Shown in pieces: positions 1 to 64,000 of a DNA stretch of 64,000 bases (positions within the stretch are counted from its first letter, which is position 1; every line of letters begins with the position of its first letter). The position numbers were made by a program, and so were the translations under genes. Source of the DNA: a phage. The notes below the pieces were generated by a model, which ran no database searches, was not told the origin of the DNA, and was given only the letters and a program-made list of their open reading frames with translations. Location of the stretch: the sequence record PZ386953.1. One strand, 5' to 3'.

Positions 1-1
1 T

Positions 2-226
2 AACGGTAACGGTGATGTAACAATCACTATCCCGCAGACAGGTGTGCAAGACATCAGAATCGGTGCAAGACTTGTTGACGGCGTTTCTGAATCTCCAATT
101 CGCAACGGCTACGTTGTCACAGGCTGGCATTTCGGTGACAAAAAAGAGATGCGTGGTTCAACCTACTGGGCAGGACCTTTACAAAAACTTGTAAATGGTC
201 AATGGATCACTGTTAATTATGCATAG
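2..226 (+). CDS. 3' end of tail-fibre-like gene (partial, starts upstream of window)
   Basis: Open frame from window edge to TAG 224-226; last 30 nt (about 182-211) identical to 2240-2269, giving shared C-terminus QKLVNGQWIT; NGNGDVTI motif also recurs in the giant fibre gene. Confidence 0.5.
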   Translation, partial: NGNGDVTITIPQTGVQDIRIGARLVDGVSESPIRNGYVVTGWHFGDKKEMRGSTYWAGPLQKLVNGQWITVNYA

Positions 227-240
227 ATCGGAGGACTAGC

Positions 241-825
241 ATGAAAATACTTCAAGAGTTTAAACTTTACCAACCGGGATCTGGCGAATACCACCCTAAC
301 AAGGGAACCAAGGAGCTGACCCCTCAAGAGGTTGAGGATTACACCGCATACACTGGGTATTTTTTACGTAATGATGATGGCGATTGGTATGTGCAGTCAC
401 GAACATTACGACAAGAAAATCCGGGTTGTATCTTCCTACTTGTTGACGAGAAGGGAATTCTTAAGACATCTACAGAAGAACCTGATGCCCTATGGCCTGC
501 TCCAGGTCTTCGTGTGGTTATCGCCAAAAAAGAAGAGGTACCAGAAAACATTATGCTTCACCACGACGCTTTGCGTTTAGTTGGTGATGAATTTGTCACA
601 GACAATGAATTCTTTGTTCAACAGGCAGAGGGTGTCATAGAGACAGAACTTGCTTGGGCTACTGCTAGAATTGGTGCCTATCAAGACATGATTGACCTTG
701 AATATGATCTTACTGATGACCAGAAACGTAACATCAGAGATTTGAAAATGTACAGGGTAAAACTTCTTGAAATAGATACATCTAAAGCCCCTGACATTTT
801 CTTCCCGGAGCGACCTACCCTCTAA
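241..825 (+). CDS. hypothetical protein (tail module)
   Basis: 194-aa ORF with GGAGGA SD upstream; no recognisable motif. Confidence 0.5.
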   Translation: MKILQEFKLYQPGSGEYHPNKGTKELTPQEVEDYTAYTGYFLRNDDGDWYVQSRTLRQENPGCIFLLVDEKGILKTSTEEPDALWPAPGLRVVIAKKEEVPENIMLHHDALRLVGDEFVTDNEFFVQQAEGVIETELAWATARIGAYQDMIDLEYDLTDDQKRNIRDLKMYRVKLLEIDTSKAPDIFFPERPTL

Positions 826-836
826 GAGGAGGTGTT

Positions 837-1151
837 GTGGAGTTGGATTTGGCGGCATTGTACGGTATCTGCATGGGTACCGTTGTCCCGATCTGTGTAT
901 GGGCTTTCAACCAGTGGCACACCAAATGGAAAGGCATTTCCAAGAGGTTGGATGAACTGGAGAAAGACCTCATCTTAGTGAAAAACAGTATGGTTACAAA
1001 AGATAAACTTGATTCTATTATCGAGACCCGGTTAAGCAAGCTAGAGGCCGATATTAACGACCTTAAGCAGGATGTTAGGACAGATGTCTCCGGCATCAGA
1101 GCTGATGTACAAAAGATTTTGCACATGCTTGTAGAGCATAGTAAAAGGTAA
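837..1151 (+). CDS. small membrane protein with N-terminal TM helix and coiled coil (spanin/holin-like topology)
   Basis: GTG start after AAGAGGAGG SD; hydrophobic segment LAALYGICMGTVVPICVWAF then heptad-rich C-terminus. Confidence 0.4.
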   Translation: MELDLAALYGICMGTVVPICVWAFNQWHTKWKGISKRLDELEKDLILVKNSMVTKDKLDSIIETRLSKLEADINDLKQDVRTDVSGIRADVQKILHMLVEHSKR

Positions 1152-1237
1152 ACAAAGGTCAGGACGGAAAGGACTCCGTTCTTGCATTTTGTTCACTAAA
1201 GTGTTAAAATAGTCCTAAGGAATTTTCTCAGGAGAAC

Positions 1238-2284
1238 GTGATGACTAAACCAGTTATCCCTCTTGATATTTGGGCCAATCAGGATGTTGTGCTTGAAAAT
1301 ACGGGAGAATTGAATAAGTCCCAACCAAAAAAAGAAGAGAGACTGAAAGGTTGGGATATGACACAAAGAGTGGCATGTGAAGTTGTTAACTTTGAACTTC
1401 ACATGCTTTCTGCGTGGTTAAAGCATTTAACAGAAGATGTTGTCCCAGGATGGGATAATAGATTCTTAAGGGTCACTAATAATCTGGCAGACGTTCCAGA
1501 CAAAGCTGCTGCACGTCAAGTTCTCAATGTATACTCGCCTGAAGAAATGGATGACCTTTATGTTGACAAGGCTGGAGACACAATGATCCAGACTCAAACT
1601 TTAGGTCTTCAAAGAATCGAGTTTGCATCCGCGTCAACAGACAATGCGGCGATATACACCACCATAACTTCAGACAAGACGATGATGGATTTCTGGATTA
1701 TGGACAACATCGGTGGTGCTGACGGCACAGACCTTGATGATCCCTCTCACCAAATAGACGGTTTCCGTTGGAGATTTCAACCTTCTGGTGGGCAGCCTGT
1801 GTTTTCAGCTATGAAGCTCAATGCTATAACTGCCAACCGTGCAAGACTGGCTATCCAAGGAAATCTTGAATGCAACGACGCAAAAAGTTCCTCTGCAAAT
1901 GCCAATGCAGCTACGATACCAAGAGCCACTGTTAATGGACAACAATCCTGTGGAAGCGCTCAAATAGGTGGAAGAGTTGATTGTAACGATGAAACCGTCA
2001 GGGGCCAATATGCAACAGTTGGTGGAAGAAACGTGGTCCGCAGGGTAAATGGTAACAGCGCAGACGGTAGTGGTAACCTTACTATCCCTATGCCCAGCAG
2101 AGGGGTTGATGATGTGAGGATAGCAAACCGTTTCAAAACCACCTACAGAGAGTCAAGAGTCTACCCTGGACATGTGATGTGCTCGGGTAACTACGCTTAT
2201 AAACACCCTTATCAAGGTGATTACTGGACAGGTGCTATCCAAAAACTTGTAAATGGTCAATGGATCACTATATCTTATGCTTAA
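1238..2284 (+). CDS. tail-fibre-like protein
   Basis: 348 aa; C-terminal tail identical to that of the upstream partial gene (YWTGAIQKLVNGQWITISYA). Confidence 0.5.
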   Translation: MMTKPVIPLDIWANQDVVLENTGELNKSQPKKEERLKGWDMTQRVACEVVNFELHMLSAWLKHLTEDVVPGWDNRFLRVTNNLADVPDKAAARQVLNVYSPEEMDDLYVDKAGDTMIQTQTLGLQRIEFASASTDNAAIYTTITSDKTMMDFWIMDNIGGADGTDLDDPSHQIDGFRWRFQPSGGQPVFSAMKLNAITANRARLAIQGNLECNDAKSSSANANAATIPRATVNGQQSCGSAQIGGRVDCNDETVRGQYATVGGRNVVRRVNGNSADGSGNLTIPMPSRGVDDVRIANRFKTTYRESRVYPGHVMCSGNYAYKHPYQGDYWTGAIQKLVNGQWITISYA

Positions 2285-2295
2285 AAAGAGGGTAA

Positions 2296-2562
2296 ATGAA
2301 ACTAACTCAGTTTTTATGGGGACTGGTTGCGGCATCTGATGACCCTACGAAAGTGTCCCAATCTAAGCTATGGTCAAACATAGGTATGGCGGTGATGACT
2401 GGGGTGTTTATTCATATGGGGTATAATGATACGCTTCCTGAATGGTATGCGTGGATATATGCGCCTTCGGTAGCTTGCCCCCAGCTTATTAGCAAATTCA
2501 TCTCGCTCCGGTGGGGTTGCCAGCACCCTGACCACGTTAAAAACGAAGAGCAAAAAGCTTAA
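2296..2562 (+). CDS. small membrane protein (two predicted TM segments; holin-like)
   Basis: 88 aa, hydrophobic stretches LWGLVAA and NIGMAVMTGVFIHMGY. Confidence 0.35.
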   Translation: MKLTQFLWGLVAASDDPTKVSQSKLWSNIGMAVMTGVFIHMGYNDTLPEWYAWIYAPSVACPQLISKFISLRWGCQHPDHVKNEEQKA

Positions 2563-2571
2563 GGAGAGATC

Positions 2572-4317
2572 ATGGCGCAAGACATGACAAGCTTTGAGCA
2601 GGCGGTAGATCAAGTAATTGTTGATTCTGAACGTTTGCACCTGATTGTCAACGGTAACGCTGTGGATGAGGTTGTCGTAGAGGATGGGACCACCATCCCT
2701 ACGGTACGAAAAGCCATGCTTGACACCCTTTATTTTAAAACGCCGCCGATCCCTTGGGCGTATGGTGCATCCACAACAGTTTTTAACCAGCTATATGAGT
2801 TTAAAGGGGACACAGGGCCCCAGTGGTGGTACGCTCCCGCAGCATCAAAATCTAACCCGGTTAGAATGCCAGCAGATCCTTCACAATCCCCAAACTGGAG
2901 ATTATATACTGACTCTGCAGTAATGGCAAAATACTATGCAAAACTTAACAGCCCAAGGTTCGAAGGTGACCCGCGAGTACCTACACCTCCAATGGACGAT
3001 AAGTCAGAGTCTATAGCAAACACAGAGTTTGTTGTTGACTATGTTGATAGTATATTTAAAGCCATGGAGGGGATGAAAGTTACTGTAGGATCTTTGGTGG
3101 TGAAAGGTCTTACAGAACTCGCTAACACCATAGTTGGTGGCACCCTTACCTTACATGGACCTGTTAATGGGGCAGATTCTACTGCACGCTTTAGGAATCT
3201 AATCCTCACGGCAAATACTTCTACACTTACTTTTGCGTGGAGCGATCCTAAGCATGCAGACTGGAGAAGTACAGAGCTGCAACCTCATGAAGTGTCCACC
3301 CACAGGGTTATAGCTGACACTATAACTTCTGGGAAACCAGTGGCTAATAATAACGATGTACATTTTGATGGTCTGGGTAATAACTTTTTTGACTACGTGT
3401 ACATTCGTGGTAATGCCATGAAGGCAGCAACCGAACCGACATTGCAGGTCGATGGGACCACCAGGGTTAAGAACCTTGAGGTGACAGGTACCGTTACAGG
3501 GATAACCTACTCTGTTGATGGCACCATGATCTACCCTAGCTATATTGAAAGCACGGGCGATGCATTGATAAACGGCGATTTGGAGGTTGGCGGGTCTGTA
3601 GTTATCCGAGGTACAGCCTCTATCCAAAATATAGCTCTGAATACTTTAAGAGTCAATGAGCGTGCAACTTTTGAAGGAGAAGGGCTTACAGCCAATAAAG
3701 GTACAATTACTGAGCTGACCACCACCACTTTAACTGCAACAACTGCAAACTCTGAAAACTGCAACATTACCAGAAACTTGCAGGTAAATGGAGATGTTAG
3801 TTTAAACGCCGCAGGGACTGGCACCACCTACCTTCACAATCTTGAAATATCCGGCACAGTGACCGGATGGCTGCCAGACTTCTCTAATGTCAACTTTGTC
3901 TGTAATGGTATTAACTCCAGTGGTAAGATAACCACCTCTCAAGAAATTGAGGCTGGTAAAACCATCACTGCCCCTACTTTCCACGCAGGGAAGGTAGATT
4001 TCGATTTAGAGGAGGTTGACGCGTCCAGTGGGACATGGACACCTAACGGGCAGGCCAGTATGTATGTTGTCCACGCTAAAGGGGATTTTACAATAGGGCA
4101 GTGGCCTGGGACATCAGCGGAAGATAAACCTTATCCATTTACTGCGGTTATCTATGTAATTCAGGATGCTGTAGGTCACAACGTGACTTTGCACGATAAG
4201 TATGCTATCCTGTCGGCAACACCTGTTATTAACAACAAGGCTAACAGTGTTACCTTGCTGCAATTAACGTATTGTGGTGTTGGTGATATCGTAGATGTAG
4301 TAATTGCACAACGTTAA
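2572..4317 (+). CDS. tail fibre / structural protein
   Basis: 581 aa, Thr/Gly/Asn/Val-rich repetitive beta-like composition typical of fibre shafts; SD AAGGAGAGA upstream. Confidence 0.5.
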   Translation: MAQDMTSFEQAVDQVIVDSERLHLIVNGNAVDEVVVEDGTTIPTVRKAMLDTLYFKTPPIPWAYGASTTVFNQLYEFKGDTGPQWWYAPAASKSNPVRMPADPSQSPNWRLYTDSAVMAKYYAKLNSPRFEGDPRVPTPPMDDKSESIANTEFVVDYVDSIFKAMEGMKVTVGSLVVKGLTELANTIVGGTLTLHGPVNGADSTARFRNLILTANTSTLTFAWSDPKHADWRSTELQPHEVSTHRVIADTITSGKPVANNNDVHFDGLGNNFFDYVYIRGNAMKAATEPTLQVDGTTRVKNLEVTGTVTGITYSVDGTMIYPSYIESTGDALINGDLEVGGSVVIRGTASIQNIALNTLRVNERATFEGEGLTANKGTITELTTTTLTATTANSENCNITRNLQVNGDVSLNAAGTGTTYLHNLEISGTVTGWLPDFSNVNFVCNGINSSGKITTSQEIEAGKTITAPTFHAGKVDFDLEEVDASSGTWTPNGQASMYVVHAKGDFTIGQWPGTSAEDKPYPFTAVIYVIQDAVGHNVTLHDKYAILSATPVINNKANSVTLLQLTYCGVGDIVDVVIAQR

Positions 4318-4365
4318 TATATCTAACCGCTCCTGACGGGGCGGTTTTCTTATCTGGAGAACACA

Positions 4366-7300
4366 ATGCTTCCAATCCCTTTGCTAAAACTTGGTCGTCA
4401 TTTCCTCGATAAGAGGGGTGGAATTAAGGAACTTGCTGTTCTGTCATACCCAATAGACAACAGTGATGGTACAAGCAATACAGTATCCTATGTAAATAGC
4501 TTAGCTATACTTTTTGATGATGGTCAGCTTAATATTACTGGTTATAATAGGTTCGGAGAGTGTCGGACTGGAGATCTTGATACAATAAACTATCCTAATG
4601 AGGCAGCTTGGAACGTAGACCATGTTTGGAGAGCTGACCGTGCATTTGTAATCCGCACATTCGATAATAAATTTTTCTATATTGGTTGCACAGCTGGTCT
4701 TATCGGATCGGAGGCAGCAGGTGGAAACGATGTTTGTGTCAGAGAGTGGACACCTTTGCCGGAACAGATCGTAACAGGGTTGCATTTGGACACCCATCCT
4801 GAGAGACTTGTTGAAGTAATGGGTGGCGTAAACAATACAGTGTGGGTAATTGCTGCACCAGAGGCTGATGGTATGCTTCACCTGTACGGCTCTGGCAATA
4901 ATACTTACGGCTCTCTTCATGTTGACAAAAATCAACACGCTACTCCAGTTAAGATTGGTGAAACATCTGAAAGTCCAGAGACAGGTCCTTGGAAAAACCC
5001 AAGAATTAATTGTGAAGTTCATGACAACTCGGTTATTTTTGGTGGTCCTAACGGATTCTGGATTGCAGGTTACGATTTCTTAAGAAATAACAGCAAAAAC
5101 ACACTAATTTATCCAGCCGAGCATGCGACTCTTGACCAGTTTAAAGGCATCTCGGTGGGCGAGACATGGAAAGGGTTTATGTGTGGACCTAATGGTGCAA
5201 TTATAGCCACAGAAAGGATGCACAAACCTGATGACCAACAGCTTGTTAATGTGTTTTATGGTCAGGATGTTTGGGGTGACGACACGTGGAGAAGCCTTAA
5301 CATCACCTATACCCATGAAGTAATTATGGCTCGCGGGTACGGGACTAGTGGAATTTTCTTCAATAATGGTACAAAACAGTACCGTGGTTTCTCCAGAAAC
5401 CTGTGTAACGATATTGGTGCTCAATCTGCTAATAATAATCCTAGGGCCAATTTTATTCATTACAGAGCGCTGGCAACAGCTAAGTTTGTTGAACAGACAG
5501 AGCCAGTAAGCTGGACAGAAAGCGTTTATTTTCAAGGGATCCACAGGGAAGGTTTCTTAGGCACATTCTGTGTGGTAAATGGAAAGCTTTGGTGGTCAGG
5601 TATCCCAAGGGGCAGTTTTTCAGGCTCTAATAACCTGTTCGGCGGCAGACTTAACAGCCAAGGGTTCACAGAGATTCCTGAGAATTGGTATAAAAATGTT
5701 CCGGTAGATAGCTGGAGTATCGAAGACATCTTTGATGTCAATGGTGTAAGCAGTGTTAGCAATATATACATTGGCGACACTGTCAAAATGAAGTTGAAAC
5801 CTCAACCGGAGGGTGCTACGTTCATTATTGACAAGATTGAGCTCGTGAACGCTGCAGGTACTGTTGTTACAGATGCAAACTATCAGTTCTCTACTAGCTG
5901 GAACCATGGCGGTGCTAACGAGGTTGTGGTTACCCAGCATAACCGTAACATCAACAGACGCGGTCTGTATTCTGTCAAGATCACCTATCATGATAAACAT
6001 GGCGCTGGAAGAACCCACACCACACGAAACTTAAACTGGAACATTGTAGTTCCTGCATATCCGTCAGACGGCAAATGGCACACTGTTGGCAGGAAGAAAC
6101 AGTTCCATGTAAACGATACTGTATACTTTGGGCTTAACGGCTCTCAGCCTGCTCCAGAAAGCGATACAGCATATATGGTTAGGCTTCACAGGCAAGATGC
6201 CGGATCTACCACGTATGATGTGACCCAGGAGATCTACGACCAGAGACGCAGTATCTATGACAATCTTGTGAAAACACAAGCCTTGTGGGAGTTCAACCCT
6301 AACGGCAAAGGCGGGAAGATGCTGCAGGTTAACGAGCAGAACGGAACATCGTTAACAGTGCACGAGCATGCTGATCCATGGCCTGATCCTGGTAAGCCTA
6401 ACCCAGGTGCTCGCACACTGAAAGTTGTTAGCCACAACGCAGGGTATTTCGGGATACGTTGGGAAGCTACAGTAAAATATGTTGATGGAACAACAAACAA
6501 TATAGGTATTACTCTGGGTGGTACCAGTGAAGATAGTTCTCTGAAAATTGCCTACACCCCTAGAGGCATCTCTATTGACAATATGGATATAGTTCGTAAC
6601 GGTTACGGTGATGTAAACATCAAAGTTACCCTCGGTGAACATCTTGGTGGAGAAAGGATCATCATGTATGCCTTTGACCATGATCCTCGCACCAATGGAA
6701 CCTATGCAAATCAGGCGTGGAGTTACCTGATAAATGCACCTGAGCCAAATACTAAAGAGTTTTATTATGGTATGAAGCGCGATGTGTGCAAGAAAACAGG
6801 AACACATGACTGGATCGCTATCTGCGTTAAAGATGAGCGGACAGCTTGGGACGAGCCTGTTAACAGATGGTTCATAGGAATCCCAACCAGAAGTGATAAA
6901 TATGTCACAGAATATATTGTGTGCATGGGCGGCACCAACCTGAACCTGTGTTGGAACGAAGATGCAAACAAATATTCCGATTATGACTATATGAGAGATA
7001 TCTCTTGTAATCAGTGGTTTAACCAGACTACAGGTTACCCTCCGCGTCAGGCGAGAGTAAACCCTGCAATCTTCACAGATACGCAGGTTTTCTTGACAAA
7101 ACAGGCCAACGAGGTTCAGACCTTCAAGAACAAATACGACCCTAACAAGTGGTTTTATAACTGTTATGGCGCATTTTTCTGGGGTCCGGGGGAACTACCT
7201 AACGGGGGATCTTGCTTCGAGGCTGCAACCTATGGCAGCGACTATATTATGGGGCAAGTCAAGAAATACAAAATGATCCCTGGTCCTGAAACCCTGGGTA

Positions 7301-10002
7301 ATGCTGTTGACCCGTATATAGTCTTCTCGTCTGTCCATGCAAATATGAACGGAGAGAAGTATCCGTTCGACGTTCCGGTAGCCAATGGATACAGACGTGT
7401 CGTGATGATCATTAAGTGCGACCTGATAGGTAAGCAAGTTCCTGCTGAAAACGGAACATCAACACACCCGTTTGAAATTGCTCTGCACTACCAATTTGCA
7501 GATTCTCCTTTTGCAGGGGATAAGAGAATATCTGATACAGATGCACAGCGTTGTAAGAAGGTATTGTTAGGTGCTGGATGGTGGTGGTATGAGTTTGACT
7601 TGACAGACAAACTCACAGACAACACAAAAACTCTTACAGGTATTCGTCTGGACCTTGGTGAAAACATGCACAAAAGTGTCTGCGATGGCACCTATGGTGA
7701 TCCTACAGTACACTTGAAATATGTTTCTCTTGAGCATCCGGAGGAAACTGTTATTGGCCCCAAACTGAGACTGTTTGGCAGCTGGATTGCTAAAGACAGA
7801 GTAGGAATGGGTAAAAAGGTAAGAGGATTCCTGATGGATGCGGGGACAGAAGACATGCTGGTTAATGCAGTGTGGCCTACTCTAGAGGGAACCGACTACA
7901 ACAATGCTGCAAGATCTGTCAACTGGTTTAACATCCACAGAGCCATGTGGACTACCAACTGCTATTTGTGGAGAGAGCTTAACGATAATGCCTTCGGCTT
8001 CAGCAATGGCAGAAGGATGGCTATCATTTGCTGGACAACACTGCAACGTTGCTATGACCACAACTATGAAATAGGTGGTAGAGCGTGGAAAGACACCAGG
8101 GATAGAATTGTGTACAACTTTGCAGACGACAACGGTGGTGGAGCGTATAACTTCGGCACAAGCAGACTTATCCACTTAAACGGATCCTCGGCCTACAAGA
8201 AAGAAGGTTACTCTGGATCCATGATTGAGTGGGGTCTGGTAAAAGATGCTCGCGTATTGATGGGCCAACAACTTGCTGCTGCAATAGGTCCTAACGCAGT
8301 GCAATCTGTTAAACCAGCGTGGTTCGATATTCCATTGTGGTCATCCGGCACACCAGGGACTGCTGCAATCAATCCTACCACGGGAGATCTGGAAATCTCT
8401 TGGGAAGACTTGAAGCAGGTTGGGGGCTGGGATAAGACAGGGTATCAGGTGCAGTGGTGGAAATCTGACGGATCGTTAGCAGCTGATGAGTTTGTTAAGG
8501 ACAATTTCTACACCATGTCCTCTGCAAAAGCACAGGAATTGTTCGGTCAGGCAACTCCGTCAACGATCACCATGTCCATGTGCTGTAAAGACAACAGGAC
8601 TGGAGCTTTGGGGCCAAGGGTTGCTAAGGTTTTCTCAGGTATTAAATGGAATCCCTCTGTTCAAAGTGTTTCATGGAAGCAAATAGGTGATAACAAGCTG
8701 CTAGTTACCCCCGCCTGTCAGTTCAACGCAACTCTTAACGTTGATCCTGCTGCTGCGGCAAACTCAGCTAAAGCTTCTGACTTCTCTGTGTCTAACACTG
8801 CTATGGCAGATGTGAGGAAGATTGACACACTGAACGCCAGAATTACCTGTAAAAACACTTATGGCACATTCCAAATCATCAACAACTTCACAGATGCTGA
8901 TTCTAAGGTAGTGAGGACAGCAAGCCAGACTCTGAGTTTAGGAACTCTGGCCTATGCGGCCCTGATCACCGAACAGTCGGCAACACTCCAAGGAGGTGGT
9001 GTAGGCAAGTCCATTACAACACCTGTGTGGAAGCCAAATGAGTGGGTTGTGTTTGATTTGACTGTGGACTTCTCCAGCGATAATAACTGGACATGGGTAA
9101 GGAATTGCTTGTCACAACTGATGGGTGGTCCAAGCTCCGTTAGTGATAGCTACGACTCCACTGACCCGAGTGTGTTTCAGGTGGGTAAAACTCACCCGGA
9201 GACTGGAGCAACGTTGCCTGACAGGAAGTATGCTTTGGTTTGCATCTCTTACGGGAAGGCAGATGTCACCTTCTCAGGGACACACACTTATAACGGAACC
9301 TACAACTTCTCAAGGAAGTATAGTCTCAAAGCAGGGAACATTATAGACGAGGTTGGTGTGCTGTATAATCCGGGCAACGGCATAGGGATTGTGGGTGGTA
9401 AACTGCAGATGCAGGAACCTTCTATTACCCCTTCCAACGTATCCGGGATTAGAAAGACTTGGGAAAGTAGTAATACCAACATTGCAACAGTGGATGCCAC
9501 CACAGGACTGGTAACATTTAAAGCTACTGGGAATGTCACCATAAAGTTTGTAGTTACAGATGATGCAGGGCGCAAAACGTCTTCAACATCTTTTACTGTC
9601 AAACAGATGGCACCACAGTGGAGAATGTGGATAGGTACAGCAACAAACGGGGCATACCCTAATCCGGCAGGTACTTCTGGTATGAAGACTTTCTCTACAA
9701 GCAAACCGATGGAGTACGGCAGCGGTCCTAAGGTAGGGCAGATGGTGTACTTTGGTGCGTATATTCCTGAAATTATAGGGCTTCCGAGAAGTCAGCTTCA
9801 GTTGCTGTTTGGGGCTGGTGTTGACGATCTTGCCACTTTCGGGTATAGCGACAACATCGAGGCTGCAAGGAGTTCAGGATGGGTAGGGTTCAGAATGGAG
9901 TCTGGAAAGGAAGGCAGGATTCTAGGGACAGCCTCTATAGGTGTTATGTTCCCTGGTGACCAGCAGTATCGTCTAGAAGCCTACGCAACCTTTTCTCGTT
10001 AA
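4366..10002 (+). CDS. giant tail fibre / adhesin-like protein with Ig-like (Big_2-type) domain
   Basis: 1878-aa uninterrupted ORF; C-terminal region NVSGIRKTWESSNTNIATVDATTGLVTFKATGNVTIKFVVTDDAG resembles bacterial Ig-like group 2 domains; no polymerase motifs. Confidence 0.55.
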   Translation: MLPIPLLKLGRHFLDKRGGIKELAVLSYPIDNSDGTSNTVSYVNSLAILFDDGQLNITGYNRFGECRTGDLDTINYPNEAAWNVDHVWRADRAFVIRTFDNKFFYIGCTAGLIGSEAAGGNDVCVREWTPLPEQIVTGLHLDTHPERLVEVMGGVNNTVWVIAAPEADGMLHLYGSGNNTYGSLHVDKNQHATPVKIGETSESPETGPWKNPRINCEVHDNSVIFGGPNGFWIAGYDFLRNNSKNTLIYPAEHATLDQFKGISVGETWKGFMCGPNGAIIATERMHKPDDQQLVNVFYGQDVWGDDTWRSLNITYTHEVIMARGYGTSGIFFNNGTKQYRGFSRNLCNDIGAQSANNNPRANFIHYRALATAKFVEQTEPVSWTESVYFQGIHREGFLGTFCVVNGKLWWSGIPRGSFSGSNNLFGGRLNSQGFTEIPENWYKNVPVDSWSIEDIFDVNGVSSVSNIYIGDTVKMKLKPQPEGATFIIDKIELVNAAGTVVTDANYQFSTSWNHGGANEVVVTQHNRNINRRGLYSVKITYHDKHGAGRTHTTRNLNWNIVVPAYPSDGKWHTVGRKKQFHVNDTVYFGLNGSQPAPESDTAYMVRLHRQDAGSTTYDVTQEIYDQRRSIYDNLVKTQALWEFNPNGKGGKMLQVNEQNGTSLTVHEHADPWPDPGKPNPGARTLKVVSHNAGYFGIRWEATVKYVDGTTNNIGITLGGTSEDSSLKIAYTPRGISIDNMDIVRNGYGDVNIKVTLGEHLGGERIIMYAFDHDPRTNGTYANQAWSYLINAPEPNTKEFYYGMKRDVCKKTGTHDWIAICVKDERTAWDEPVNRWFIGIPTRSDKYVTEYIVCMGGTNLNLCWNEDANKYSDYDYMRDISCNQWFNQTTGYPPRQARVNPAIFTDTQVFLTKQANEVQTFKNKYDPNKWFYNCYGAFFWGPGELPNGGSCFEAATYGSDYIMGQVKKYKMIPGPETLGNAVDPYIVFSSVHANMNGEKYPFDVPVANGYRRVVMIIKCDLIGKQVPAENGTSTHPFEIALHYQFADSPFAGDKRISDTDAQRCKKVLLGAGWWWYEFDLTDKLTDNTKTLTGIRLDLGENMHKSVCDGTYGDPTVHLKYVSLEHPEETVIGPKLRLFGSWIAKDRVGMGKKVRGFLMDAGTEDMLVNAVWPTLEGTDYNNAARSVNWFNIHRAMWTTNCYLWRELNDNAFGFSNGRRMAIICWTTLQRCYDHNYEIGGRAWKDTRDRIVYNFADDNGGGAYNFGTSRLIHLNGSSAYKKEGYSGSMIEWGLVKDARVLMGQQLAAAIGPNAVQSVKPAWFDIPLWSSGTPGTAAINPTTGDLEISWEDLKQVGGWDKTGYQVQWWKSDGSLAADEFVKDNFYTMSSAKAQELFGQATPSTITMSMCCKDNRTGALGPRVAKVFSGIKWNPSVQSVSWKQIGDNKLLVTPACQFNATLNVDPAAAANSAKASDFSVSNTAMADVRKIDTLNARITCKNTYGTFQIINNFTDADSKVVRTASQTLSLGTLAYAALITEQSATLQGGGVGKSITTPVWKPNEWVVFDLTVDFSSDNNWTWVRNCLSQLMGGPSSVSDSYDSTDPSVFQVGKTHPETGATLPDRKYALVCISYGKADVTFSGTHTYNGTYNFSRKYSLKAGNIIDEVGVLYNPGNGIGIVGGKLQMQEPSITPSNVSGIRKTWESSNTNIATVDATTGLVTFKATGNVTIKFVVTDDAGRKTSSTSFTVKQMAPQWRMWIGTATNGAYPNPAGTSGMKTFSTSKPMEYGSGPKVGQMVYFGAYIPEIIGLPRSQLQLLFGAGVDDLATFGYSDNIEAARSSGWVGFRMESGKEGRILGTASIGVMFPGDQQYRLEAYATFSR

Positions 10003-10015
10003 CAAGGGGGTAAAT

Positions 10016-10046
10016 AAAAAGGGGCCAAACGGCCCCTTTCTTTTTA
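10016..10046. terminator. bidirectional intrinsic terminator between convergent genes
   Basis: A-run, hairpin GGGGCC-AAAC-GGCCCC, T-run; sits between + gene ending 10002 and - gene ending 10050. Confidence 0.8.
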
Positions 10047-10049
10047 TAG

Positions 10050-10250
10050 TTAGTAATACTCCCAACATGCCCCATCTTCAGACGGCTTGACGCGCTTACC
10101 TTTATGGTCAACATAGGTATAGCCACAACCTTCACAAATAACAGGTGCTGCATAGCCTTCCTTCCACTGATCCTCAGTGATCAGACCTTCCAAATCTTTG
10201 CAGTCAAAGCCAAACAACTCTTCAGAGCAATCTTTACAAAAATCAGCCAT
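10050..10250 (-). CDS. small zinc-ribbon protein
   Basis: 66 aa with CxxC...CxxC (CKDC ... CEGC). Confidence 0.45.
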   Translation of the reverse strand: MADFCKDCSEELFGFDCKDLEGLITEDQWKEGYAAPVICEGCGYTYVDHKGKRVKPSEDGACWEYY

Positions 10251-10253
10251 TTC

Positions 10254-10718
10254 TCAGTCCTCGCATTTAACAAATTTTTCTATAGATCCACCAAGCACAG
10301 CTTGTTGTTTGATGGCACTTTCTTCATCATAGTGGATAGACTTATGTTCCGTACCTCCAAACTTACCTGTGTGGAAGGTGTGCACCCAAATCTCTTTAGG
10401 AAGGTATTTATTCTCTTCCTCCACCAACTCCCACATACCCCACAAGTGATCTGTGATATCTCTGATGAAATATCCCTCGCCGAGGTTTGTATTCACACTG
10501 TAAGCTGATTCGTGATCTCCGCAAATATAACGGAAGGCAGTGTACTCTTTACCTGGTGTGAAGTGAGTATCCATTAGTATGGCTGTTAAAGAATAAGGGT
10601 CTCGAAAGCCCAAGAACTTTAGTTTAACAATTTCGACATTTACATCTGCAAGATTATCCATGACGATCTCCTCTGTTTGGTTGGTGAGAATTATATATAG
10701 ATCTGGTGGTGGTGTCAA
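10254..10718 (-). CDS. hypothetical protein
   Basis: 154-aa ORF; true start may be the internal Met (MDNLADV). Confidence 0.45.
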   Translation of the reverse strand: MTPPPDLYIILTNQTEEIVMDNLADVNVEIVKLKFLGFRDPYSLTAILMDTHFTPGKEYTAFRYICGDHESAYSVNTNLGEGYFIRDITDHLWGMWELVEEENKYLPKEIWVHTFHTGKFGGTEHKSIHYDEESAIKQQAVLGGSIEKFVKCED

Positions 10719-10822
10719 GCTTAATTTTAAGAGATCTGAGAGGGTATTTTATTCAGGAAGGCAATCGCACAGGGTGGAGAAATTTATGAAGGAACAGGCC
10801 TCGTTTGAGGCCTTAAATTCTA

Positions 10823-11203
10823 TTATGACACTTTGACATAGCGCTCTGACAAAGCTGGGAAGCCAAAAGTAGTGCCGATACTACCATAGGCTATCCACCA
10901 TTGGAGTTCATCGTGACACCATTTTCCGATCAGGAAGGTGCTGGGATAGCGGGTCAGTATTTTGGCATAAGCTTTAGGATCTACATCTTCTGGGATAATG
11001 ATGCTTGGAATATCTTTGTTATGACCACAGCAGCAGTTTAGCGTTTTCAAACCTGCTGCCCACAAACTCATGATAGGCTTAGCCATACACTTATCAAGGC
11101 ACACACGTTTTTTGCCGTCACGAAGATTTTTAGGCACATCAACGATAACATTTGGATGCTTGGCACCTTTCACTTTCCAATTATAGGATTTACACTTGCA
11201 CAT
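10823..11203 (-). CDS. Cys-rich hypothetical protein
   Basis: 126 aa, CKCKS and NCCCGHNK clusters. Confidence 0.4.
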   Translation of the reverse strand: MCKCKSYNWKVKGAKHPNVIVDVPKNLRDGKKRVCLDKCMAKPIMSLWAAGLKTLNCCCGHNKDIPSIIIPEDVDPKAYAKILTRYPSTFLIGKWCHDELQWWIAYGSIGTTFGFPALSERYVKVS

Positions 11204-11429
11204 TTAATCAGTCTCCGTCTAGAAAGCCGCACTATACGTTTTTGAGGTATACTTTACTTAAAGTCTTTATCACCTGCCACGATTGCATGAATCCACTCAT
11301 TGTGATGCTCAATAGCGGTGAGATGTAACATGATGTAGTGATCGTCATTGCCAAACATGATATGATAGGCTTTGGCAGCATTTTGATATAACTTCCACAT
11401 CAGGTAATGATATCTTCGCCTCATGGCTC

Positions 11430-11900
11430 TTACTCCGGTTCAGGATCTGGGTAATCTTCAATAATAAAGGGCCATCCGTTCCGCTTAGCCTCAGACTTAT
11501 ACTCAATCTCCTTCATTGCAAACTCTAACTGATTCTTAGCCGGAATACATGCCGGAGAATCATCAATCCAGATATCTGGGTAGATATCAAACTGCGCCAG
11601 GTAGGCTGCCTTCTGAACACCACCTGTGTAGAACACACCAACATCGAGCTCCTTGCGCCAATACTCAATGTCTACATTGTCTTGAGTAATGAATCGGAAA
11701 GTCACAAGGTAGACTGTCCACCCCTCCTTCTTCAGATCCCTGATCAGGCTGGAGAAGATGAAAGGGCTCGCATTAAACGTTCCATCAAAGTCGATGGCAA
11801 TGATGTGCGTGCCGTGGCGAGTCTCATATGGATTGCTCGTGGTAAGATTGCTGTAATTAAAAGGGACTTCTTCCCCGCAGTAGCTGTAGTCCATATTCAC
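11430..11900 (-). CDS. HAD-superfamily phosphatase (possible nucleotidase)
   Basis: HAD motif I hhhhDxDGT present as IIAIDFDGT near N-terminus. Confidence 0.5.
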   Translation of the reverse strand: MNMDYSYCGEEVPFNYSNLTTSNPYETRHGTHIIAIDFDGTFNASPFIFSSLIRDLKKEGWTVYLVTFRFITQDNVDIEYWRKELDVGVFYTGGVQKAAYLAQFDIYPDIWIDDSPACIPAKNQLEFAMKEIEYKSEAKRNGWPFIIEDYPDPEPE

Positions 11901-12172
11901 ACCTTCTCGTTGATAAATTTACGGGCGGTTTGGTGAGTTGTTTCTGCTGTCTTCAGAATGATATTAATTTTATCGTCAAGATCATTCATCTCGGCAGTTA
12001 ATTCAGGAATCTCTCCGGCATGCATGGTGAAATCATACATAGACATGCCCAAGATCTCATTGATGCGGCGGTTGCATTCTGCAGCACGCTGGTTCATTTT
12101 CCAAGCTAACACCAAAGCCTCCTGCGTAGCCTCTAGTGCAAAATCTAATACGTCGGCCTCTTCTTTCGTCAT
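11897..12172 (-). CDS. hypothetical protein
   Basis: 91-aa ORF, stop-start overlap with neighbour. Confidence 0.4.
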   Translation of the reverse strand: MTKEEADVLDFALEATQEALVLAWKMNQRAAECNRRINEILGMSMYDFTMHAGEIPELTAEMNDLDDKINIILKTAETTHQTARKFINEKV

Positions 12173-12229
12173 CTTAGTCTCTCCTGTTGTATTGTTGGTA
12201 GGTGTATGAATACCTTATAACTCACCTTT

Positions 12230-12796
12230 TTATTCAAACTGCAATAGTAAGTCCACCACCGCGCTAGGTCTGTCAACAAATTCCCCAGGTCCACATGCCC
12301 ACAGAGGGTATCCGTCTACATACCGCCAAATCCAACCTGCAGTGTGGAGTTCGAGCAGGGCAGTACCGTCCTTACTGTCAACCACTCTTTCCCACAGTGT
12401 CGGGCAGCGAAGCTTGAGGATCGGATCCCCTCCCTTATACCCATCCATGTAGATACCCATTGCAAAGTTCAGCATCATCTTTTTGTGCACTGATCTTTTA
12501 CTGAGGGTACTCATCACTTCCTCTTTGTGAATGTTTGTAAGCTTCTCCTTGGCTACCCGCAGATCGTTGCAACCATTGTTCAGCAGATCTTCCAGACACT
12601 TGATCCGAAGGTCGTGAATGTCTTTGTCGTGTACCGTTGGCACAGGGTCGTAGCGGTATAGCACTGTTGATACAAGGTTGCTCGGGTGTGGGTCTGACAG
12701 CAACCCATAACCCCAATACTCTTCTGTATCTGAAAGGACAAGACACCCAATGTCTCTGTCAAGCTTTCCTGTGTTGTAAGCCACATTGACCGCCAT
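12230..12796 (-). CDS. hypothetical protein
   Basis: 188-aa ORF. Confidence 0.45.
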   Translation of the reverse strand: MAVNVAYNTGKLDRDIGCLVLSDTEEYWGYGLLSDPHPSNLVSTVLYRYDPVPTVHDKDIHDLRIKCLEDLLNNGCNDLRVAKEKLTNIHKEEVMSTLSKRSVHKKMMLNFAMGIYMDGYKGGDPILKLRCPTLWERVVDSKDGTALLELHTAGWIWRYVDGYPLWACGPGEFVDRPSAVVDLLLQFE

Positions 12797-12798
12797 GA

Positions 12799-13044
12799 CT
12801 ATAGCTCCACTAGCAAAGTGCTTTCAAAGTGCCGTTCATGCAAACCGTTGTAAGGGACCACTTCTACAACGCCATCACGGACATATGGGGCCATCATGGT
12901 GGTATAATCTCCAAACGGGTTGGTATTGTCACTAACCACAACCACCTTCTGCCCTTCCTTGGCAGAGTGCCAAATAGATCTGCACTTCATCAGGTGTTCG
13001 AGAGCTCCAGGTAAAATTTTGTTACGTTCTTTACGGGTCTTCAT
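12799..13044 (-). CDS. hypothetical protein
   Basis: 81-aa ORF tightly packed with neighbours. Confidence 0.4.
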   Translation of the reverse strand: MKTRKERNKILPGALEHLMKCRSIWHSAKEGQKVVVVSDNTNPFGDYTTMMAPYVRDGVVEVVPYNGLHERHFESTLLVEL

Positions 13045-13490
13045 AGCAGGTATAGCTCCTTATGAAAGTGATCTTTTAATTTCTCACTGAGAAACCTCTT
13101 GATACCTTCCTCTAAAGTGTTTTCGATGTAGTCCAGCTTAACTGCTTCGATGGACATATCATAGATTGCCAGCTCTAAGCTGTCAAGTCCCATCATAGCA
13201 TGAACCATAAGATTTTCATCTTCAGATACATTCAGGGGACTTCCTATAACATCTGGAGGCAGAATAGTTTCCCAATTATTCTGGGTGGTAGTTCTCCCGC
13301 CATCTACTTTACGGCGCAGTTCGAATGTGTTCTTAGTGTAGAACACTTCATAAGAAACGATACGACTGTCACTCTCATAATAAACGAAGTTCAGGTAGGA
13401 GCCTAGCCGCAGTCGGCAAACTTCCACCCCAAACCATTGTTTCTTATAAGAATTCAGGCTAATGCTGTCGCATTCACGTTTGCTCAACAC
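13041..13490 (-). CDS. hypothetical protein
   Basis: 149-aa ORF. Confidence 0.45.
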   Translation of the reverse strand: MLSKRECDSISLNSYKKQWFGVEVCRLRLGSYLNFVYYESDSRIVSYEVFYTKNTFELRRKVDGGRTTTQNNWETILPPDVIGSPLNVSEDENLMVHAMMGLDSLELAIYDMSIEAVKLDYIENTLEEGIKRFLSEKLKDHFHKELYLL

Positions 13491-13506
13491 GGCTATCTCC
13501 TTTTTG

Positions 13507-13740
13507 TTAATCTTCGTAAATCAGGATTTCTGCTTTAGGTTTTCGTGCTTTCAGGTCCAGCTCTATCCAGTGCACCATAGCTGTTTCAAGAAAAACAGCT
13601 TGGATGCATCCGTCCTCAGCGTGCCCCACCAACATAACGAGATCTTCACCTTCGTCATCTGCATCACGAACATAAAGAATCTCTCCAGATTCGAAGTCTT
13701 TCACAACCTGATTGCTAGATAATTTTCTAATTTTTGCCAT
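13507..13740 (-). CDS. small protein, possible divergent member of the adjacent tandem paralog array
   Basis: 77 aa, acidic; abuts the three 87-aa paralogs. Confidence 0.4.
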   Translation of the reverse strand: MAKIRKLSSNQVVKDFESGEILYVRDADDEGEDLVMLVGHAEDGCIQAVFLETAMVHWIELDLKARKPKAEILIYED

Positions 13741-13741
13741 A

Positions 13742-14005
13742 TCAGAAACCCTCTAAAAAGCTCTTGTAGAAAACAATCTCAGTATCCACACCAGTCACAA
13801 TCTTGTCGTTCCTGATTTCATCGGTAAGATAGGTGTCAAAACGCAGAACCTGTGTGGTGTTGTCACACATCCACTCAGCTGTGACCATTGCGAAAATCTT
13901 AGCATCTTCATTATCTGGTGTGAATGTTACCACCTCACCGCACTTAAACTTTTCGATAGGCTGAGTGTTAGCTTTCGGTTCTGCGATAGTGATTTTTGTG
14001 GTCAT
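13742..14005 (-). CDS. tandem paralog 1 (87 aa)
   Basis: Same length and shared motifs with the next two genes (CGEVVTF / CGTVVSC / APGTVVMF; all start MTT/MAT). Confidence 0.5.
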   Translation of the reverse strand: MTTKITIAEPKANTQPIEKFKCGEVVTFTPDNEDAKIFAMVTAEWMCDNTTQVLRFDTYLTDEIRNDKIVTGVDTEIVFYKSFLEGF

Positions 14006-14268
14006 TATTCTCCTCCTTCTTTTGAATAGCTTGTCTCTCCAAGGATGGTAATTTTGGTGTCAAGCTCTGTAACTTTCATGTTTGGCGGCAGATCGTACAA
14101 CTCATTATTTTCTAAATCGAACCCCCACACACAATGTTCTCCTGTTTTGACAATCATAACTATGTTTTGAATGCCGTCTCCGTCGCAACTTACCACGGTC
14201 CCACACGGAAAACTGTCTGCACGCTTTTTGTTCTTCACCTTAGAATTGAATACAATGCTGGTAGCCAT
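14005..14268 (-). CDS. tandem paralog 2 (87 aa)
   Basis: See paralog 1; ATGA start-stop overlaps. Confidence 0.5.
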   Translation of the reverse strand: MATSIVFNSKVKNKKRADSFPCGTVVSCDGDGIQNIVMIVKTGEHCVWGFDLENNELYDLPPNMKVTELDTKITILGETSYSKEGGE

Positions 14269-14531
14269 TATTGTTCCTCCACCATAACTTCGCCAAGAAT
14301 TTCTATGCAGGCATCCATTTCTGTAACAACCAAACTGTGAGGCAGTTCTACAAACACCTTTCTGAACAGGTCAAATACCCCAACATATATGTTTGCAGGA
14401 TGTGATTTTACAACAAGTGCTGTATTCACATCCCCAAGTTCATCAACAAACATCACCACAGTGCCTGGAGCTACTGAGGACAGATACTTCTTAGTTTTAC
14501 GGTTTGATGCAAATTTTAACTCTGTTGCCAT
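14268..14531 (-). CDS. tandem paralog 3 (87 aa)
   Basis: See paralog 1. Confidence 0.5.
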   Translation of the reverse strand: MATELKFASNRKTKKYLSSVAPGTVVMFVDELGDVNTALVVKSHPANIYVGVFDLFRKVFVELPHSLVVTEMDACIEILGEVMVEEQ

Positions 14532-14546
14532 AAATAACCTCCTCTC

Positions 14547-16028
14547 TTACTTAGCGTACTCGATTAATTCCACAGTTTTCCCAAAGCTCGGGATATAATT
14601 TTTATTATACCCCTCAGTGAGGACCCATAGAGTATCGTACTTTTTCCACTTGTTGTCAACAACCTTTTGTTCAAAGTTATGCTCAAAGTATAGGTCGGTC
14701 AGGACGATGACATCTTTTGCATTAGGTATGTTGGCATCCAGATACTCGAACACGCAAGCAGCTGTTGTGCCCCATGTTGAGTGGACCTCATAGTTGACCA
14801 TCTCGTCTATGTTGCCGCGAGTGTATACTTTAACCTCTCCAACCTCAGTTGACCAACAGAACATTGTAACCTTAAACTCTTTATACAGATTGCACAATCC
14901 GGTGATTTCATTGAACATTTTCTTTAAAGTTCTTTGAGAGATCGAGCCAGAAACGTCTAAAGCCACCACAATATCTATAGTGTTTTCCGGATTACGACCA
15001 GGAACAATAACGTGCTGGTTCTTGTTTATAGCCCCAACTTTTCGCATTGTGCTGGTCAAAGACCCAGATCGGCGACCAGGTTTTCTGTAGGTCAGTTCGG
15101 CCTTTCTTTTAGACAACATACGTTGCTTAATGATGTCTATATAGTTGATTACAGGCTTACCTCTGTTCTTGACAAACTCACGCACCGCCTCAGGGCAACG
15201 GCCTCCGGACGCTTGCATTGCTGCCTCCAGCATATCACCAGAGTCCTGCATGGCCTGATCTTTATCAGATTGGCTGATTACAGGTTGTGGCTGATCATAC
15301 CCCATAGCCTTTCCAAGATTATCACTGGTGCCACCGTTCCCACTCATGTGATCATCGGTTTGTCGCTTATCACTTTGAGAGTTCTCACCTTTACCGTTCT
15401 TACTTTTACCGTTATTCTGATCTCTTTGCTTATCAAGAACTGCATAAACGTTCTCAGCAATCCATCCATGAAACTTCATGTCGCAGTAGCAGCTGGCTAA
15501 GAAGCCAAAAGGCTTACCTTTCATGAACGTAGTGCTTTTCCCCTTCGGGAAGAAAACACAAGGAGGTTTGCTAAAGTCAACCACAAGGCCTGTGTTGATA
15601 ACGTGATCACAAGCAATATTGAACAGTTCCGGCTCAAAGCTTTTACCACGGACTAGGTGATCACAGATAATATGCCCCACCTCATGTGACAGAAGGAAGG
15701 CCACCTCTTTCACAGATTTTGGGGAATAGAAAACTTCAGCCATCTCAAACTGCTCGTCAGTTAGAGAAGCCTTAAGAATAGCCTTGCGTTCATCAGCCAA
15801 TCCCATAATGAACTCAGGACTGTAATAGATGCGTTTATGGTCGGTTGCCATGGTGGAGCACCATGTGTGGTTTTCTACGAACTGCAACCCTGACAGTAGT
15901 GTGCCATAAAACGGCAACTTTTCAAGGAGATACATACGTGCAGCCTGCAACATTCTCAGGGCATCATCTTTCTGCGAGGCAATGATTTCTGAACTTCTGC
16001 TATCCATTAAAACTCCAGGAGGGGCCAT
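14547..16028 (-). CDS. HExxH metallopeptidase-like + von Willebrand factor A (VWA) domain protein
   Basis: LLSHEVGHIICDH (HExxH) in N-terminal half; VWA MIDAS motif DxSxS as VVALDVSGSIS in C-terminal half; domain pairing typical of MoxR-associated VWA proteins. Confidence 0.65.
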   Translation of the reverse strand: MAPPGVLMDSRSSEIIASQKDDALRMLQAARMYLLEKLPFYGTLLSGLQFVENHTWCSTMATDHKRIYYSPEFIMGLADERKAILKASLTDEQFEMAEVFYSPKSVKEVAFLLSHEVGHIICDHLVRGKSFEPELFNIACDHVINTGLVVDFSKPPCVFFPKGKSTTFMKGKPFGFLASCYCDMKFHGWIAENVYAVLDKQRDQNNGKSKNGKGENSQSDKRQTDDHMSGNGGTSDNLGKAMGYDQPQPVISQSDKDQAMQDSGDMLEAAMQASGGRCPEAVREFVKNRGKPVINYIDIIKQRMLSKRKAELTYRKPGRRSGSLTSTMRKVGAINKNQHVIVPGRNPENTIDIVVALDVSGSISQRTLKKMFNEITGLCNLYKEFKVTMFCWSTEVGEVKVYTRGNIDEMVNYEVHSTWGTTAACVFEYLDANIPNAKDVIVLTDLYFEHNFEQKVVDNKWKKYDTLWVLTEGYNKNYIPSFGKTVELIEYAK

Positions 16029-16040
16029 TGGCCCCTGTCA

Positions 16041-17081
16041 TTATTTAACGTGTTTGAAAATACCTGCCAACTCGGTCATTGTCATGCGGGTGGTCTTCAT
16101 AAGATCTGTCATAGCTTTCTCCATAATTGGAGATACTACCATAAAGTTTCCTTTAGTGAAACCTTTATTCCAGTCGGTCACCAACAGGGGTTTAAGTCCA
16201 GCTCCAAGACGTTCACCAGTTAAAGCACAGCATTTGCGAATATACGAACTCTTAAATTGGCTGAACGACAGATCAACTTTCATACCTACATCGTAGAACG
16301 TTTGACAATAGAAAGTGTAAGCTTTGGCAATCTCAACATCATCAGGTAGTGCAGGAACCTCTTCTGTAAGCCCCTCTTCGACCTCCTGAGTCTCTTTTTC
16401 CTCTTCATGCACCTGTTGCGTCATTTCTTCAATCTCTTCTGTGATAGGCTCGTTTACAATGTCGGAAATGTGCTTCTTGGGTGCACGATAAGTAACTTTA
16501 GACATCGGTAGCATATCTTCCTCCTCTTCTTCGTCAAAGAGTGCTAGTTTATCCTCTTCCGTTCCATATTGCAAGATGAAATCTTCAAAAGTATAATCAC
16601 CTTTCAATTTCTCCATACGCTCTTCGCTCAGGTGGAGCATCATCTGCTGGACAATTTTTCGATCAGTTTCGTCTTTAATCAAGACTGCAGTCTTTTTATC
16701 TACCAGACAGTCCTTTAGAGAGTTGCATCTCAATCCCACCACACAACAGTTATCAACCGCATAAGGACCTTCATCATCTATCCGCTCCAGGGATGGGTAG
16801 AAAGGATTCCCCAGCCCGTTTTCATCTGTGTGCATGTCAAAAGGTATAAGGGTATAGTCGCATACTCCATCTCCTAAAAGTTTTTTACCAAATAGGAGGT
16901 ATTCTTCCCATGACAGGTCGAACTCTATATCTCGTTTCCGTGCGTTATTCTGTTTGCGTCTATATTTTTTGAGCAAGCGCTCTAACTCTTCTGGTGTATA
17001 ATATTTTTCAAGATTCATGAGTCGTCTCTCGTGCTCTGTAAGTGAAGAAATCGTATCAATTGTCTCAACAGATGTCAACAT
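16041..17081 (-). CDS. acidic hypothetical protein (possible degenerate HNH-like region; internal SD+ATG)
   Basis: 347-codon ORF from TTG at 17084, ATG one codon later; poly-acidic stretches; internal GAGGAGG+ATG at the MSKVTYRA motif. Confidence 0.45.
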   Translation of the reverse strand: MLTSVETIDTISSLTEHERRLMNLEKYYTPEELERLLKKYRRKQNNARKRDIEFDLSWEEYLLFGKKLLGDGVCDYTLIPFDMHTDENGLGNPFYPSLERIDDEGPYAVDNCCVVGLRCNSLKDCLVDKKTAVLIKDETDRKIVQQMMLHLSEERMEKLKGDYTFEDFILQYGTEEDKLALFDEEEEEDMLPMSKVTYRAPKKHISDIVNEPITEEIEEMTQQVHEEEKETQEVEEGLTEEVPALPDDVEIAKAYTFYCQTFYDVGMKVDLSFSQFKSSYIRKCCALTGERLGAGLKPLLVTDWNKGFTKGNFMVVSPIMEKAMTDLMKTTRMTMTELAGIFKHVK

Positions 17082-17091
17082 CAAAAACGTG

Positions 17092-17120
17092 TTGACTTTA
17101 CTCTAACTCCACAATATAGT
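17092..17120 (+). promoter_or_regulatory. sigma70-like promoter in divergent intergenic region
   Basis: TTGACT - 17 bp - TATAGT about 40 bp upstream of gene at 17161. Confidence 0.5.
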
Positions 17121-17160
17121 GCACCCATTCGAAAGAAAACTAACATAGGAGCACTTACTT

Positions 17161-18060
17161 ATGGCAAATCTTAACAGTTTTAGTACGCGGTGGAAACAGG
17201 ACATAACAACCAATCTTTCAGCTGGGGACATCCTTTCTGCAATTTACGAGGCTTTAGATGATAAAGCTACTTCAAAAGCGGTTTGTACCAACCCATTAAT
17301 TCCTATAGTGATGAAGGTTATTGAGCGTAGATTGGTATCTGGGTCTGATAAGTGGACATATTTAGATAATGAAGGACACACCTATTCCAATGGGTATGTC
17401 GATATAAAAGTAGAATACGCGGTATCATACCGCCGGAGCGGTTCTGTAACTTTCAACTTCTCTGGAGGTTTTCGATCTCTGGCTACCTCACCTTTTGTTT
17501 CCTCGGAGGAGAAGTATGAGCTGCCATTTCTTTGGATGATGGCTAACGCGACAGGAAAAACCCCCGTTAGCATCCGAGTAAAATACAACTACAACGGATC
17601 TAGTAAGATCTATGCCGAAAGTGTCTCAGCAAGTTTTTATTTTGTGATGGGGGATGGAATCCTCAAACATATAAAGATGTGCGATATGCATGATGTTATA
17701 AATGAAGTGACTGATAAGAATGTTCTAGTGAAAGACCTCAACAATTTTTATACACCTGGAGACTATTACGTCAGCCGTCCACTGTGCATCTTTAATGCCG
17801 CACACCCTCTAGGTGAGTATTTGATCGCCAATAGCGATATTGCCAATAACCGCTTCGAGGTAGCAAGAGTTCAGAATGAGGTATTGACATCTTGCAAGAG
17901 CGGTGATAAGTTTACCGAAGAAGAGATGGGTGTTTTAGAAATGATGGGATATAAGTGTAGCCTTTGGGTAGATGAGGTGTTTAATGATTGCATCTATGGA
18001 CAGGATATTTACCCATTAAAGAAGTATACTGATACAAGTTTAATTTATGCGAGGGTTTGA
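17161..18060 (+). CDS. hypothetical protein
   Basis: 299-aa ORF with AGGAG SD. Confidence 0.5.
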   Translation: MANLNSFSTRWKQDITTNLSAGDILSAIYEALDDKATSKAVCTNPLIPIVMKVIERRLVSGSDKWTYLDNEGHTYSNGYVDIKVEYAVSYRRSGSVTFNFSGGFRSLATSPFVSSEEKYELPFLWMMANATGKTPVSIRVKYNYNGSSKIYAESVSASFYFVMGDGILKHIKMCDMHDVINEVTDKNVLVKDLNNFYTPGDYYVSRPLCIFNAAHPLGEYLIANSDIANNRFEVARVQNEVLTSCKSGDKFTEEEMGVLEMMGYKCSLWVDEVFNDCIYGQDIYPLKKYTDTSLIYARV

Positions 18061-18335
18061 CTATGATGAAGGCATGTGGTAATGTATATTACGTCGGTGA
18101 ACATGTTCAGGCAGACAGTGTGTGGAAATCTATTAAGTCCACCACTGACGATGCCTTTCTGAGTGGACTATGTTTCCCCAATCCGGGAGACATCCTCCCT
18201 CATCCTGGAGATTTTGTTGTCAACAAGATGGACGGTTATACCGTGTGCCTGATGGTTGAAAAAATCTTTTTAGACACTAGACACAATCACCGTCTTGTGT
18301 TAAAATTTCAAGAATGTAAAATGACAATTGCCTAA
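18057..18335 (+). CDS. hypothetical protein
   Basis: 92-aa ORF, ATGA overlap with upstream gene. Confidence 0.4.
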   Translation: MTMMKACGNVYYVGEHVQADSVWKSIKSTTDDAFLSGLCFPNPGDILPHPGDFVVNKMDGYTVCLMVEKIFLDTRHNHRLVLKFQECKMTIA

Positions 18336-18348
18336 GGAGACCTTACCG

Positions 18349-18705
18349 ATGTCTAAAGTTACTTATCGTGCAGCTATTTACTGCAATGAACACCCAATCA
18401 ATAATGATGGTCACTGCCTTTTTAAAGAAAATCAATTGGGCTGTATTGTCCTCCCCGATGAAGGGGAAGGTTATCTGATTGCATTGACAGGGTTTGAACC
18501 TGAGGCTCTGGAAGCCAATCTGGACTACCTGGTAGAAGAGGGTGCTGCAGACCTGGTTGCCAATGGCCTCTCCATAAGCCTTGACGAAGTAGAGCGCTTC
18601 ATGGGCAATTACCGTGTAGTGCGTGAGTTTACTATCGAGGTGGAAACTCCCGAGTGGGGTAGCCATGAAACTAATGCCGAAGAAAAAGAAGAGGAGGTAG
18701 AATAA
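18349..18705 (+). CDS. acidic hypothetical protein
   Basis: AAGGAGA SD 8 nt before ATG at 18349; first 8 codons MSKVTYRA lie in the 29-bp inverted repeat shared with gene 16041-17081. Confidence 0.5.
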   Translation: MSKVTYRAAIYCNEHPINNDGHCLFKENQLGCIVLPDEGEGYLIALTGFEPEALEANLDYLVEEGAADLVANGLSISLDEVERFMGNYRVVREFTIEVETPEWGSHETNAEEKEEEVE

Positions 18706-18962
18706 TGAAAGTGCAGATCTTGACTAATGCTGAGAAGATGTTTATTGAAGATACACCTTTTGAAGCTGGTGAGCTACAGTTCGTTTATTTTGTTGACTTA
18801 GATAAGGTGTTTCCTGCACTGAATCTAGGTTTGGATGAAGTTCCTCATAAGGTTTTGTGCCGAGTTGTTCGTGCCTTAGCGGCAGAGGGGGAGTTCCACA
18901 CCCTTCAAGATGTCCAGACCTACGGGTATCTTGAACTACAACGAGAAGAAGAGGTGGACTGA
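18705..18962 (+). CDS. hypothetical protein
   Basis: 85-aa ORF, SD GAGGAGG, start overlaps upstream stop. Confidence 0.45.
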   Translation: MKVQILTNAEKMFIEDTPFEAGELQFVYFVDLDKVFPALNLGLDEVPHKVLCRVVRALAAEGEFHTLQDVQTYGYLELQREEEVD

Positions 18963-18964
18963 TA

Positions 18965-19345
18965 ATGGCTCAGTGGAAGACAACAGTTGACCTTCATGAT
19001 CAGTGGTTAGGACGCATCACTGAAGACGGGAAGCTAGTGGAGTGGGACAATAAGCATGTTAGCGAGTTGGCAAGTATTGTGGCTGGCAAGTTACGCTCCA
19101 AGTTCCCTGAACAACTGGATCCTGATAGTTCAAAGTTCGATCCTGAGTTAGAGGATGTTGTATACTACTTCGACACCGTTGATGACTACGACGCGTGGTT
19201 TGCAGCACGGGAGCTTTACCCACAAGGCTCTGCTATGCGCCAGATGGAAGAAGATTATCCTCCGTGTGAGCAATTCAATAGTGCAATGACTTGCCTCTAT
19301 GATTGGGCAGATAAGAACCTTGTCTGGATTCGGACTGCATTTTAG
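18965..19345 (+). CDS. hypothetical protein
   Basis: 126-aa ORF. Confidence 0.45.
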   Translation: MAQWKTTVDLHDQWLGRITEDGKLVEWDNKHVSELASIVAGKLRSKFPEQLDPDSSKFDPELEDVVYYFDTVDDYDAWFAARELYPQGSAMRQMEEDYPPCEQFNSAMTCLYDWADKNLVWIRTAF

Positions 19346-19389
19346 TGGGCAGGAATGGCGGCAAGGATGCTGCTTAAGGAGTAGTAGAG

Positions 19390-19659
19390 ATGTTATACCA
19401 GCAATATGAACTTCGTGCAGAAAAAGAGTTAAATTTTGACAAAGATATTCACAGATATTATTATGGGAAAGTTAGAGGGCAAGCAAGAAAGTGTACTCCA
19501 ACACTCTTTTATGCCAGCAGACGACTAGCGCCAGAAGAGGCAACAGCAGAAAGGGTTGCGTACAACTGGAGAGTCACGTATGATATTGACAGATTCGATG
19601 TGATATCTGTTTTGGAAAACTTTGAAAACACTTACACACAAGTAGAGGACTTTTACTAA
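19390..19659 (+). CDS. hypothetical protein
   Basis: 89-aa ORF with AAGGAG SD. Confidence 0.45.
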   Translation: MLYQQYELRAEKELNFDKDIHRYYYGKVRGQARKCTPTLFYASRRLAPEEATAERVAYNWRVTYDIDRFDVISVLENFENTYTQVEDFY

Positions 19660-20843
19660 TGTCAAGAAACGTATTCGAAAGTGGTCAAATCACTGTCCGT
19701 GAGTTGCCAGCTATTATTCAGTTTGCCCAACGTCATAGCCGATCTGTCCTAATTTTGGGACCAATGGGTGTGGGTAAAAGCCAGGTGATGAAGCAGATCG
19801 CTGATAATATGTTCGGTGAGCGAGATGACAACCTTGTTGACGTGCGACTGTCAGATAAAGATCCTGCCGACTTATCTGGGCTACCTATCCCTGTAGAAGC
19901 GGATGGAACTACACGTACAGTGTTTGCAATTCCAGAATTTTGGCCTGCGAATCCTGACTGGAGCGGAATTATCTTTCTGGATGAGCTCACTCATGCAGAT
20001 AACTACCTGCAAAAGGTTGCAATGCAAATTATGCTTGACCACAAGTGCGGCACCTATGCATTCCCTAAGGGCTCTGTTTTTGTGGCTGCGGGTAACCGTT
20101 CTACAGATGGTGCGGTTCTTTCGGCGCTCGAAGCCCCTCTGGCTAACCGTTTTATCATTGTAGAGGTTACAAGCAATGCAGAGGTGTTTATTGAGGACTA
20201 CGCATTCCTCAACGGGGTTCACTCCTCTGTAATTGGGTATCTGAAAAGAGTTCCATCAGCTATTGATAATTATGAGGCTATGGCTGAGATTAATTGTCCA
20301 TCTTTTGCCACACCACGATCTTGGGTTGCTGCATCTGACATCTTGCACGATTTTGACAGCGGTATTATTTCTGACGCTATGGCCCGTGTTCTTCTGCAAG
20401 GTGCTATTGGTCACACTGCAGCGGTAGAGATCTGGACTTACCACACCAAGAAACGTAATTTACCGGAAATCGGTCGGATTATGGCAGGTGGCTGCAAAGA
20501 ATATGTAGGTCCTAAGCAGCCAGACATTTTGTGGATTCTTGGATCTGAAGGTTGTATCGCTATTCGCAATATGATGGAAAATGCAAGTATCTCAGACGAA
20601 GATCTTGTCAGCTGCGTGGCAAACTTCCTCGATTTCCTTTGGGAAAACTTCAAGGACGAGAACCGAGATTTTGTATTCTCAGTCTTTATGGCGATGATGA
20701 AACCTAATGCCTTAGGAAATGCCTTGCTTATCGGTAAAGGGCGTGACAAGATTGTTGCTCAGCTGATCAAAGCATACCCAAACCTGATGAAGATTGTAAA
20801 AGAGTTTGGTGAAGAGTTTAGCGCCATTTTGGCTAAAGCTTAA
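19659..20843 (+). CDS. MoxR-like AAA+ ATPase (AAA_5 type)
   Basis: Walker A LILGPMGVGKSQV, Walker B IIFLDELTHAD, sensor region VFVAAGNRS. Confidence 0.75.
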   Translation: MSRNVFESGQITVRELPAIIQFAQRHSRSVLILGPMGVGKSQVMKQIADNMFGERDDNLVDVRLSDKDPADLSGLPIPVEADGTTRTVFAIPEFWPANPDWSGIIFLDELTHADNYLQKVAMQIMLDHKCGTYAFPKGSVFVAAGNRSTDGAVLSALEAPLANRFIIVEVTSNAEVFIEDYAFLNGVHSSVIGYLKRVPSAIDNYEAMAEINCPSFATPRSWVAASDILHDFDSGIISDAMARVLLQGAIGHTAAVEIWTYHTKKRNLPEIGRIMAGGCKEYVGPKQPDILWILGSEGCIAIRNMMENASISDEDLVSCVANFLDFLWENFKDENRDFVFSVFMAMMKPNALGNALLIGKGRDKIVAQLIKAYPNLMKIVKEFGEEFSAILAKA

Positions 20844-20853
20844 GGGGGGTTGT

Positions 20854-21234
20854 ATGGCTAAAGTAGGTAAGCGGGGAAACTACCTGGTGGTATTGACCGA
20901 GGAGCCGGAGAAGGAGTACGAATGCAGCTCCACTTGCGTGATCGATATCCGAGAAAAAGATGTAGATGAAGTCTGGTTTAAAATATTGGACGCTTGCGAT
21001 AGCAGTGATTATTTCTTCATTTATGTCAACGATAAGGCTGGATTCTTCCATGACGACGGAGAGTTGCCGTATGAAATCTATGAACTTGTAGAGGCTTGCC
21101 ATCGTGGAGATGCGGAGTTGTTTGGCCTACGGCTGAAAAGCGGTAAATTCTTCTATCAAGATGAGTGCATGAATCTTCATAACTTTGTAGAGGGAACTTG
21201 CAACGATGGAGAGATTTTGGCACACTACGATTAA
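20854..21234 (+). CDS. hypothetical protein
   Basis: ATG at 20854 preceded by AAGGGGGG SD; Cys/acidic-rich. Confidence 0.45.
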   Translation: MAKVGKRGNYLVVLTEEPEKEYECSSTCVIDIREKDVDEVWFKILDACDSSDYFFIYVNDKAGFFHDDGELPYEIYELVEACHRGDAELFGLRLKSGKFFYQDECMNLHNFVEGTCNDGEILAHYD

Positions 21235-21246
21235 TTTCTAAGACCT

Positions 21247-21273
21247 CCCCCGCTTCGGCGGGGATTTTCTATT
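21247..21273 (+). terminator. intrinsic terminator
   Basis: Hairpin CCCCGC-TTCG-GCGGGG followed by ATTTTCTATTT. Confidence 0.7.
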
Positions 21274-21283
21274 TGGAGTCATT

Positions 21284-21784
21284 GTGAAAATTAAGATCTT
21301 TGCTATTATTTTGAGCGCACTTTTATCGCTGCCTGTTGTTGCAGCACCAAAACAAAAAGTATATCATACTTGCAAGCCATCAGATACTAAGGAAAACATT
21401 CTGGCATGCAATATCTACAGGGAAGCTAGAGGAGATGGCACGATGGGTATGCTGGCATCTGGGTTTGCCACACTAAACAGGAAATCCCACCCTAAATACC
21501 CAGACACTATAAGAAAGATTGTCTACCAACCTAACCAGTTTTCGTGGACAAACCACGGCAAAACTTTTAAGGTGACAGAAAAAGATTCATGGGATCACGC
21601 TAAAAGTCTTGCAAAGATGCTTCTAAAGGTCTATAATAACAACCATGTTGCATACATGGCTATGGACATAACAGGTGGAGCAACACACTACCATACAACC
21701 AAAGTACGACCGAAATGGGCAAAAAAGATGCAGAGGACAGCTCAATTCGGGAGCCATATCTACTACAAGGAGCGCAATAAATGA
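21284..21784 (+). CDS. secreted SleB-like cell wall hydrolase (candidate signal-peptide endolysin)
   Basis: N-terminal signal peptide MKIKIFAIILSALLSLPVVAAP; SleB/Hydrolase_2-like motifs CNIYREARGD ... LNR ... QFSW. Confidence 0.6.
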   Translation: MKIKIFAIILSALLSLPVVAAPKQKVYHTCKPSDTKENILACNIYREARGDGTMGMLASGFATLNRKSHPKYPDTIRKIVYQPNQFSWTNHGKTFKVTEKDSWDHAKSLAKMLLKVYNNNHVAYMAMDITGGATHYHTTKVRPKWAKKMQRTAQFGSHIYYKERNK

Positions 21785-23763
21785 TTGTAAACAGTAATGA
21801 AACTAAAGCAGTGCTGACCGGAAATATGGAGGTCACCAGGGGCTCAATTTCTCTGAACAAAGAGACTTTTGGGCTAATCATTAAAGGGATTTACGAAGAT
21901 AAGGTGCTGGCAAGCTGCCGTGAACCAATCTTCAATGCTGTGGACTCCCATGTTGAGTCTGGACGGGGTGATGTACCGATCATCATTCACTCTCCTACAG
22001 ACCTTGAACCATACTTCTTTGTGCAGGACGTTGGATTGGGCATGTCAGAAGAGATGGTCCGCAACACTTTCATGAATCTCGGGGAGTCAACCAAGCGCAA
22101 CAGCAACGCTCTGGTAGGTAATAAAGGTGTTGGTTCAAAGGCTCCGTTCAGTATGGTGGACACTTTCGATGTTATCAGTGTGCACAATGGTGTTGAAAGC
22201 ACATATCTATTGTTCTTGGATCAGGGTATCCCAAACGTTACCAAGATCCGTGAGCGGAAGACTGAAGAGCACAACGGGGTAAAAGTTCAGTTCCATGTTA
22301 AGAAAGAGCATGTCCTGAAATATCGCACTGCTATTGCATCGTGCTTACGCTATGCGAAGTTTCCGTTCATCGTCACCGATCCTATGACCAGTAAGATGTT
22401 AGAAGGTGACAAGGTTGAGGCACAGTATCATTACGAGAAGGATGGCTGGAAAATGACCATCCTGAAAGGTTATACCAGTTCTGATGAGAGCCGTGTTGTG
22501 ATGGGTCACCAACCTTACCGCTCCAAGTTCCTGGAGACATTGACCGATTACCCTGCAATCTGCGTGGAAATTCCTATTGGGGATTGCAATATTAACCCTG
22601 GGCGTGAATGGACCATAGAGGGCCATGACGACGGTGGATTCCAGGATCGCCTGGAGGCCTTTGTCAAAGAAGGTATACGTCTTCGCGGGGCAGAAGTTAT
22701 TGCAGAACTGGAGACGGCAAAAACCTCCGCAGAAGCACGTGAAATGATGAAGAATAGTGGAGTGTTCGGACACATCTTCGGCAAAAACTTTATGTGGAAC
22801 CGTTGGGAAGAAACAGGGCTTGGCGACTTAGGCGATTGTGAAATTTTCGCTGGCGGCTTAAATAAAGGCCGCATAGGCTATGCTCGTTACGGAAAGTCGG
22901 AGTTCTTACGAGGTGTATACCTTGTATTTAACGACGGAGATGGTAAATATAACCGAAATAAGTGTAACTACTTAAGCGAAATCACCGGACGCAACGTTTT
23001 CTATTGCCGGAACACGGATCTGGTGAAAGAGTTTAAAGAGGCGGCACACCATCCGTTCTTTGCAGATACTGTCAAATTGTTATCAGAGCTCCCTCGCCGA
23101 CCTGCGAAGAAAGGTGAAACAAAAACTCATTACGAGCCAGGTTATTGGGTTAAAAAGCTTGAGAAGGATGGTTACTTCCGTCGTGAACGTATTACTAAGG
23201 CAGAGTTCAAGAAGATTAAGCACTGCATTCCTTATGAGGGTGATATCCAACGTGGAAGTTGTTGGCTGGGACAGCTGAGTAACATCTACCAGCAAAATTA
23301 TGACCGTGTGCGTGCTGCACTCCAGATTCCTGAAGGTGAAGATCTGTACTTGGTATCAGAATCTCGTCTGCTTTGGACTGATCCTGATTGCCAGTATGTT
23401 ACAGAGAAGAATGTGGAACACTTGTTGAAAGAGGATGCTTGGAAATTCTTACTGACTCGCGCAGCAAATGAAACTTCATATGACAGCTTGTATAGACAAT
23501 TAGGGAAAATTATCCCCATGCAGGATTTTGGAAATTATCGGCCACATTTCCACAAGTGGGAAGGTAACACCGCGTGGAAGCACAGTGAGCTAAATCATCG
23601 TGCCAAAATCTTAATCGCCAACCGGGTTAAGTGCGGGAAGGCCTATATTGCAAGATTGGAAAAGAAATATCCACTTTTGAAGCATGTGGGCTTGAAATAT
23701 TGGGACACCCCTGCTATGATTGAATACCGTGAGCTGATCGATACAAAGAATAACATCAAATAA
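21781..23763 (+). CDS. rIIA: rIIA-like protein with N-terminal GHKL ATPase domain
   Basis: GHKL N-box EPIFNAVDSH, G1 box QDVGLGMS, G2 box GNKGVGSKAPF; size and position before an rIIB-sized gene. Confidence 0.55.
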   Translation: MIVNSNETKAVLTGNMEVTRGSISLNKETFGLIIKGIYEDKVLASCREPIFNAVDSHVESGRGDVPIIIHSPTDLEPYFFVQDVGLGMSEEMVRNTFMNLGESTKRNSNALVGNKGVGSKAPFSMVDTFDVISVHNGVESTYLLFLDQGIPNVTKIRERKTEEHNGVKVQFHVKKEHVLKYRTAIASCLRYAKFPFIVTDPMTSKMLEGDKVEAQYHYEKDGWKMTILKGYTSSDESRVVMGHQPYRSKFLETLTDYPAICVEIPIGDCNINPGREWTIEGHDDGGFQDRLEAFVKEGIRLRGAEVIAELETAKTSAEAREMMKNSGVFGHIFGKNFMWNRWEETGLGDLGDCEIFAGGLNKGRIGYARYGKSEFLRGVYLVFNDGDGKYNRNKCNYLSEITGRNVFYCRNTDLVKEFKEAAHHPFFADTVKLLSELPRRPAKKGETKTHYEPGYWVKKLEKDGYFRRERITKAEFKKIKHCIPYEGDIQRGSCWLGQLSNIYQQNYDRVRAALQIPEGEDLYLVSESRLLWTDPDCQYVTEKNVEHLLKEDAWKFLLTRAANETSYDSLYRQLGKIIPMQDFGNYRPHFHKWEGNTAWKHSELNHRAKILIANRVKCGKAYIARLEKKYPLLKHVGLKYWDTPAMIEYRELIDTKNNIK

Positions 23764-23773
23764 GGAGACCAAG

Positions 23774-24979
23774 ATGATTTTCATCTACGAACATTTCAAA
23801 ACCCGTAAAGAAGCACGAGACCGCCGTGCAGAACTTGAGAAGAAGGGTTTCACATGTGCCGTTGAGAAAGGCGACACAACCTGGACACTGGCAGTTGGTG
23901 CCCCAGAGTTGTTCGATCCTGACCGTGACAGCGTCTGCTACACCCGTGAGGATTTTGAAACCCGCGAAGAGGCCCGTTTATTTCGATACGGTCTGGAAGA
24001 TAACGGTAAGTACGCTATGATCTTAGATTTAGGCGAAGGTTCCGTTAAACGTTGGGGCGTGGTATACCCACTGTGTGTTGTTCACGGTGTGGGGTTCACT
24101 GGGGTGGCAATCAAGTCAGAAGAACCTTTAGTAGAAGTCAAAGATCCGGTGCTGGAGGTGGTGAGCAGTGTGTCTCAGCAACAGACTCGAAACATCGAGC
24201 CTTTGGTGGTTATTTGTGGGGAACTCCTCCAGATCACCTGCAACGAAGGCATTTTTGAAATTCGCCGCAGCGAAAGTGAGGAAGTTTACCAGAAAGTCTT
24301 CGACCATATCTCTGTTCAGGAATATGACGAGGCAATTGGTGAAATCCTTGTCTGGTTGGAACGCAAGAATGAGTTCACTACACTTGCAGACAACCTGATT
24401 ATGAAAGATGGTAAGCTCTATTACTACGGTGTAGAGATGCAATCTACCATTGCAAAGAAAATTGAGGAAGATTATATAGATGGAACACTGGACGACCGAT
24501 ATGTTAAATTCCTTGTCCGTCTGCTACGCAACCCGTCTGCAAAATCTGTGAACATGCTCTACGATTTCATGCAGGCTAATGACATCCAGGTTGCAGAAGA
24601 TGGTCGAATCATTTGCTATAAGGGGGTTCAGTTTAACGGAAGCAAGTGGGTGGATTGGCACAGCGGTAAAGTTCCACAATACCAGGGTGCTTTTGTATCC
24701 ATGCCTCGTAACTTTGTAGAAGATGATCCGGAAGCTGCGTGTTCTTATGGCCTGCACTGCGCCAGCAAAGAGTATGCAGCGGGCTATGGCACCGTAATGA
24801 TGGTTATGGTTGACCCTGCGGATGTGGTTAGTGTGCCATACCAACACAACAGTGCTAAGTGCCGTGCATGCCGCTACGAAATCGTAGCAGCACCGGAATC
24901 ACGCAAAGATGGCGATCCGATTGAATACGTGGTTGACCGTGATGGTAACACTATCGACATTCTTTACGAGGAGGCGTAA
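23774..24979 (+). CDS. rIIB: rIIB-like protein (putative)
   Basis: 401-aa ORF immediately downstream of the rIIA-like gene; assignment by synteny only. Confidence 0.3.
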   Translation: MIFIYEHFKTRKEARDRRAELEKKGFTCAVEKGDTTWTLAVGAPELFDPDRDSVCYTREDFETREEARLFRYGLEDNGKYAMILDLGEGSVKRWGVVYPLCVVHGVGFTGVAIKSEEPLVEVKDPVLEVVSSVSQQQTRNIEPLVVICGELLQITCNEGIFEIRRSESEEVYQKVFDHISVQEYDEAIGEILVWLERKNEFTTLADNLIMKDGKLYYYGVEMQSTIAKKIEEDYIDGTLDDRYVKFLVRLLRNPSAKSVNMLYDFMQANDIQVAEDGRIICYKGVQFNGSKWVDWHSGKVPQYQGAFVSMPRNFVEDDPEAACSYGLHCASKEYAAGYGTVMMVMVDPADVVSVPYQHNSAKCRACRYEIVAAPESRKDGDPIEYVVDRDGNTIDILYEEA

Positions 24980-26349
24980 TGGAAAAAGGGCAGTATGATG
25001 TAGGCACAGATGCTGCCCTCGTTGCAATCATGAGCGGTGAGAATGTCTTCGTTTCAGGACCCGCAGGTTGTGGGAAGACGTACCTCATCAACATGATCCA
25101 GTCAATGTATGGAGACTCTTGCATAACGGTTGCCCCGACAGGGGTAGCCGCTTTAAACGTTAATGGAGCAACAGCACACCGAACCTTCGATCTTGCAGCA
25201 GGTGTGAGCATGGAGTCAGACTGGACCGCAATAAGGGCAAAAACAGCAAAGCCTTTGAAGAGCAAGGCATTTACCATCCTAATTATCGATGAAATCTCTA
25301 TGATCCGTGCTGATAAGTTTATAGAGATGGATAGGAAACTCCGCTTCCTTCGAAAAAATGACAAACCTTTCGGAGGCATACAGGTCATATTGTTTGGCGA
25401 TTTTTACCAGGCACCTCCTGTTGTCTCTTCTATGGAGAAGGAAGCCTACTTCAACTTCTACCATACGGACTTGTGTTGCTATACCGAATCTTGGAAAGAG
25501 CTTGACCTCCACAACATAGCCCTAATAGATCAGTTCCGACAGGAGTCTATTCGATTTGCTACAATGCTCAACTGTGTTCGTGAGGGTCGTCGTATAAAAG
25601 AGGTTGTAGCAGAACTTAATGCTCGCTGTTACAAAGGAGGTGTACCAACAGACGCTCTCACAATTTGCGCCACCAACAAACAAGCAGAGGAAGTGAACAG
25701 AAGGTTCTATGATGCCATCAACGCCCCAGAGAAGGTATACACTGGTGAAATGAAGGGTAAGTTTCCCTCTACCTTGCCAGTTGAGCAGGAGATGAAGTTG
25801 AAAATTGGCATGAAAGTTATGATAACCGCCAACGATGTTGACCCGACGCACAAAGTACCTTATTATGTTAACGGAACACGTGCCACAATTGTTAAATTTA
25901 AGAACAAGGCGGTGGTGGTGGAGCTTGAAGATGGAACACAGGTTGACATAGAACAAAGGTTGTGGGAGAATAACGAGTATAAGCCATCTCAAAGATACAA
26001 CATTGCAGAAAGGAAGATGGAGAAGTTTATAGAGAGGGTAGTGATTGGATCATACAAGCAACTCCCTCTGAAATCTGGGTACGCCGTAACATCTCATAAA
26101 AGTCAAGGACTTACGCTAGATTGTTACAACCTGGACCTTGGAAAGAACGGAGCTTTCTCTCCTGGGATGACGTATGTTGCTTTGAGTCGAGTTAAGACAA
26201 TACAAGGAATAAACTTGTTGCGTCCACTAAGAGAAGTTGACATTATTGTTGACCCGCGAGTAGTAGAGTTTTACAATACAACCTTTCCTGACTTAGACAA
26301 AATTGTCAGGAAAGATTTTGAAACCAGAGCAGAAGAGGGGGACGTATGA
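24979..26349 (+). CDS. dda: Dda/RecD/Pif1-like SF1B DNA helicase
   Basis: Walker A VSGPAGCGKTY, motif II ILIIDEISMI, motif III ILFGDFYQAPPV, motif V YAVTSHKSQGLT, motif VI YVALSRVK. Confidence 0.75.
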   Translation: MEKGQYDVGTDAALVAIMSGENVFVSGPAGCGKTYLINMIQSMYGDSCITVAPTGVAALNVNGATAHRTFDLAAGVSMESDWTAIRAKTAKPLKSKAFTILIIDEISMIRADKFIEMDRKLRFLRKNDKPFGGIQVILFGDFYQAPPVVSSMEKEAYFNFYHTDLCCYTESWKELDLHNIALIDQFRQESIRFATMLNCVREGRRIKEVVAELNARCYKGGVPTDALTICATNKQAEEVNRRFYDAINAPEKVYTGEMKGKFPSTLPVEQEMKLKIGMKVMITANDVDPTHKVPYYVNGTRATIVKFKNKAVVVELEDGTQVDIEQRLWENNEYKPSQRYNIAERKMEKFIERVVIGSYKQLPLKSGYAVTSHKSQGLTLDCYNLDLGKNGAFSPGMTYVALSRVKTIQGINLLRPLREVDIIVDPRVVEFYNTTFPDLDKIVRKDFETRAEEGDV

Positions 26350-26687
26350 GTTTGTGGAGAAATATAGTTAACTACGTGTGTGGCAATCCAACTCCTGAAG
26401 AGAAGGATGTTGTGATTCACGATTTTACTAAAAGATCTCGTGAAAAAGATCTACTGCTGACAAAGGTGACTGATAAAGATCCTGCAGTAGGGGACTGGGC
26501 AGGTTTTGCGTTTACATCGGACAAATACACCTTTAACAAAGGTGACTATCTTGTTGTGGATTTTAACGAAGACATCGAGGGTGCTGAACCTTACTATCAA
26601 ACCCTTATTGTTGCAGGGTGTGTTAATCTCTCTGCAGGTATGCACAGTTTGATTCTTTTTGAGCTTGACTCTGAAGACCTTGAGTAG
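26346..26687 (+). CDS. hypothetical protein
   Basis: 113-aa ORF. Confidence 0.45.
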   Translation: MSLWRNIVNYVCGNPTPEEKDVVIHDFTKRSREKDLLLTKVTDKDPAVGDWAGFAFTSDKYTFNKGDYLVVDFNEDIEGAEPYYQTLIVAGCVNLSAGMHSLILFELDSEDLE

Positions 26688-26748
26688 TAAGATGTGAGTA
26701 TAAAGGGGAGGCACTCCTCCCCACAAAAACTAAGGAGAGCACCAAACG

Positions 26749-28074
26749 ATGAGTAAAACCAAATTAGAACTAACCTGGATAGGTAAAAACGAGCGCAAAA
26801 AGTTAGAGCCGCACATTTTGTTAGAAGATTCTAGCAAGTCTTACCACAGCCAGAAAGTGACTGAAAACGATATTTTTGATAATAAACTGATTTTTGGAGA
26901 TAACTTATTAGCATTGAAGGCGCTAGAGCAAGAGTATGCAGGCAAAGTGAAGTGTGTTTACATAGACCCACCATTCAATACTGGAAGGGCTTTTGAGCAC
27001 TACGATGATAGCCTTGAGCATTCCATTTGGCTGGGCTTAATGAGGGATAGGTTAGAAATAATTCGTAATCTTCTAAGTGATGATGGGGTAATATTCGTTC
27101 ACTTAGATGATTGCGAAATGGCGTATTTAAAAGTTTTGATGGACGAGATTTTTGGTCGTGCAAATCAGTTAAATACCATATCGATGACCACAAATTCCCC
27201 TTCGGGATTTAAGGCAATAGGAGCCACAGTTTTCTCCACAGCAAACTTTTTGCTTGTATATGCAAAAGATCGCACCCAGAAACCGCTTAACAAAATCTAT
27301 ATACCTAAAGGGTATGATACAGGATATAACAAATACCTATTAAACCCGGATGACCATTATAAAAATTGGACGTGGTGCGGTATTGCCGATGCGTTTGCAA
27401 AGGCCAATGGCTATAAAGATGCAAAAGAGGCCAAGAAAAAACTGCCTGATACATTCGATGATGAATTAGCACAATTCGCAATTGATAATGCAGAACGTGT
27501 ATTTCAATCTGTTGCAATCGGCGGTGGTGCTAAAATAAAGAGAAAAGAAACTATCGAGAAGTCAAAGAAAGATAGGGATAAGGTTTATGTACATCCAAAT
27601 GAAGATGTTGAAGGATTTTATATCGTAAATGGTAGGCAAATGGTCTTTTACTCCAACAGGCTTTTGGAAATTGACGGTGATATGCAACCTGCGGAACTAA
27701 TAACTGATGTTTGGACAGACATTAGTTGGAATGGAATAGCAAATGAAGGCGGCGTTAGTTTCAAAAATGGGAAAAAACCAGAAGCGCTTTTGAAGCGAAT
27801 TTTCGAAATGTGTACGCGAGAAGGCGATTTGGTATTGGATTCATTCGGTGGTTCGGGAACTACTGCTGCTGTAGCTCACAAGATGAAAAGACGTTGGATC
27901 TCAATCGAGCTGGGTGATCATTGTCATACCCATATTATTCCGCGCTTGGAAAAAGTGATCGATGGTGAAGATCAAGGTGGTATTTCTAAGTCTGTAAACT
28001 GGCAAGGTGGTGGTGGCTTCAGTTATTACAAACTTGCCCCGACCTTAATTGCGAAAGATAAGTCTGATCAATAA
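26749..28074 (+). CDS. DNA methyltransferase (beta-class N6-adenine/N4-cytosine, type III Mod-like)
   Basis: Motif IV DPPF (VYIDPPFNT) N-terminal to motif I FxGxG (LDSFGGSGTT): circularly permuted beta-class order. Confidence 0.7.
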   Translation: MSKTKLELTWIGKNERKKLEPHILLEDSSKSYHSQKVTENDIFDNKLIFGDNLLALKALEQEYAGKVKCVYIDPPFNTGRAFEHYDDSLEHSIWLGLMRDRLEIIRNLLSDDGVIFVHLDDCEMAYLKVLMDEIFGRANQLNTISMTTNSPSGFKAIGATVFSTANFLLVYAKDRTQKPLNKIYIPKGYDTGYNKYLLNPDDHYKNWTWCGIADAFAKANGYKDAKEAKKKLPDTFDDELAQFAIDNAERVFQSVAIGGGAKIKRKETIEKSKKDRDKVYVHPNEDVEGFYIVNGRQMVFYSNRLLEIDGDMQPAELITDVWTDISWNGIANEGGVSFKNGKKPEALLKRIFEMCTREGDLVLDSFGGSGTTAAVAHKMKRRWISIELGDHCHTHIIPRLEKVIDGEDQGGISKSVNWQGGGGFSYYKLAPTLIAKDKSDQ

Positions 28075-28087
28075 AGAGTACAATCAA

Positions 28088-28393
28088 ATGATGAAATGTT
28101 ATAAACCATACACTTTTGAAATCGATTTCGAACTTGACGATATGTTCACTGTGGAAGCTCAGGCAGTTGTCCAGTTGCCAGACCCAGAGTGCCGTGATTC
28201 TGATGTTGACTATTACGGATTTAGACAAATTACCGATGTGCATGTTTACCACAACGGTGAAGAGGTGGACTTCCACCAATTGCCAAACGATATGCGCCAC
28301 TCAATTTACAAACGTGCAGCCCGTGAACTAGAGTCCTATCTGGATGCAGCGACGACAGCAGCTGCATTTGCTGAAGAAGTGGGAGGTTTCTGA
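28088..28393 (+). CDS. hypothetical protein
   Basis: ORF trimmed to first ATG after the methyltransferase stop. Confidence 0.4.
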   Translation: MMKCYKPYTFEIDFELDDMFTVEAQAVVQLPDPECRDSDVDYYGFRQITDVHVYHNGEEVDFHQLPNDMRHSIYKRAARELESYLDAATTAAAFAEEVGGF

Positions 28394-28788
28394 TGATTAC
28401 AGGTGTGAAGATTATCCAATACCACTTAACCAAATTGGAAGATGCTGAAAAAGAGCTTGCAGAAGTTCTAAATAGTGGATATACTTTGCTATCATGCGCC
28501 TGCTCAGACACCTACGCTGTGTGGACACTTATCCGGAAGGAGGAGCCTGCAGGGATCTTGGTGCCAAACCCTAAGATTATCAGTGAAGTGGATGACTGCT
28601 CTCAGGACGGCCTGTCAGAAGACTGGGAAGCATGGGAAGGTGGTGAAAACCCTGCACCAGGTAAGTGGGTAAAATACAAACTACGTAGCGGTGCACAGCA
28701 CGCTGGATACTCTGATAACCTGGACTGGAGTCATTCTTCACCGGAATCATTGGTAAGTGCATATGATATCGTTGCTTTTCAGGAATAA
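28393..28788 (+). CDS. hypothetical protein
   Basis: 131-aa ORF, ATGA overlap. Confidence 0.45.
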   Translation: MITGVKIIQYHLTKLEDAEKELAEVLNSGYTLLSCACSDTYAVWTLIRKEEPAGILVPNPKIISEVDDCSQDGLSEDWEAWEGGENPAPGKWVKYKLRSGAQHAGYSDNLDWSHSSPESLVSAYDIVAFQE

Positions 28789-28800
28789 GGAGAGAGTGTT

Positions 28801-29283
28801 ATGTCAGATTTTATGTGGAAAGTAGGTTATGCCTCTCCTGAAATGTGCGAGGCTTGCTTTGTAAAAATAGGCCGCGAGGATATTGACAAAGTGATCTTTA
28901 AGTTTCGTGATGTATCTGTGATCGGCAACCGAGTGCTTAAGCACTTAAAGAATCTGAAGCTCACCAAAAAGAAGTTCTTCGGACTTTTCGAAGAGAAAGT
29001 TGATGCTTGGACCCATTGCATTCAGGAAGCTAAATCTCACTACAGTGCTATCGTTACCCCAGAACGGGTAGCCAAGATGGAAGGATTCATCAACAGCACA
29101 GAGTTTGAGTGCCTAAAGGCTGCCCTTAATAGTTATCCAAAGTGCCTCAAACACCTTGACAAGTATGTAGAAAAGGATGGGGAAATGTATCTCACCCTGG
29201 ATGCATACTATGAGATGCAAGAAATTTTAAATTTAGATTTGACATTGGTATCCACCGAGTATACAATAGGTATCCGGGTTTAA
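28801..29283 (+). CDS. hypothetical protein
   Basis: 160-aa ORF with AAGGAGAGAG SD. Confidence 0.45.
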   Translation: MSDFMWKVGYASPEMCEACFVKIGREDIDKVIFKFRDVSVIGNRVLKHLKNLKLTKKKFFGLFEEKVDAWTHCIQEAKSHYSAIVTPERVAKMEGFINSTEFECLKAALNSYPKCLKHLDKYVEKDGEMYLTLDAYYEMQEILNLDLTLVSTEYTIGIRV

Positions 29284-29289
29284 CACTAG

Positions 29290-29316
29290 GCCCTGCCCGA
29301 AAGGGTGGGGCTTTTT
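29290..29316 (+). terminator. intrinsic terminator (hairpin identical to the one at 39424)
   Basis: GCCCTGCCC-GAAA-GGGTGGGGC then TTTTT; two G-U wobbles make it strand-specific. Confidence 0.75.
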
Positions 29317-29334
29317 GCATTAGGAGACAGCAAA

Positions 29335-30099
29335 TTGAAATTTATCTATAAAGAACACTACCACAAAGGTGTTGTGTGGAGTCTATTTGACGGATCTGGC
29401 GGTGCAGTCATTGACTGGGCAAAAGCTGGATATCTGTGCCTGTGCTTTAACGCAGAAGGTGCTGACCACGGCAGTTATGCAGAGGTGATCACCGATCATC
29501 CCAACATTCACTATGTGGACTATTGGATTGACCCGTGGTTCCCTCAGGAAACTTTTTGCATGTATCCGGCTCCAGATTTTATTCTTGCATTTCCTCCGTG
29601 CACGCATTTAGCGGTATCAGGTGCTGCACATTTTAAGAAAAAGCTGGCTAAGGACCCCATGATCCAAATTAATGCTGTAAAGGATGCTCGGGTTGCGGAA
29701 GAGCTGGGAGAGATTTACGATTGCCCGTGGCATGTAGAGAATCCTGTGGGTGTTATGTCCACACTGTGGCGCAAACCTGATTACCGTTTTCACCCTTCGG
29801 ATTATGGCGGGTATTTACCGGAAGATGATGTAAACCCATGGTTTCCTGAATTTATAGCTCCACGTGATGCCTATCCAAAAATAACTTGCGGCTGGATAGG
29901 TAATGGATTTATAATCCCAGCCACAAAACCTGTCCCGCAAATAGTTGACGCGGTTAGCGGGTATTCCATGCAACACGCCAAGCTGGGTGGAAAGAGTGCA
30001 AGAACGAAGATGATTCGAAGCCTCACACCACGTGGCTGGGCAAAAGCCGTATTCCTAGCAAACGAGCCTGTAGTAAGGAGCAGAATTAATGGGAAGTAA
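29335..30099 (+). CDS. C5-cytosine methyltransferase-like protein (divergent, short)
   Basis: TTG start 7 nt after AGGAGA SD; motif I FDGSGG, motif IV-like FPPCTHLAVSG (Cys retained, Gln replaced by Thr), motif VI-like VENPVG; no obvious target-recognition domain. Confidence 0.45.
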   Translation: MKFIYKEHYHKGVVWSLFDGSGGAVIDWAKAGYLCLCFNAEGADHGSYAEVITDHPNIHYVDYWIDPWFPQETFCMYPAPDFILAFPPCTHLAVSGAAHFKKKLAKDPMIQINAVKDARVAEELGEIYDCPWHVENPVGVMSTLWRKPDYRFHPSDYGGYLPEDDVNPWFPEFIAPRDAYPKITCGWIGNGFIIPATKPVPQIVDAVSGYSMQHAKLGGKSARTKMIRSLTPRGWAKAVFLANEPVVRSRINGK

Positions 30100-32167
30100 A
30101 TTTATGGCATCTGCATACAACCGTTTCGGTGAGCCAAACCCGAAAGCAACTAAGTATAAAAGTGGGGGAAGTGTGAAACGAGACTATCGTGATGAAAAAG
30201 AAGTTGAAACTGTAGAGACTGTTTTAGAAAATACTAAAATTGTCCCTGTCCCACAACAAAATATCGGTCTGATGGCTGCACAATATTTTGGTGTGCGATC
30301 AGCATTGTCCCAAGAAGACGGTGTGACAGTCACTGCAACATATTTCCCATATTACGACCGCTACGGAAATCTGTCTGGTTTCAAAAAGCGTGACTGGACT
30401 ATTCCTAAAGAGCAAAGGGGCCATTTCTCCGTTGTTGGCATCGTAAAGGCCAACTCCCAGATGTTTGGTCAAAAGCTGTGTGCATCTTCCAACAACCGTA
30501 AGCAGATTAACGTTTGTGAGGGAGAAGGTGATGTTATTGCAGCATGGCAGGCTGCATATCAGATACAAGTAAAAGGGATTCTCACCAACGCTAAAGCCCC
30601 GGCAAAGGTGAAGCAGTGGGCTAAAGAGGTCCAGGACGGGATCGACGCAGTTATCAACGGTGGTGATCTGGCAGGAAAACCCTGCCTGCCTTTTGTTGGA
30701 ATTAACTGTGGATGTGCAAACGCAGTAGATACTTTTGCAAACAATGAGAAGTTTATCCGTAGCTATGGAACAGTTGTGCTGGCAATGGATAACGATGCAG
30801 CTAACGAGGTAGAGAAGCAAAAACACGTCATTAAAGGTGTTGAGGCCACGCACAATATCGCAGCATTTTTGATGGCTGATAACGTTTACCACGTAGAATA
30901 CCCTGGTGAAGTAAATGACCCTGACGGTGTAAAAGATATCCGAGACATGCTGAAGGCTAAAAAGCTGGAAGATATTGTCAACATGTTCCGGCACCCTGTT
31001 AAATATGTGCCTGATGCTGTGTCGGATTTAGAAGACTTCTCTATCGAGTCTTTGCGGAAAAAGACTTCCAACGGGGTAGATATCAGTGCAGAGTTCCCAA
31101 AACTGCAAAAAATGCTAAAAGGCTTGCACAAAGGGACACTTGTAATGCTTACAGGTCCATCAGGCGGCGGTAAAACAACCGTGGCTAAAAAACTGGAACA
31201 CTGTATTGCAAGATACCTAATGGACCCGACATGCCCGAAGGCCGATGACTATGAAGAGGATGATCGTCTATGCATGATTCATCTTGAGGAGGACCCAGAG
31301 GAAGCAATTAACTCCTTGTATGCAAACCAGTTAGGGTTTGATGTTAAAGAGTTTGTTGAAGATCCTAGCCAGTTTTTAACTGATCAAGAACACGCAGAGA
31401 TTCACCAATCATGGGCAAAAGCTGGAAAAATCAAAGTGTTCAAACATTTCGGGTCTATTCCAGTGGACGAGTTGATTACCAAGCTTAAGCAAATGGTTTG
31501 CCTGTACCATTGTCGTTATATTGTGCTGGATCACCTGTCCATGGTAATTTCAGGGCTTAATGTTAAGGATGAGCGAAAAGAACTGGACATGGCTATGACC
31601 CAACTGGCTGCGTTTTGTAAGCAGTTTAACGTGTTTATCTTGGTGATCGCTCACCTCAAACGTACAGAGATTGTGCCCCCTAAGGACAAGGATGGTAACC
31701 CATTACCTTTCTGGTATCCTGTGCGAAAAGAGAATTTGCGAGGATCGGCTGGGCTTGAACAGTTGAGTTGGGTAGTCATAGGTGTCGAGGCCGAAGAAAT
31801 GGTGGATCGTTCTCGTGGACGTGTCCGTCTGGTAGGTCTTAAAAACCGTCCAGCAAAAACTTTAGGTATTGCTGACACTTTAGTTATGGATCCGCATACA
31901 GGTAAGTTCCATGATGCCAGTAATTGGTACTGGGACAAAGAAATGCAGATGTTTACAGACGGAGAAGGTGGGGAGGTTGTTTGGAGACCTCAGGCTATGT
32001 TTGAGGATCAGGAGCATGCAGTTGTAGAAACACCTATGGGCAAGGTTGTGGCTGATAAGGTTGTAACACCCACTGTCAAGCCTATTGACACGCAGGAAGA
32101 CCTCCAATACGATGATCCATCCTCTGATCCGGTCCCTGGTTTTGAGGATGATGAAACACCTTTTTAA
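30089..32167 (+). CDS. primase-helicase (TOPRIM primase + SF4 DnaB-like helicase, T7 gp4-like)
   Basis: TOPRIM Glu (VCEGEGD) and DxD (LAMDNDAANE); Walker A LTGPSGGGKTT; Walker B IVLDHLSMV; acidic C-terminus ...FEDDETPF. Confidence 0.7.
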   Translation: MGSKFMASAYNRFGEPNPKATKYKSGGSVKRDYRDEKEVETVETVLENTKIVPVPQQNIGLMAAQYFGVRSALSQEDGVTVTATYFPYYDRYGNLSGFKKRDWTIPKEQRGHFSVVGIVKANSQMFGQKLCASSNNRKQINVCEGEGDVIAAWQAAYQIQVKGILTNAKAPAKVKQWAKEVQDGIDAVINGGDLAGKPCLPFVGINCGCANAVDTFANNEKFIRSYGTVVLAMDNDAANEVEKQKHVIKGVEATHNIAAFLMADNVYHVEYPGEVNDPDGVKDIRDMLKAKKLEDIVNMFRHPVKYVPDAVSDLEDFSIESLRKKTSNGVDISAEFPKLQKMLKGLHKGTLVMLTGPSGGGKTTVAKKLEHCIARYLMDPTCPKADDYEEDDRLCMIHLEEDPEEAINSLYANQLGFDVKEFVEDPSQFLTDQEHAEIHQSWAKAGKIKVFKHFGSIPVDELITKLKQMVCLYHCRYIVLDHLSMVISGLNVKDERKELDMAMTQLAAFCKQFNVFILVIAHLKRTEIVPPKDKDGNPLPFWYPVRKENLRGSAGLEQLSWVVIGVEAEEMVDRSRGRVRLVGLKNRPAKTLGIADTLVMDPHTGKFHDASNWYWDKEMQMFTDGEGGEVVWRPQAMFEDQEHAVVETPMGKVVADKVVTPTVKPIDTQEDLQYDDPSSDPVPGFEDDETPF

Positions 32168-32225
32168 TGTTTAACAAAGAGTGGGAGGGGTAGTACAACC
32201 GCCTCCCCTTTAAGGAGAACTGTAT

Positions 32226-35003
32226 ATGAGCATGTGGTCGTTCGACTTTGAGTCATCCGGTTTGCTGGAAGATCCAGATCTTTATTATCACTGCGGCCTG
32301 TTTAAAGAGCTGAATAAGAACCGTTTTATGCTGTTCCTTCCTCTAAATGACCGCACACACTACTCCGAAGAGGATATAGAGAAGGCTAAGAACTTTATTC
32401 TGGCAAAGAAAACTCTTCATAAAGATTTTGAAGTTCGCATAGCAGATTTTTCGGAGTTGGAAGGTTGGCTTACAGGCAATTCCGACTGGTCACCAACAGC
32501 TTTGAACTGCCATAACTGCTACAGTTATGACTTTATGCTGATGGAAAGATTATCCGGTATTCATTTTGATATGTTCCGTGATCCTAAATGCATGGGGACT
32601 ATCAACGACCACCAGGTTAACCTGTTTGATACGTTGGCGATGAGCAGAATCTTGTGGCCTGATCGCCCTTTACCAAAAGGTTGTCCGGACTCTGTATTCA
32701 ACCCGGTTACTAAGAAAATGCAGCCTGTTGGTCCTCACGGCCTTATGGCATGGGGCTACGCCCTTGGTAACCAGAAAGTTCAAATTGATGACTGGCGCGA
32801 TCTTCCGTTGTGGAAGTATGTGGATCGTGTATTCGAGGACGTTATCATCCAGGAGCTGCTCTGGAAAGAGCTGGTAGCGGAATCAAAAGGTGTATTCTAC
32901 GGCAAATCTGACATGCAGAACTTTATGTACGATCCAGCCAAAGAGAAGCCGAAAGGGTTCAAGAAAATCACCTGGAAGAACGCATTACGCCGAGGCATGC
33001 TGCAGCACTTCCTGATGGAGCTGCAGGCCCGTCAGGGTGTATACTTCGACATAGATGGAGCTATTGCTTTACGTGACCGTTGTGATGCGTGGATGAAAGA
33101 AATCGCTGATCGTGTTGAACCTCAACTTCCTTTAAAAGAGCTGTCAATGTCTCAGCGGCCCAAGTTCCCTGAAAAGCCGTTTAACCAAGATGGGACAATC
33201 TCCAACAATGGTTGGAAATGGTTAAAAGATAAGCTTGGCTATCCTGTGGACATGAGTGCTTTGGAGTTCAAAGCCCCGCCTAAGCGAGCATTTACCTCCA
33301 CAGGAGATGTCAGCAAGATGGGGATAAAATGGTGTGAAGAGATGGGCTGCAAAGACCCTGATAAGATGGCTGATTTCTTGAGAGGCTATATTAAGGGCAC
33401 TTCCACACCACAACCTTTACCTAAAGAGCTGATGGATCAGGCAATAAGTGATCTACAGCAGAAGCGAATGCCGGACTGCAAGATACCTATGAAAATCAGC
33501 AATCAGGACGACATTAAGCGATACCTGATCAGTGCTGGTTGGCTTCCGACAATGTGGAGAACTAAGGATGTAACTAAAGACAGCAAGAAGAAAGCTCTAC
33601 CTGATGCAGATGTTGATGCACGAGTATATGCATACATGGACGAGCTTTTAGAGTCAGAGTATTGTGACCTGATTATCAACTTCTGGAACAAAACTGATGC
33701 TAAGTTTCAGACAACCGTGCACAAGTTCCGAAGCTTTCCTAACTCCGAAAGGATTAAAAAGGAAGTATTCGGGAAAATACGTAGAAAAGCCAGAGCACTT
33801 ATTACTTCTCCGCAGCTGAAAGATACGTTTGGACACCTATGCCCAAATCTTGAAAAATTGAACGGAGAGATGGCTAAAGATATCGTCTTGTGGTTATCAT
33901 TGCGAAACCGCAGATCGGTCCTTGATCCAATCAAGGAGGATAAGGTTGATACTGGTCTTCTTAATCACCCACGTTTGAAGATTGACCATAAGCTTCCTGC
34001 TAAAAGTTCTGGATTAACAAACACTTCCCGACAGAAACACAGTATTTGTGCAAACATGCCTAAACCATCTCCTAAAGTGGTTATGGGTAAAGAGATGCGC
34101 AGTCTGTGGGGTGTTCCTCCAGGATACTTTGAGATCGGTATTGACGGGTCCAACTTAGAGCAGCTTATCGGGGCTTGGGGTGCCTTTGAGTTCGACAACG
34201 GCCTGTATTACGATGTTGTAAGTAACGGGGATGCCCACCAAAACAATGCTGAGGCATATACGAAAGTAGCAGGTAGAGAGGTGTCTCGTAACGACGGTAA
34301 ACCTATCACGTACGGGGTTATGTATGGGGCACAAAAAGATAAAGTTGCAGACATGCTGGATATCTCCCCAGAGTTGGGGCAAAGGGTAATCGATGCGCTT
34401 TGGGATGCCAACCCTGGTCTTAAAGGGCGTAAAGAGGATCTGGAGAAATTCTGGGAAGCAACGGGTAAGAAGTTTATCTACTCTTTTGATGGTCATGCTA
34501 TCTGGACCCGATCTAAACACTCTTTACTTAATGCATACCAACAAAATGGTGGTGCATCGTTGTGTGACTTAGTTGGGATACTCATGCACCACCAAATGGT
34601 GAAGCGTGGGTGGTACGATGAAGGTGTTCGTCGTATTATTTATTACCATGATGAGTACCAACTTCAGGTCCCTGACACGCCTAAGTATAAGACTGTGTAC
34701 ACCTTCGACACAATTGAAGAATTGGAAGCATTTAAGGCAGAGCAGGAGGCCAAACTTCATGTGTTTGACGGTCATAAGTACAAAAAGGCACGCAAGGATG
34801 AAAACGGAAACGAAGTGGTTGACAGAGACGGAAACACGGTGTACGATCCTATCCTGAACGATGACGGAAAGCTTGAACTTATCTGGAGCCCTGTGGGTGA
34901 AATGGTGGTGCATTGCTTCTGGCAAGCTTCTAAAATGATGGGCGTTCCATTCCAGATCACAGGTGAATACTTGTGTGGTCGGAACTGGGGTGATTGTCAC
35001 TAA
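32226..35003 (+). CDS. family A DNA polymerase with 3'-5' exonuclease domain
   Basis: Exo I FDFESSGL, Exo II NCYSYDF, pol motif B K..YGVMYG, motif C YYHDEYQL. Confidence 0.8.
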   Translation: MSMWSFDFESSGLLEDPDLYYHCGLFKELNKNRFMLFLPLNDRTHYSEEDIEKAKNFILAKKTLHKDFEVRIADFSELEGWLTGNSDWSPTALNCHNCYSYDFMLMERLSGIHFDMFRDPKCMGTINDHQVNLFDTLAMSRILWPDRPLPKGCPDSVFNPVTKKMQPVGPHGLMAWGYALGNQKVQIDDWRDLPLWKYVDRVFEDVIIQELLWKELVAESKGVFYGKSDMQNFMYDPAKEKPKGFKKITWKNALRRGMLQHFLMELQARQGVYFDIDGAIALRDRCDAWMKEIADRVEPQLPLKELSMSQRPKFPEKPFNQDGTISNNGWKWLKDKLGYPVDMSALEFKAPPKRAFTSTGDVSKMGIKWCEEMGCKDPDKMADFLRGYIKGTSTPQPLPKELMDQAISDLQQKRMPDCKIPMKISNQDDIKRYLISAGWLPTMWRTKDVTKDSKKKALPDADVDARVYAYMDELLESEYCDLIINFWNKTDAKFQTTVHKFRSFPNSERIKKEVFGKIRRKARALITSPQLKDTFGHLCPNLEKLNGEMAKDIVLWLSLRNRRSVLDPIKEDKVDTGLLNHPRLKIDHKLPAKSSGLTNTSRQKHSICANMPKPSPKVVMGKEMRSLWGVPPGYFEIGIDGSNLEQLIGAWGAFEFDNGLYYDVVSNGDAHQNNAEAYTKVAGREVSRNDGKPITYGVMYGAQKDKVADMLDISPELGQRVIDALWDANPGLKGRKEDLEKFWEATGKKFIYSFDGHAIWTRSKHSLLNAYQQNGGASLCDLVGILMHHQMVKRGWYDEGVRRIIYYHDEYQLQVPDTPKYKTVYTFDTIEELEAFKAEQEAKLHVFDGHKYKKARKDENGNEVVDRDGNTVYDPILNDDGKLELIWSPVGEMVVHCFWQASKMMGVPFQITGEYLCGRNWGDCH

Positions 35004-35052
35004 TGTAAACTATCAGCACAGGGAGGTGCTGTTGAGCAAAGAGGGGATTTTT

Positions 35053-35337
35053 ATGGTAGTAGAACCAACAAAAACATTTACATCTATGACTATCCCTGTT
35101 ATTATGCAGGTGGAGTGTGTTCAGGTATCTCAAGTGTGGCCTGGCACCAAAATCCCAACAGGGCCTGATTTCTTTCAGGTTGGGAAAGTGTACAATGTCT
35201 GGAAGGCACCAGATTGTTACCCTTTCATTAAAGATGACCGTGGAATGTTGTGGTATCTTGGAAATGATTTGACACTGCACCTTGGGAATGCTATTATTGC
35301 AGTATTCAGACTTAACAAGAAGGAGACCGATCAATGA
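35053..35337 (+). CDS. small protein, paralog family P1
   Basis: ATG at 35053 after GAGGGG SD; shares G-K-Y-V ... D..G..WY core with the next two genes. Confidence 0.4.
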   Translation: MVVEPTKTFTSMTIPVIMQVECVQVSQVWPGTKIPTGPDFFQVGKVYNVWKAPDCYPFIKDDRGMLWYLGNDLTLHLGNAIIAVFRLNKKETDQ

Positions 35338-35561
35338 CAACTTTGGTTAAAGCTACTTTTGTAGAAGAAAAGATGACAGACCTGTCCTTCTTTAAAGAAG
35401 GAAAGACCTACGAGGTTTATTACGATAAAGCTCGTGCAAACAAAATGATTAAAGACGAGGAAGGGGTTGCCTGGTATATCTCTCACCTGGCAAACGGTGA
35501 GTATCATATCTACGGAACCACTTTGCTTGCCAAGTTTGTAGTTGTTGAAGAGGACCTATGA
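35334..35561 (+). CDS. small protein, paralog family P1
   Basis: 75 aa; FKEGKTYEVYYD ... EEGVAWY. Confidence 0.45.
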   Translation: MTTLVKATFVEEKMTDLSFFKEGKTYEVYYDKARANKMIKDEEGVAWYISHLANGEYHIYGTTLLAKFVVVEEDL

Positions 35562-35752
35562 AAGTAAAGTATCTTGCTGAAGGTATGAATAGGTATTTTA
35601 CCCTTGGGGAAGAATATTGGCCCTTTACAAACAACGGTGATGTCTACGTGAAAGATAATTTCGGCACGCCGTGGTTTCTGCACTCTAATGGGCTGGGATA
35701 CTCCATTTACTGCGGTGCAGTGAACAACACAACTCTTGCAGAGTTCGTTTAG
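35558..35752 (+). CDS. small protein, paralog family P1
   Basis: 64 aa; FTLGEEYWPF ... FGTPWF. Confidence 0.45.
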   Translation: MKVKYLAEGMNRYFTLGEEYWPFTNNGDVYVKDNFGTPWFLHSNGLGYSIYCGAVNNTTLAEFV

Positions 35753-35762
35753 AGGAGGTAGG

Positions 35763-36134
35763 ATGTTAGTAAAAGGTACCCACACAGTCAAACAACGTAT
35801 TGAAGTTGAGATTGATGATTGTGAGCTGAAGCATATTTTACGGTCATGCTCCAACGTTTTGCTCCTTAGTATTCTTCAGGAGCGAGCGGAGAACGAGTTC
35901 TTAAATGCATTGGCAGGCCGTCCCGGTGACTTCTGTGTGCGTAAGCGTGGTGACAACAAGTCATGGTTGTGGGAAATCGATGCCGACTGGGATTACCACA
36001 AAAATGAGGGTATAGATGAGCCTATTCGTGAACTGACTGACAAAGAGATTCAGATGTACAATGAAGTTTGTCATTGGGCAACACGCCAACAAATTTACCT
36101 AGACCCTGTGTGGCTGATTGAAAATAGCCATTGA
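35763..36134 (+). CDS. hypothetical protein
   Basis: ATG at 35763 after AGAGGAGG SD. Confidence 0.45.
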   Translation: MLVKGTHTVKQRIEVEIDDCELKHILRSCSNVLLLSILQERAENEFLNALAGRPGDFCVRKRGDNKSWLWEIDADWDYHKNEGIDEPIRELTDKEIQMYNEVCHWATRQQIYLDPVWLIENSH

Positions 36135-36210
36135 CAAGAAGTAAGATTAGATATAAGATGCTTCGCACAAACAGAGTGTTGATTTTTAAATAACTAAGGA
36201 GACTGCTAAG

Positions 36211-36465
36211 ATGAAAATTACTTTGAAGTCAGAATGCGTTGCAAATGACCGAGCTTTTAAAGATTGCACAGTCGGTGCAATTTATGAAGCAGAGTTTTGT
36301 GAGAACCCTCTGGTAAAAGCCCTCCTGGAAGAAGGGGCCCCTTTATCACAAGAAGAGATCGATGAGCTGGAAAACTCAGCACAGTGCCTTACCTTTAAAG
36401 ATGATGAAGGAGACTCTGTCTGGTGCACTGTTAATGAAGTAGTTTTTGTAAAACCTGAACATTAA
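36211..36465 (+). CDS. small Cys-containing protein, paralog family P2
   Basis: RAFKDCTVGAIYEA ... DDEGDSVWCTVNEV; paralogous to next gene. Confidence 0.5.
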   Translation: MKITLKSECVANDRAFKDCTVGAIYEAEFCENPLVKALLEEGAPLSQEEIDELENSAQCLTFKDDEGDSVWCTVNEVVFVKPEH

Positions 36466-36468
36466 TAC

Positions 36469-36497
36469 TTGACAACAGTGATGGAGCCTAATATAAT
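36469..36497 (+). promoter_or_regulatory. sigma70 consensus promoter
   Basis: TTGACA - 17 bp - TATAAT between the two P2 paralogs. Confidence 0.55.
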
Positions 36498-36528
36498 GGC
36501 CCTATCAAAACGAAAGGGGACCACAGCA

Positions 36529-36789
36529 ATGACCAAACAATACCAACGAATTAAAGCCAAGGTTAAGCCAGACTATCTGGAGAAAGACTCTGCTTTTCGG
36601 GACTGCACAGCCGACAAAGTTTACACAGGGGCTGTCCTGTTGAACGATAAACTTGAAGTAGATGTGCTGGGTAAAGAGGCCGTTATCGAGGATGACAACG
36701 GTGACTGTGTTTTCTGCACCACACGGGAGCTAGAAGTCTTAGAATACTTCGGTGAAATCTTCAACTCTTTAGACGACGAGGAAGCGTGA
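36529..36789 (+). CDS. small Cys-containing protein, paralog family P2
   Basis: Start placed at first ATG downstream of promoter (MTKQYQR); SAFRDCTADKVYTG ... DDNGDCVFCTTREL. Confidence 0.45.
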   Translation: MTKQYQRIKAKVKPDYLEKDSAFRDCTADKVYTGAVLLNDKLEVDVLGKEAVIEDDNGDCVFCTTRELEVLEYFGEIFNSLDDEEA

Positions 36790-37178
36790 TGAAAAATATT
36801 TGGGATATTGATATCTTTGAAGCCTCTAAGCTTGACGGTGCTGATGGAGTTATTATGGTGTCTGATGGCAAGGCAACACTAACTTCCGGAGATATCATCT
36901 ATGCCTTGGACGAGCTGGCGCTTCTGAAATCTACCGGTAACACTTTAGAGGAGCGTCTTCAAGGCTTCGCCTTCAAAGAAGGCACAAATACCGCCATGAT
37001 GTGCACCACACGGACAGTTCAGGTTGGTAACGGTGTCTATATGATCATTGCGGTGTGTCCTAAATTCAGCAACGTCAATAAAGATGATGCTGACGCTGTC
37101 AACGATGTGGTTGTTCTCTTCGGAGGTGACGCTATGGCAGACCTGATGAATGCAGGAGAAGCGGCAAATGAAGACTGA
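36786..37178 (+). CDS. hypothetical protein
   Basis: 130-aa ORF. Confidence 0.45.
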   Translation: MMKNIWDIDIFEASKLDGADGVIMVSDGKATLTSGDIIYALDELALLKSTGNTLEERLQGFAFKEGTNTAMMCTTRTVQVGNGVYMIIAVCPKFSNVNKDDADAVNDVVVLFGGDAMADLMNAGEAANED

Positions 37179-37470
37179 AAACATTACCCCAGCAGGGTTC
37201 TTAAAAGTATACCGTGAACTGCTATATACTACAGAGGACAGTGTTCTAGAGTATCCAGAATATCTTTTGCTGTATAAGTATCTGCAGGAGGCTGGTGAAA
37301 ATCTGCCAGTTAGTGCAGAAGGTGGTCCGAACTGGATATACAGCGCATGGAGAAAGGTTGACATTCTCCCAGATCCAGGTAAAGATATGGTAGTTTGGCA
37401 GCTTATCAACAACATTGGGATTCCAATCTTTGATGAAGCTGTTAAAATCTATTTTGAACTTGACGATTAA
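37168..37470 (+). CDS. hypothetical protein
   Basis: ATG at 37168 after GGAGAAG SD. Confidence 0.45.
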   Translation: MKTENITPAGFLKVYRELLYTTEDSVLEYPEYLLLYKYLQEAGENLPVSAEGGPNWIYSAWRKVDILPDPGKDMVVWQLINNIGIPIFDEAVKIYFELDD

Positions 37471-37487
37471 TATCAGGAGACCTTAAG

Positions 37488-37733
37488 ATGACTGAAGTAG
37501 TTGCTCGCGCAGGACAGAAAGTACGTTGTGTTGAAGTAGGTTTTGGTGGCAAAGGGTGTCAAAACTTGACTCAAGGTAAGGAATACGCTGTTATTTCTGG
37601 TGGTGGCGACGAAAGTATTGTGTTCGAGGGCCACATCCTGGATGCTGAAAACTTTGAAATCTTTGACGACGATGGGGATCCGATCACCTGCCTGCTGGAC
37701 GGGAATTGGGGAACTTTCGAAGTGATTGGCTAA
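37488..37733 (+). CDS. small Gly-rich hypothetical protein
   Basis: 81-aa ORF, SD AGGAGA. Confidence 0.45.
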   Translation: MTEVVARAGQKVRCVEVGFGGKGCQNLTQGKEYAVISGGGDESIVFEGHILDAENFEIFDDDGDPITCLLDGNWGTFEVIG

Positions 37734-37816
37734 CAAATACCTATTGTAATTTGCAGAAGGGGATGCTAAAATAGTGTCTCCTTCTATGTTGTTCAAATAA
37801 AATCGGAGATTCCATA

Positions 37817-38182
37817 ATGGAACAAATGAACGATCAAGCGTCGGTTGCGATGAACGAGCAAGAACAACCTCAAGAATTTTTCTTAGGGTTAAGTAAAGAT
37901 CAAGTGTCTCTTCTACTAGTGCTTTCTTCTTTCATGGGAAGACTTCAGGAGCTCACACAACAACCAGAGGCTGAACAATTATTTCAAGCTCTGCGTGAAG
38001 AAGAAAAATATCGTCGTTTGGACTATGCCTTAGGTTGGGTAGCTCAACAACGAGATATGCTGATGGCCCTCTCTGGGACCACAAGTTTTGCAATGGGGCT
38101 GTTGGCTCAAGTTCAGGACAAATTAATTCAAGCAGGGTTTGCACACACGGCAAACACTAACGAAGAACAAGGAGACAAATAA
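37817..38182 (+). CDS. hypothetical protein
   Basis: 121-aa ORF, SD CGGAGA. Confidence 0.45.
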   Translation: MEQMNDQASVAMNEQEQPQEFFLGLSKDQVSLLLVLSSFMGRLQELTQQPEAEQLFQALREEEKYRRLDYALGWVAQQRDMLMALSGTTSFAMGLLAQVQDKLIQAGFAHTANTNEEQGDK

Positions 38183-39408
38183 TGAGCGTTATTCAACAAT
38201 TCGCTAACCCGATGAATCCGCGTGAAACTGTTTTACTGGCTCACGGCATGATTAAACGTGTCAGCATCAAGCCTATCAAAGGTGCTGATCCTACAACAGG
38301 TATTAAAACCACTGTGTGGCAAGGTAAGAAAATTGAATCCAGCCACACCATCTCTTTACTGATTTCTGAACTGGATTCCTCTGATAACCTGCTTCAAGGT
38401 GGTGAAGAAGTTTGGATCAGCATGGGTGATAAGCTGCTTAAACCTGGTCATCAAGACTCTGTCTCTGTTAAAATTGATGACAAGTGGGAAACCGTAACGC
38501 CGGGATGGATCGTAAATATTCCTTTGAAGGCAAACGAGCATAACGGTAAGACCTATTACAAAGGCTCACTGGCTAAGATGGTCAAGCTGGGTGCAGGAGA
38601 GGCTCCAGCAGCGACTCAGCAGCAAAAACAGCAACAAGGTGCACAATCACAAGGCCAGAAGCAGAAACCTCAGCAGAATGCCAATCAGGACGTTTTACGC
38701 ATCTATGGTGATGTGACTCAGATTGTTGGCAACGTGGTTACTGTTAATGACCACAAGATTGGCGAAGGTGCTATGGTTGTAACTGATGAGCAGCTTAAAG
38801 ACCTGGTGGTAGGTGGTCGTGTTGCAGCCATTGTTGACAAAGACACCGGAAACATTATCAGTGGTTTCAAGGCCTATCCTCCTAAGGCAGAGAACGGCAC
38901 TCAAGGCTCTGGTGGCAAGCGTAAATCCTCTTACGACCCTATCGGTGTGGAAACGGGGCATAGCATCAATGCGTTGCAGATCATCCTGGATCGCGGGTTT
39001 AAGGTAGACGACCCACTGGGCGTGGCTAAAACACTGCACGTAGTCACCATTGAGCTTAAGAAAGAGTATGCTCAAGCCACCAACCGAACTGAAGATGAAG
39101 TAGGTGCCAGTGTCGGTAATGCGGTGTTGAACGCTTGTCGCCGTATTGACAAGAAAACGAAAGTTGATGATTTTGCAGTGGCAATTACTGCAGAAGCAAA
39201 AGATGTCTTGACTAATCTAGCTGAGCCGTTGTACGATTGGATCAAGAACGGTGCTGAGTCCACTGACCATCAAGAACCTCAGGCTGCCAAACAGGAAGCA
39301 GCTCCACAGCAAAACACTGTAGACGCTCCTCCTGTAAATGATGCGGAAGATGACCCAATGGATCAGAATCCAGCACAGTACGTCTTTGATGATGACATCC
39401 CATTTTAA
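38182..39408 (+). CDS. ssb: single-stranded DNA-binding protein-like (SSB C-terminal tail)
   Basis: C-terminus ...VFDDDIPF matches the conserved acidic SSB-Ct tip (DDDIPF); Gln/Gly-rich linker precedes it; follows polymerase and primase-helicase. Confidence 0.55.
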   Translation: MSVIQQFANPMNPRETVLLAHGMIKRVSIKPIKGADPTTGIKTTVWQGKKIESSHTISLLISELDSSDNLLQGGEEVWISMGDKLLKPGHQDSVSVKIDDKWETVTPGWIVNIPLKANEHNGKTYYKGSLAKMVKLGAGEAPAATQQQKQQQGAQSQGQKQKPQQNANQDVLRIYGDVTQIVGNVVTVNDHKIGEGAMVVTDEQLKDLVVGGRVAAIVDKDTGNIISGFKAYPPKAENGTQGSGGKRKSSYDPIGVETGHSINALQIILDRGFKVDDPLGVAKTLHVVTIELKKEYAQATNRTEDEVGASVGNAVLNACRRIDKKTKVDDFAVAITAEAKDVLTNLAEPLYDWIKNGAESTDHQEPQAAKQEAAPQQNTVDAPPVNDAEDDPMDQNPAQYVFDDDIPF

Positions 39409-39423
39409 CATTTAGTTAACATA

Positions 39424-39451
39424 GCCCTGCCCGAAAGGGTGGGGCATTTTT
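39424..39451 (+). terminator. intrinsic terminator (same hairpin as 29290)
   Basis: GCCCTGCCC-GAAA-GGGTGGGGC then ATTTTTG. Confidence 0.75.
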
Positions 39452-39470
39452 GTATAAGGAGATCTAAAAA

Positions 39471-39887
39471 ATGACATTAGAAGATATCATTGTTAAACCT
39501 GAGAACTATGACCAATACAACCTGTCAACTCAATCTGTAGACCTTGGATGCGCCACGGTCAGTGCGTGGCTGGTTAACGGAAAAGAGCTGGATAAATGCT
39601 TAGAAGCTCACATGTCTATTAACAAGTTTCTGGATGAAAATACTCACTGGCTTGAGGGTGCAGGAGTATATGCTTCATGGTTGGAAAGTATGGGATTCGA
39701 CTACCAATCTGAAGAAGGGTGGTGGAGCTATTTAGCTATCTGCCCAGAGACGCTGCAATGCTTCATGAAATATTCTGAAGATTTGGAGTACCGGGCGGTG
39801 GTTGATAGTGCTATTGCCCGTTATAGCCGTAAACCTTTTTCCCACGACATTAAAACTGTGGAAGAGTTTGTTGAAGTTTTCTGTTGA
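39471..39887 (+). CDS. hypothetical protein
   Basis: 138-aa ORF with AAGGAG SD. Confidence 0.5.
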   Translation: MTLEDIIVKPENYDQYNLSTQSVDLGCATVSAWLVNGKELDKCLEAHMSINKFLDENTHWLEGAGVYASWLESMGFDYQSEEGWWSYLAICPETLQCFMKYSEDLEYRAVVDSAIARYSRKPFSHDIKTVEEFVEVFC

Positions 39888-39983
39888 CACAGGTGGAAAG
39901 GTGTGCAATTATAACTTCATAGAACGGGAGGACGTGATGAACGAAGAAAACTGGGATGTATAACTAACAGGAGGCCACTGCCC

Positions 39984-40181
39984 ATGATTTATCGAATCCG
40001 TGTAAGAGAAGATGCACCAGGCTGTTACTTTGACTGGCGTGGGTGGTGGTTTCTCCACCCAATGGATGGACTCACGGATAGAATGCTGGATGCTGCCCTT
40101 TATACAGATACCGACATAGAATATAATCTCTATCTGAAGGACGGTATAGATAACGGCCTGTTTGAAGCAATTCCTGTGTAA
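39984..40181 (+). CDS. hypothetical protein
   Basis: 65-aa ORF, SD AGGAGG. Confidence 0.4.
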   Translation: MIYRIRVREDAPGCYFDWRGWWFLHPMDGLTDRMLDAALYTDTDIEYNLYLKDGIDNGLFEAIPV

Positions 40182-40246
40182 GAGACTGTGATAGCTATGT
40201 TTTATGATCTTCCTGTAACACCACCTGTTGAACCCGGAGAACTAAG

Positions 40247-40672
40247 ATGATCTATGAAATGCCAAAACTGATTCGTGACGATGCCCAAAACGCCCACACC
40301 TTTATCATGGGCAAGCGCATGGATATTATTTGTCATAAAGATTTCTGGGAAGGTAGTTACTTCACAGAATATTTTGGTAAACTGGATAATGGTCTGCTGA
40401 TCCAGTTCTACACCGATGCGGAAAACAATATCTGCTGGGAGTTCGAAACTGAAGATATCCATAAACTTTTCACCTTCCTAGGTATTAAGGTTGAGGCCAA
40501 GTTTGAAGAAGGCGAGTGCGACGATTGTGGATTCTACGAGGTAACAGATTTCTATCTCCCAAGTGGTGAGAACCTTTACTATGAAAGCCACTTCGGCAAC
40601 TCAAATATGCCACAAGGTTGGGATGAGTTTTTTGAAATTGCGGAAGAGGAGCTGACATACCGTGATTATTGA
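40247..40672 (+). CDS. hypothetical protein
   Basis: 141-aa ORF. Confidence 0.45.
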   Translation: MIYEMPKLIRDDAQNAHTFIMGKRMDIICHKDFWEGSYFTEYFGKLDNGLLIQFYTDAENNICWEFETEDIHKLFTFLGIKVEAKFEEGECDDCGFYEVTDFYLPSGENLYYESHFGNSNMPQGWDEFFEIAEEELTYRDY

Positions 40673-41120
40673 TACTGTAGCGGGAGATTTAATCTCCCTT
40701 TTTAAGAGCGGTGCTGGTCACCTGATCCACGGTTGTAACTGCTTTCATACAATGGGTGCAGGCATAGCGAAAGATATTGCCCGTGAGTTCCCTCAAGCAC
40801 TGGCAGCCGACAAAGAGACTGCCTATGGTAATCTGGACAAGCTGGGTATGTTTTCTTGTTGGGAGCATTTTGCCAAGAACAGGGTCGTATATGGAATCAA
40901 CCTGTATACCCAGTTCTACCCAGGGCCCAATGCTGAATACTTCTCAATAATGAAAGGTTTTGAGCGAGTCAACGAGGTATTCAAAGGTGTGTCATTGCCG
41001 TTCTACATTCCTAAAATTGGATGCGGTATTGGCGGTCTAAAGTGGGAACATGTAGAAGATGTAATTAATCTTGCAACCACAGATATTGATGTGGTTGTAG
41101 TAGAGTACAAAAAGTGTTGA
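40662..41120 (+). CDS. macro domain protein (DarG/TARG1-like ADP-ribosyl hydrolase fold)
   Basis: GTG start; LIHGCNCFHTMGAGIAKDIAREFP matches the NC..MG.GIA...FP signature of DarG/TARG1-type macro domains; C-terminal GCGIGG glycine motif. Confidence 0.55.
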   Translation: MIIDTVAGDLISLFKSGAGHLIHGCNCFHTMGAGIAKDIAREFPQALAADKETAYGNLDKLGMFSCWEHFAKNRVVYGINLYTQFYPGPNAEYFSIMKGFERVNEVFKGVSLPFYIPKIGCGIGGLKWEHVEDVINLATTDIDVVVVEYKKC

Positions 41121-41371
41121 CGACCATCTTCTGAGGTGATATAGTTTCCACAACAACTAAGAGAGGAGAGCACTGTGGAGACTAAAATCTTAATTCTTGC
41201 TGTGGTAGATACAACCGAAGGAGCTATATTCGAATCTGCAGGGGGGTATTTCTACCTACCATACGGAAAAAGAACTTCCGAGCCAAGTAAAGATTCAATC
41301 CTCAAGGTGTTCCCGTGTGCTTTCTGGCTGGAGATTTTGGTATAAGATTGCAGAGGATTTGGGAGAGAATT

Positions 41372-41566
41372 ATGAGAAACAAGAAAGAGCTTTACTCTGG
41401 TGAGTGGATCAACGATCAACAGGTGGGAGAGGTAACCTGCTTCCGATGTTTTACCAGGTACAATCTTAAAACTGCACCAAAAAGTGTTCCAAAGACTGAT
41501 GGTTATTACATAAAAGAACCTCATTGCCCAAAATGTAAATGCCGATTATACTGGAGTAACCTATAA
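41372..41566 (+). CDS. small zinc-ribbon protein
   Basis: CxxC ... CxxC (CFRC ... CPKCKC); start at internal ATG with GGGAGAG SD. Confidence 0.4.
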   Translation: MRNKKELYSGEWINDQQVGEVTCFRCFTRYNLKTAPKSVPKTDGYYIKEPHCPKCKCRLYWSNL

Positions 41567-41629
41567 AAGATTGACATCTGAAAACTGCAGTGTATAATAT
41601 ATGCATAAACTAACAGAGAGTGATGTATT

Positions 41630-41821
41630 ATGGTAATTTTTAACCGGGATGGTATCATAGTTAGACAGCACCCCTTCCTTGAATACTATCAAATTGAGCA
41701 ATGGTGCTACGGGGATTGCAGTCACTCCTACGGGCAAAGTTGGGGATATCGCACAGTTTTTGAATCAACAGATCTTGATAAAGTAAAACAGAAAGTTTTA
41801 GAACTTCTTAACAACAAGTGA
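41630..41821 (+). CDS. hypothetical protein
   Basis: 63-aa ORF. Confidence 0.4.
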   Translation: MVIFNRDGIIVRQHPFLEYYQIEQWCYGDCSHSYGQSWGYRTVFESTDLDKVKQKVLELLNNK

Positions 41822-41831
41822 GTATCGTGCC

Positions 41832-42164
41832 ATGGTAACTTTGGAAAGACGTAAAGCTATCGCCGCCACACTGGCAGACATCTTTTGGGATTGCAACTTA
41901 AAAGATACCCGAAATTGTGGCGCATCTGTAGATGTATTATTCCCACGGCCCACCATTGTTGCAATGGGAAACCTGTTAAACGTAGTGTACGGAGCATGGG
42001 ACAAAGAAGGTGGATTCTATATCTGGCAACCTGACTACGGAGCCTGGAAAGAGGTAAGGGGTGCGGATGACTTTGGGCCTACAGTTGCTAAGATGGATGG
42101 CTGGGAAATTTATGTTGGAAACGACATGAAGCTGAAAGGCGAGATTGTTTACTGGTTACCTTAA
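41832..42164 (+). CDS. hypothetical protein
   Basis: 110-aa ORF. Confidence 0.45.
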   Translation: MVTLERRKAIAATLADIFWDCNLKDTRNCGASVDVLFPRPTIVAMGNLLNVVYGAWDKEGGFYIWQPDYGAWKEVRGADDFGPTVAKMDGWEIYVGNDMKLKGEIVYWLP

Positions 42165-42184
42165 GAAAGTGCAGGAGATAAAGT

Positions 42185-42430
42185 ATGAACAAAGGGTGGA
42201 CATTTGTAGACGGCGTTAAAAACATGCCTCTAGGAAAGTATATCGTAGCCATGGCTGATGAGGATGGCAATGTAGATTTCGGAGCTTGCGAGGTTGTTCT
42301 TGCAGGATCTGGTAACTATGTGAGTAAAACCGGGATAATTAACGGTCAGTTCTACTTTGATCACAACCCTGTTGTAGCGTATATGGCTATGCCAGAGTTC
42401 AAGTTCCCAAAGGAGGGTGCAGATGTTTAA
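42185..42430 (+). CDS. hypothetical protein
   Basis: 81-aa ORF, SD AGGAGA. Confidence 0.45.
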   Translation: MNKGWTFVDGVKNMPLGKYIVAMADEDGNVDFGACEVVLAGSGNYVSKTGIINGQFYFDHNPVVAYMAMPEFKFPKEGADV

Positions 42431-42620
42431 GCTTAAATCTGCATGGAACATCGCTGTGGGGGACGAGATCCGTATCCCAGGTGGAAAGACCATTATGAAG
42501 ATATCTCGTATTGAGTACGAAGGTGACCGTGTATTCCACATCTTCGCAGAAGATGGTCGAGAAATTTATATACAGGCAGGTTCTCACATCTATATCCGTA
42601 AGAAAGGGGACGACAAATGA
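42417..42620 (+). CDS. hypothetical protein
   Basis: 67-aa ORF overlapping neighbours by a few nt. Confidence 0.4.
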   Translation: MQMFKLKSAWNIAVGDEIRIPGGKTIMKISRIEYEGDRVFHIFAEDGREIYIQAGSHIYIRKKGDDK

Positions 42621-42946
42621 CAGAGATCATCATTTCAACTGCAGGGTATGTGTTCCTGACAATCATTGCACTGACTATTTTGGTGACAGTGTATGGGTTT
42701 GTTATCCTTCCTATCCTTGAGACATTTAGTTTGTGTCGGTGTTGGAGAAAAGCTTACGGTCCACAACCATGGAAGGACTGGCCCCACCTGGTGCGCTTAG
42801 CGTTCTCTTATGCTTACGATCACTACAGTAGTGCATGCATAACCGGATACCACGCCCACAACTGGAGCTGGGAAGGGTTGAGGAAATGGAATGTTACAAA
42901 GACCATACCTCTGCGCATGTACAAACCTAAAAACAAAGACAACTGA
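42617..42946 (+). CDS. small membrane protein
   Basis: N-terminal TM helix IIISTAGYVFLTIIALTILVTVYGFVILPIL. Confidence 0.45.
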   Translation: MTEIIISTAGYVFLTIIALTILVTVYGFVILPILETFSLCRCWRKAYGPQPWKDWPHLVRLAFSYAYDHYSSACITGYHAHNWSWEGLRKWNVTKTIPLRMYKPKNKDN

Positions 42947-43254
42947 TACTTGAAAATTCCTGGCATATCAAGTATAAGGGGGATTTCTAAAATGGATTTC
43001 CTCCTTTTGATATTTCACCGGGCTGGATATTTTAAAATTCTTAGAAAATCAGAAAATGGATCGAAAACTAAAATGTATTTTTCAGAGTAGGCGCGACAAG
43101 CTGAATAACTCATCCTATCGTTTGCACCATATTCCAGGCCACCATTATAGATTTTCCCACACATGCTCACATCCTTCTACCAGAACTTTCCCACTCGCCC
43201 TTGGCCTTTTATGGCAATAATCCAGCCACTATCTTGAAGTTGCGGTACAGCTTT

Positions 43255-43345
43255 CCAAGTACTCGATCTGTTTTTCGTTTCAAAGATTGAATTTTCTGAA
43301 AATTTTTCTCGATAAATTTCCAAGTACTCGATCTGTTTTTCGTTT
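43255..43345. repeat. pair of 26-29 bp direct repeats
   Basis: CCAAGTACTCGATCTGTTTTTCGTTT at about 43255 and 43320, with further GAAAATGGAT-like short repeats around them. Confidence 0.6.
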
Positions 43346-43551
43346 TCTGAATCGGATTTTCTGGAAATCGTTCCAGCTCTCTACCTGAAATTTTTGGGGA
43401 CGAAATCGATTTTTCGTTTTCAGAAATGGATTTTTAAAATTTCTATATGGGAATATTTTATGGGATACTGTTTTATAGGAAATTGTTACGGAGGGTAATT
43501 AGCATGCTAATTAAATTTATTAAATGCGAGGAGTTCTCATTTAGAATTTTG

Positions 43552-43765
43552 AATGATAATCATTCTCGTTTGCAGAATAACGGGCAGGCCCGGTGATTGT
43601 CTCCCGGCCCCTGTTGCCCCGGCTTGTTATTATAGTATCACACAGGACAAAGAAGGCAAGGATTTTTTGCATAAATTTTTAAATGATAATGATAACCGTT
43701 CTCATTTTATGCAGCGCCCATCCCCGGTGGTTGTCTCCCCCGTCACCGGTGCCTGCCGTCCTTTC
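43552..43765 (+). repeat. two tandem diverged copies of a GC-rich structured element
   Basis: AATGATAAT ... GCAG ... CCGGTG(A/G)TTGTCTCCC units at about 43552-43640 and 43682-43765; core GGCAGGCCCGGTGATTGTCTCCC recurs inverted at about 53185. Confidence 0.5.
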
Positions 43766-43962
43766 GATAGGTATATTGTGCCCCCCCTGGCGGGGCCGCT
43801 GTCAACACCTTTTCAAAAAATTTTTCTAACCTGATGCGCTAACCGTTGCAACCTGGCGGGGCCAGCCTGGCAGGACCTAACTGACCAGGTGGGAGAGGGT
43901 GAAATCTTGCAAACCTGGTAGGCCCATGCTGTAGGGTAAACAATTGAAGAGGAGGTACAAAA

Positions 43963-44103
43963 ATGAAAGGTAATGCTACTCACCTGGGAAATGTAGTGAT
44001 TAATGATACAGAAGCGCGGGAACATAAAGAAGAGTACGAAAAAATGGTGGTTAACCTGGCGGGGGCGGCAGGTGGATTCTATCATAAAAATAATTTAAAA
44101 TAA
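43963..44103 (+). CDS. small ORF (46 aa), uncertain
   Basis: Strong SD AGAGGAGG before ATG; lies in a repeat-rich region. Confidence 0.3.
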   Translation: MKGNATHLGNVVINDTEAREHKEEYEKMVVNLAGAAGGFYHKNNLK

Positions 44104-44106
44104 TCG

Positions 44107-44135
44107 TTGACAACAAGGTTAATCATGGTATTATT
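44107..44135 (+). promoter_or_regulatory. sigma70-like promoter
   Basis: TTGACA - 16 bp - TATTAT. Confidence 0.5.
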
Positions 44136-44184
44136 ACCCTACAAGGTGAACAACACCGCACTAACCAGTAAAGAGGATAAAATC

Positions 44185-44382
44185 ATGAACGCATACGGGA
44201 TCAAAGTACGTCGCAACACTCGCCAGGTGGTCACCGATCAAATGGTTTGCCAGGTGGACGTAACCATCAACAACGGGCAAGGCCTTTATAAATTCCGTCG
44301 CGGTCAGAGCTATACCCGGCAACAGCTTAATCGTTGCGCCCTGACAAAAGGACAGATCAACCACTGGTTTAATAAAAAATAA
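44185..44382 (+). CDS. small basic early protein
   Basis: ATG preceded by AAGAGGATAAAA SD; 65 aa. Confidence 0.5.
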   Translation: MNAYGIKVRRNTRQVVTDQMVCQVDVTINNGQGLYKFRRGQSYTRQQLNRCALTKGQINHWFNKK

Positions 44383-44385
44383 GTA

Positions 44386-44414
44386 TTGACATATAGTCCG
44401 ACACCAAATACACT
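44386..44414 (+). promoter_or_regulatory. sigma70-like promoter
   Basis: TTGACA - 17 bp - TACACT. Confidence 0.5.
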
Positions 44415-44446
44415 AAAAGCACAAAAGACACTAAGAGGATAAAATC

Positions 44447-44845
44447 ATGAAAACCACCACCTTTAATTTTGATAATGCGGACTTTTCTTTTTCTGATGTC
44501 AAGAACTGCCGCCGTGATCGTGGATTTTACAAGGCTTATAATCTGGTGGGCCTGGACGATGACAATAATTTGCACGAAGTAGCTGAGATCCGGTATTATG
44601 CCGCCGCCAGCGGGAACACTCACTACTGCGTGTTTTGGATTCACGACAACAAGAACAATAAGTACGGTTATACTGGCGGCAAGGCGAGCGGTCACGGTTA
44701 CGATAAAGCTAACGCAGCACTTGAGAGCGCATTAAATGCTATGGGGATCACTGCCGACGGCTGGATCTACGAAGAAGAGTTTTTGTCGGCACTTGCTGAC
44801 CACCTGGGCTATAAAAAACACATTGTAACATGCGCCCACGAATAA
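44447..44845 (+). CDS. hypothetical early protein
   Basis: 132 aa; SD AAGAGGATAAAA. Confidence 0.5.
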   Translation: MKTTTFNFDNADFSFSDVKNCRRDRGFYKAYNLVGLDDDNNLHEVAEIRYYAAASGNTHYCVFWIHDNKNNKYGYTGGKASGHGYDKANAALESALNAMGITADGWIYEEEFLSALADHLGYKKHIVTCAHE

Positions 44846-44927
44846 AAATCATTGACACGCTGCAAAATTTAAGTAAACTAGACACAAAAGGCGGGAATGT
44901 TTCCCGCCAGCACAAAGGAAAAAGATC

Positions 44928-45323
44928 ATGAATAAGAACGTACGCCGCATCATGAACGAACTGGCAAACGATGAAAAAATTATTGATATGCATTTGGTCA
45001 ACATTTGCCGCCGTTGTGTAACATATAACAACCGCGCCGCAAAAGCGCGTGAGATGAACGCAAAAGGCACCTTAAAGCCCTTTCAGGTGGTTGTAAAATC
45101 TATAACTAGCGCAGCAGGCCAGGCGCAGGACCACAACAACGAGAGCGCTAATATTGATCCGTCTTACGTAATGAAACGGATCCGGACTTGCAAGAATAAA
45201 GAGCAGGTATATAACGTCATAGATTGGCTGGACTCCCTGGGCGATGTGGTTTACAATAGGTTTTCTGCAGCTATCGAGATCCAGCTTGACAGATTGGACG
45301 GGAAAGTACTAAAAACTTATTGA
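44928..45323 (+). CDS. hypothetical early protein
   Basis: 131 aa; preceded by promoter TTGACA and 5'UTR hairpin GGCGGGAA-TGTT-TCCCGCC. Confidence 0.5.
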   Translation: MNKNVRRIMNELANDEKIIDMHLVNICRRCVTYNNRAAKAREMNAKGTLKPFQVVVKSITSAAGQAQDHNNESANIDPSYVMKRIRTCKNKEQVYNVIDWLDSLGDVVYNRFSAAIEIQLDRLDGKVLKTY

Positions 45324-45325
45324 GT

Positions 45326-45370
45326 TTATTTTTAGATGGCCTTGACACCAGGGCCATCAATAAAGTAAAC
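45326..45370 (+). promoter_or_regulatory. conserved 45-bp element, copy 1 (TTGACA held in hairpin loop)
   Basis: TTATTTTTAGATGGCCTTGACACCAGGGCCATCAATAAAGTAAAC; identical copy at 45947, near-identical at 49662. Confidence 0.6.
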
Positions 45371-45403
45371 TAACCACAGTTGAGCGGAAAAGGAGGCTTA
45401 AAG

Positions 45404-45523
45404 ATGAGCACTACACGCCAGCACACAAAGGTAACCATCATCGTTTGCATCATTGGGTACATCCTGGCGCAAATGTTGATGGGTAGCGCCAACGGTGTCG
45501 CAAAATTTTTCTTAAACTTTTAA
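45404..45523 (+). CDS. hydrophobic micropeptide (39 aa)
   Basis: AAGGAGG SD then ATG; sequence MSTTRQHTKVTIIVCIIGYILAQMLMGSANGVAKFFLNF; below the 60-aa ORF cutoff. Confidence 0.35.
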   Translation: MSTTRQHTKVTIIVCIIGYILAQMLMGSANGVAKFFLNF

Positions 45524-45602
45524 TTGACAAGCTAACTTAAATCGATATAATAAGCACATAAACGGGAAAACTTCCCAGAACACACAAAAGGAGAAAAACA
45601 CC

Positions 45603-45944
45603 ATGACTACTATGACCGCCTCAGAAAAAGCTATGCAGATCGCTGAACTGAAAAAACAGATCGCAGACCTTGAGAATAAGATCGATAACTTTGAAATCGA
45701 CGAGGACAAGTACGACGAAAACTATGATGAATGGTTAGACGAGATCTACGGCGAAATTATGATCGGAAACATTTCTTTTCTTCCGTCGCGTATCCTCAAG
45801 GAGCTAGATCCTATCGCTTACCGCTGCGGATTTAGCGACTACATCGACAGCCTGGATATTGAGAACGATGAAGAATACCAGGAATTACAGACAGAGTTAG
45901 AAGAAGCAAAAGAAGAGCTTGCGGAGCTGGAAGAAAACGAGTAA
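45603..45944 (+). CDS. acidic coiled-coil early protein
   Basis: Promoter TTGACA/TATAAT, 5'UTR hairpin GGGAAAACTTCCC, SD AAAGGAG; 113 aa. Confidence 0.5.
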   Translation: MTTMTASEKAMQIAELKKQIADLENKIDNFEIDEDKYDENYDEWLDEIYGEIMIGNISFLPSRILKELDPIAYRCGFSDYIDSLDIENDEEYQELQTELEEAKEELAELEENE

Positions 45945-45946
45945 GC

Positions 45947-45991
45947 TTATTTTTAGATGGCCTTGACACCAGGGCCATCAATAAAGTAAAC
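45947..45991 (+). promoter_or_regulatory. conserved 45-bp element, copy 2
   Basis: Identical to copy 1. Confidence 0.6.
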
Positions 45992-46033
45992 TTTATACTG
46001 TTAACACTGAACGAATGCATAGGAGTTAAAACC

Positions 46034-46279
46034 ATGGCAGCACTAATCACCAAATATTATGCCCCTACCAATACCAAAAGCGCCCGTATCATGGTAAAAG
46101 GCTTCGGACGTAAAAAGGTGTACACCTGGGATTATGCCTTAGACACGGAAGACAACTACACCAACGCAATGACCGATTTTATTAATGAACTAAATAAGCA
46201 GATCTTGACAAGTTATAAAGTGACCGATATTGCTTATATAGGTGAAGGCGGGATCTGTTTTGTAGGCATTGTGAAATAG
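46034..46279 (+). CDS. hypothetical early protein
   Basis: 81 aa; translation initiation region ATAGGAGTTAAAACCATGGC shared with gene at 50624. Confidence 0.5.
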   Translation: MAALITKYYAPTNTKSARIMVKGFGRKKVYTWDYALDTEDNYTNAMTDFINELNKQILTSYKVTDIAYIGEGGICFVGIVK

Positions 46280-46353
46280 TTATTTTTTCGGTGGTCCTGG
46301 TTGCAGGGCCATCTATAAAGATAATTTATTAACACCATGAAAGGAGAAAGTAC

Positions 46354-46707
46354 ATGATCAGCGGGGCAAGTTTTATTATTGGCGCTATTGCTACGGCTTT
46401 AATTGTAAATAAGATCCAGGATAAAAAGGAAAGAGGAAGTACCGCCCTTGCAGAATATCCATTTTGGGCATTCAACGATAACGAAGATTATATTATAAAG
46501 TATAAAAATAAAGAAGGTGACCAAGTAACACCGCGACCGATCCCGGCTTACAAAATGCAGGAAACACTATACCGCCTGAAGGCGGGGGGCGCAAAAATTG
46601 TAGACTTTTGGGGATACGACCACACAGATCAGGAAGTTATAAAGCGCCGTATCCGGGCTATTCAGGCCAATATTGAAGTTAGCAAGGGGGGAATATATGA
46701 AAATTAA
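46354..46707 (+). CDS. early protein with N-terminal TM helix
   Basis: MISGASFIIGAIATALIV; SD AAAGGAG. Confidence 0.5.
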   Translation: MISGASFIIGAIATALIVNKIQDKKERGSTALAEYPFWAFNDNEDYIIKYKNKEGDQVTPRPIPAYKMQETLYRLKAGGAKIVDFWGYDHTDQEVIKRRIRAIQANIEVSKGGIYEN

Positions 46708-46894
46708 TTTCGAGAAAATTGTAAAGCGCCCTCATGATTCCGAAGAGCTGCCAGAACGCCGCCAGCGTAACAATAAACTGAATAAGCCAAAAAGGTTTGG
46801 GAAGATCTGGCGTAATCATTATGATCGTAAATTGCCCGGCCTACTTTTGGAACGTGAACGACAGGCAGAACGATACCGCCATAAAGACAAATAA
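46697..46894 (+). CDS. small basic protein
   Basis: In-frame ATG inside track ORF 46673-46894; Arg/Lys-rich. Confidence 0.4.
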   Translation: MKINFEKIVKRPHDSEELPERRQRNNKLNKPKRFGKIWRNHYDRKLPGLLLERERQAERYRHKDK

Positions 46895-46903
46895 CAACCA
46901 ACT

Positions 46904-46930
46904 CCCCGCCATTGTGCGGGGCTTTTTATT
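46904..46930 (+). terminator. intrinsic terminator
   Basis: CCCCGC-CATTGT-GCGGGG then CTTTTTATTT. Confidence 0.7.
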
Positions 46931-47053
46931 TCTATCCTACGAATAGCGCCCCTGGTTGGCCCTGTAAGCGCCAAAAAGGCCCCCACCTATGCAATCGCCC
47001 CCCTTTAACCTGAAAACATCGCCCATGGCCGTTTCATGGCGTTAAAAATATCA

Positions 47054-47081
47054 TTGACATCGTCAACAGGTTAGCTATACT
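47054..47081 (+). promoter_or_regulatory. sigma70-like promoter
   Basis: TTGACA - 16 bp - TATACT. Confidence 0.55.
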
Positions 47082-47113
47082 AACCACATCAAAGAGAGAA
47101 AGGAGTAAACGCC

Positions 47114-47374
47114 ATGCGTAAATTAAAAAATTTTGATAAAGTTGATGTTATCCTGAATAATTTTTACTACTGCAACAACAAGGCTATTTGGTGGCGTGAT
47201 AGTTCCACCGATAAAGTTAAGGCGCGCTTTCTTCAAGGGCACTGGCAAGGCCGCCCAGTGATTAAAATCATGGGGCAATTGGTAGCTTTCAAAAATTGCC
47301 GCCGTGCTGATGATATCGAAGATATCTTGAACGTTTTACGCTACAACAATTTTAAAAATAGTGTTGACAAGTAA
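47114..47374 (+). CDS. hypothetical early protein
   Basis: 86 aa; SD AAAGGAG. Confidence 0.5.
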   Translation: MRKLKNFDKVDVILNNFYYCNNKAIWWRDSSTDKVKARFLQGHWQGRPVIKIMGQLVAFKNCRRADDIEDILNVLRYNNFKNSVDK

Positions 47375-47391
47375 GATTAAACAAGTATACT
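47364..47391 (+). promoter_or_regulatory. sigma70-like promoter followed by 5'UTR hairpin
   Basis: TTGACA - 16 bp - TATACT; hairpin GGCGGGAAAAATTCCCGCC at about 47402-47420. Confidence 0.55.
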
Positions 47392-47448
47392 TAATCACAT
47401 AGGCGGGAAAAATTCCCGCCACCGCCGAAGAAAATAGGAGAAAATATC

Positions 47449-48072
47449 ATGACTACCGTTAACATTACCGCAGGTTACAATTTATCTTTCGACGTGCTGA
47501 CCGACGAACAAAAAGAAAAAGCCGTTGAAATGGTCCGCGAAAGAGAGGAAAACAGCGGTGATAACTTTTTCGCAGAAAGCGTAATTGAATACTATAAAGA
47601 ATATGTTTTTCCAGAGTATGGCCTTGAAGATACCGAAGTACATTGGTCAGGCTTTTGGTGCCAGGGTGACGGCGCGTCAATCAGTGCTGAAAACGTGGAT
47701 TTAGAAAAATTTTTGCGTAAAGTAAAGGCCCTGACCAAGTTCCGATCAATTCGTCACTTGTTCGGCACAATGCACGATGGCGAGTTATCAGCCAGTGTTG
47801 AACGCGACAAGTACAGCCATTACAGCCATGAAAACACTGTAAGCGGGTACATTGATACCACTTGGCTAGATCTGACCGCCAAACAAGAAAACAAAGTGGA
47901 AGACCTGGAAGAACTGATCACCGAGACGGTACGGGAGCTATCCCGCAAGGTTTACGTAGACCTGGAGGAGGCCTATCTAGAACAGTTCACCGCAGAAAAC
48001 CTGATCGGCCTTATCGAGGCCAATAACTGGCGGTTTGATGTCGATGAATATGGTGAGATGACTTTTTCATAA
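47449..48072 (+). CDS. hypothetical early protein
   Basis: 207 aa; SD ATAGGAGAAAA. Confidence 0.5.
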   Translation: MTTVNITAGYNLSFDVLTDEQKEKAVEMVREREENSGDNFFAESVIEYYKEYVFPEYGLEDTEVHWSGFWCQGDGASISAENVDLEKFLRKVKALTKFRSIRHLFGTMHDGELSASVERDKYSHYSHENTVSGYIDTTWLDLTAKQENKVEDLEELITETVRELSRKVYVDLEEAYLEQFTAENLIGLIEANNWRFDVDEYGEMTFS

Positions 48073-48080
48073 ATAAAGTG

Positions 48081-48108
48081 TTGCAATAACCTAAAAACCT
48101 GCTATATT
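48081..48108 (+). promoter_or_regulatory. sigma70-like promoter
   Basis: TTGCAA - 16 bp - TATATT; 5'UTR hairpin GGGGGCAAGACGTTTGCCCC follows. Confidence 0.45.
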
Positions 48109-48162
48109 AAAACTCAAGGGGGCAAGACGTTTGCCCCAACACAAAACAAAGAGGATAACATC

Positions 48163-48543
48163 ATGAAAAACACTACCAAGGCTATTGACACCGTTATGTT
48201 TAACCTGGTTACATTCCGTGAAGATATGAAAGATCTTCCTCGTGAAACAGTGTGCGACCATATCGAAAACTATCGCAAACTAATCAAAGAGTTGCCTTTA
48301 AAACGTGATCAATATGCGGCTAACGCCATGCTTAATGCCATGATCAAAAAGATGATCCAGTGTGATTTAACCCTGGCCTATGATTATGCAGGCGGTCGTT
48401 TTGCAGTATACAATCAGCCCGTGCCCGGTATGAGCACCACCGAAGAATTGCACGCGCTCAATCTAAAACAAGACGTGTGGGATAGTATGCCTCGCGTGGT
48501 GGTATGGGTAGAAAGCGGAAAGATTTACGGCGATAATTTTTAA
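48163..48543 (+). CDS. hypothetical early protein
   Basis: 126 aa; SD AAGAGGATAACA. Confidence 0.5.
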   Translation: MKNTTKAIDTVMFNLVTFREDMKDLPRETVCDHIENYRKLIKELPLKRDQYAANAMLNAMIKKMIQCDLTLAYDYAGGRFAVYNQPVPGMSTTEELHALNLKQDVWDSMPRVVVWVESGKIYGDNF

Positions 48544-48552
48544 TCAGGTAGC

Positions 48553-48580
48553 AGGCGGCATATTTGCCGCCTTATTGTTA
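48553..48580 (+). terminator. intrinsic terminator (weak T-tract)
   Basis: AGGCGGCA-TATT-TGCCGCCT then TATTGTT. Confidence 0.5.
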
Positions 48581-48607
48581 ATCAGAACTGTAAAAGAGGT
48601 ACATAGA

Positions 48608-48979
48608 ATGGAATTTATTATTTTGGCTGTATTGGTTGCCTTGTTTAACGCCTGGATCGCTGGCAAGATGGGAAGATCCGCCTTTTTATGGTTTATTATA
48701 TCTATTTTCCTGGGGGTGGTTGCAACTATTGTATTGGTTATCCTTGCAATTGTTGACAAGGGGAATAATAGAAAGGGTAAAGTATTTTCAGACCTGTACG
48801 ACGCTCAAACGTTTGTCAACGCCTATTATAGTGATCTTCCAGTCTCCCTACGCTGCAGCCTGGCACAACAGGTTTTTGATGAGGCTAAAACCAGAGATCA
48901 AGCCCATGAGATATGTTTAACTGAGGCGGATCGCCTATTTGAGAGGAATAGAAAATATGTGGGCCAACCGTTTAAATAA
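48608..48979 (+). CDS. small inner-membrane protein (two TM helices)
   Basis: ATG after AAAGAGG SD; MEFIILAVLVALFNAWIAG ... LWFIISIFLGVVATIVLVILAIV. Confidence 0.5.
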   Translation: MEFIILAVLVALFNAWIAGKMGRSAFLWFIISIFLGVVATIVLVILAIVDKGNNRKGKVFSDLYDAQTFVNAYYSDLPVSLRCSLAQQVFDEAKTRDQAHEICLTEADRLFERNRKYVGQPFK

Positions 48980-49089
48980 TGCCACGTTAATTAATCCCTT
49001 TAGTGAAGATTTGAAGCCAGCCGCCTGGCGTGACGGATTCAATAACGAACGCTTTATTTTCAGGCCTGATCTTGAGGAATTTTATAACA

Positions 49090-49215
49090 ATGGATCGAAC
49101 AACAGCGGAGATAATTTTTCTTGTGGTGTGCGTGGTGATGGTACTCCTGGGGGCCATTGTAAACCACGTCACTACTACCAGAAGGAAAGGGGGAGACGAT
49201 GACAACCAAGGATAA
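49090..49215 (+). CDS. hydrophobic micropeptide (41 aa), uncertain
   Basis: Internal Met of track ORF 49030-49215; TM segment IIFLVVCVVMVLLGAIV. Confidence 0.3.
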   Translation: MDRTTAEIIFLVVCVVMVLLGAIVNHVTTTRRKGGDDDNQG

Positions 49216-49318
49216 GCCATGTACCGATAAGGTGCGCCGCGTTATGGTATGGCTTGAGATTATCGCCCTTGAAATATTGCTAGGCGTAGGGATGTACTTT
49301 ATCGCTGTAAGTAACTAA
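49199..49318 (+). CDS. hydrophobic micropeptide (39 aa)
   Basis: GGGGGAG SD; ATGA overlap with upstream stop; TM segment VMVWLEIIALEILLGVGMYFIAV; terminator immediately downstream. Confidence 0.35.
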   Translation: MTTKDKPCTDKVRRVMVWLEIIALEILLGVGMYFIAVSN

Positions 49319-49322
49319 GAAC

Positions 49323-49350
49323 GGCCCCCGATCATGGGGGCCTATCTTTT
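49323..49350 (+). terminator. intrinsic terminator
   Basis: GGCCCCC-GATCAT-GGGGGCC then TATCTTTT. Confidence 0.7.
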
Positions 49351-49457
49351 AAAAAAATTTTTCTTCCGTGGTGTTGCAATCCGATCCGGAATGTGGATAA
49401 TAACAATCAACGGGGAGCTAATCCCCACCACCACAAAAACCAGAAAGGAGAAACAAA

Positions 49458-49658
49458 ATGAGCAACAATATCCGCGTTATTAACTTCAAAAAAGAAGAAA
49501 AAATTGCCGTGCTGATTGACGGTCAAGAAATCTTCAAGGGCGACTATGAAGATCATCAAACGGCGATTAGTATCACTCGCGTGATTGGTTACCATAATTT
49601 CTACCCCCAAGGCGCTGAGGCAGCAGTTAAACGAATCAAAGAGATTGTAGGCCTGTAA
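49458..49658 (+). CDS. hypothetical early protein
   Basis: 66 aa; SD AAAGGAGAAA. Confidence 0.5.
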   Translation: MSNNIRVINFKKEEKIAVLIDGQEIFKGDYEDHQTAISITRVIGYHNFYPQGAEAAVKRIKEIVGL

Positions 49659-49661
49659 AAT

Positions 49662-49706
49662 TTATTTTTAGATGGCCTTGACTTCAGGGCCATCAATAAA
49701 GTAAAT
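49662..49706 (+). promoter_or_regulatory. conserved 45-bp element, copy 3
   Basis: TTATTTTTAGATGGCCTTGACTTCAGGGCCATCAATAAAGTAAAT (3 mismatches to copy 1). Confidence 0.55.
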
Positions 49707-49749
49707 TTAAACCCTGTTAAAATAATCAGTGCAAAAAGGAGTAATGGTC

Positions 49750-50049
49750 ATGTTTATACCCGCCAATAATCTTTATTTCTTTGATGGTCAGATCGTAGAC
49801 GGTGTGGAAGTGGAGATCACTGGGTGCCCTGGTGGTCAGGCTATGACTTTTCGGAATAATGCCTTTGATGATTCTCGTATCGTTATGAGAATGGAAGTTA
49901 CAAAGCTGGACGACAAGAAAACACTCATTGACTATTCCGTGAAAGATCATCCAGACCACCACATGATCTATGGTGATTTGTGCATTGTTGACCGTGACAA
50001 GGTGAGCGGCATTGTGATCGCTATTGTGAACGATGTTTTCTCAAACTAA
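49750..50049 (+). CDS. hypothetical early protein
   Basis: Start chosen 8 nt after AAGGAG SD inside track ORF 49729-50049. Confidence 0.45.
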   Translation: MFIPANNLYFFDGQIVDGVEVEITGCPGGQAMTFRNNAFDDSRIVMRMEVTKLDDKKTLIDYSVKDHPDHHMIYGDLCIVDRDKVSGIVIAIVNDVFSN

Positions 50050-50066
50050 TTTCAGCAGGTGATTTT

Positions 50067-50417
50067 ATGAAAGTTAAATTATATTACCTCAATGAGCTTA
50101 ACCCGCTTGCACAAGTCCACGCCCTGGATAACGCTGTTTATTGTGAAAAGTCTATATACAGTGTTGAGCTTAACGCTATGCGTGAACGCCTTAAAGGCGG
50201 TTACTTTGACATCCATGCTGCAATCAACGGCCTGAATATAGAATTTATCCGCTTACGTAACAGCCGCCAGAATCTGGCAAGAATGGAACAAGATCCGGCC
50301 CACCTTCGTAAGCTGGTTATTGAAAATCATCTGATGTTTAATGCCGATGGTGATTATTACCATTTTCACCGTAAACGCTGGTACCGTAGCGGCAATATAG
50401 GAAAGAATGCAAAATAA
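50067..50417 (+). CDS. hypothetical early protein
   Basis: 116-aa ORF. Confidence 0.5.
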   Translation: MKVKLYYLNELNPLAQVHALDNAVYCEKSIYSVELNAMRERLKGGYFDIHAAINGLNIEFIRLRNSRQNLARMEQDPAHLRKLVIENHLMFNADGDYYHFHRKRWYRSGNIGKNAK

Positions 50418-50452
50418 GGCCCCTGGCAGGGCCTGCAGCGATATAATCACAT

Positions 50453-50486
50453 AAAGGCTATGCGGTTGCATAGCCTTTATTATTTT
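50453..50486 (+). terminator. intrinsic terminator
   Basis: AAAGGCTATGC-GGTT-GCATAGCCTTT then ATTATTTT. Confidence 0.7.
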
Positions 50487-50623
50487 GGCGTTACAGCGGC
50501 CCCCAAGGCGCTTAAAAAATTTTTAAAGAAGTACTTGCATCAAGTCCTACAATATGGATAATAAAGGGTGTCGGGGGGCGGTGAGGCCTCCAATCATTAA
50601 CCGGATAGATAGGAGTTAAAACC

Positions 50624-50908
50624 ATGGCTATTGTTACCGTTGGCGATGTAGTAGAAATGGAAGCCAAATACTTAAAAGCTGGTATGCATATCATACGGAA
50701 TGATCAAGAATTGTTATTAACCATGGTTGAATATAATCCCGGTCAGGATTATCCAAGCATTGACTACTTTTTCCAGTATGTTGATGAAGAATTAAAAGAG
50801 GATGAGGCTTATCAGGGTGAATTTTGTAATTTCTTTTGCTCTGATGAGGTTGTAAAAGTTATCTATCAACCTGGCGTACCTTTCCCGCTGCACGCTATCA
50901 ATAAATAA
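50624..50908 (+). CDS. hypothetical early protein
   Basis: 94 aa; initiation region identical to that of gene 46034. Confidence 0.5.
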   Translation: MAIVTVGDVVEMEAKYLKAGMHIIRNDQELLLTMVEYNPGQDYPSIDYFFQYVDEELKEDEAYQGEFCNFFCSDEVVKVIYQPGVPFPLHAINK

Positions 50909-50964
50909 ACCTGGCGGGGCCGAAAAGGCCCCCCAATTATGAAAATAAAGAGAGGCAAATCATC

Positions 50965-51198
50965 ATGATGGAACAAATTAAACGCGCCGAGGCTATTAAT
51001 GGCAACGTGATCTATTTTGTCAGCAAAAACGAAAAAGGCGTACCCTATGCGGCGGTAATAGTACAGCCTGACGGCGATTATTGGTGCACTGTGTACGGCG
51101 CTTATTCTTTTGGGCGTCCGGTGCATGATAAAATTTTGAAAGTAGCGAACCCTACCGGGAAAAATATTACAGCAGAAAAATTTTTTGAAAATAGTTGA
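50965..51198 (+). CDS. hypothetical early protein
   Basis: 77 aa; SD AAGAGAGG. Confidence 0.5.
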   Translation: MMEQIKRAEAINGNVIYFVSKNEKGVPYAAVIVQPDGDYWCTVYGAYSFGRPVHDKILKVANPTGKNITAEKFFENS

Positions 51199-51274
51199 CA
51201 TGACTATATAAAACTGTAGTATATAAATCAAAGGGGGCAACAAGCCCCACCAACCACAAAGAGGATAAAAAATC

Positions 51275-51454
51275 ATGGCTATTATTGCAAAGACCGAGAT
51301 CGTAGGCTTAGATTCTATTCTCCTCGCATATGAGGAAGCTATAGAAATGTATGTGGTTTCCTATGGTGAGTATATCCGTGAATATGAATCTATTGATCTA
51401 GCTTTTGAATGTTATATTCGCCAGGTTAATAAAGCGTACGATGATTATCGTTAA
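51275..51454 (+). CDS. small acidic protein (59 aa)
   Basis: Promoter TTGACA at about 51195, 5'UTR hairpin GGGGGCAACAAGCCCC, SD AGAGGATAAAAAA; just below ORF cutoff. Confidence 0.4.
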   Translation: MAIIAKTEIVGLDSILLAYEEAIEMYVVSYGEYIREYESIDLAFECYIRQVNKAYDDYR

Positions 51455-51545
51455 AATAGTTTGACAACAAACAACCATCTAACAAAGCATAATACATAAG
51501 GTGGTAGAATGATCCGCCACCCGGAACAAAGAAGAGGTAAACACC

Positions 51546-51791
51546 ATGAAAAGCAATAAAGGTTATAACGGTTACAAAAACAAAACTCATTGGAATGTAA
51601 GCCTTTGGATTAATAACGATGAGTCATTGTACCGGTTGGCCCAAGGATTTATTAACGCTAATGCTAATCGTAATGATGCGGCGCGGGATATGATGCTTTT
51701 TCTGGAGCTAACCGGACAAGATAAGACCCCGGACGGCTTCAAGTACAGCACTACGGCGATCCGTGCCGCGATGGTTGGAATGAAACACTAA
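51546..51791 (+). CDS. hypothetical early protein
   Basis: 81 aa; 5'UTR hairpin GGTGG...CCACC then SD AGAAGAGG. Confidence 0.5.
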   Translation: MKSNKGYNGYKNKTHWNVSLWINNDESLYRLAQGFINANANRNDAARDMMLFLELTGQDKTPDGFKYSTTAIRAAMVGMKH

Positions 51792-51868
51792 AAGCACATA
51801 GCCGCCTTACCCTGGGGCTGTAGTAGCGGCCCCATGAATAAGGTTACTAACAGAAGAGAATAAACACT

Positions 51869-51973
51869 ATGAAACAGAAATTAATCGATGCAGTGATCTT
51901 GGTTATTGCCCTGGGTATTGGCCTGATTGCAACCATGTCTAATATGATCTTGTCTTCCAACGGTATCGGGTGA
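51869..51973 (+). CDS. hydrophobic micropeptide (34 aa)
   Basis: SD AGAAGAGAA; MKQKLIDAVILVIALGIGLIATMSNMILSSNGIG. Confidence 0.3.
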   Translation: MKQKLIDAVILVIALGIGLIATMSNMILSSNGIG

Positions 51974-51982
51974 GGTTGGCAA

Positions 51983-52198
51983 ATGATCACTAACAAAACA
52001 GGCAAAACAGAATTTTTACGCAACTTACAGATCGGCAAGCCTGAGATCTGGTACTGCACTAAAACACCGCGTGACGAAATGAAAGACTTCACCGCCACGC
52101 TGCAACGGGTAAAGATATCTATCACGCAGAAAAAGGCCTTACTAGTGGTGGAAGGGGAGATCCCCCAAACCGTTGTTATAGTTGAGCGTACAGCATAG
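51983..52198 (+). CDS. hypothetical early protein
   Basis: 71-aa ORF. Confidence 0.45.
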   Translation: MITNKTGKTEFLRNLQIGKPEIWYCTKTPRDEMKDFTATLQRVKISITQKKALLVVEGEIPQTVVIVERTA

Positions 52199-52289
52199 TT
52201 TAATTTATACCGATACCCGAAAATTAACCAACAAAGCATAAACAGGCGGTTACCGCCGCCTTAAACGTAGCAGAAAGAGGATAGACACA

Positions 52290-52580
52290 ATGAAAAAGAT
52301 GATCGCAGTGGTTGCCCTGGTTGTTGGACTTAGTGCGCCTGCAATGGCTAATGAGCTGGCAAAAGAGGTTAATCTAACGGATATTCATGCCGTCAATCGA
52401 ATCGGGGTTACTTATCGCTTATGCCTTGCCACTAAAACTTTTAATGACGGTACAACAGAGTACTACGGGTTTGAGGGTATCCGGTGCGGTGAGCTTGCTC
52501 GCGACCTTAAGGAAGATCCAGACCTGGAAGATCTGCCCATCACCGTAAACGGTAAAGCTTACGTAAACCGCCAACAATAA
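52290..52580 (+). CDS. small secreted/periplasmic protein
   Basis: Signal peptide MKKMIAVVALVVGLSAPAMA; SD AGAAAGAGGA; 5'UTR hairpin GGCGGTTACCGCC. Confidence 0.5.
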   Translation: MKKMIAVVALVVGLSAPAMANELAKEVNLTDIHAVNRIGVTYRLCLATKTFNDGTTEYYGFEGIRCGELARDLKEDPDLEDLPITVNGKAYVNRQQ

Positions 52581-52596
52581 GTAAGGGAGATGTAAA

Positions 52597-52788
52597 ATGA
52601 ATACTGAACAAGTTAGAAAGGTATTGGCGGTACTGCGTTATCATAATCATAGAAAGGTCATAGACGATCCTGATTATGTAGATTCAAGCCTGGAAGAAGA
52701 CACGCTACAAGCTATCAGCCATATGCAAGAATTGCTTAAGCGCATGACAGAGAAAAACCGACCGGACTACATAGGGGGTAAAATATGA
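52597..52788 (+). CDS. hypothetical early protein
   Basis: 63 aa; SD AAGGGAGA. Confidence 0.45.
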   Translation: MNTEQVRKVLAVLRYHNHRKVIDDPDYVDSSLEEDTLQAISHMQELLKRMTEKNRPDYIGGKI

Positions 52789-53096
52789 TCGCTATTACGC
52801 CAACCGTTTTAGATTGGTATCGGCAACGCATAGCTCCTCCGCTGGCTATCTTCAAAGATGCGGAATCAAAACAACGCCGGATCTCAATACATGAGATCAT
52901 CAACCTTAACGCTGGAGGCACACCATACCGCCCAGGGCCTGGCCGTGAGATGGACAATACGTTAGCGATCCTGAAGATACGCCGTAAACGGTCCTCCCTT
53001 ACGCTGGACTCCTTACACACAATGCAGTCTCCGTTCCAGGTGACCGGGAAACGGATCGCCAGGTCCTGGACAAAGGCCAATGATCGGACCGTATAA
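52785..53096 (+). CDS. hypothetical early protein
   Basis: 103 aa, ATGA overlap. Confidence 0.45.
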   Translation: MIAITPTVLDWYRQRIAPPLAIFKDAESKQRRISIHEIINLNAGGTPYRPGPGREMDNTLAILKIRRKRSSLTLDSLHTMQSPFQVTGKRIARSWTKANDRTV

Positions 53097-53184
53097 ATAA
53101 AAAGTGCTTTGGTACTGATTTTGGGGGTTGACTTGTTCGGCCCCTTTTGCTATTCTTATTAAACGGGCGGCACTTGGGAACAGG

Positions 53185-53207
53185 GGGAGACAATCACCGG
53201 GCCTGCC
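53185..53207 (-). repeat. inverted copy of the 43.58-kb structured element core
   Basis: GGGAGACAATCACCGGGCCTGCC is the reverse complement of GGCAGGCCCGGTGATTGTCTCCC at about 43583-43605. Confidence 0.55.
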
Positions 53208-53315
53208 TGTCATATAAGAACTATAAAAACCGTTGACATCTGCCAGGTGGTGGGGTAACATTTATCTTGAAGGGGCAAAAGTGCCCACACAACAACCAGA
53301 AGAGAGGAAAACATT

Positions 53316-53588
53316 ATGTCAAGCTGGATTAATCAAGAAGTCGAATCACGTTTTAATGCTATTTGGGATCTCATCGAAAAAGAGGACGGAACATCAAGCC
53401 CTTATCTCAATAATCTTGAATTCCATTTCGTGGAAGCGATGAACGCAGAACATGATCACGAAGGTGGTGCGGATGAGTTCGCTAAAGGGTATGGCTTCAA
53501 CAATGCCAACGAAATGATCGAGGCGGTTGTACTCCAGGCTGAGGAAGATTATCAATTAAAAACGCTTGAATTCTGCCGCCGTAAGTAA
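53316..53588 (+). CDS. hypothetical early protein
   Basis: 90 aa; promoter TTGACA at about 53233, hairpin GGGCAAAAGTGCCC, SD AGAGAGGAAAA. Confidence 0.5.
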   Translation: MSSWINQEVESRFNAIWDLIEKEDGTSSPYLNNLEFHFVEAMNAEHDHEGGADEFAKGYGFNNANEMIEAVVLQAEEDYQLKTLEFCRRK

Positions 53589-53650
53589 TAAGATAATGAC
53601 ACGGGCCAAAAGGCCCACTAAACAAAAACCACATAAAGAGGAAAAACATC

Positions 53651-53914
53651 ATGAAACGTCTTGACCAGCTCAAACTAGTTCAATATATGGCTTATCGTGT
53701 TCTGGAAGTCCAGAAAGGTAGCAAAAAAGAGGTTTGCGAGAAAGCTTATAAGATCTTTACCCGCAAAAAAGATGACTGGATGCTACGCCAGACCAAAAAG
53801 GCTGACATCTTGGGGTACCTGGAAGAAGAGATCCGACTTGAAGAACAAGAAGAGATCCGCCGTAGTGAGGCAGATTATCAGGCAGCTTGGGAAAACTGGA
53901 TGAGCAACAAATAA
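53651..53914 (+). CDS. hypothetical early protein (charged, coiled-coil-like)
   Basis: 87 aa; hairpin GGGCCAAAAGGCCC then SD AAAGAGGAAAAA. Confidence 0.5.
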   Translation: MKRLDQLKLVQYMAYRVLEVQKGSKKEVCEKAYKIFTRKKDDWMLRQTKKADILGYLEEEIRLEEQEEIRRSEADYQAAWENWMSNK

Positions 53915-53980
53915 TACAACAAGTTACATGGTCAGGGGCAATAAAGCCCCTTGATCACATAAAAATTATGCTATCCTTGG

Positions 53981-54009
53981 TTGACAGGGATCGGCAGTTT
54001 TGCTATATT
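53981..54009 (+). promoter_or_regulatory. sigma70-like promoter
   Basis: TTGACA - 17 bp - TATATT. Confidence 0.55.
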
Positions 54010-54059
54010 CTTTTTTGAAGGGAAGTTGTAAGAAAATTAACTGAGAGGTAAAAAACACC

Positions 54060-54479
54060 ATGAACATTAAATCTGATAATCCGGCATATAGCTTTGATAA
54101 CGCTTTTTGTCACGGTCCGGCGGCGAAAGGATTCGAAATCGATGGTAAACTAATTATTGTCAATGTTGACGGGGAAGAGGTTGCAGTATATCCGGTGGCG
54201 GACGTTAAAAGCCGTCTACAATGCCGCATGGATGTTACCGCCTATCAGCTTGATCCGGTCCGCGTAGTTGCCCTGGTCCTGGAGGAAGAGATCAAAGCCA
54301 TGCATCATAGCAACAAGTTTATCGGTGACGCGCAAGATAATATGAAGGTATGCCGCCATAAAGTTAACGAAGTTCTTAAAGAATACGGCTTCAAAGATCT
54401 GATGATCAAGCGTGATGAAAAATTCCGCTATCGTAATGACCTGGCAAATCGAATCTATCAAATATACGAATCATTATAA
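54060..54479 (+). CDS. hypothetical early protein
   Basis: 139 aa; SD GAGAGG. Confidence 0.5.
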   Translation: MNIKSDNPAYSFDNAFCHGPAAKGFEIDGKLIIVNVDGEEVAVYPVADVKSRLQCRMDVTAYQLDPVRVVALVLEEEIKAMHHSNKFIGDAQDNMKVCRHKVNEVLKEYGFKDLMIKRDEKFRYRNDLANRIYQIYESL

Positions 54480-54497
54480 TTTCTTAACTGAACTATC

Positions 54498-54526
54498 AGG
54501 GGCTTTAAAAGGCCCCTTTCTTTTTG
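54498..54526 (+). terminator. intrinsic terminator closing the + strand early block
   Basis: GGGGCTTT-AAAA-GGCCCC then TTTCTTTTT. Confidence 0.7.
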
Positions 54527-55129
54527 TCTGTATTTCTCCTACCACAAACGGCCCCACCTGGCAAGTGGAATAATTGACTAGCCATCAATCCCACACACTG
54601 TACAAATATACATGTAAAATAGCTATTGCATAATCTTTCATTGTGTGGTAGCAGGGCCATTTTTACACGTTTTTCCTTCCAAAATTGCACGTAATGCCGC
54701 TATTGCACAAAATTTAACCTGATGCATATCTTCAGTGTCTTGTCAACAACTAAAAATCTTTATAAGTCATACACTTACACACTCACAAAAGCGTGTTCTA
54801 CGTGAAAAATCGAGTATAACTATAGCCGCCAGATCTCAGAATTTACGTACGTTCACCATTCTATAGTCTGCTAAGTATTTATTCCAACCATAGAATAATG
54901 GAATAGTCAATACCTGCATAAAATAATTATTCGTGTAAACTGCATAACATAAATCAGCTTAGGTGTCAACATTTTTCGTAAACAGCCTGAAATTATCACG
55001 GTGAGTTATCATAAACAGAGAAATCTTTAGTCGTCTAATGTTTACTGTACATTACTATACTTACTGGAATCATTAGATGACTAAGAGAAAGATAAGAAAT
55101 AATTAACAATACAATTATTTTATCTGTAA

Positions 55130-55570
55130 CAATAAGGCAACTATGCAAACGAATGGCATGGCGCGACGGAGTCGCGACATAATATAAAAGCAGTAACCAT
55201 CACCCCCGTGATAGTTTGTCTGCAAACTATTAATCAGATCATAGTTGCCTTGTATTTAGTTAATCATGACATAACAAGCAAGGCAACTATAGATCTGCTA
55301 ATAGTTGCCCTGCTTTTATATTATGTCATATATTATTAACCTGTTAATTGTCAGCTTATTGGCTGTTAGCTTGTCAATTGTTAACTTGTTAATTGTTATC
55401 ATGCAAACGAATGTCATGGCTTATCATCTTTGTGTAAACAGTCAATCATGTAAATGATAAGTATGTGAACAGTTATCCATGTAAACTATTAGACATGTAA
55501 ACAATCAGGTGTGCAAAAGTGTCATAGTATGTCACTATTGTGTCTAAAGTGTCACCAGTATGTCAGACAA
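55130..55570. repeat. iteron-like repeat array (candidate origin / regulatory hub)
   Basis: GGCAACTAT x4 in both orientations incl. a 29-bp palindrome around AGATCT; 20-mer ATGCAAACGAATG(G/T)CATGGC x2; TTAATTGT x4; ATGTAAAC x4; TGTCA x5 phased at 9-11 bp. Confidence 0.6.
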
Positions 55571-56125
55571 GTTTTTCTCCTCTTTGTCAAGTGCTGCATG
55601 AAAAATTTACAAACTGGTATGGTAGCATTTTTGCGGCCCTGTTTACATTCAGCGATGTATGTATAAACCTTGCTGTGTGGGCGTTTAGACGTCTAGACGG
55701 TTGGAAGTCTGCAGGTCAATATCTAATCTATTGGCTGCTAACCATATCCCACACAAATAGTAATAAATATAATTGTTATATGCGTAAACAGTAACTCATG
55801 TTATCAATCCCTGTATGTATCGCCAGTGGTGCGCATAATGGGTATTATGTTAAATTGCCCGTAATGATAACTATTCTCACAATGATAGGTATTCTCATTC
55901 ACCCCCACAAGATAGGTTGCAAATGTTGTGCCACTGTGTGAACGGCCTAGCCTATTAATTTGCCTCACTGCCTTGATATTTGAGAATTGTTATAAGAATG
56001 AGAAGTATTCCCATTTCGTCCGCTTGGCAGCACTCCAGTCGCTACCGGCTCCTGACAGGGCAGCACTCCTGTCGGTCAGGTCAAAATCGTGGTATAACTG
56101 GACCTGTTCAGATATTTCTGGCTGA

Positions 56126-56664
56126 CTCTTCAGGCCTGTGTGGGAAAAGCCGACCCCTCCGGCGGCGGGGAGGGGGTCAATTAAAAAATTTACGGGGTAT
56201 ATGAAGCGCTCTTCAGGTAAGGCAGGTATTATGGGATGAAACCCTCTTCAGGTAATGATATTTGTGGGTGTGATATTTGCTGGAAAGCCAGATATTACGG
56301 GACTCCCGGCGGGGCAGGGGTGGTACAGACAGGGAAAATATGGGGATGTAGTTGGGTAAATTGATCAGACAGGTAGGGTATAGGATATGTTACAAGTATG
56401 TTAAATATGGAGGTTGAATATCTGTAAGATTTGTGTGTAAAATCAAAGACTTAAGTGGTGTTGTGGTATTTTCTATAAATAATTCAAGTTTAATAGGTGA
56501 TATTTGTCCCTATCTACTTTGTGTGGTAAACAGATTCAGATGAGATTGGTTTACGAGTGTATACATAATATACAAATTAAAGATACAAGAAACCCCCTCC
56601 CCCTTCGGCTACCATTCACCTTTTCCTCTGACTGGTACTTAAACACTTATTCAGACTCTTCAGG
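56126..56664. repeat. CTCTTCAGG motif repeats and GC-rich hairpins in ORF-free region
   Basis: CTCTTCAGG at about 56126, 56209, 56245, 56656; inverted repeat GACCCCTCC-GGCGGC-GGGGAGGGGGTC at about 56152-56178. Confidence 0.5.
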
Positions 56665-57013
56665 TTATCACCCATATATCATATGGCAGTGACTGGTGTC
56701 CTCCGGCCCCTCTTTCGTCACCCGTCCGCTTCGCCATGCTAATGCCATAGCCAAATGTTCGGTTGTTCACCATGTTCACTCAGGTGTATCTCCATACCCC
56801 TTCAAACCGAAGAGAACAGAAAACCCGAATTACTCGGTAAAAGAAAAGAGAAGAACTTAATTTTATCAGGATAGGCAAGAATGTCAAGGCATGACTGCTC
56901 ACTAAACAAGCAAACAGTCATGTGTGGAAGGTAAGTGATTGTGGTGGTGGGAAATTTAGTTGAAAGATGTATTGTAGGTGCTCCAGCACTTTAGCCGGGC
57001 AGCTAATTGTGTG

Positions 57014-57229
57014 TCAGTCCAGCGGTTCATCCTCTACTTCACTGAAATCAATGTTCATGGTCTCTTCCCAACCATCGATCTCAGCACAAGAGTGGAGTTC
57101 TTTAGGGTTTACTCCCAAAGCCTCAGCAACAGAGTCTATATTTAACACCTCTGGCAGGTATGATTCATCGAATTCCAGGTAAATCAGGCCACGAGTGTTG
57201 TCAGCTCCACCAAATATTTCTATCTTCAT
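57014..57229 (-). CDS. small acidic protein
   Basis: 71 aa, Asp/Glu-rich; SD GGAGA. Confidence 0.45.
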   Translation of the reverse strand: MKIEIFGGADNTRGLIYLEFDESYLPEVLNIDSVAEALGVNPKELHSCAEIDGWEETMNIDFSEVEDEPLD

Positions 57230-57349
57230 AAAATCTCCTCTGGAAATGAGAGTGTGAACGGGTTTTATACGTCACAATGCACAGGAATTATGCACGTTTG
57301 CCTCTTCAGGCCATGCTTTAGCATGAGGAACCTGTGTGGGCTCGGTGCT

Positions 57350-57562
57350 TCATAGTCTACCACCTCTGAACTCTTCGTGCTCAGGCATAATAGAGAACCA
57401 GATATCTACGATGTCCTCCCACGTCAGGTCATCAGCCTCAGGATCTGTCTGGGACGAAGATGAAGAGTCCTCAGAATCTAAGTTTTCCTCTTTAACTGGC
57501 TCATCCAAGGGACATATGGTCACTCCTTCGGATGTCTCTTCAGATGCATGTGTGTTGATCAT
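57350..57562 (-). CDS. small acidic Ser-rich protein
   Basis: 70 aa, poly-Ser and acidic stretches. Confidence 0.4.
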   Translation of the reverse strand: MINTHASEETSEGVTICPLDEPVKEENLDSEDSSSSSQTDPEADDLTWEDIVDIWFSIMPEHEEFRGGRL

Positions 57563-57922
57563 GTTCCACCCGTGAGTATTCCGGCAACAGCCGCTATGGA
57601 AGTAATGATCATCAGGATCACCACTAAAACTTCAGACAATGTTCTCATTGTGTATTCCATATTCTCCAAACTGTGTGTGGATACTATCACGGGAGCGGTA
57701 ATGTGTCAACAGCAACGCCGCGAGGGTTTGGTTAAAATCCGAGCGTATGGTGATTTTGGTCAAAACGGACGTGCGTTCTCGCTACGCTCGAAAGAGAGAC
57801 TTGTTTGTAGAAAGCTCTTAAACGCTCTGTAACGAGATTATCTGTCCAAGGTATGCAATCGTGCACCAGATAAAGAAAAGGACGCCACAGAGCGTCCTAG
57901 GTGTCTTAAATTTGATATTTTG

Positions 57923-58234
57923 CTATACCCATGAGGGCTTATCAAGGTTGGAGTAGCTGAAAGGTGTCAAAAGGTGACTGTCAAAATCCCTCAAACTATC
58001 CAAATCTTTTTCCTCGTCCTGACACCATCTGTGCCTACATTTATTGTTGTAGTGCATAGAATGCATAGCGTTCTGCAACTTAACAGGTACAAGTGATTCA
58101 GGAGTAGATAGTATTGTTGGGTATGCCAGAATCACCTCAAACAGTGGAAACACATCGAAACTAAAGTCTACCTCTGCAGAGGTTGATGGCATATAGGAGT
58201 ATTTAGCCGCCTTTGTAGACATAATCCACCTCAC
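57923..58234 (-). CDS. hypothetical protein
   Basis: 103-aa ORF, start overlaps upstream stop. Confidence 0.4.
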   Translation of the reverse strand: MRWIMSTKAAKYSYMPSTSAEVDFSFDVFPLFEVILAYPTILSTPESLVPVKLQNAMHSMHYNNKCRHRWCQDEEKDLDSLRDFDSHLLTPFSYSNLDKPSWV

Positions 58235-58557
58235 ACAGGTTTGATAATACCTTTACCGAATAATTCTTCGTATCTAATCTTATCCGGATCCCACTCTTGG
58301 ATAATTTCGAAGACAATATCCAACCCAGGGATAATCACTTCTCCAGTGTCAAGTTTGGCAAGAACAAAACCAGAAGGCTGAATGGTTTCCCAGTTGCGCC
58401 GATTGGAATAGAAGACCTCGAAAATATCGCCGACCTTTATCTGTTGATCAAGATGTTCAAGATTCTCTTTCATATAGACGCAGCGGATTTTTCGTGCAGG
58501 CCATAGACCACCTGCATCACGTTCATTTAGCTCTTTTACAGTAATCGGTATACCCAT
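58231..58557 (-). CDS. hypothetical protein
   Basis: 108 aa; SD AAGGAG upstream on - strand. Confidence 0.45.
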   Translation of the reverse strand: MGIPITVKELNERDAGGLWPARKIRCVYMKENLEHLDQQIKVGDIFEVFYSNRRNWETIQPSGFVLAKLDTGEVIIPGLDIVFEIIQEWDPDKIRYEELFGKGIIKPV

Positions 58558-58580
58558 CTCAAATCTCCTTCATAGATAGT

Positions 58581-58610
58581 AAAAAGAGGGGCCCAAGCCC
58601 CCCTCTTTGT
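58581..58610 (-). terminator. intrinsic terminator (- strand)
   Basis: Read on - strand: AGAGGGG ... CCCCTCT hairpin followed by TTTTT. Confidence 0.5.
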
Positions 58611-58612
58611 CA

Positions 58613-58918
58613 TTATTCTACAGAGCGTTTGAACAGAATGTCTGCCTCAGACATGTGCTCAACCTCTTCTTCGATTTTAGCGCGACGTTTTTCAGCCTCA
58701 TAGCGAATATCGAACTCGGTAGCCACCAGAGATTTGATGAATTTAGGAGAATACAGGTGATCCTGCTTCTCAACGAGAATGATATCCTTAATGGCATCTT
58801 TCAGATCTTTAATCTGAAGTTGGAGTTCTACCAGTTCTTCGATTGTTTTGCGAAGGCGATCACGCTCTGCAGTGTCAGAAGGAAGAGAGGTGAACAGTTC
58901 AACTTTAGATTTAGCCAT
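58613..58918 (-). CDS. charged coiled-coil protein
   Basis: 101 aa; SD AGGAGA. Confidence 0.5.
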   Translation of the reverse strand: MAKSKVELFTSLPSDTAERDRLRKTIEELVELQLQIKDLKDAIKDIILVEKQDHLYSPKFIKSLVATEFDIRYEAEKRRAKIEEEVEHMSEADILFKRSVE

Positions 58919-58946
58919 AGTGAGAGTCTCCTTATGTTGTTTTAAA

Positions 58947-59198
58947 TTAACGTTCTACAAAAATACCGTTCAGTTCAATAACCAGGAATTTCTGGTCTTC
59001 ACTATCGTCTCGTGCCAGCACCTCACAGACGTATCGGTCATCCACATCATCATCGCAGTCAAATACAAGACTGAGGACTTTATCATGGTAAACCTTCGCC
59101 ACTACCGCCTCGTAAGTATTGCCGATTGTGAATCCAAGATAATCTCCGATGCATTTGACAACAACATGGTCTCCAGCATTTAAGTCAATCTTCGTCAT
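58947..59198 (-). CDS. small acidic protein
   Basis: Start set to internal Met (MTKIDL) preceded by AAGGAG SD; track ORF extends to 59264. Confidence 0.45.
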   Translation of the reverse strand: MTKIDLNAGDHVVVKCIGDYLGFTIGNTYEAVVAKVYHDKVLSLVFDCDDDVDDRYVCEVLARDDSEDQKFLVIELNGIFVER

Positions 59199-59353
59199 TA
59201 CTGCGCTCCTTGGGTAATAATACTGTATGTAAAACTTTAACCAGAGATGTGAATAACGCCCCAAAACACACCGATAGCGCTAAAACAGACAAGGCCATCA
59301 TTAAAGCTTCAGTAAAATCAGTCATTCCTCACCTCTTGTTAGTCACTATACTA

Positions 59354-59617
59354 TCATTTATCCTTGTCGTCAAGAACTTTTTTAAATCTTTCAGGGATAT
59401 CTCCCGTTCTTAGATAGTTCATGACCTCGCAAGGTTCCCACTTGAATTTCTTACAGAGCAGGGCGGCTGAGATTGTTTCATTGCGAAAAGAAAGGATATT
59501 AATATCCCACTCTGAGAACCCCAACTTCCGAAGGGTAGCTACAGAAATCCTCACCGCAACCCAGCAGCAAAAACATGCAACAAACGCCACTGCTACAACC
59601 CACATCAGGATGTTCAT
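59354..59617 (-). CDS. small membrane protein
   Basis: N-terminal TM helix ILMWVVAVAFVACFCCWVAV. Confidence 0.45.
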   Translation of the reverse strand: MNILMWVVAVAFVACFCCWVAVRISVATLRKLGFSEWDINILSFRNETISAALLCKKFKWEPCEVMNYLRTGDIPERFKKVLDDKDK

Positions 59618-59706
59618 ATAAGCACCTTACTGAAATACAAGACACAGTGTTAAGGTTACTGACCAGCAAATAATTAACAGTGCCGTTGCAACCTTGGCAA
59701 GATTTA

Positions 59707-59994
59707 TCATAGTGCCTCTAAGATTTCATATCCTTCGGGTCGGAATACAAGCCACTCCGTGGCTCCGTTTGGTCGATACGCTTTATACAGAACAACCTGG
59801 TCTCGGCACATGCACATGGCTACATAGTTTTCATCCACACCTGCAGCCTGCATTGCATCTTCTTCTCCGGCAACTGCTTTGCTTACAACTTCCTTGGTAG
59901 GCAGGTGTGCGATCAGCTCGTCACCATCATTAATTCCAAAATGGCTGAGTTCGCCGTTGGTATCTTTAATCTTAATCTTAACCAGATCTTTCAT
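59707..59994 (-). CDS. small acidic protein (MK.K family)
   Basis: 95 aa; N-terminus MKDLVKIKIKD, acidic, ends YEILEAL. Confidence 0.5.
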   Translation of the reverse strand: MKDLVKIKIKDTNGELSHFGINDGDELIAHLPTKEVVSKAVAGEEDAMQAAGVDENYVAMCMCRDQVVLYKAYRPNGATEWLVFRPEGYEILEAL

Positions 59995-60323
59995 TAGTCT
60001 TCCCCCAGGTTCAAAGGTCCTAAGATTTCATATGCCAGATTAGAAGTTACAAGAGGGTCTTCTGCGTCTTTAGTATTATACCACCCGTGAATAACCAGAG
60101 TCCCACTTTGTTTCATGTCCAACTGGAACTCTTCTGCCGTTTCCTCATCCAGCTCCAAGATTTCCATAAGGTATTTGATGTTAGGGAGGTATGCAGCTGT
60201 TACAGTCCCCTCTACCAGACCTTCAGGCCAACCTACATCTGGATGACAAGTAGGAACCAGGTTGGTCAGCTTAATGGTGTACGCTTTTTCTGCACGAGCC
60301 TTCAGTAACGGGTCAATCTTCAT
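59994..60323 (-). CDS. small acidic protein (MK.K family)
   Basis: 109 aa; starts MKIDP; ATGA overlap. Confidence 0.5.
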   Translation of the reverse strand: MKIDPLLKARAEKAYTIKLTNLVPTCHPDVGWPEGLVEGTVTAAYLPNIKYLMEILELDEETAEEFQLDMKQSGTLVIHGWYNTKDAEDPLVTSNLAYEILGPLNLGED

Positions 60324-60673
60324 TATTCGTCCTCCTCTTCGGTACCTGCTTCCAGTAATAAGTTAAGAATATCTTCTGCACAAGGTTCATAGAACTCTTG
60401 GCCTTCATTATCGATGATTTTGTAGTCATCTCCACGAATAATCAGGGGATCACTCTCAAAATTATCGAGACCTTTAACAACGACAACACGATCGATTGCC
60501 ATCATTGTAAGAACTTTATCGACATCTTCCTCTGCTACACCATACTGCAGCAGAATGTCTTTGGTAGGAGGAACAGCATCCACCACAACGCCGTTACCAA
60601 AACCTTCTGGAAGTTTAGCTAAAATATCTTCCGGAACCACATTCACATCAAAACCGGTAATTTCTACTTTCAT
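60323..60673 (-). CDS. small acidic protein (MK.K family)
   Basis: 116 aa; starts MKVEITGFDV; very acidic C-terminus. Confidence 0.5.
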   Translation of the reverse strand: MKVEITGFDVNVVPEDILAKLPEGFGNGVVVDAVPPTKDILLQYGVAEEDVDKVLTMMAIDRVVVVKGLDNFESDPLIIRGDDYKIIDNEGQEFYEPCAEDILNLLLEAGTEEEDE

Positions 60674-60934
60674 TTACAGCACCTCTTCGTCAACTACTTC
60701 ATAAAAATGGCCTGGGATTGCAATAGCGTTCTCACCTTCACCTACAAACACAGTTCCGTCAAGAATCAACATCATAAGAATTTCTGTAATATCCTCTTCC
60801 GGAACGTTGCCAAAACCTTTAATCAGCTCGTAGGTTGGAATATTTACCTCTAAGATGTCACCATCTTTAGAACGGAAATCAACACCGTCCTGAATCTCTG
60901 CCGTTTCAAGGTTTTTCAATTTAATCTTCATCAA
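60674..60934 (-). CDS. small acidic protein (MK.K family)
   Basis: 86 aa; starts MMKIKLKNLE; ends YEVVDEEVL. Confidence 0.5.
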   Translation of the reverse strand: MMKIKLKNLETAEIQDGVDFRSKDGDILEVNIPTYELIKGFGNVPEEDITEILMMLILDGTVFVGEGENAIAIPGHFYEVVDEEVL

Positions 60935-61010
60935 TCGGTCCCCTGTCTTGTTAAGATGAAGGTATTATTTCACACAGGGTTGGCGTTGTCAACACCTGTG
61001 TGCAAGAAAA

Positions 61011-61406
61011 TTACTGAAACAGTGCGGATAAATTACCTTCTGGTGGGAACTTATCTGCCAAAAACGGTGTTAGCACAGTAGCCTTCTGAAGATCTGGGGT
61101 CCACTCGTTGTTCAGAACATCCCAGTAGTACGCAATGTTGCTGTGTGGGTGCCGCATTACGAACTTTTTCCCTTCGTAGTCATCTGAAACCTCTACAGAA
61201 GAAATAACAACAGAATCTTCAAGGGTTTCTTCATAGAAAGATCCACCTTCAAATTTCCAACGAGATGCAAGAGCCCCTGCCTTGAACGCTGCAGATAACG
61301 GACTGTCGGCAAGAACATACATTTCTTGCACTCTGTCGCTGCGATCTTTGCTTCTTACGTTGTATACAGTATCTGAGCTATACTCAACACGGTATAGGCT
61401 TACCAT
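61011..61406 (-). CDS. family B paralog (131 aa)
   Basis: HPHSNIAYYWDVLNNEWTP aligns with HPDSRVKHYWNARTKTWTP of gene 63218-63616. Confidence 0.5.
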   Translation of the reverse strand: MVSLYRVEYSSDTVYNVRSKDRSDRVQEMYVLADSPLSAAFKAGALASRWKFEGGSFYEETLEDSVVISSVEVSDDYEGKKFVMRHPHSNIAYYWDVLNNEWTPDLQKATVLTPFLADKFPPEGNLSALFQ

Positions 61407-61765
61407 TACCGCACCTCCTCAATAACTTCCACATCTGAACCTACCACAAATGCAAAAGGACAGGTTTCATGAAAGATATCCGGATCGCCGCCAAGCTTGC
61501 TAACAATTTCTCCACCACTAATAAACACAAGCTCACCGATATTCATCAGATTGCTGAAATAGTACCCATAATGATTAAAGAATGCAGCAGGGTCAGGTAG
61601 ACTAGTAGCCTCAAGCACTACATCGGTTGAGGTTACTTTCTTATCATAACCTCTCGCCTTTTGAGATGCAAGATCTGCAGAATCCTCAGGCGACCGGAGA
61701 TGCACAGGAATTGTTTCACCAATAAAGCGTACTTTCATATTATCACCCAACAACCATAGCTTCAA
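61406..61765 (-). CDS. family A paralog (119 aa)
   Basis: C-terminal PFAFVVGSDVEVIEE aligns with YAFGVGSDADIVEL (63629-63883) and the partial gene at the window edge. Confidence 0.5.
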   Translation of the reverse strand: MKLWLLGDNMKVRFIGETIPVHLRSPEDSADLASQKARGYDKKVTSTDVVLEATSLPDPAAFFNHYGYYFSNLMNIGELVFISGGEIVSKLGGDPDIFHETCPFAFVVGSDVEVIEEVR

Positions 61766-62006
61766 AAGGAGTCATGAACGAATAAACGGCATCATCATCT
61801 GCTTCAGGGAATGCTCCCAAAGACTTCATATCTGAGCCCTTGACAAATACAAGGTTTTGATCAAAGGCTTCTTGGGGGTCAATCCGATACATATTTCGTA
61901 AAATATCGCTTACCTCCTCATCAAGAGGTGAGTATGCTGTGCACGTTTTTCCGATCAAGCTTTGAGAATCAGGGTATCCACCTGAAGTTTTAAAATAAAC
62001 AATCAT
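61743..62006 (-). CDS. hypothetical protein
   Basis: 87-aa ORF. Confidence 0.45.
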   Translation of the reverse strand: MIVYFKTSGGYPDSQSLIGKTCTAYSPLDEEVSDILRNMYRIDPQEAFDQNLVFVKGSDMKSLGAFPEADDDAVYSFMTPFEAMVVG

Positions 62007-62097
62007 ATAGTATCACCTCTGGTAAGAGATTGGGACTCCTTTCCCACAAATAATTACAAATCTTCCTTAGCGAGGAAGTATGCTAATCCAAGCAGGA

Positions 62098-62367
62098 TTA
62101 TTCCTCTACAATCTCATACACATCAGGAGTTACAATCAACTCTTCTCCGTTACCCGGTGCAACAAACACCACCAAACCTTCAGGTGTGTGCTTTTTAGCC
62201 ATCTCGATAACATCTTCTCGCAGAGCTGGCTCCATCAGATCAAAACCTTCACCTAGGGCATCACGAACCACCTTCATATAGTCCACTGGTTGTGCTTCAA
62301 CAATCATGCCTTCAACCAGTCCACAATTTTTGTCTGCCAGCTCAGTTTGGAATAATTTAATTTTCAT
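62098..62367 (-). CDS. small acidic protein (MK.K family)
   Basis: 89 aa; starts MKIKLFQTE; ends VYEIVEE; about 22 percent Asp+Glu. Confidence 0.5.
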   Translation of the reverse strand: MKIKLFQTELADKNCGLVEGMIVEAQPVDYMKVVRDALGEGFDLMEPALREDVIEMAKKHTPEGLVVFVAPGNGEELIVTPDVYEIVEE

Positions 62368-62504
62368 TTAGAGGTCTCCTCAATTATTTGATATTAATAG
62401 CCGTAACCTAACACATTAACTACAACTGCGATTGCAAACATAATTTCAAAGCATGCAATCTCTACATTTGGGACTAATTTCTTAATCACACCCATTGTAG
62501 CACC

Positions 62505-62825
62505 TCATTCTCCAAAGTCAATCTTTACTTTGCCTTTCCCCTTACCTTTCTTTCCACCGCATTTAGCCAGCTGACGTGCTGCAACATCTACCATACGGTC
62601 AGTTGCCTCGTAAGCATCACTGCCTTTAGCCTTGGCAATAACTTCTTTTCCAGAATTGTCAAAAATGAACGCCATAACTTCCTGGTGATCATTTTCAACT
62701 TTTACACTCACACGTGCATAGTTAACAGAGGGATGTAAACGCTCCAGCTTGGACATTTTGCGGGAAATAAAAGATACCATACCTTCTGTGATTTCTACAT
62801 TGTTGCCAGTGATTTCAATTTGCAT
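62505..62825 (-). CDS. hpf: ribosome hibernation promoting factor / RaiA (YfiA) family homolog
   Basis: N-terminus MQIEITGNNVEITEG nearly identical to the start of enterobacterial HPF as I recall it; AARQLAK motif; about 106 aa with basic KKGKGKGK tail. Confidence 0.75.
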   Translation of the reverse strand: MQIEITGNNVEITEGMVSFISRKMSKLERLHPSVNYARVSVKVENDHQEVMAFIFDNSGKEVIAKAKGSDAYEATDRMVDVAARQLAKCGGKKGKGKGKVKIDFGE

Positions 62826-62909
62826 AACGTGTTCCTTTTAAGGAAGAGGGAATAACTATCTCTCTTTGAAAACAATGATACTAAATCTGAAGCGTTGTGT
62901 CAACAGTTT

Positions 62910-63200
62910 TTACAGCTTGTTGTCGATAGTTTTTAAAATATCCACAGCAAGATCTGCCATTTTTCGAACATACTCTGCAAACTCAACAGGATCCTTGATC
63001 AAAGAATTCACAGGGTCGTACCCTAGAGCGTTTAAAATGGCTGCAGCATCTACAACCTTCTCATCATTTGCGAAGATCTCTCCGTCAAACTTGTAGGTCC
63101 ATTTTGAGTCAACCTTAGCAGAGCAGGGTTTGTCCATGCTTGTTACACCATCGTCTTTAAACTCTCCTGCGTTATCAATATTTAGAATTAAATCCATCAT
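62910..63200 (-). CDS. hypothetical protein
   Basis: 96-aa ORF. Confidence 0.45.
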   Translation of the reverse strand: MMDLILNIDNAGEFKDDGVTSMDKPCSAKVDSKWTYKFDGEIFANDEKVVDAAAILNALGYDPVNSLIKDPVEFAEYVRKMADLAVDILKTIDNKL

Positions 63201-63217
63201 GGTGACACCTCACTGTT

Positions 63218-63616
63218 TCAGTTTAGCTTTTCTTCAACAACCCCATAACTTGGGGCAGAGTCAAGAGCTTTCTGGTTTAAAAGTGGCGTAGCAGAATCTG
63301 CAAACGGTGTCCAAGTTTTTGTTCTGGCATTCCAGTAATGCTTCACTCTGGAATCTGGATGCACTATAACAAAAACTTTTTCACTTGTCAACACATTAAT
63401 TTCTTCTACACCCTTGCTGATAATTTCTCCGTCATAGCCCCCAGTCTGGTATCCTTCGTACCAGGTTCTTGCATAGGCATAGCCAGCCTGCCAGCATGCA
63501 GCCTCCTCCGAGGTGGAGACTACGTAGAAGTCTTTCTCAAATTCTGGAATACGCCCTTGCTTTACGCTCCAAGCCCCGCGAATTTTCATTGTAACTTTAA
63601 ACAGTTTATTTTTCAC
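63218..63616 (-). CDS. family B paralog (132 aa)
   Basis: Paralogous to 61011-61406. Confidence 0.5.
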   Translation of the reverse strand: MKNKLFKVTMKIRGAWSVKQGRIPEFEKDFYVVSTSEEAACWQAGYAYARTWYEGYQTGGYDGEIISKGVEEINVLTSEKVFVIVHPDSRVKHYWNARTKTWTPFADSATPLLNQKALDSAPSYGVVEEKLN

Positions 63617-63628
63617 AACGGTTACCCA

Positions 63629-63883
63629 TCACAGCTCTACAATATCTGCATCTGACCCTACCCCAAAGGCATAGTAGGACTCTTCCCCGAAATAATATTC
63701 AGGTGCACCAGCGGTGATCAGGTCTGATCCCAAGATAAACACCACGTTGTGGCCTACATAACTGTGATGTTGCCGCACAGGATCATCCCACGGCAACCCT
63801 TCAAAGTATACCGCAGGAACGACCTTTCCATTCAGGAAGGATTGTCCCAAGTAGACGTTAGAATCAAGAATTTTAACCTTCAT
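63629..63883 (-). CDS. family A paralog (84 aa)
   Basis: Paralogous to 61406-61765. Confidence 0.5.
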   Translation of the reverse strand: MKVKILDSNVYLGQSFLNGKVVPAVYFEGLPWDDPVRQHHSYVGHNVVFILGSDLITAGAPEYYFGEESYYAFGVGSDADIVEL

Positions 63884-64000
63884 GATCGTCCTCCACTACC
63901 TCTACATCCTCACCTAGGGCAAAGTTATAGGTCCACTGACTGTCAAAGCATTCCTGAGATGCACCAGCGGCAATAAGATCTGCTCCTTTTATTTTTAAAA
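63873..64000 (-). CDS. family A paralog, 3' end (partial; start beyond window edge)
   Basis: Frame open to window edge; C-terminus ADLIAAGASQECFDSQWTYNFALGEDVEVVEDDHEG aligns with SDLITAGAPEYYFGEESYYAFGVGSDADIVEL. Confidence 0.4.
   Translation of the reverse strand, partial: LKIKGADLIAAGASQECFDSQWTYNFALGEDVEVVEDDHEG

Follow-up and report, generated by a model that had tools for sequence, protein, structure and literature searches.

Oriented motifs in the conserved non-coding flank of an rV5-like phage genome end: possible signals for end formation and packaging

The window analysed here, a stretch of 64,000 nucleotides of phage DNA (record PZ386953.1), belongs to Vequintavirus, the rV5-like E. 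coli phages, and 122 Vequintavirus records match it at 90-99%. Phages of this kind (Vequintavirinae) are widely used in therapy and biocontrol and make up a large part of the BASEL collection. Two gene blocks converge on a hub bounded by a plus-strand gene ending at 54479 and by the last minus-strand gene of the right-hand block (Table 1). The preliminary description was correct in calling this a 2.5-kb non-coding hub: the rV5 genome paper (2013) drew a 'non-coding' box at the locus that has gone unexplained since, and convergent blocks around a non-coding hub are also seen in rV5, KPP-1 and PVP-SE1.

Table 1. Features of the hub and its surroundings, in window coordinates (a slash marks the repeat boundary; DTR, direct terminal repeat).
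Feature	Position	Strand	Remarks
DTR, 459 bp	55566..56024		one copy in window; homologous to relatives' terminal repeat
GATATTTG copy inside DTR	55975..55982	+	43 nt (start to start) before boundary sequence
Right DTR boundary sequence GTCCGCT/TGGCAGC	56017..56030	+	conserved across genera
Hypervariable zone directly outside DTR	56025..56105		33-nt repeat GGCAGCACTCCnGTCG twice, small palindromes
Composite element GATATTTC-N7-CTCTTCAGG-CC-TGTGTGG	56111..56143	+	holds CTCTTCAGG copy 1 (56126-56134)
GC-rich inverted repeat GACCCCTCC-ggcggc-GGGGAGGGGGTC	56152..56178	+	recurs in Seunavirus and sister clade
CTCTTCAGG copy 2, in 35-nt duplicated unit	56209..56217	+	absent in 2/18 genomes
Conserved island A	56236..56334	+	ATGAAnCC-CTCTTCAGG copy 3 (56244-56252)
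Another GATATTTG copy	56499..56506	+	sister clade: promoter at aligned position
AT-rich spacer, 29% GC, variable	56500..56585		between two conserved blocks
Block B, ultra-conserved, non-coding	56586..56860	-	likely body of a minus-strand non-coding transcript
CTCTTCAGG copy 4	56656..56664	+	within block B
Hairpin CCGAG-UAA-UUCGG, then GUUUUCUGUU	56815..56837	-	about 16 nt downstream of predicted start
Sigma-70-type promoter TTGACA-16-(TG)TAAAAT	56860..56887	-	predicted; points leftwards at DTR
Last gene of right-hand block	57014..57229	-	71 aa, PHROG 12108, no assigned function
CTCTTCAGG copy 5	57302..57310	+	gap between last two minus-strand genes

Region 55800-57000 had been described as free of open reading frames, and it does not behave as protein-coding DNA. 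Mechanical frames of up to 74 aa occur, none of them conserved in an uncultured sister clade: every frame is interrupted in that comparison by stops and by indels that are not multiples of three, with breaks in L022, L024 and the window, and the best shared frame gives a peptide identity of roughly 45% (estimated by eye), below the nucleotide identity of about 76%. The motif copies and the inverted repeat reported there were likewise confirmed. Over about 1 kb to the right of the terminal repeat, this non-coding DNA is more conserved than the adjacent gene. A blastn search found no match to the flank outside Vequintavirus, and no counterpart of the sister clade was found among GenBank phages. 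Host origin was rejected after comparison with 5,426 E. coli genomes, none of which showed similarity; the 64-kb window contains no E. coli Chi site, and ARAGORN found no tRNA or tmRNA. The flanking proteins belong to no informative family except for one PHROG 'transcriptional regulator' 1.6 kb away, which was useless for finding the hubs of other genera because synteny is not kept; those hubs were located through the conserved terminal repeat itself. No study of their transcriptome or packaging came up in a literature search on these phages.

The records of phages Gotham and HdK5 begin and end with the same 459 bp, annotated as a repeat_region in Gotham, and these align to the window from 56023/56024 down to 55566. 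Those of ECP2303, Pr121LW and bov11CS3 stop at the same nucleotides, making five records in all, and published repeat sizes in relatives are 458-459 bp. The packaged DNA of close relatives ends at 55565/55566 and 56024/56025. What is new is that alignment places the known repeat of Gotham and HdK5 at 55566-56024 of the window; the first 225 bp of the region originally singled out (55800-56024) are therefore the repeat itself. Both boundary sequences are conserved across genera and align without gaps to KPP-1 (Mydovirus), PVP-SE1, GEC_vB_MG and GAP31, in which the right boundary reads GTCCGTC/TAGCAC. For KPP-1, a 514-bp repeat and T7-type packaging by PhageTerm have been published, and its boundary is borne out by where the records of phages KP12 and DP end.

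A pac/cos-type site had been among the suggestions for the region. The physical ends of the relatives do map here, at its left edge rather than at CTCTTCAGG or the hairpin, and they are direct-terminal-repeat (T7-type) ends, neither cohesive nor headful; the window holds the homologous sequence once. A cos site is ruled out by the 459-bp duplication at both ends in relatives, and a pac site with headful packaging by the identical end points of independent records. The ends of rV5-like genomes have long been described as circularly permuted, by assumption in the rV5 paper and, in one 2026 paper on BpE1AUH, as permuted/headful from PhageTerm inference. These two accounts are the only contradiction to fixed ends, which were mapped in relatives and not in this phage.

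Directly outside the right boundary, 86% of sites in 56025-56105 are variable among 18 genomes, the differences including indels and changes in repeat copy number; at the equivalent place, the sequence of the sister clade is unrelated and differs in length. Inside the repeat, GATATTT lies exactly 43 nt before GTCCG or GCCTG in 7/7 lineage representatives, drawn from Vequintavirus, the uncultured sister clade, Mydovirus and Seunavirus, while the 36 intervening bases differ. Extra copies on the same strand lie just outside the repeat. At the level of sequence, GATATTT has the attributes of a terminase-recognition array, namely a repeated motif and a fixed register with the cut.

Further out, CTCTTCAGG recurs where the preliminary description had placed it, at 56126, 56209, 56244 (given there as 56245) and 56656; copies at 56209 and 56244 extend to CTCTTCAGGTAA, as had also been stated. 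With the fifth copy, at 57302, all are on the plus strand, and the sixth and last of the 64-kb window is at 26394 on the minus strand. Shuffling gave an expectation of 0.59 copies per 64-kb window and reached six copies in 0 of 100 shuffles. A related whole genome of 134,946 bp has seven copies, five of them on the same strand within 1.16 kb at this locus; the other two fit chance, the first-order Markov expectation being 1.3 per genome of that length. The composite element around the first copy (56111-56143) is nearly invariant in 18 genomes, and its extended form GGCTGAC(T/A)CTTCAGG...TGTGTGG is common to the window, KPP-1 and GAP31. Two direct-repeat units of about 40 bp containing the motif had also been reported. 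They are weaker than described: a 20-nt core is duplicated at 56201-56220 and 56236-56255 with 90% identity and 35-nt spacing, and Tandem Repeats Finder did not call the 56201-56255 duplication even at score 30. Island A holds ATGAAnCC and the third copy, followed by GATATTTG at 56257 and 56272, GATATTAC at 56291 and then ACGGGACTCC...GGGG. Island A is nearly invariant in Vequintavirus and is one of only two stretches that can be aligned with the sister clade (74-79%).

In the degenerate form C(T/A)CTTCAGG (CWCTTCAGG), the motif is found outside the same end of the repeat in Vequintavirus, the sister clade, Mydovirus and Seunavirus. Five hubs hold 5, 5, 5, 4 and 4 plus-strand copies against 0.02-0.05 expected, a result matched in 0 of 2000 simulations, and KPP-1 and GAP31 have one plus-strand copy each. 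Altogether 24 of 27 copies are on the plus strand to the right of the repeat; the three inverted copies (in L008, GAP31 and KPP-1) lie to its left or inside it. The motif keeps no fixed distance from the cut and occurs up to 1.3 kb away, including the intergenic copy at 57302, whose position is kept in the sister clade (L008 10224, L052 8827, L024 3275). L024 and L052 lack one copy, and two Vequintavirus genomes lack a different one. A metagenome pattern scan for CTCTTCAGG-N3-6-GATATTTG gave about 120 matches, nearly all of them chance or coding, the relevant ones being only L052, L139 and L160.

It had been suggested that such repeats form a phage-specific promoter set. A phage-specific (middle or late) promoter class with CTCTTCAGG as its core is highly improbable and largely refuted by the genome-wide distribution of the motif, which is confined to this locus: five of the seven whole-genome copies share one gene-free stretch, the other two are at chance level, and no plus-strand genes lie downstream. 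By inspection, most copies also lack a -10-like hexamer at 16-18 nt. In favour of a promoter class, a sister-clade copy overlaps TTGACT-17-TGgTATATT, aligned with 56499-56506, before an HNH endonuclease gene, and TGTGTGG is frequently found 3' of the motif and is enriched in the hub (10 of its 29 window copies). TGTGTGG itself was considered as an extended -10 element and rejected, a plausible -10 being present at only one or two copies by inspection. The position of the motif relative to candidate promoters (upstream, overlapping or downstream) changes with genus, which also fits a transcription-linked role. In KPP-1 and GAP31 it sits in a hairpin with a U-rich tail directly after the last gene. 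A promoter overlapping the motif and common to KPP-1, PVP-SE1 and GAP31 looked conserved; we did not rely on it because GEC_vB_MG has a 44-nt insertion between -35 and -10. On the minus strand the motif reads CUGAAGAG, and a hammerhead ribozyme was considered and rejected, with no Rfam match and no GAAA after stem II at 56126 and 56656.

Between the first and second motif copies lies the inverted repeat GACCCCTCC-GGCGGC-GGGGAGGGGGTC, present at 56152-56178 as described. It is the same element as CCCTCC-GGnCG-GGGGAGGG of Seunavirus and the sister clade, and a CCCTCC...GGGAGGG hairpin recurs across the compared groups except in Mydovirus KPP-1. Within Vequintavirus the 5' arm varies (CCCCTCC, CCTCTCC, CCTTTCC) and the GGGGAGG arm is constant, so G-T/U wobbles arise only on the plus strand. 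The tails read UCAAUUAAAAAA on the plus strand and GGCUUUUCCC on the minus strand. As an intrinsic terminator of the window the repeat was rejected, a terminator scan calling it on neither strand; the homologous hairpin of PVP-SE1 does score as a terminator, on the strand that matches the plus strand of the window.

Such hairpins, together with polar stops, could form an insulation zone that keeps the converging blocks from transcribing across the terminal repeat, which we consider quite improbable. Between genes 163 and 164, where the rV5 authors had anticipated terminators, they detected none. A strong terminator does close the left block (54498-54517), and on the right there are hairpins at 56837-56825 and 56178-56152, the latter with a U4 tract on the minus strand and with its PVP-SE1 counterpart scoring as a terminator on the opposite strand; the motif-containing hairpins of KPP-1 and L008 also score as terminators. 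However, the first hairpin is directly preceded by a strong predicted promoter that faces into the zone, most motif copies in the window have no U tract, and ordinary terminators need neither a conserved 9-nt sequence nor 1 kb of conserved DNA.

Block B is far more conserved than coding DNA: 16 of 275 sites (6%) are variable among 18 genomes versus 51 of 216 (24%) in the adjacent gene. It has no conserved frame, is G-rich on the minus strand and can be partly aligned with the sister clade; no homologue was detected outside Vequintavirus and that clade. The C-rich tracts noted earlier at about 56586-56605 correspond to C5TC5 at 56593-56603, which on the minus strand reads G5AG5 followed by UUUCUU. 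Packaging does not explain the extreme conservation of block B.

At its right edge lies the predicted leftward promoter (56887-56860), which agrees with the consensus at 11 of 12 positions and shares the top score of a 5-kb scan. Its hexamers are invariant among 18 genomes while seven spacer sites are variable, the pattern expected of a sigma-70 promoter whose hexamers are kept as its spacer drifts. The sister clade has TTGCAA-17-(TG)TATAAT, with a different spacer, at the aligned position; a promoter towards the repeat was seen in these two groups only. The hairpin that follows could be a terminator, an attenuator or the 3' end of an RNA of about 40 nt, and at the same place the sister clade has CCAGAA-UACGC-UUCUGG and GUUUCUCUCU, the stem having been replaced in a compensatory way. 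Because a conserved sigma-70 promoter is followed by a conserved minus-strand hairpin, a non-coding transcript is likely. The earlier idea of a structured non-coding RNA held to this extent and not in its structural part: a search of both strands of 53000-59000 with Rfam 15 covariance models gave no match at E<=1, which excludes any Rfam RNA family for the region, and when block B and the hairpin region were folded as single sequences, neither strand did better than shuffles (z from -1.3 to +1.4).

A functional non-coding RNA from this promoter might even be the main product of the locus, although we regard that as unlikely. Such an RNA could be about 40 nt long with a CU-rich 5' end, stopping at 56837-56815, or about 270 nt long and ending in G5AG5-UUUCUU (56603-56586), and CCUGAAGAG would then be an RNA or non-template-strand signal (for pausing, processing or protein binding) on transcripts running towards the repeat. 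Invariant hexamers around a variable spacer, the promoter and compensated hairpin of the sister clade, and a block B far more conserved than coding DNA are in keeping with this, as are 76 pairs found by RNAalifold, 12 of them with double changes. So are the U-tailed hairpins that hold the motif right after the last gene of KPP-1 and GAP31, and two inverted copies left of the repeat, by which converging transcripts would read CCUGAAGAG as they do from the right. Against it stand the Rfam and folding results, a covariation based on two lineages only, and the lack of any block B homologue detected beyond Vequintavirus and the sister clade; the literature search found no transcript data. The motif also lies in different hairpin registers among its copies, so it is primary sequence and not structure that is conserved in it.

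R-loop-primed origins are known from ColE1 RNA II, T4 oriF/oriG and the mitochondrial LSP-CSBII. The flank shares with them, as a resemblance only, the succession of a promoter, a G-rich transcript, a G5AG5-type run with U/T and an AT-rich segment; unlike theirs, its G run is not conserved beyond two lineages. The locus might be read as part of a replication origin, in which the G-rich minus-strand transcript would form a stable RNA-DNA hybrid ending at G5AG5 beside the AT-rich 56500-56585 and prime DNA synthesis there, with initiator proteins binding the iteron-like region left of the repeat. We hold this to be rather improbable. The order of elements suits it (GC skew is -0.35 on the plus strand), and the sister clade retains the G runs in the form G6UAG5 and has three perfect DnaA boxes inside its equivalent of the repeat. 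According to the rV5 paper these phages have a T7-like polymerase and a primase-helicase and no RNA polymerase of their own, which makes a host-promoter-activated origin plausible. The rV5 authors saw a skew change at the locus, but it coincides, as they also noted, with the switch in gene orientation, and genes converge on the hub instead of diverging from it. In addition, few parts are less conserved than the AT-rich spacer, conservation in Mydovirus or Seunavirus could be demonstrated neither for the G run nor for the promoter, and the 44-nt insertion of GEC_vB_MG splits the candidate promoter.

The flank of about 1 kb is built from short oriented motifs: GATATTT(G), C(T/A)CTTCAGG and the CCCTCC...GGGAGGG inverted repeat. 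Their order and orientation and the 43-nt distance of GATATTT are kept across genera despite diverged intervening sequence. We favour, with a probability of roughly 45%, the reading that the gene-free stretch is the right-hand non-coding flank of the rV5-like genome end and comprises cis-acting signals for end formation and packaging together with a non-coding transcription unit. Of the three interpretations first offered, the pac/cos-type site survives in this broad sense, the promoter set does not, and the non-coding RNA does in part. The motifs would be protein-binding signals for making genome ends. A recognition protein (the small terminase or an equivalent) may bind the GATATTT copies on both sides of the boundary and so position the cut at 56024/56025. 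On the outer side, the one-directional CWCTTCAGG array and the GC hairpin would be polar accessory signals, perhaps resembling lambda cosQ/cosB or the repeat arrays and hairpin next to the T7 terminal repeat and at work during concatemer processing and repeat duplication. The host-type promoter (56887-56860, minus strand) would drive non-coding transcription across block B in the direction of the repeat, the transcript either stopping at the 56837-56815 hairpin or continuing, and transcription into the junction may aid end processing, as in T7.

Placing the terminal repeat in the hub supplies concrete, testable cis elements for end recognition, cutting and duplication in a large myovirus with short direct repeats. 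The key point is that no other DNA nearby is as conserved as the kilobase beside the repeat, which is built from oriented motifs kept across genera, one of them in an exact 43-nt register with the cut. In practice this bears on genome annotation (start coordinates), on rebooting or engineering phages from assembled DNA and on the design of packageable vectors; the locus also suggests that a non-coding transcript may arise at the end of a phage genome.

Several known systems offer parallels for the favoured packaging signals. The T7 junction reportedly comprises a 160-bp repeat, SRL/SRR arrays, pac sequences, a hairpin palindrome and the CJ pause site. The present locus is like it in its short, exact direct terminal repeat (KPP-1 being classed as T7-type), in having short-repeat arrays and an inverted repeat just outside that repeat within a non-coding flank, and in transcription, here predicted, that is aimed at the junction. 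Unlike T7, this is a 137-kb myovirus with a flank of about 1 kb and no sequence similarity; its motifs are 7-9 nt long, few and strictly one-directional, and its promoter is of the host sigma-70 type because the phage has no RNA polymerase of its own. In lambda cos (cosQ-cosN-cosB) and in the pac sites of P1 and SPP1, repeated terminase-recognition motifs flank the cleavage site. There, too, motifs stand at a set distance on both sides of the cut (here the putative signal GATATTT 43 nt inside, with more outside) and accessory elements are polar, whereas the rV5-like genome ends in direct repeats of blunt type instead of 12-nt cohesive or headful permuted ends, and the element spans about 1 kb instead of 120-200 bp.

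Phage T5 has an 'injection stop signal' region, long, non-coding and rich in repeats and palindromes, near its genome end. The rV5-like hub likewise is free of genes on a kilobase scale and lies near a direct terminal repeat, with direct and inverted repeats, conservation among relatives and DnaA boxes (here in the sister clade). The T5 repeats, in contrast, are about 10 kb long and contain genes, and there is no sequence similarity; rV5-like phages are not known to transfer their DNA in two steps.

A further possibility, also rather improbable and to much the same degree as an origin, is a coupling of transcription to end formation or replication. The G-rich transcript, sent towards the repeat by the conserved host-type promoter, and the polar CCUGAAGAG, which reads the same way for transcripts arriving from the right and also, in L008 and GAP31, for those coming from the left, would together halt RNA polymerase, the G5AG5-U tract (mitochondrial CSBII-like) and CCUGAAGAG acting as pause or stop signals, and leave an RNA-DNA hybrid that might prime DNA synthesis or mark the concatemer junction for terminase. 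Such a coupling, if true, would amount to the T7 CJ mechanism carried out by host polymerase and using a new polar DNA/RNA signal.

The region at 55800-57000 lies within a 2.5-kb gap without genes on which a plus-strand and a minus-strand gene block converge, in keeping with the preliminary description of a non-coding hub. It is also ORF-free as claimed: of the mechanical ORFs, which reach 74 aa, none holds up when compared with relatives. Spurious small ORFs are annotated across the hub in some records, such as MiataMamis and PMBT16. By megablast, 122 phage records match the region at 90-99% identity, essentially all of them from Vequintavirus, whose members are rV5-like myoviruses of E. coli with genomes of about 137 kb. 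The proteins flanking the gap fall into PHROGs of unknown function. In the rV5 genome paper the gap is drawn as a grey 'non-coding' box, and no bidirectional terminators turned up between genes 163 and 164, where they had been expected (PMC3606486). Reading this convergent gap as a transcription-insulation zone seems to us very unlikely.

Three side observations were made. A 139-aa gene adjoining the hub (54060-54479; PHROG 12277, function unknown) is missing from several Vequintavirus genomes (FV3, PMBT16 and nimi) and, at about 83%, is less conserved than the neighbouring non-coding DNA. About 19 UNVERIFIED GenBank records (MG0656xx; 'Campylobacter phage' C7, C2, A147 and others) are labelled as Campylobacter jejuni phages; because they share 90-97% identity with Vequintavirus of E. 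coli here and are classified in that genus, the host label looks wrong. The E. coli Chi site (GCTGGTGG) is absent from both strands of the 64-kb window, where about 1.9 copies are expected, a deficit that is not significant alone.

The Gotham record has a 459-bp repeat annotated at both ends. The terminal copies are identical within Gotham and within HdK5 and align to 55566-56024, a sequence that is single-copy in the window; the ECP2303, Pr121LW and bov11CS3 records start or stop at the same nucleotides. The region 55800-57000 therefore opens with 225 bp that are the right half of this direct terminal repeat (DTR). A terminal redundancy of 458 bp has been reported for EdH4 and HdK5 (PMC6563267). 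The mapping of termini proposed earlier has thus in effect been done for relatives, and it places a physical end at 56024/56025, toward the region's left edge and not at the motifs. Published end types conflict, the genome being treated as circularly permuted in the rV5 paper (PMC3606486) and headful packaging being inferred for a Vequintavirus in a 2026 paper (PMC13211470), as against fixed 458-459-bp direct terminal repeats in two papers (PMC6563267, PMC7471380) and five database records; many records therefore start at arbitrary positions. Inside the DTR are three AATGATAnnTATTCTCA copies, two of which form an 18-nt tandem (TRF), and the repeat of the Mydovirus KPP-1 carries related AATGAGAAT units; both are probably further protein-binding sites.

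Coordinates of features (window positions unless a sister-clade contig is named)
Feature	Coordinates	Strand	Remark
End of plus-strand gene block	54479	+	left border of gap
Good terminator	54498-54517		after plus-strand block
GTAAACAG/CATGTAAA repeats	54978, 55434, 55478, 55494, 55784		iteron region
Perfect 18-nt inverted repeat	55176-55193 / 55310-55327		iteron region; encloses ATAGTTGCC repeats
15-nt tandem	55364-55398		iteron region
AATGATAnnTATTCTCA copies	55863-55897, 55997-56013		inside DTR
CTCTTCAGG copies	56126, 56209, 56244, 56656, 57302	+	
CTCTTCAGG copy	26394	-	
GC-rich inverted repeat	56152-56178		
C5TC5	56593-56603		C-rich tract
Candidate promoter TTGACA-16-(TG)TAAAAT	56887-56860	-	ties for best match in 5 kb scanned
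Hairpin and U tract	56837-56815	-	about 16 nt past predicted start
Inverted repeat CATGACTG...CAGTCATG	56891-56923		8 bp, 17-nt loop; between stop codon of last minus-strand gene and promoter
Last gene of minus-strand block	57014-57229	-	right border of gap
DnaA box trio	L008 7845-7884; L024 1004-1043; L022 11959-11998	one strand	
HNH-type gene	L008 8776-9486; L024 ~1813-2520		shorter form in L022

The motif observation was confirmed. CTCTTCAGG recurs on the plus strand, four times within the region and a fifth time beyond it, and the whole window holds one further copy, on the opposite strand, where shuffles predict 0.59 per 64 kb. A complete related genome has seven copies (1.3 expected), of which five share a strand and fall within a 1.16-kb stretch of this locus, a concentration that essentially excludes the suggested phage-specific promoter set. 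The GC-rich inverted repeat and the C-rich tract were likewise located. What remains of the '40-bp repeat units' is a 20-nt core, repeated with 90% identity at a spacing of 35 nt, for which TRF makes no call.

Conservation was counted first in 14 distinct genomes and later in 18, and in both sets the gap was more conserved than the adjacent genes: 16 of 275 sites (6%) vary in block B, the conserved non-coding stretch at 56586-56860, compared with 51 of 216 (24%) in the gene bordering the gap on the right. The last 58 bp of the DTR and the zone 56106-56340 are well kept too. Variation is concentrated just outside the DTR, at 56025-56105 (86% variable sites, with changes in copy number of a 33-nt unit), and secondly at 56500-56585, an AT-rich spacer. 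The iteron region (54480-55565), which forms the hub's left half, carries repeats of its own and is highly variable among genomes at 55300-55550, immediately left of the DTR.

The flank has no match in E. coli genomes and no blastn match outside Vequintavirus. An uncultured sister clade of three IMG/VR contigs and one metagenome contig (L008, L022, L024, L052), without counterpart among GenBank phages, aligns with it in two islands only (56236-56334 and 56758-56871; 74-79%) and keeps the whole layout, with 3-6 CTCTTCAGG copies, the sole inverted one in L008. KPP-1 has a 514-bp repeat and T7-type packaging (PMC9862379); this repeat, for whose boundaries the ends of the KP12 and DP phage records provide confirmation, lies in a convergent hub that is likewise free of genes. 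In Seunavirus the terminal repeat itself is detectable by blastn, and the hubs of PVP-SE1, GEC_vB_MG and GAP31 could therefore be fetched.

Both DTR boundary sequences are conserved across these lineages, the right one as GTCCG(C/T)(T/C)|T(G/A)GCA and the left one 18-19 nt before TTGTCAAG. In all seven representatives GATATTT starts exactly 43 nt before the start of the right boundary sequence, although the 36 intervening bases differ completely between Vequintavirus and the other lineages; more copies lie on the same strand just outside the DTR. The motif C(T/A)CTTCAGG occurs 5, 5+1, 5, 1+1, 4, 4 and 1+1 times in the seven hubs (0.01-0.05 expected; observed count reached in 0 of 2000 simulations). 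Its copies are on the plus strand and right of the repeat in 24 of 27 cases, the three inverted ones lying left of the repeat (L008, GAP31) or inside it (KPP-1). They keep no fixed distance to the cut, extend as far as an intergenic gap within the minus-strand block and vary between genera in position relative to candidate promoters. An extended form, GGCTGAC(T/A)CTTCAGG...TGTGTGG, is common to the window (56120-56143), KPP-1 and GAP31, and a k-mer screen for strand-pure, hub-enriched words shared with the sister clade returned CTCTTCAGG and GATATTTG and no others. The GC inverted repeat (CCCTCC-GGnCG-GGGGAGGG) is kept in Seunavirus and the sister clade; in Vequintavirus its 5' arm shows C-to-T changes, wobble-tolerated on the plus strand only, and its 3' arm is constant.

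The candidate promoter has hexamers invariant in 18 genomes and seven variable spacer positions, and the sister clade has TTGCAA-17-(TG)TATAAT with a different spacer at the aligned place. The hairpin behind it shows compensatory stem replacement (CCGAG/UUCGG vs CCAGAA/UUCUGG in the sister clade) and is followed by a second, longer hairpin. The predicted minus-strand transcript is G-rich and would reach G5AG5-UUUCUU at 56603-56586, right before the AT-rich spacer. From these promoter and hairpin signals, a non-coding transcription unit is likely. The structured RNA proposed earlier fares less well: RNAalifold gave 76 pairs, 12 with double changes, from two lineages only, but Rfam returned no match and single-sequence folding was no better than shuffled controls. 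A reading of the locus centred on RNA would fit the motif's appearance as CCUGAAGAG on transcripts that run toward the repeat from its right side and, for two lineages, also from its left side, and its place within terminator-like hairpins in KPP-1, GAP31 and L008; overall we consider it unlikely. An R-loop-primed origin appears more doubtful still.

The flank is non-coding and unusually conserved. The terminal repeat and the non-coding box were already known; the literature searched contains no account of the motif arrays or their polarity, of the 43-nt spacing, of the conserved promoter with its hairpin or of the conservation of block B. We favor, at a probability of roughly 0.45, a region that controls, in cis, the formation of genome ends, so that the locus would read as a genome-end or packaging control region, a known kind of element. 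GATATTT could be a recognition site positioning a nuclease, because its exact register to the boundary is kept while the intervening bases have diverged; the presence of copies to either side of the cut is reminiscent of lambda cosB and of the pac sites in P1 and SPP1. The outer-side C(T/A)CTTCAGG array and GC hairpin may be accessory signals, polar in nature, that serve the machinery for processing the concatemer junction and duplicating the repeat. The T7 terminal repeat has short-repeat arrays, a palindrome and the CJ site beside it, which may be comparable in role. The promoter, aimed at the DTR, may supply transcription into the junction. None of the readings taken alone accounts for the near-invariance of block B, and there is a modest chance of a more unusual process, such as transcription-coupled end processing.

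In the sister clade, three perfect DnaA boxes (TTATCCACA) lie in tandem inside the repeat-equivalent region, with none at the corresponding place in the Vequintavirus window; this arrangement hints that the clade uses host DnaA at the genome end or close to it. Between its equivalents of block B and of island A, the conserved stretch at 56236-56334, the clade has an inserted gene for an HNH-type homing endonuclease, preceded by a strong TTGACT-17-TGgTATATT promoter with which a CTCTTCAGG copy overlaps. At the nucleotide level the gene matches HNH genes from unrelated siphoviruses of Klebsiella and Salmonella. The right-hand gene block may in fact be terminated by the inverted repeat beside the window's minus-strand promoter; in place of this inverted repeat the sister clade has a different, stronger hairpin (L008 9909-9886).

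Follow-up and report, generated by a model that had tools for sequence, protein, structure and literature searches.

At the end of a 64,000-nucleotide stretch of phage DNA (sequence record PZ386953.1; the whole stretch is referred to here as the window), the minus strand carries a run of small genes, many of which encode acidic proteins. Are these genes related to one another, and what might they do for the phage? The question concerns phages of the rV5 type, which are among the commonest E. coli phage isolates and are used as components of biocontrol and therapy cocktails, and in which about two thirds of the genes have no assigned function. The window is 99.8–99.9% identical at the nucleotide level to rV5-like Vequintavirus phages (Murica; MaxBurger/Bas54). 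Its proteins differ from those of Bas54/MaxBurger at 0–1 positions, the single differing residue lying in a family B protein (see below). All of the open reading frames listed in the initial annotation were confirmed on the minus strand, and only two of the starts were moved: the ATG codons at 61738 and 60931 are the likely starts in place of the TTG codons at 61765 and 60934, because they agree with the family N-terminus and with the GenBank annotations. The genes are as follows.

63873–64000, minus strand: family A, module 1 copy 1, partial; the last 41 codons of a 74-amino-acid gene crossing the window edge; ortholog of Murica gp151/bas54_0159
63629–63883, minus strand: family A, module 1 copy 2; 84 amino acids, pI 4.49, bas54_0158; predicted SH3-like mini-barrel
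63218–63616, minus strand: family B, module 1; 132 amino acids, GTG start, pI 7.8, bas54_0157
62098–62367, minus strand: family C, solitary copy; 89 amino acids, pI 4.34, bas54_0153
61743–62006, minus strand: family A, module 2 copy 1; 87 amino acids, bas54_0152; absent from the initial annotation
61406–61738, minus strand: family A, module 2 copy 2; 110 amino acids from the ATG at 61738, bas54_0151
61011–61406, minus strand: family B, module 2; 131 amino acids, pI 4.74, bas54_0150; start overlapping the preceding gene's stop
60674–60931, minus strand: family C, array gene 1 of 4; 85 amino acids, pI 4.08, bas54_0149; a two-helix insert in the predicted SH3-like barrel
60323–60673, minus strand: family C, array gene 2 of 4; 116 amino acids, 25% Asp+Glu, net charge -21, acidic C-terminal tail, bas54_0148
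59994–60323, minus strand: family C, array gene 3 of 4; 109 amino acids, bas54_0147
59707–59994, minus strand: family C, array gene 4 of 4; 95 amino acids, bas54_0146

On sequence comparison, this end of the window is made up of three true, ancient paralog families of small genes of an rV5-like E. coli phage. Four copies of family A lie inside the window and a fifth just beyond it (pI 4.09–4.65), and family B has two (pI 4.74 and 7.78). The pair 63629–63883 and 63218–63616 had been proposed to recur at the 61406 and 61011 end, and profile comparison supports the recurrence for both partners. The two B proteins share 28% identity over 119 amino acids (BLASTP against a small local database, E 3e-10; hhalign probability 95%). 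The A proteins share 38% identity across the C-terminal ~40 amino acids together with an MKV(K/R) start (BLASTP E 4e-4); the 61406–61738 protein has a long insert, its family match being confined to the N-terminal strand and the C-terminal ~40 amino acids, and in the leave-one-out comparison it scored 40.4 with a probability of 92.7%. A third A copy had been placed at the window edge, and it holds: the 63873–64000 frame is 40% identical to the 63629 frame (E 2e-14; leave-one-out hhalign probability 99.7%). The copy at 61743–62006 had been missed (leave-one-out hhalign score 51.1, 96%; z 18.9 against shuffles). Since this frame is a further member of family A, the repeated unit is an A-A-B triplet and not the two-gene module first described. 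The overall layout thus comprises two A-A-B triplets (63873 to 63218 and 62006 to 61011), an array of four C genes, and a C gene standing alone. In module 2, the genes are tightly packed, spaced by 4 and -1 nt, an arrangement of translational coupling. No DNA-level similarity was found between the two modules, which indicates that the duplication is old.

The five acidic frames had also been grouped by a shared N-terminus, composition, and C-terminus, and here too the relationship exceeds composition. They form one family, C (pI 4.05–4.68, net charge -7 to -21). Each member scored 26.7–38.4 against the profile of the other four, compared with a top score of 19 among 37 other proteins of the cluster, several of which are equally acidic; column shuffles that keep the composition averaged about 10 and never exceeded 21.6. 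The leave-one-out scores were 35.7 (86%; z 12.7) for 62098–62367, 36.9 (88%) for 60323–60673, 35.3 (84%; z 10.6) for 59994–60323, and 38.4 (91%; z 16.9) for 59707–59994. With z of 7.6–16.9 against composition-preserving shuffles in this family, and 7.6–18.9 when all the alignments are taken together, the possibility that the proposed paralogs resemble each other in composition only is contradicted.

Part of this grouping could be retrieved from PHROGs, where the proteins have full-length matches (E 1e-32 to 1e-76) to families with no assigned function. Both B genes fall in phrog_7379 over their full length (E 4e-74 and 2e-66). The 63629 frame matches phrog_5009 (E 4e-32), to which the 61743 frame has a weak match (E 1e-4), and every other member has a single-gene PHROG. 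The B–B paralogy and part of family A were therefore already grouped in that database. PHROGs divides family A into three families and family C into five; the A–A and C–C links and the triplet layout are new here.

A predicted structure common to families A and C accounts for their shared termini. AlphaFold models of an A protein (pLDDT 90.7) and a C protein (pLDDT 82.8), made as the initial annotation had suggested, both gave an SH3-like mini-barrel, and the two families are thus predicted to be minimal SH3-like β-barrels of 75–116 amino acids. In the models, the "MKIK" start and the "YEIVEE" end are the first and last strands, which close the barrel, and strands 2 and 3 are separated by helical inserts of variable size. 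The predicted fold appears to resemble that of SH3, Spt5/NusG KOW, photosystem I PsaE, PetP, and PhnA-like small β-barrels; a Pfam search placed none of the sequences in an SH3 or KOW family. Foldseek against BFVD retrieved uncharacterized proteins of 65–120 amino acids from T4-like and other phages (RB49 Q76ZG7, Merlin, CS01, Sf20, and ZCKP1) with TM scores of 0.6–0.74 to the family A model; their sequence identity is 16–28%, and the likeness does not establish homology. The 61743–62006 protein matched an 87-amino-acid protein of Shigella phage CM1 (TM 0.74). In such models, the mini-barrel is a design that recurs in small ORFans of phages. Taken together, the comparisons and models show that eleven "hypothetical proteins" collapse into three families and one recurring predicted fold.

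The initial annotation regarded the genes as a diversifying family. The evolutionary evidence points the other way. Ortholog dN/dS values were 0.03–0.21, except for one low-divergence comparison at 0.62, and the genes were present in 119/119, 116/119, and 118/119 Vequintavirus records. Divergent lineages have a separate ortholog for every paralog, which indicates that the paralogs predate the three lineages compared. The second lineage retains one A, one B, and four C genes, and the third retains five A, one B, and five C genes at syntenic positions with 29–74% identity; orthologs of the 62098–62367 frame are 54–60% identical in two divergent lineages. These data show that the families are genus-core, old, and conserved, and not fast-changing cargo. 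Module 2 is whole in two lineages and wholly missing from the third. The partners of module 1 showed no obligate co-occurrence among the lineages compared: B is found without the A genes in one and the A genes without B in another. A family A homolog also occurs in lambdoid prophages, in the accessory region flanked by Q and the lysis genes, and chimeric copies exist; from the sequences, we count these as signs of probable mobility of family A.

Phenotypes for the Bas54 genes 0146–0159 were taken from Extended Data Table 8 and Data S2 of HIDEN-SEQ (bioRxiv 10.1101/2025.11.20.689424), a published transposon data set. On E. coli K-12, 0146–0150 and 0154–0159 were called "Non-essential" and 0151–0153 "Intermediate" (bioRxiv 10.1101/2025.11.20.689424); none of the eleven genes studied here is essential on this host (eight non-essential, three intermediate). 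The picture differs on CFE311, a clinical uropathogenic E. coli isolate, on which insertions in module 2 (61011–62006) were eliminated. The log2FC values for K-12 versus CFE311 were -6.77 for 0150, -6.17 for 0151, and -7.16 for 0152, all at q=0; 0157, the B gene of module 1, fell 4-fold (-2.14, q=0); and 0158 (-0.30), 0159 (+0.98), and 0146–0149 (about 0) did not decrease comparably (bioRxiv 10.1101/2025.11.20.689424). The comparison sheet is labeled CFE303, and its command line names the CFE311 sample. Insertions in family C, as in the A genes of module 1, had no effect on K-12 or CFE311 in this table. Given the tight spacing of the three genes, insertions in 0152 and 0151 could be depleted through polarity on 0150, and the CFE311 requirement could stem from a host factor that is missing or altered instead of from a defense system.

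In this table, the published anti-DS-28 gene 0140 is also recovered, at a log2FC of -5.48 (bioRxiv 10.1101/2025.11.20.689424). Like 0150–0152, bas54_0140 is a small, unannotated gene of this minus-strand cluster that is not needed on K-12 and whose insertions are strongly depleted on CFE311, and the module genes have no sequence similarity to it. It differs in that the defense system it counters is known and a knockout of it has been assayed; the phenotype of 0150–0152 and 0157 comes from one supplementary table. The preprint cloned only DS-28 and Gao_Tmn from CFE311 and made knockouts only of 0063 and 0140 (bioRxiv 10.1101/2025.11.20.689424); the depletion of 0150–0152 and 0157 on CFE311 is in the public supplement and is undiscussed by its authors. 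Module 2 is, therefore, a candidate host-specific counter-defense module. The earlier suggestion of a host-takeover or anti-defense arsenal gains partial support from module 2 and 0157, which appear to have a host-specific role, family C showing no conditional phenotype.

Here, we propose a role for these genes based on their conservation, predicted fold, and transposon phenotypes. On balance, we lean, at slightly better than an even chance, toward a conserved set of accessory genes that arose by old duplications, in which the B proteins overcome a strain-specific barrier and the acidic barrels bind proteins. The B proteins would be the effectors that defeat this barrier, which is most probably an immune system of that host; the small acidic barrels may bind proteins as adaptors or inhibitors, and the paralogs would be divided among different host targets. 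A bolder version is tentative and stays on the doubtful side: the triplet at 61011–62006 and the B gene at 63218–63616 would form an undescribed counter-defense against an immune system of uropathogenic E. coli, B being an inhibitor with a new fold and the approximately ten mini-barrels being adaptors, each for a different host or defense protein, common to lambdoid prophages. The public data already point to a host-specific requirement for the triplet and both B paralogs, which had gone unremarked. Pursuing it could expose a new pairing of phage gene and host barrier and could help to account for the failure of broad-host-range rV5-like phages on some isolates.

A different reading, which we consider unlikely but deserving of real weight, is that the proteins are general modulators of host takeover or physiology that tune transcription, translation, or proteolysis, the strain dependence reflecting host physiology and not immunity. 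The same cluster also encodes a ribosome hibernation factor homolog, a ClpP-like protease, a PhoH-like ATPase, and a methyltransferase. Genus-core status under purifying selection is unusual among counter-defense loci, which turn over fast; KOW and PsaE-type barrels typically partner large cellular machines; and 0151–0153 are "Intermediate" already on K-12. Such modulators fit less well with the full, strain-specific loss of module 2 insertions combined with tolerance on K-12, which is the pattern of the validated anti-defense gene 0140, and with the presence of family A in a prophage accessory region.

It is distinctly improbable that the A-A-B triplet is an obligate complex in which A serves as the chaperone or antidote of B, as in a toxin–antitoxin or effector–chaperone pair. 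The gene order occurs twice, the genes show translational coupling, the three module 2 genes are depleted together, and module 2 is gained or lost whole, all as such a complex would have it. In module 1, however, B is depleted on CFE311 and its two upstream A genes are not, and the partners are inherited separately in both directions, as described above. Since K-12 tolerates insertions in the A genes, an unneutralized toxin is not evident.

The initial annotation also offered DNA mimicry as an example, and we find little room for it: that the acidic proteins are mimics like Ocr, ArdA, or Arn, blocking restriction enzymes or other DNA-binding defense proteins, is very improbable. As with T7 Ocr, ArdA, and T4 Arn, the family C proteins are small and very acidic and are probably made early by virulent phages; the family's pI of 4.05–4.68, Asp+Glu content of up to 25%, and acidic tail in one member suit a mimic. 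Strong acidity is found in families A and C but not in B. Against mimicry, there was no Pfam match at E≤1, no NCBIfam match above noise, and no PDB sequence match, and the predicted SH3-like barrel is unlike the helical Ocr or ArdA; because DNA mimics lack a single fold, the fold alone does not decide the matter, and mimicry by family C toward some other DNA-binding target keeps a small probability. Family C insertions were without effect on K-12 or CFE311, and exceptional sensitivity to restriction–modification systems has been reported for the Vequintavirinae (PMC8594841). Finally, the possibility of chance reading frames or resemblance by composition only has virtually no probability left and was rejected: although the frames are short, biased in composition, without known domains, and "hypothetical" everywhere, the selection, synteny, shuffle, structure model, and transposon results all refute it.

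Returning to the favored reading, in which accessory effectors and acidic barrels act on the host, the intergenic gaps of the cluster contain putative sigma-70-like promoters. Two signal-like sites are given here.

60964–60992, minus strand: site resembling a sigma-70-type promoter; TTGACA and an extended -10, TG-AATAAT, spaced by 17 nt, within the 79 nt that precede the family C array; a consensus match only
62062–62078, minus strand: terminator-like hairpin just 3' of the solitary C gene, within the 91 nt that separate this gene from module 2; a consensus match only

Host-type promoters were described throughout the genome of rV5 (PMC3606486), and the small genes may be expressed early from promoters of this type.

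The region 59000-64000 matches approximately 120 rV5-like E. coli phages (Vequintavirus) at 90-99.9% identity, among them Murica (NC_041871) and MaxBurger (Bas54 in the BASEL collection). Eighteen "Campylobacter phage" GenBank records (MG0656xx) also match this region; those listed are 98.9-99.9% identical, and their host labels look doubtful. The genes under study belong to a long cluster of some 45 small minus-strand genes, which also encodes a ribosome hibernation factor homolog, a ClpP-like protease, a PhoH-like ATPase, and a DNA methyltransferase. Every one of them is annotated as "hypothetical protein" in the matching phage records. All ORFs named in the initial annotation, which described a duplicated two-gene module and a family of small acidic proteins, are present in the window. 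The repeat is real, but the repeated unit is an A-A-B triplet rather than a pair, and the genes are assigned to three paralogous families (A, B, and the acidic C) as follows.

Paralogous genes and regulatory-like sites at the end of the window (families A and C assigned by leave-one-out profiles)
63873-64000 and beyond, minus strand: family A, first gene of module 1 (A-A-B), truncated by the window edge
63629-63883, minus strand: family A, second gene of module 1
63218-63616, minus strand: family B, third gene of module 1
62098-62367, minus strand: solitary family C gene
After the solitary C gene, minus strand: terminator-like hairpin
61743-62006, minus strand: family A, first gene of module 2 (A-A-B)
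61406-61738, minus strand: family A, second gene of module 2
61011-61406, minus strand: family B, third gene of module 2
60964-60992, minus strand: strong sigma-70-type promoter-like site within the 79-nt intergenic stretch preceding the C array
60931 to 59707, minus strand: four tandem family C genes (the C array)

The two B proteins are 28% identical across 119 aa (BLASTP E 3e-10; hhalign probability 95%), and both match phrog_7379 over the full length; the pair is already grouped in PHROGs, as is part of family A. In the leave-one-out tests, family A members gave scores of 40-126 and probabilities of 93-99.7%. They include ORF 61743-62006, which was absent from the initial annotation, and the edge ORF, which represents the last 41 aa of a 74-aa protein. 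A fifth copy, Murica gp164, lies just outside the window. Pairwise similarity within family C is weak (BLASTP E 2e-4 to above 1). Each member scored 26.7-38.4 against the profile of the remaining four, compared with a top score of 19 among 37 other proteins of the same cluster and with column shuffles that preserve composition and conservation (mean about 10, maximum 21.6; z 7.6-16.9). The proposed paralogy of the acidic ORFs is thus borne out by profile alignment as a real similarity beyond composition. Murica gp130 (window 57014-57229), an acidic protein starting with MKIEIF, was tried as a sixth C member and rejected with a background score of 19. The likely starts of two genes are ATG 61738 and ATG 60931 rather than the upstream TTGs. 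A comparison of the proteins of ten genes, the truncated edge ORF being left out, with those of Bas54 showed a single difference, at one residue of one of the B proteins.

Profile-profile comparison of A with C was collinear but not significant (probability 7-12%), and that of B with A or C was also not significant (probability 0.2%). AlphaFold2 models built on the family alignments were confident for both A (pLDDT 90.7) and C (pLDDT 82.8), with element orders of E-H-E-H-E-H-E-E and E-H-E-H-H-E-E-E, respectively (E, strand; H, helix). The predicted barrel fold common to A and C accounts for their conserved termini. A common ancestry of the two families is plausible but unproven, with predicted fold and topology as the sole link. 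A Foldseek search against BFVD retrieved small, uncharacterised phage proteins of the same design, from T4-like phages among others (TM-scores 0.6-0.74).

The genes are tightly packed, with intergenic gaps of 4 and -1 nt in module 2 and 0, -1, and -1 nt in the C array. At four junctions (61406, 60673/60674, 60323, and 63883), the last acidic codons of the upstream gene double as the Shine-Dalgarno sequence of the next gene, as in GAGGAGGTGCGGTAATG and GAAGAGGAGGACGAATAATG. Therefore, part of the common "...VEE" C-terminus may reflect translational coupling, not protein function alone. An inverted repeat, CACAGG ... CCTGTG (60955-61010, minus strand), encloses the promoter-like site upstream of the C array, spanning the -35 box; this repeat could be an operator or a hairpin. 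Modules 1 and 2 showed no similarity at the DNA level. Between the modules, the best matches pair A genes of equivalent position (61406 and 63629; 61743 and the edge ORF), but the closest relatives of both module-1 A genes are each other. One public family A sequence (P0014) is a chimera that joins the two neighbouring module-1 A genes. Because such recombinant copies exist, gene conversion may have blurred the history of the triplets, including a possible duplication en bloc.

Module 2 is carried by 119 of 119 phage records, module 1 by 116, and the C array by 118, the sole record without the array being a partial one of 2.7 kb. The dN/dS values between orthologs are 0.03-0.21 for every member; the one exception, 0.62, concerns the first C-array gene in a comparison at low divergence. 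IMG/VR contigs of 118-141 kb contain a syntenic cluster with one A, one module-1-type B, and four tandem C genes; module 2 is missing from this lineage, and an unrelated gene stands ahead of B. A 124-kb contig from an NCBI assembly, located by exact-sequence look-up as the home of a distant B homolog, encodes all five A and all five C proteins at 29-74% identity. Its sole B is of the module-2 type, and an unrelated 96-aa gene occupies the module-1 B slot. A metagenome scan for the home of this homolog gave two weak, unrelated loci, which the family models did not confirm. The retention of A, B, and C copies in these two more distant lineages indicates that the duplications predate them. Judged by gene content, module 2 is retained or lost whole, whereas in module 1 the A and B genes can occur apart. 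The term "diversifying" in the initial annotation, if taken to mean rapid turnover or positive selection, is not supported, given the low dN/dS values, the near-universal presence, and the age of the paralogs. In a third-lineage locus (L015), a 98-aa gene matching PF27050 (Phage_P22_Y8K6) is inserted between the module-2 B and the C array (8467-8763). The HPF/RaiA homolog (PF02482; 62505-62825, minus strand), the hibernation factor gene between the two modules, has been kept by each of the three lineages and is dispensable on K-12.

Outside these phages, sequence searches of Pfam, NCBIfam, and PDB with single proteins and family profiles were all at noise level, and family B had no detectable relative there. 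Among 1.84 billion representative proteins, an exhaustive HMMER search detected only five true relatives of B, each of them from these phage lineages; three further hits were repeat proteins and were discarded as spurious on inspection. Word-indexed searches of large databases returned orthologs from Vequintavirus-like contigs and a prophage homolog of family A, and no others. This homolog (P0031; 75 aa, 46% identical to gp164) represents 309 member sequences. Its gene (6001-6228 of L013; loci L012-L014) lies in the interval from the Q antiterminator to the holin/lysis genes of E. coli lambdoid prophages, among about ten small accessory ORFs. Another public sequence (P0028) is a chimera of a prophage-type N-terminus and an rV5-type (gp151) C-terminus, which indicates exchange between the prophage and virulent-phage copies of family A.

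Transposon sequencing of Bas54 was reported in the HIDEN-SEQ preprint (bioRxiv 10.1101/2025.11.20.689424). On K-12, bas54_0146-0150 and 0154-0159 were "Non-essential" and 0151-0153 "Intermediate" (Extended Data Table 8, Data S2). On the clinical E. coli isolate CFE311, the paralogs behaved as follows.

Changes in transposon insertions in bas54 genes on CFE311
0150 (B, module 2): log2FC -6.77, q 0
0151 (A, module 2): log2FC -6.17, q 0
0152 (A, module 2): log2FC -7.16, q 0
0157 (B, module 1): log2FC -2.14, q 0
0158 (A, module 1): log2FC -0.30, not significant
0159 (A, module 1): log2FC +0.98, not significant
0153 (C, solitary): log2FC -2.78, not significant
0146-0149 (C array): log2FC about 0, not significant

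In the same resampling table, the published anti-DS-28 gene 0140, which the preprint reports to be needed against DS-28, a predicted defence system of CFE311, has a value of -5.48. The authors validated 0063 and 0140 only, and 0150-0152 go unmentioned. Insertions in 0152 and 0151 may have been depleted through polarity on 0150, but those in 0158 were not depleted though this gene lies just 12 nt upstream of 0157, which argues against strong polarity. What can be read robustly is that each of the two B genes matters on CFE311, one of them absolutely. In Extended Data Table 8, Data S6, the source of the CFE311 values above, is titled K-12 versus CFE303, and Data S7 K-12 versus CFE311; both have an identical command line naming sample B54_2_311, and their rows match where compared, so the CFE303 table seems to be absent. 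Papers on Hachiman, anthracyclines, and O-island 172 mention Vequintavirus phages but do not touch on these genes, and the rV5 genome paper does not discuss the paralogs or expression timing.

The best-supported account is a conserved accessory gene set interacting with the host. Here, we propose that B serves to overcome a barrier specific to the host strain, most probably an immune system, possibly in concert with the two barrels encoded upstream of it in module 2, and that the acidic barrels probably work via protein binding. The main rival is a general role in host takeover, which is favoured by the neighbouring genes and by the core, conserved nature of the set. The DNA-mimic example offered in the initial annotation is disfavoured, as neither a family nor a fold match was obtained, the BASEL study (PMC8594841) reports exceptional susceptibility of Vequintavirinae to restriction-modification systems, and family C has no conditional phenotype. 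For module 1, two lines of data contradict an obligate A-B complex: lineages that hold B without its A partner set or A without B, and the depletion on CFE311 of 0157 but not 0158 or 0159. The gene set belongs with phage accessory or candidate counter-defence genes. The hypothetical annotation in more than 100 records and the conditional phenotype in a public supplement were already known; the complete family assignments and triplet anatomy, the predicted A/C fold explaining the conserved termini, the signs that the genes are old and under purifying selection, the homolog in prophages, and the link of the families to the unremarked phenotype are new.

The bas54_0140 ortholog is encoded in the same cluster at 57923-58222 (minus strand), 1.5 kb downstream of the paralog block. 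At about 54500-57000, a roughly 2-kb non-coding region with a GC dip to 0.37 separates divergent gene clusters. The corresponding region of Bas54 had zero transposon insertions in the HIDEN-SEQ data, which suggests an essential function.

Follow-up and report, generated by a model that had tools for sequence, protein, structure and literature searches.

What an Escherichia coli phage gains from a relative of its host's ribosome hibernation factors, and whether the encoded protein still acts on ribosomes, is the question raised by a small gene in a 64,000-nucleotide stretch of phage DNA (PZ386953.1; hereafter the window), which comes from a Vequintavirus, that is, an rV5-like E. coli myovirus. 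An earlier note, made from the letters of the sequence, had described here a 106-aa minus-strand ORF as a homologue of the ribosome hibernation factors HPF and RaiA, and this ORF is present with exactly the sequence quoted. It starts with ATG, opens with MQIEITGNNVEITEG, closes with GGKKGKGKGKVKIDFGE and is preceded by a Shine-Dalgarno motif, AAGGA at 62833-62837, located 7 nt 5' of the start codon. The gene, referred to here as hpf, and the two parts of its product are placed as follows:

62505..62825, minus strand: hpf coding sequence, stop codon included; 106 aa, HPF/YfiA-family, orthologue of rV5 ORF144 (ABI79209).
62556..62825, minus strand: S30AE core, residues 1-90, supported by AlphaFold2, Foldseek and dN/dS.
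62508..62555, minus strand: Lys/Gly-rich tail, residues 91-106, GKKGKGKGKVKIDFGE; pLDDT below 50, predicted to be disordered.

The resemblance of the N-terminus to enterobacterial HPF, which had been pointed out in the earlier note, holds in the HMMER alignment with the E. coli HPF chains (PDB 2rql/4v8h/6h4n), in which 12 of the 15 residues are identical (MQIEITGNNVEITEG versus MQLNITGNNVEITEA in E. coli HPF). The AARQL motif (residues 82-86, LARQL in E. coli) and the Lys/Gly tail that it had listed are present as well.

Membership of the HPF/RaiA family is supported by profile, fold and context. The search against Ribosomal_S30AE (PF02482) that the earlier note had proposed gave 56.7 bits (E 4.2e-15; cutoff 23.7) over profile positions 1-83 of 88, the NCBIfam model of the HPF/YfiA family (TIGR00741) gave 56.8 bits against a cutoff of 40.9, and HMMER matched residues 1-90 to the E. 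coli HPF chains (PDB 2rql, 4v8h, 6h4n) with an E-value of about 4e-15. The only other Pfam match, to RRM_9, was sub-threshold (12.8 bits versus a cutoff of 25.9). The equivalog models were not reached, with 65.2 bits for HPF (NF007780; cutoff 125) and 22.8 bits for RaiA (NF007654; cutoff 158). Among the PHROGs families, it falls in phrog_12469 ('unknown function'; E 1e-69) and weakly matches the annotated S30AE family phrog_8990 (E 1e-7). The AlphaFold2 model, built on a shallow 5-sequence alignment, has a mean pLDDT of 84, with block values of 83-95 across residues 1-90, and predicts the elements of the S30AE domain, namely a strand at residues 2-8, a helix at 14-30, strands at 34-43, 48-56 and 61-68, and a helix at 71-90. 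When this model was compared with the PDB using Foldseek, the top 36 matches were all HPF, YfiA or pY, with target-normalised TM scores of up to 0.94, and the list was led by V. cholerae and E. coli short HPF (rmsd 1.1-1.6 A, identity 34-43%; TM 0.92 and rmsd 1.1 A for V. cholerae HPF 4hei). Neither of the outcomes that, according to the earlier note, would speak against the homology (no significant profile match, an unrelated fold) was thus obtained, and it is nearly certain that the ORF encodes a genuine homologue of bacterial HPF with the S30AE fold.

The closest cellular relative is the short HPF of E. coli (YhbH; 2rql, 6h4n; NF007780), with about 43-44% identity, which the phage protein resembles in its fold (rmsd 1.2-1.6 A), in its nearly identical N-terminus and in the equivalents of R83, K87, K91 and K26. 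Unlike E. coli HPF, it has a one-residue insertion in the loop between strand 3 and strand 4, and its 16-aa Lys/Gly tail takes the place of the six residues DKLKQH. E. coli YfiA/RaiA (protein Y; NF007654) combines the same fold with an extension past helix 2, and RefSeq calls the phage protein RaiA; the phage core is nearer to HPF than to YfiA (E 4e-15 versus 0.02), and its tail of 16 aa with a net charge of +4 is unlike the YfiA tail of 23 aa with a net charge of -4 and an acidic end. The C-terminal dimerisation domain of long HPF, a protein of some 180-190 aa, was not found in the 106-aa phage protein, which descends from a gammaproteobacterial short HPF.

A phage copy of a host translation-shutdown factor had been called unusual in the earlier note; in the sense of being new it is not, as the gene is annotated in rV5 and in most of the approximately 118 Vequintavirus records and was published in 2019 and 2020. 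The 2.5 kb surrounding it are 100% identical to Escherichia phages A51.2, slur16, slur12 and navn and 93-99% identical to about 120 rV5-like Vequintavirus myoviruses, and tblastn found phage HPF in 118 phage records, all of the rV5-like group, so that hpf is retained in 118 of the approximately 121 records that carry the region. The annotated genes of these records are 97-100% identical to the window gene, about 22 of the 118 records have a protein at least 99% identical to that of the window, and the labels are mostly 'sigma 54 modulation factor' (the historical hpf name), 'hpf', 'ribosome hibernation factor' or 'RaiA'. The annotation of ORF144 in the rV5 record (DQ832317) dates from 2006, and the record also gives the ORF a sigma70 promoter of its own, P144. 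This ORF (ABI79209), the HPF studied in PMC6375957, is the same gene, being 97% identical, in the same position and behind the same promoter, and the published rV5 peptides GSDAYEATDR, VENDHQEVMAFIFDNSGK and VKIDFGE are all found in the window protein, which differs from that of rV5 by GNNVEIT for GNVEIT, R22 for H22 and V34 for A34. Mizuno et al. 2019 (PMC6375957) reported HPF in rV5, FV3, JES-2013, typing phage 14, FFH2 and the Cronobacter jumbo phage GAP32, found the E. coli phage copies to group among gammaproteobacterial HPFs, and suggested that a viral HPF could act as a competitor of the host factor and block dimer formation. The gene was reported once more by Mathieu et al. 2020 (PMC6969025), in five rV5-like isolates from the gut. 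As such, the gene and its family assignment are already known, and the residue-level evidence of remodelling is what the present analysis adds.

Some records of the group carry other names for this gene or for its host. The hpf orthologue, a 105-aa S30AE protein, is misannotated as 'ATP-dependent protease La Type I' in OR062525, OR062530, MT884009.2 and MT884011.2. A second 'sigma 54 modulation factor', an 89-aa ORF two genes downstream (62098..62367, minus strand), was considered and rejected, having no Pfam match. This ORF bears the label in nom (nom_135), navn, SophiaRose, APCEc02 (APCEc02_082) and JLBYU08, and in APCEc02 the true hpf is named 'hypothetical' and the 89-aa neighbour bears the hpf name; it appears that the name slipped one gene over and was then propagated between records. 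In addition, 18 unannotated 'Campylobacter phage' records within MG065635-MG065690 (C12, C14, A12a, D1 and others), labelled as Campylobacter jejuni phages, are Vequintavirus by sequence and 93-100% identical to positions 61500-64000 of the window. The D1 record is marked UNVERIFIED and is placed in Vequintavirus by the NCBI taxonomy. The Campylobacter host label of these records is doubtful, possibly owing to a mixed lysate or to mislabelling.

The gene is not a recent arrival. Among ten Vequintavirus orthologues, dN/dS over core codons 1-90 is 0.01-0.15, with dS of up to 0.79, and two orthologue pairs have no non-synonymous core difference at all; the hpf core is under strong purifying selection. 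An orthologue in syntenic position (P0004; 103 aa, 64-66% identical) was found in a sister lineage of phage genomes of about 126-137 kb, recovered from Logan assemblies and one E. coli assembly. Between Vequintavirus and this lineage synonymous sites are saturated, and the early region is fully syntenic, its neighbouring genes being 29-87% identical at the protein level, with HPF in the middle of this range. One member, L002, is contig 58 of Logan ERR6997038 (125.8 kb, hpf at 5001-5312), and L003 and L004 are of the same lineage; none of the three is present in a collection of 50,697 phage records, NCBI files the HPF of the lineage under 'Escherichia coli', and together they are probably an undescribed genus-level relative of Vequintavirus. 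An exhaustive scan of 1.84 billion representatives returned nothing between the sister copy (64-66%) and enterobacterial HPF (about 44%). The word-indexed protein search gave the phage copies alone, the cellular relatives surfacing in the exhaustive search, and the third match of the latter, P0007 (1160 aa, 8 matched stretches), was set aside as spurious, as it is a PPC-domain repeat protein. Using blastn, no DNA match to hpf was found in 5,426 complete E. coli genomes, from which it follows that the gene is not a recent pick-up; together with the protein identity of only about 43% to host HPF, this rules out recent capture from the host. Thus, hpf is an old, fixed acquisition that predates the split between Vequintavirus and the sister lineage.

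Beyond this clade, few of the 50,697 phage records contain an HPF-like gene, the exceptions being one Xanthomonas jumbo phage and some short fragments that are probably host-derived. The other phage S30AE proteins, those of Cronobacter GAP32 (AFC21633), the Xanthomonas jumbo phage XaC1 and phrog_8990, are lineages separate from phrog_12469, and the existence of several phage PF02482 lineages indicates that HPF capture occurred more than once; the GAP32 HPF was not recovered by tblastn with either query. A search of the same 50,697 records for RMF gave no homologue at E-values of up to 0.1.

The gene sits within a long minus-strand run of small ORFs, such as the run of 88 mainly small ORFs described in the rV5 paper, and its place among small, early-like genes, as the earlier note had it, is supported by a sigma70 promoter in front of the gene. 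The upstream elements are:

62875..62903, minus strand: sigma70-type promoter, TTGACA-17 nt-TATCAT, with 11 of 12 consensus matches; equivalent to rV5 P144.
62826..62870, minus strand: 5' leader with a short hairpin and the Shine-Dalgarno motif, defined by sequence and alignment.

The -35 block AAACTGTTGACAC is unchanged in 8 Vequintavirus genomes and in the sister-lineage genome L002. Since the promoter scan as a whole returned 11 sites, no enrichment over the 10.3 expected from shuffles, the support for P144 comes from this conservation and from its near-consensus quality. Judged from the promoter alone, it is reasonable to expect that hpf would be transcribed early by the host RNA polymerase. 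The leader hairpin lies between the promoter and the Shine-Dalgarno motif (62845..62865, minus strand; 262-282 in L005 and 261-281 in L010) and has the form AAGAGGG-loop-CCCTCTT in most relatives, perfect in rV5 and Aya, the window copy having a mismatch and a 2-nt insertion. The folding statistics of the leader (-7 to -12.5 kcal/mol) are not convincing, with z-scores of -0.8 to -2.4, and make the hairpin a weak candidate at best. An Rfam scan of positions 59000-64000 gave no match at E-values of up to 0.1.

Further observations concern the surroundings of the gene. At the 3' end of hpf is a second promoter-like site (62494..62521, minus strand; TTGACT-16-TACAAT with extended TG), the -10 of which overlaps the ATG of a 33-aa putative membrane ORF (62394..62495); this ORF is absent in the sister-lineage genome L002, which has a gap of 84 nt after hpf. 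Two pairs of diverged paralogues flank hpf on the minus strand, one encoding proteins of 131 and 132 aa (61011..61406 and 63218..63616; 28% identical, E 2e-11) with the common motif HP-x-S-x4-YW-x6-WTP, the other proteins of 87 and 84 aa (61743..62006 and 63629..63883) that match weakly (E 3e-4). Neither pair has a Pfam match, and the presence of such pairs suggests that the early region has partly grown by local duplication. ARAGORN found no tRNA genes in the 64-kb window, and the tRNA genes, such phage genes being discussed in the rV5 paper, presumably lie outside it.

Whether the protein could still bind ribosomes was approached through its contact surface, using an alignment of the phage proteins with the 84 cellular relatives from the exhaustive search and with E. 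coli HPF and YfiA, the first 89 residues of HPF being verified by the HMMER alignment. The contacts described in recent cryo-EM work on gammaproteobacterial HPF/YfiA (bioRxiv 10.1101/2025.10.07.680626) comprise, in E. coli numbering, K80, R83, K87, K89 and K91 of helix 2, of which R83 contacts m4C1402; K26 and Q29; the m2G966 platform E51/T53/H-or-V62; the H55/E60 pair, which contacts uS9; and the aromatic residue 30, which contacts h24. In the phage protein, R84 (equivalent to R83), K88 (K87), K92 (K91), K26, R29, E61 (E60) and a hydrophobic I63 are retained; V81 (K80), G90 (K89), F53 (T53), F55 (H55), L30 (Y30), M51, S40 and A87 are replacements, and the R17 equivalent is also replaced (V17). 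Three of the five basic residues of helix 2 are thus kept, and the sister lineage has T and S at the positions equivalent to K80 and K89, where the window protein has V81 and G90. The m2G966 platform and the uS9 pair read M51, F53 and I63, and F55 with E61, in the window, which leaves the equivalents of hydrophobic position 62 and of E60 as the only ones kept. T. thermophilus HPF contacts the phosphates of h44 through Arg86 and Arg93, and h24 through stacking of Tyr31 (PMC6177447); anchored on the conserved D-x-Y motif, these residues map to V81, K88 and L30, respectively. The Thermus sequence used here matches all five residue identities given in PMC6177447.

Measured against the family as a whole, phage HPF has 21 of the 30 consensus residues, and E. 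coli YfiA has 20. It keeps six of nine family-conserved basic positions, a number so low in just 9 of 86 cellular sequences (lowest 10%), and the loss of both positions 17 and 81 is seen in 2 of these 86. The residues specific to the phage proteins (V17, the F53/F55 region, DHQEV, AKAKG and DAYEATD) are conserved in the clade and also in the sister lineage. Of the named ribosome contacts, about half are changed, and the alignment and the dN/dS values together indicate that the surface has been remodelled under purifying selection.

The tail, in turn, is the only freely varying part of phage HPF. It reads KSKGIDKRTAKWDY in the sister lineage, and the variants found in viable isolates include an end at 99 aa in Murica, a frameshifted 101-aa form in APCEc02 and the absence of 2 aa in YN3. 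Within the core, the window allele has GNNVEIT (106 aa), like E. coli HPF, whereas GNVEIT (105 aa) is found in most Vequintavirus copies, among them that of rV5, and in the sister lineage; the difference is a 3-nt indel in the loop between strand 1 and helix 1 (62799..62804, minus strand, codons 8-9). In some species, residue 8 (His8) contacts the ribosome. Gene conversion from the host was ruled out as the source of GNNVEIT, the codon usage being unlike that of the host gene.

These findings need to be read together with the one published test. Mizuno et al. expressed rV5 HPF from pBAD24 in E. coli NM522 to OD 1 and detected it in the crude extract; no peptides of it were found in 70S or 100S ribosomes, and the abundance of 100S was the same (PMC6375957), a lack of discernible 100S effect that sets it apart from E. 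coli HPF. The ribosomes came from late-exponential cells and were pelleted through a 500 mM NH4Cl cushion, and salt stripping and growth phase are the authors' own caveats for the negative result; HPF and YfiA were kept on ribosomes at 100 mM NH4Cl in structural work (bioRxiv 10.1101/2025.10.07.680626). In the literature, we found no later functional work on Vequintavirus hpf, no ribosome-binding test of phage HPF at low salt or in infection, and no transcriptome or deletion study of the gene.

Here we propose, with roughly even confidence for and against, that phage HPF most likely acts by docking on the ribosome, where it would occupy the 30S decoding channel weakly and in a salt-labile manner. 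Made early by the host RNA polymerase, the protein would dock in the tRNA/mRNA channel of vacant 30S or 70S ribosomes by means of the retained Arg84 (the equivalent of E. coli R83, the m4C1402 contact), Lys88, Lys92, Lys26 and Arg29. Because the equivalents of K80, K89, T53, H55 and Y30 are replaced, the remodelled interface would probably be weaker and salt-labile, for which the flexible Lys/Gly tail might partly compensate. The protein might thus briefly park and shield idle ribosomes or, alternatively, compete with host HPF, YfiA and RMF such that the ribosomes of a starved host can still be recruited, and its role would thus be a protective or competitive one rather than a shutdown of translation. 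Continued targeting of the 30S subunit is suggested by the survival of the most specific rRNA contacts in a fold family for which, to our knowledge, no function other than a ribosomal one has been described. Weak, salt-labile binding would also fit the negative result of PMC6375957 without loss of function, given the wash at 500 mM rather than 100 mM NH4Cl. The evidence against docking consists of that same negative result, the change in about half of the contacts, the low number of conserved basic positions, the 65 bits scored against an equivalog cutoff of 125, and the absence of a phage RMF.

The main rival, which we regard as unlikely but which draws on much of the same evidence, is that the S30AE (dsRBD-like) scaffold has been neofunctionalised and works off the ribosome, binding some other host or phage RNA or protein. 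Such a change would agree with the absent co-purification with ribosomes and the unaffected 100S (PMC6375957), and with the loss of two of the five helix-2 lysines described as 'strictly conserved' and of two of the three residues in the m2G966 platform. The phage-specific replacements are, moreover, under strong purifying selection and conserved into the sister lineage, and the clade is isolated, the next match after the sister lineage among the 1.84 billion representatives being at 44%. However, the contacts most specific for rRNA are kept (the equivalents of R83, with its contact to m4C1402, K87, K91 and K26), and we know of no member of this fold family with another function. The consensus count also argues against it, as YfiA, an undisputed ribosome binder, has one family-consensus residue fewer than the phage protein, and the negative binding assay used a salt concentration likely to strip such factors. 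A related and similarly doubtful reading is that of a repurposed, non-hibernation derivative, either a weak anti-hibernation competitor at the HPF/YfiA site or a protein with a non-ribosomal target, which would explain both the contacts replaced under selection and the lack of stable ribosome binding or of an effect on 100S.

That phage HPF instead serves host shutoff, inactivating ribosomes or driving 100S formation and so silencing host translation, as the earlier note had suggested, appears improbable. Cellular HPF and YfiA do block the tRNA and mRNA sites (PMC6177447; bioRxiv 10.1101/2025.10.07.680626), and the promoter ahead of the gene is of an early type, but the phage itself depends on these ribosomes, and a block of the HPF type would presumably affect its own mRNAs as much as those of the host. 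In the sole experiment, rV5 HPF was missing from salt-washed 70S and 100S, and with continuous pBAD expression and growth to OD 1 the 70S/100S profiles were unaltered (PMC6375957). In addition, RMF and HPF act together when 100S forms in E. coli, and no RMF homologue was found in the phage records; the equivalog cutoffs are missed, about half of the named contacts are lost, and the contact surface is weakened rather than strengthened. Finally, a functionless passenger, that is, a drifting fragment of a captured host gene, is effectively refuted by the selection on the core (dN/dS 0.01-0.15 at dS of up to 0.79), by its retention in practically every Vequintavirus record and, at saturated synonymous divergence, in a sister lineage, by the conserved promoter and Shine-Dalgarno motif, and by the lack of DNA similarity to the 5,426 E. 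coli genomes, hence of a recent pick-up, even though the extreme C-terminus tolerates frameshift and truncation in viable isolates and no phenotype is known.

Virus-encoded copies of host translation factors form a class that is recognised but little understood, and hpf is carried by E. coli phages that are common and easily handled, some of them part of the BASEL collection. To what was known of this gene, the present study adds that its ribosome-contact surface appears to have been remodelled under selection, and that the published negative result was obtained in conditions likely to strip such factors. Starved, non-growing hosts are probably common in the gut and in sewage, and if phage HPF does modulate hibernation, the gene would be relevant to the way in which lytic phages deal with such hosts.
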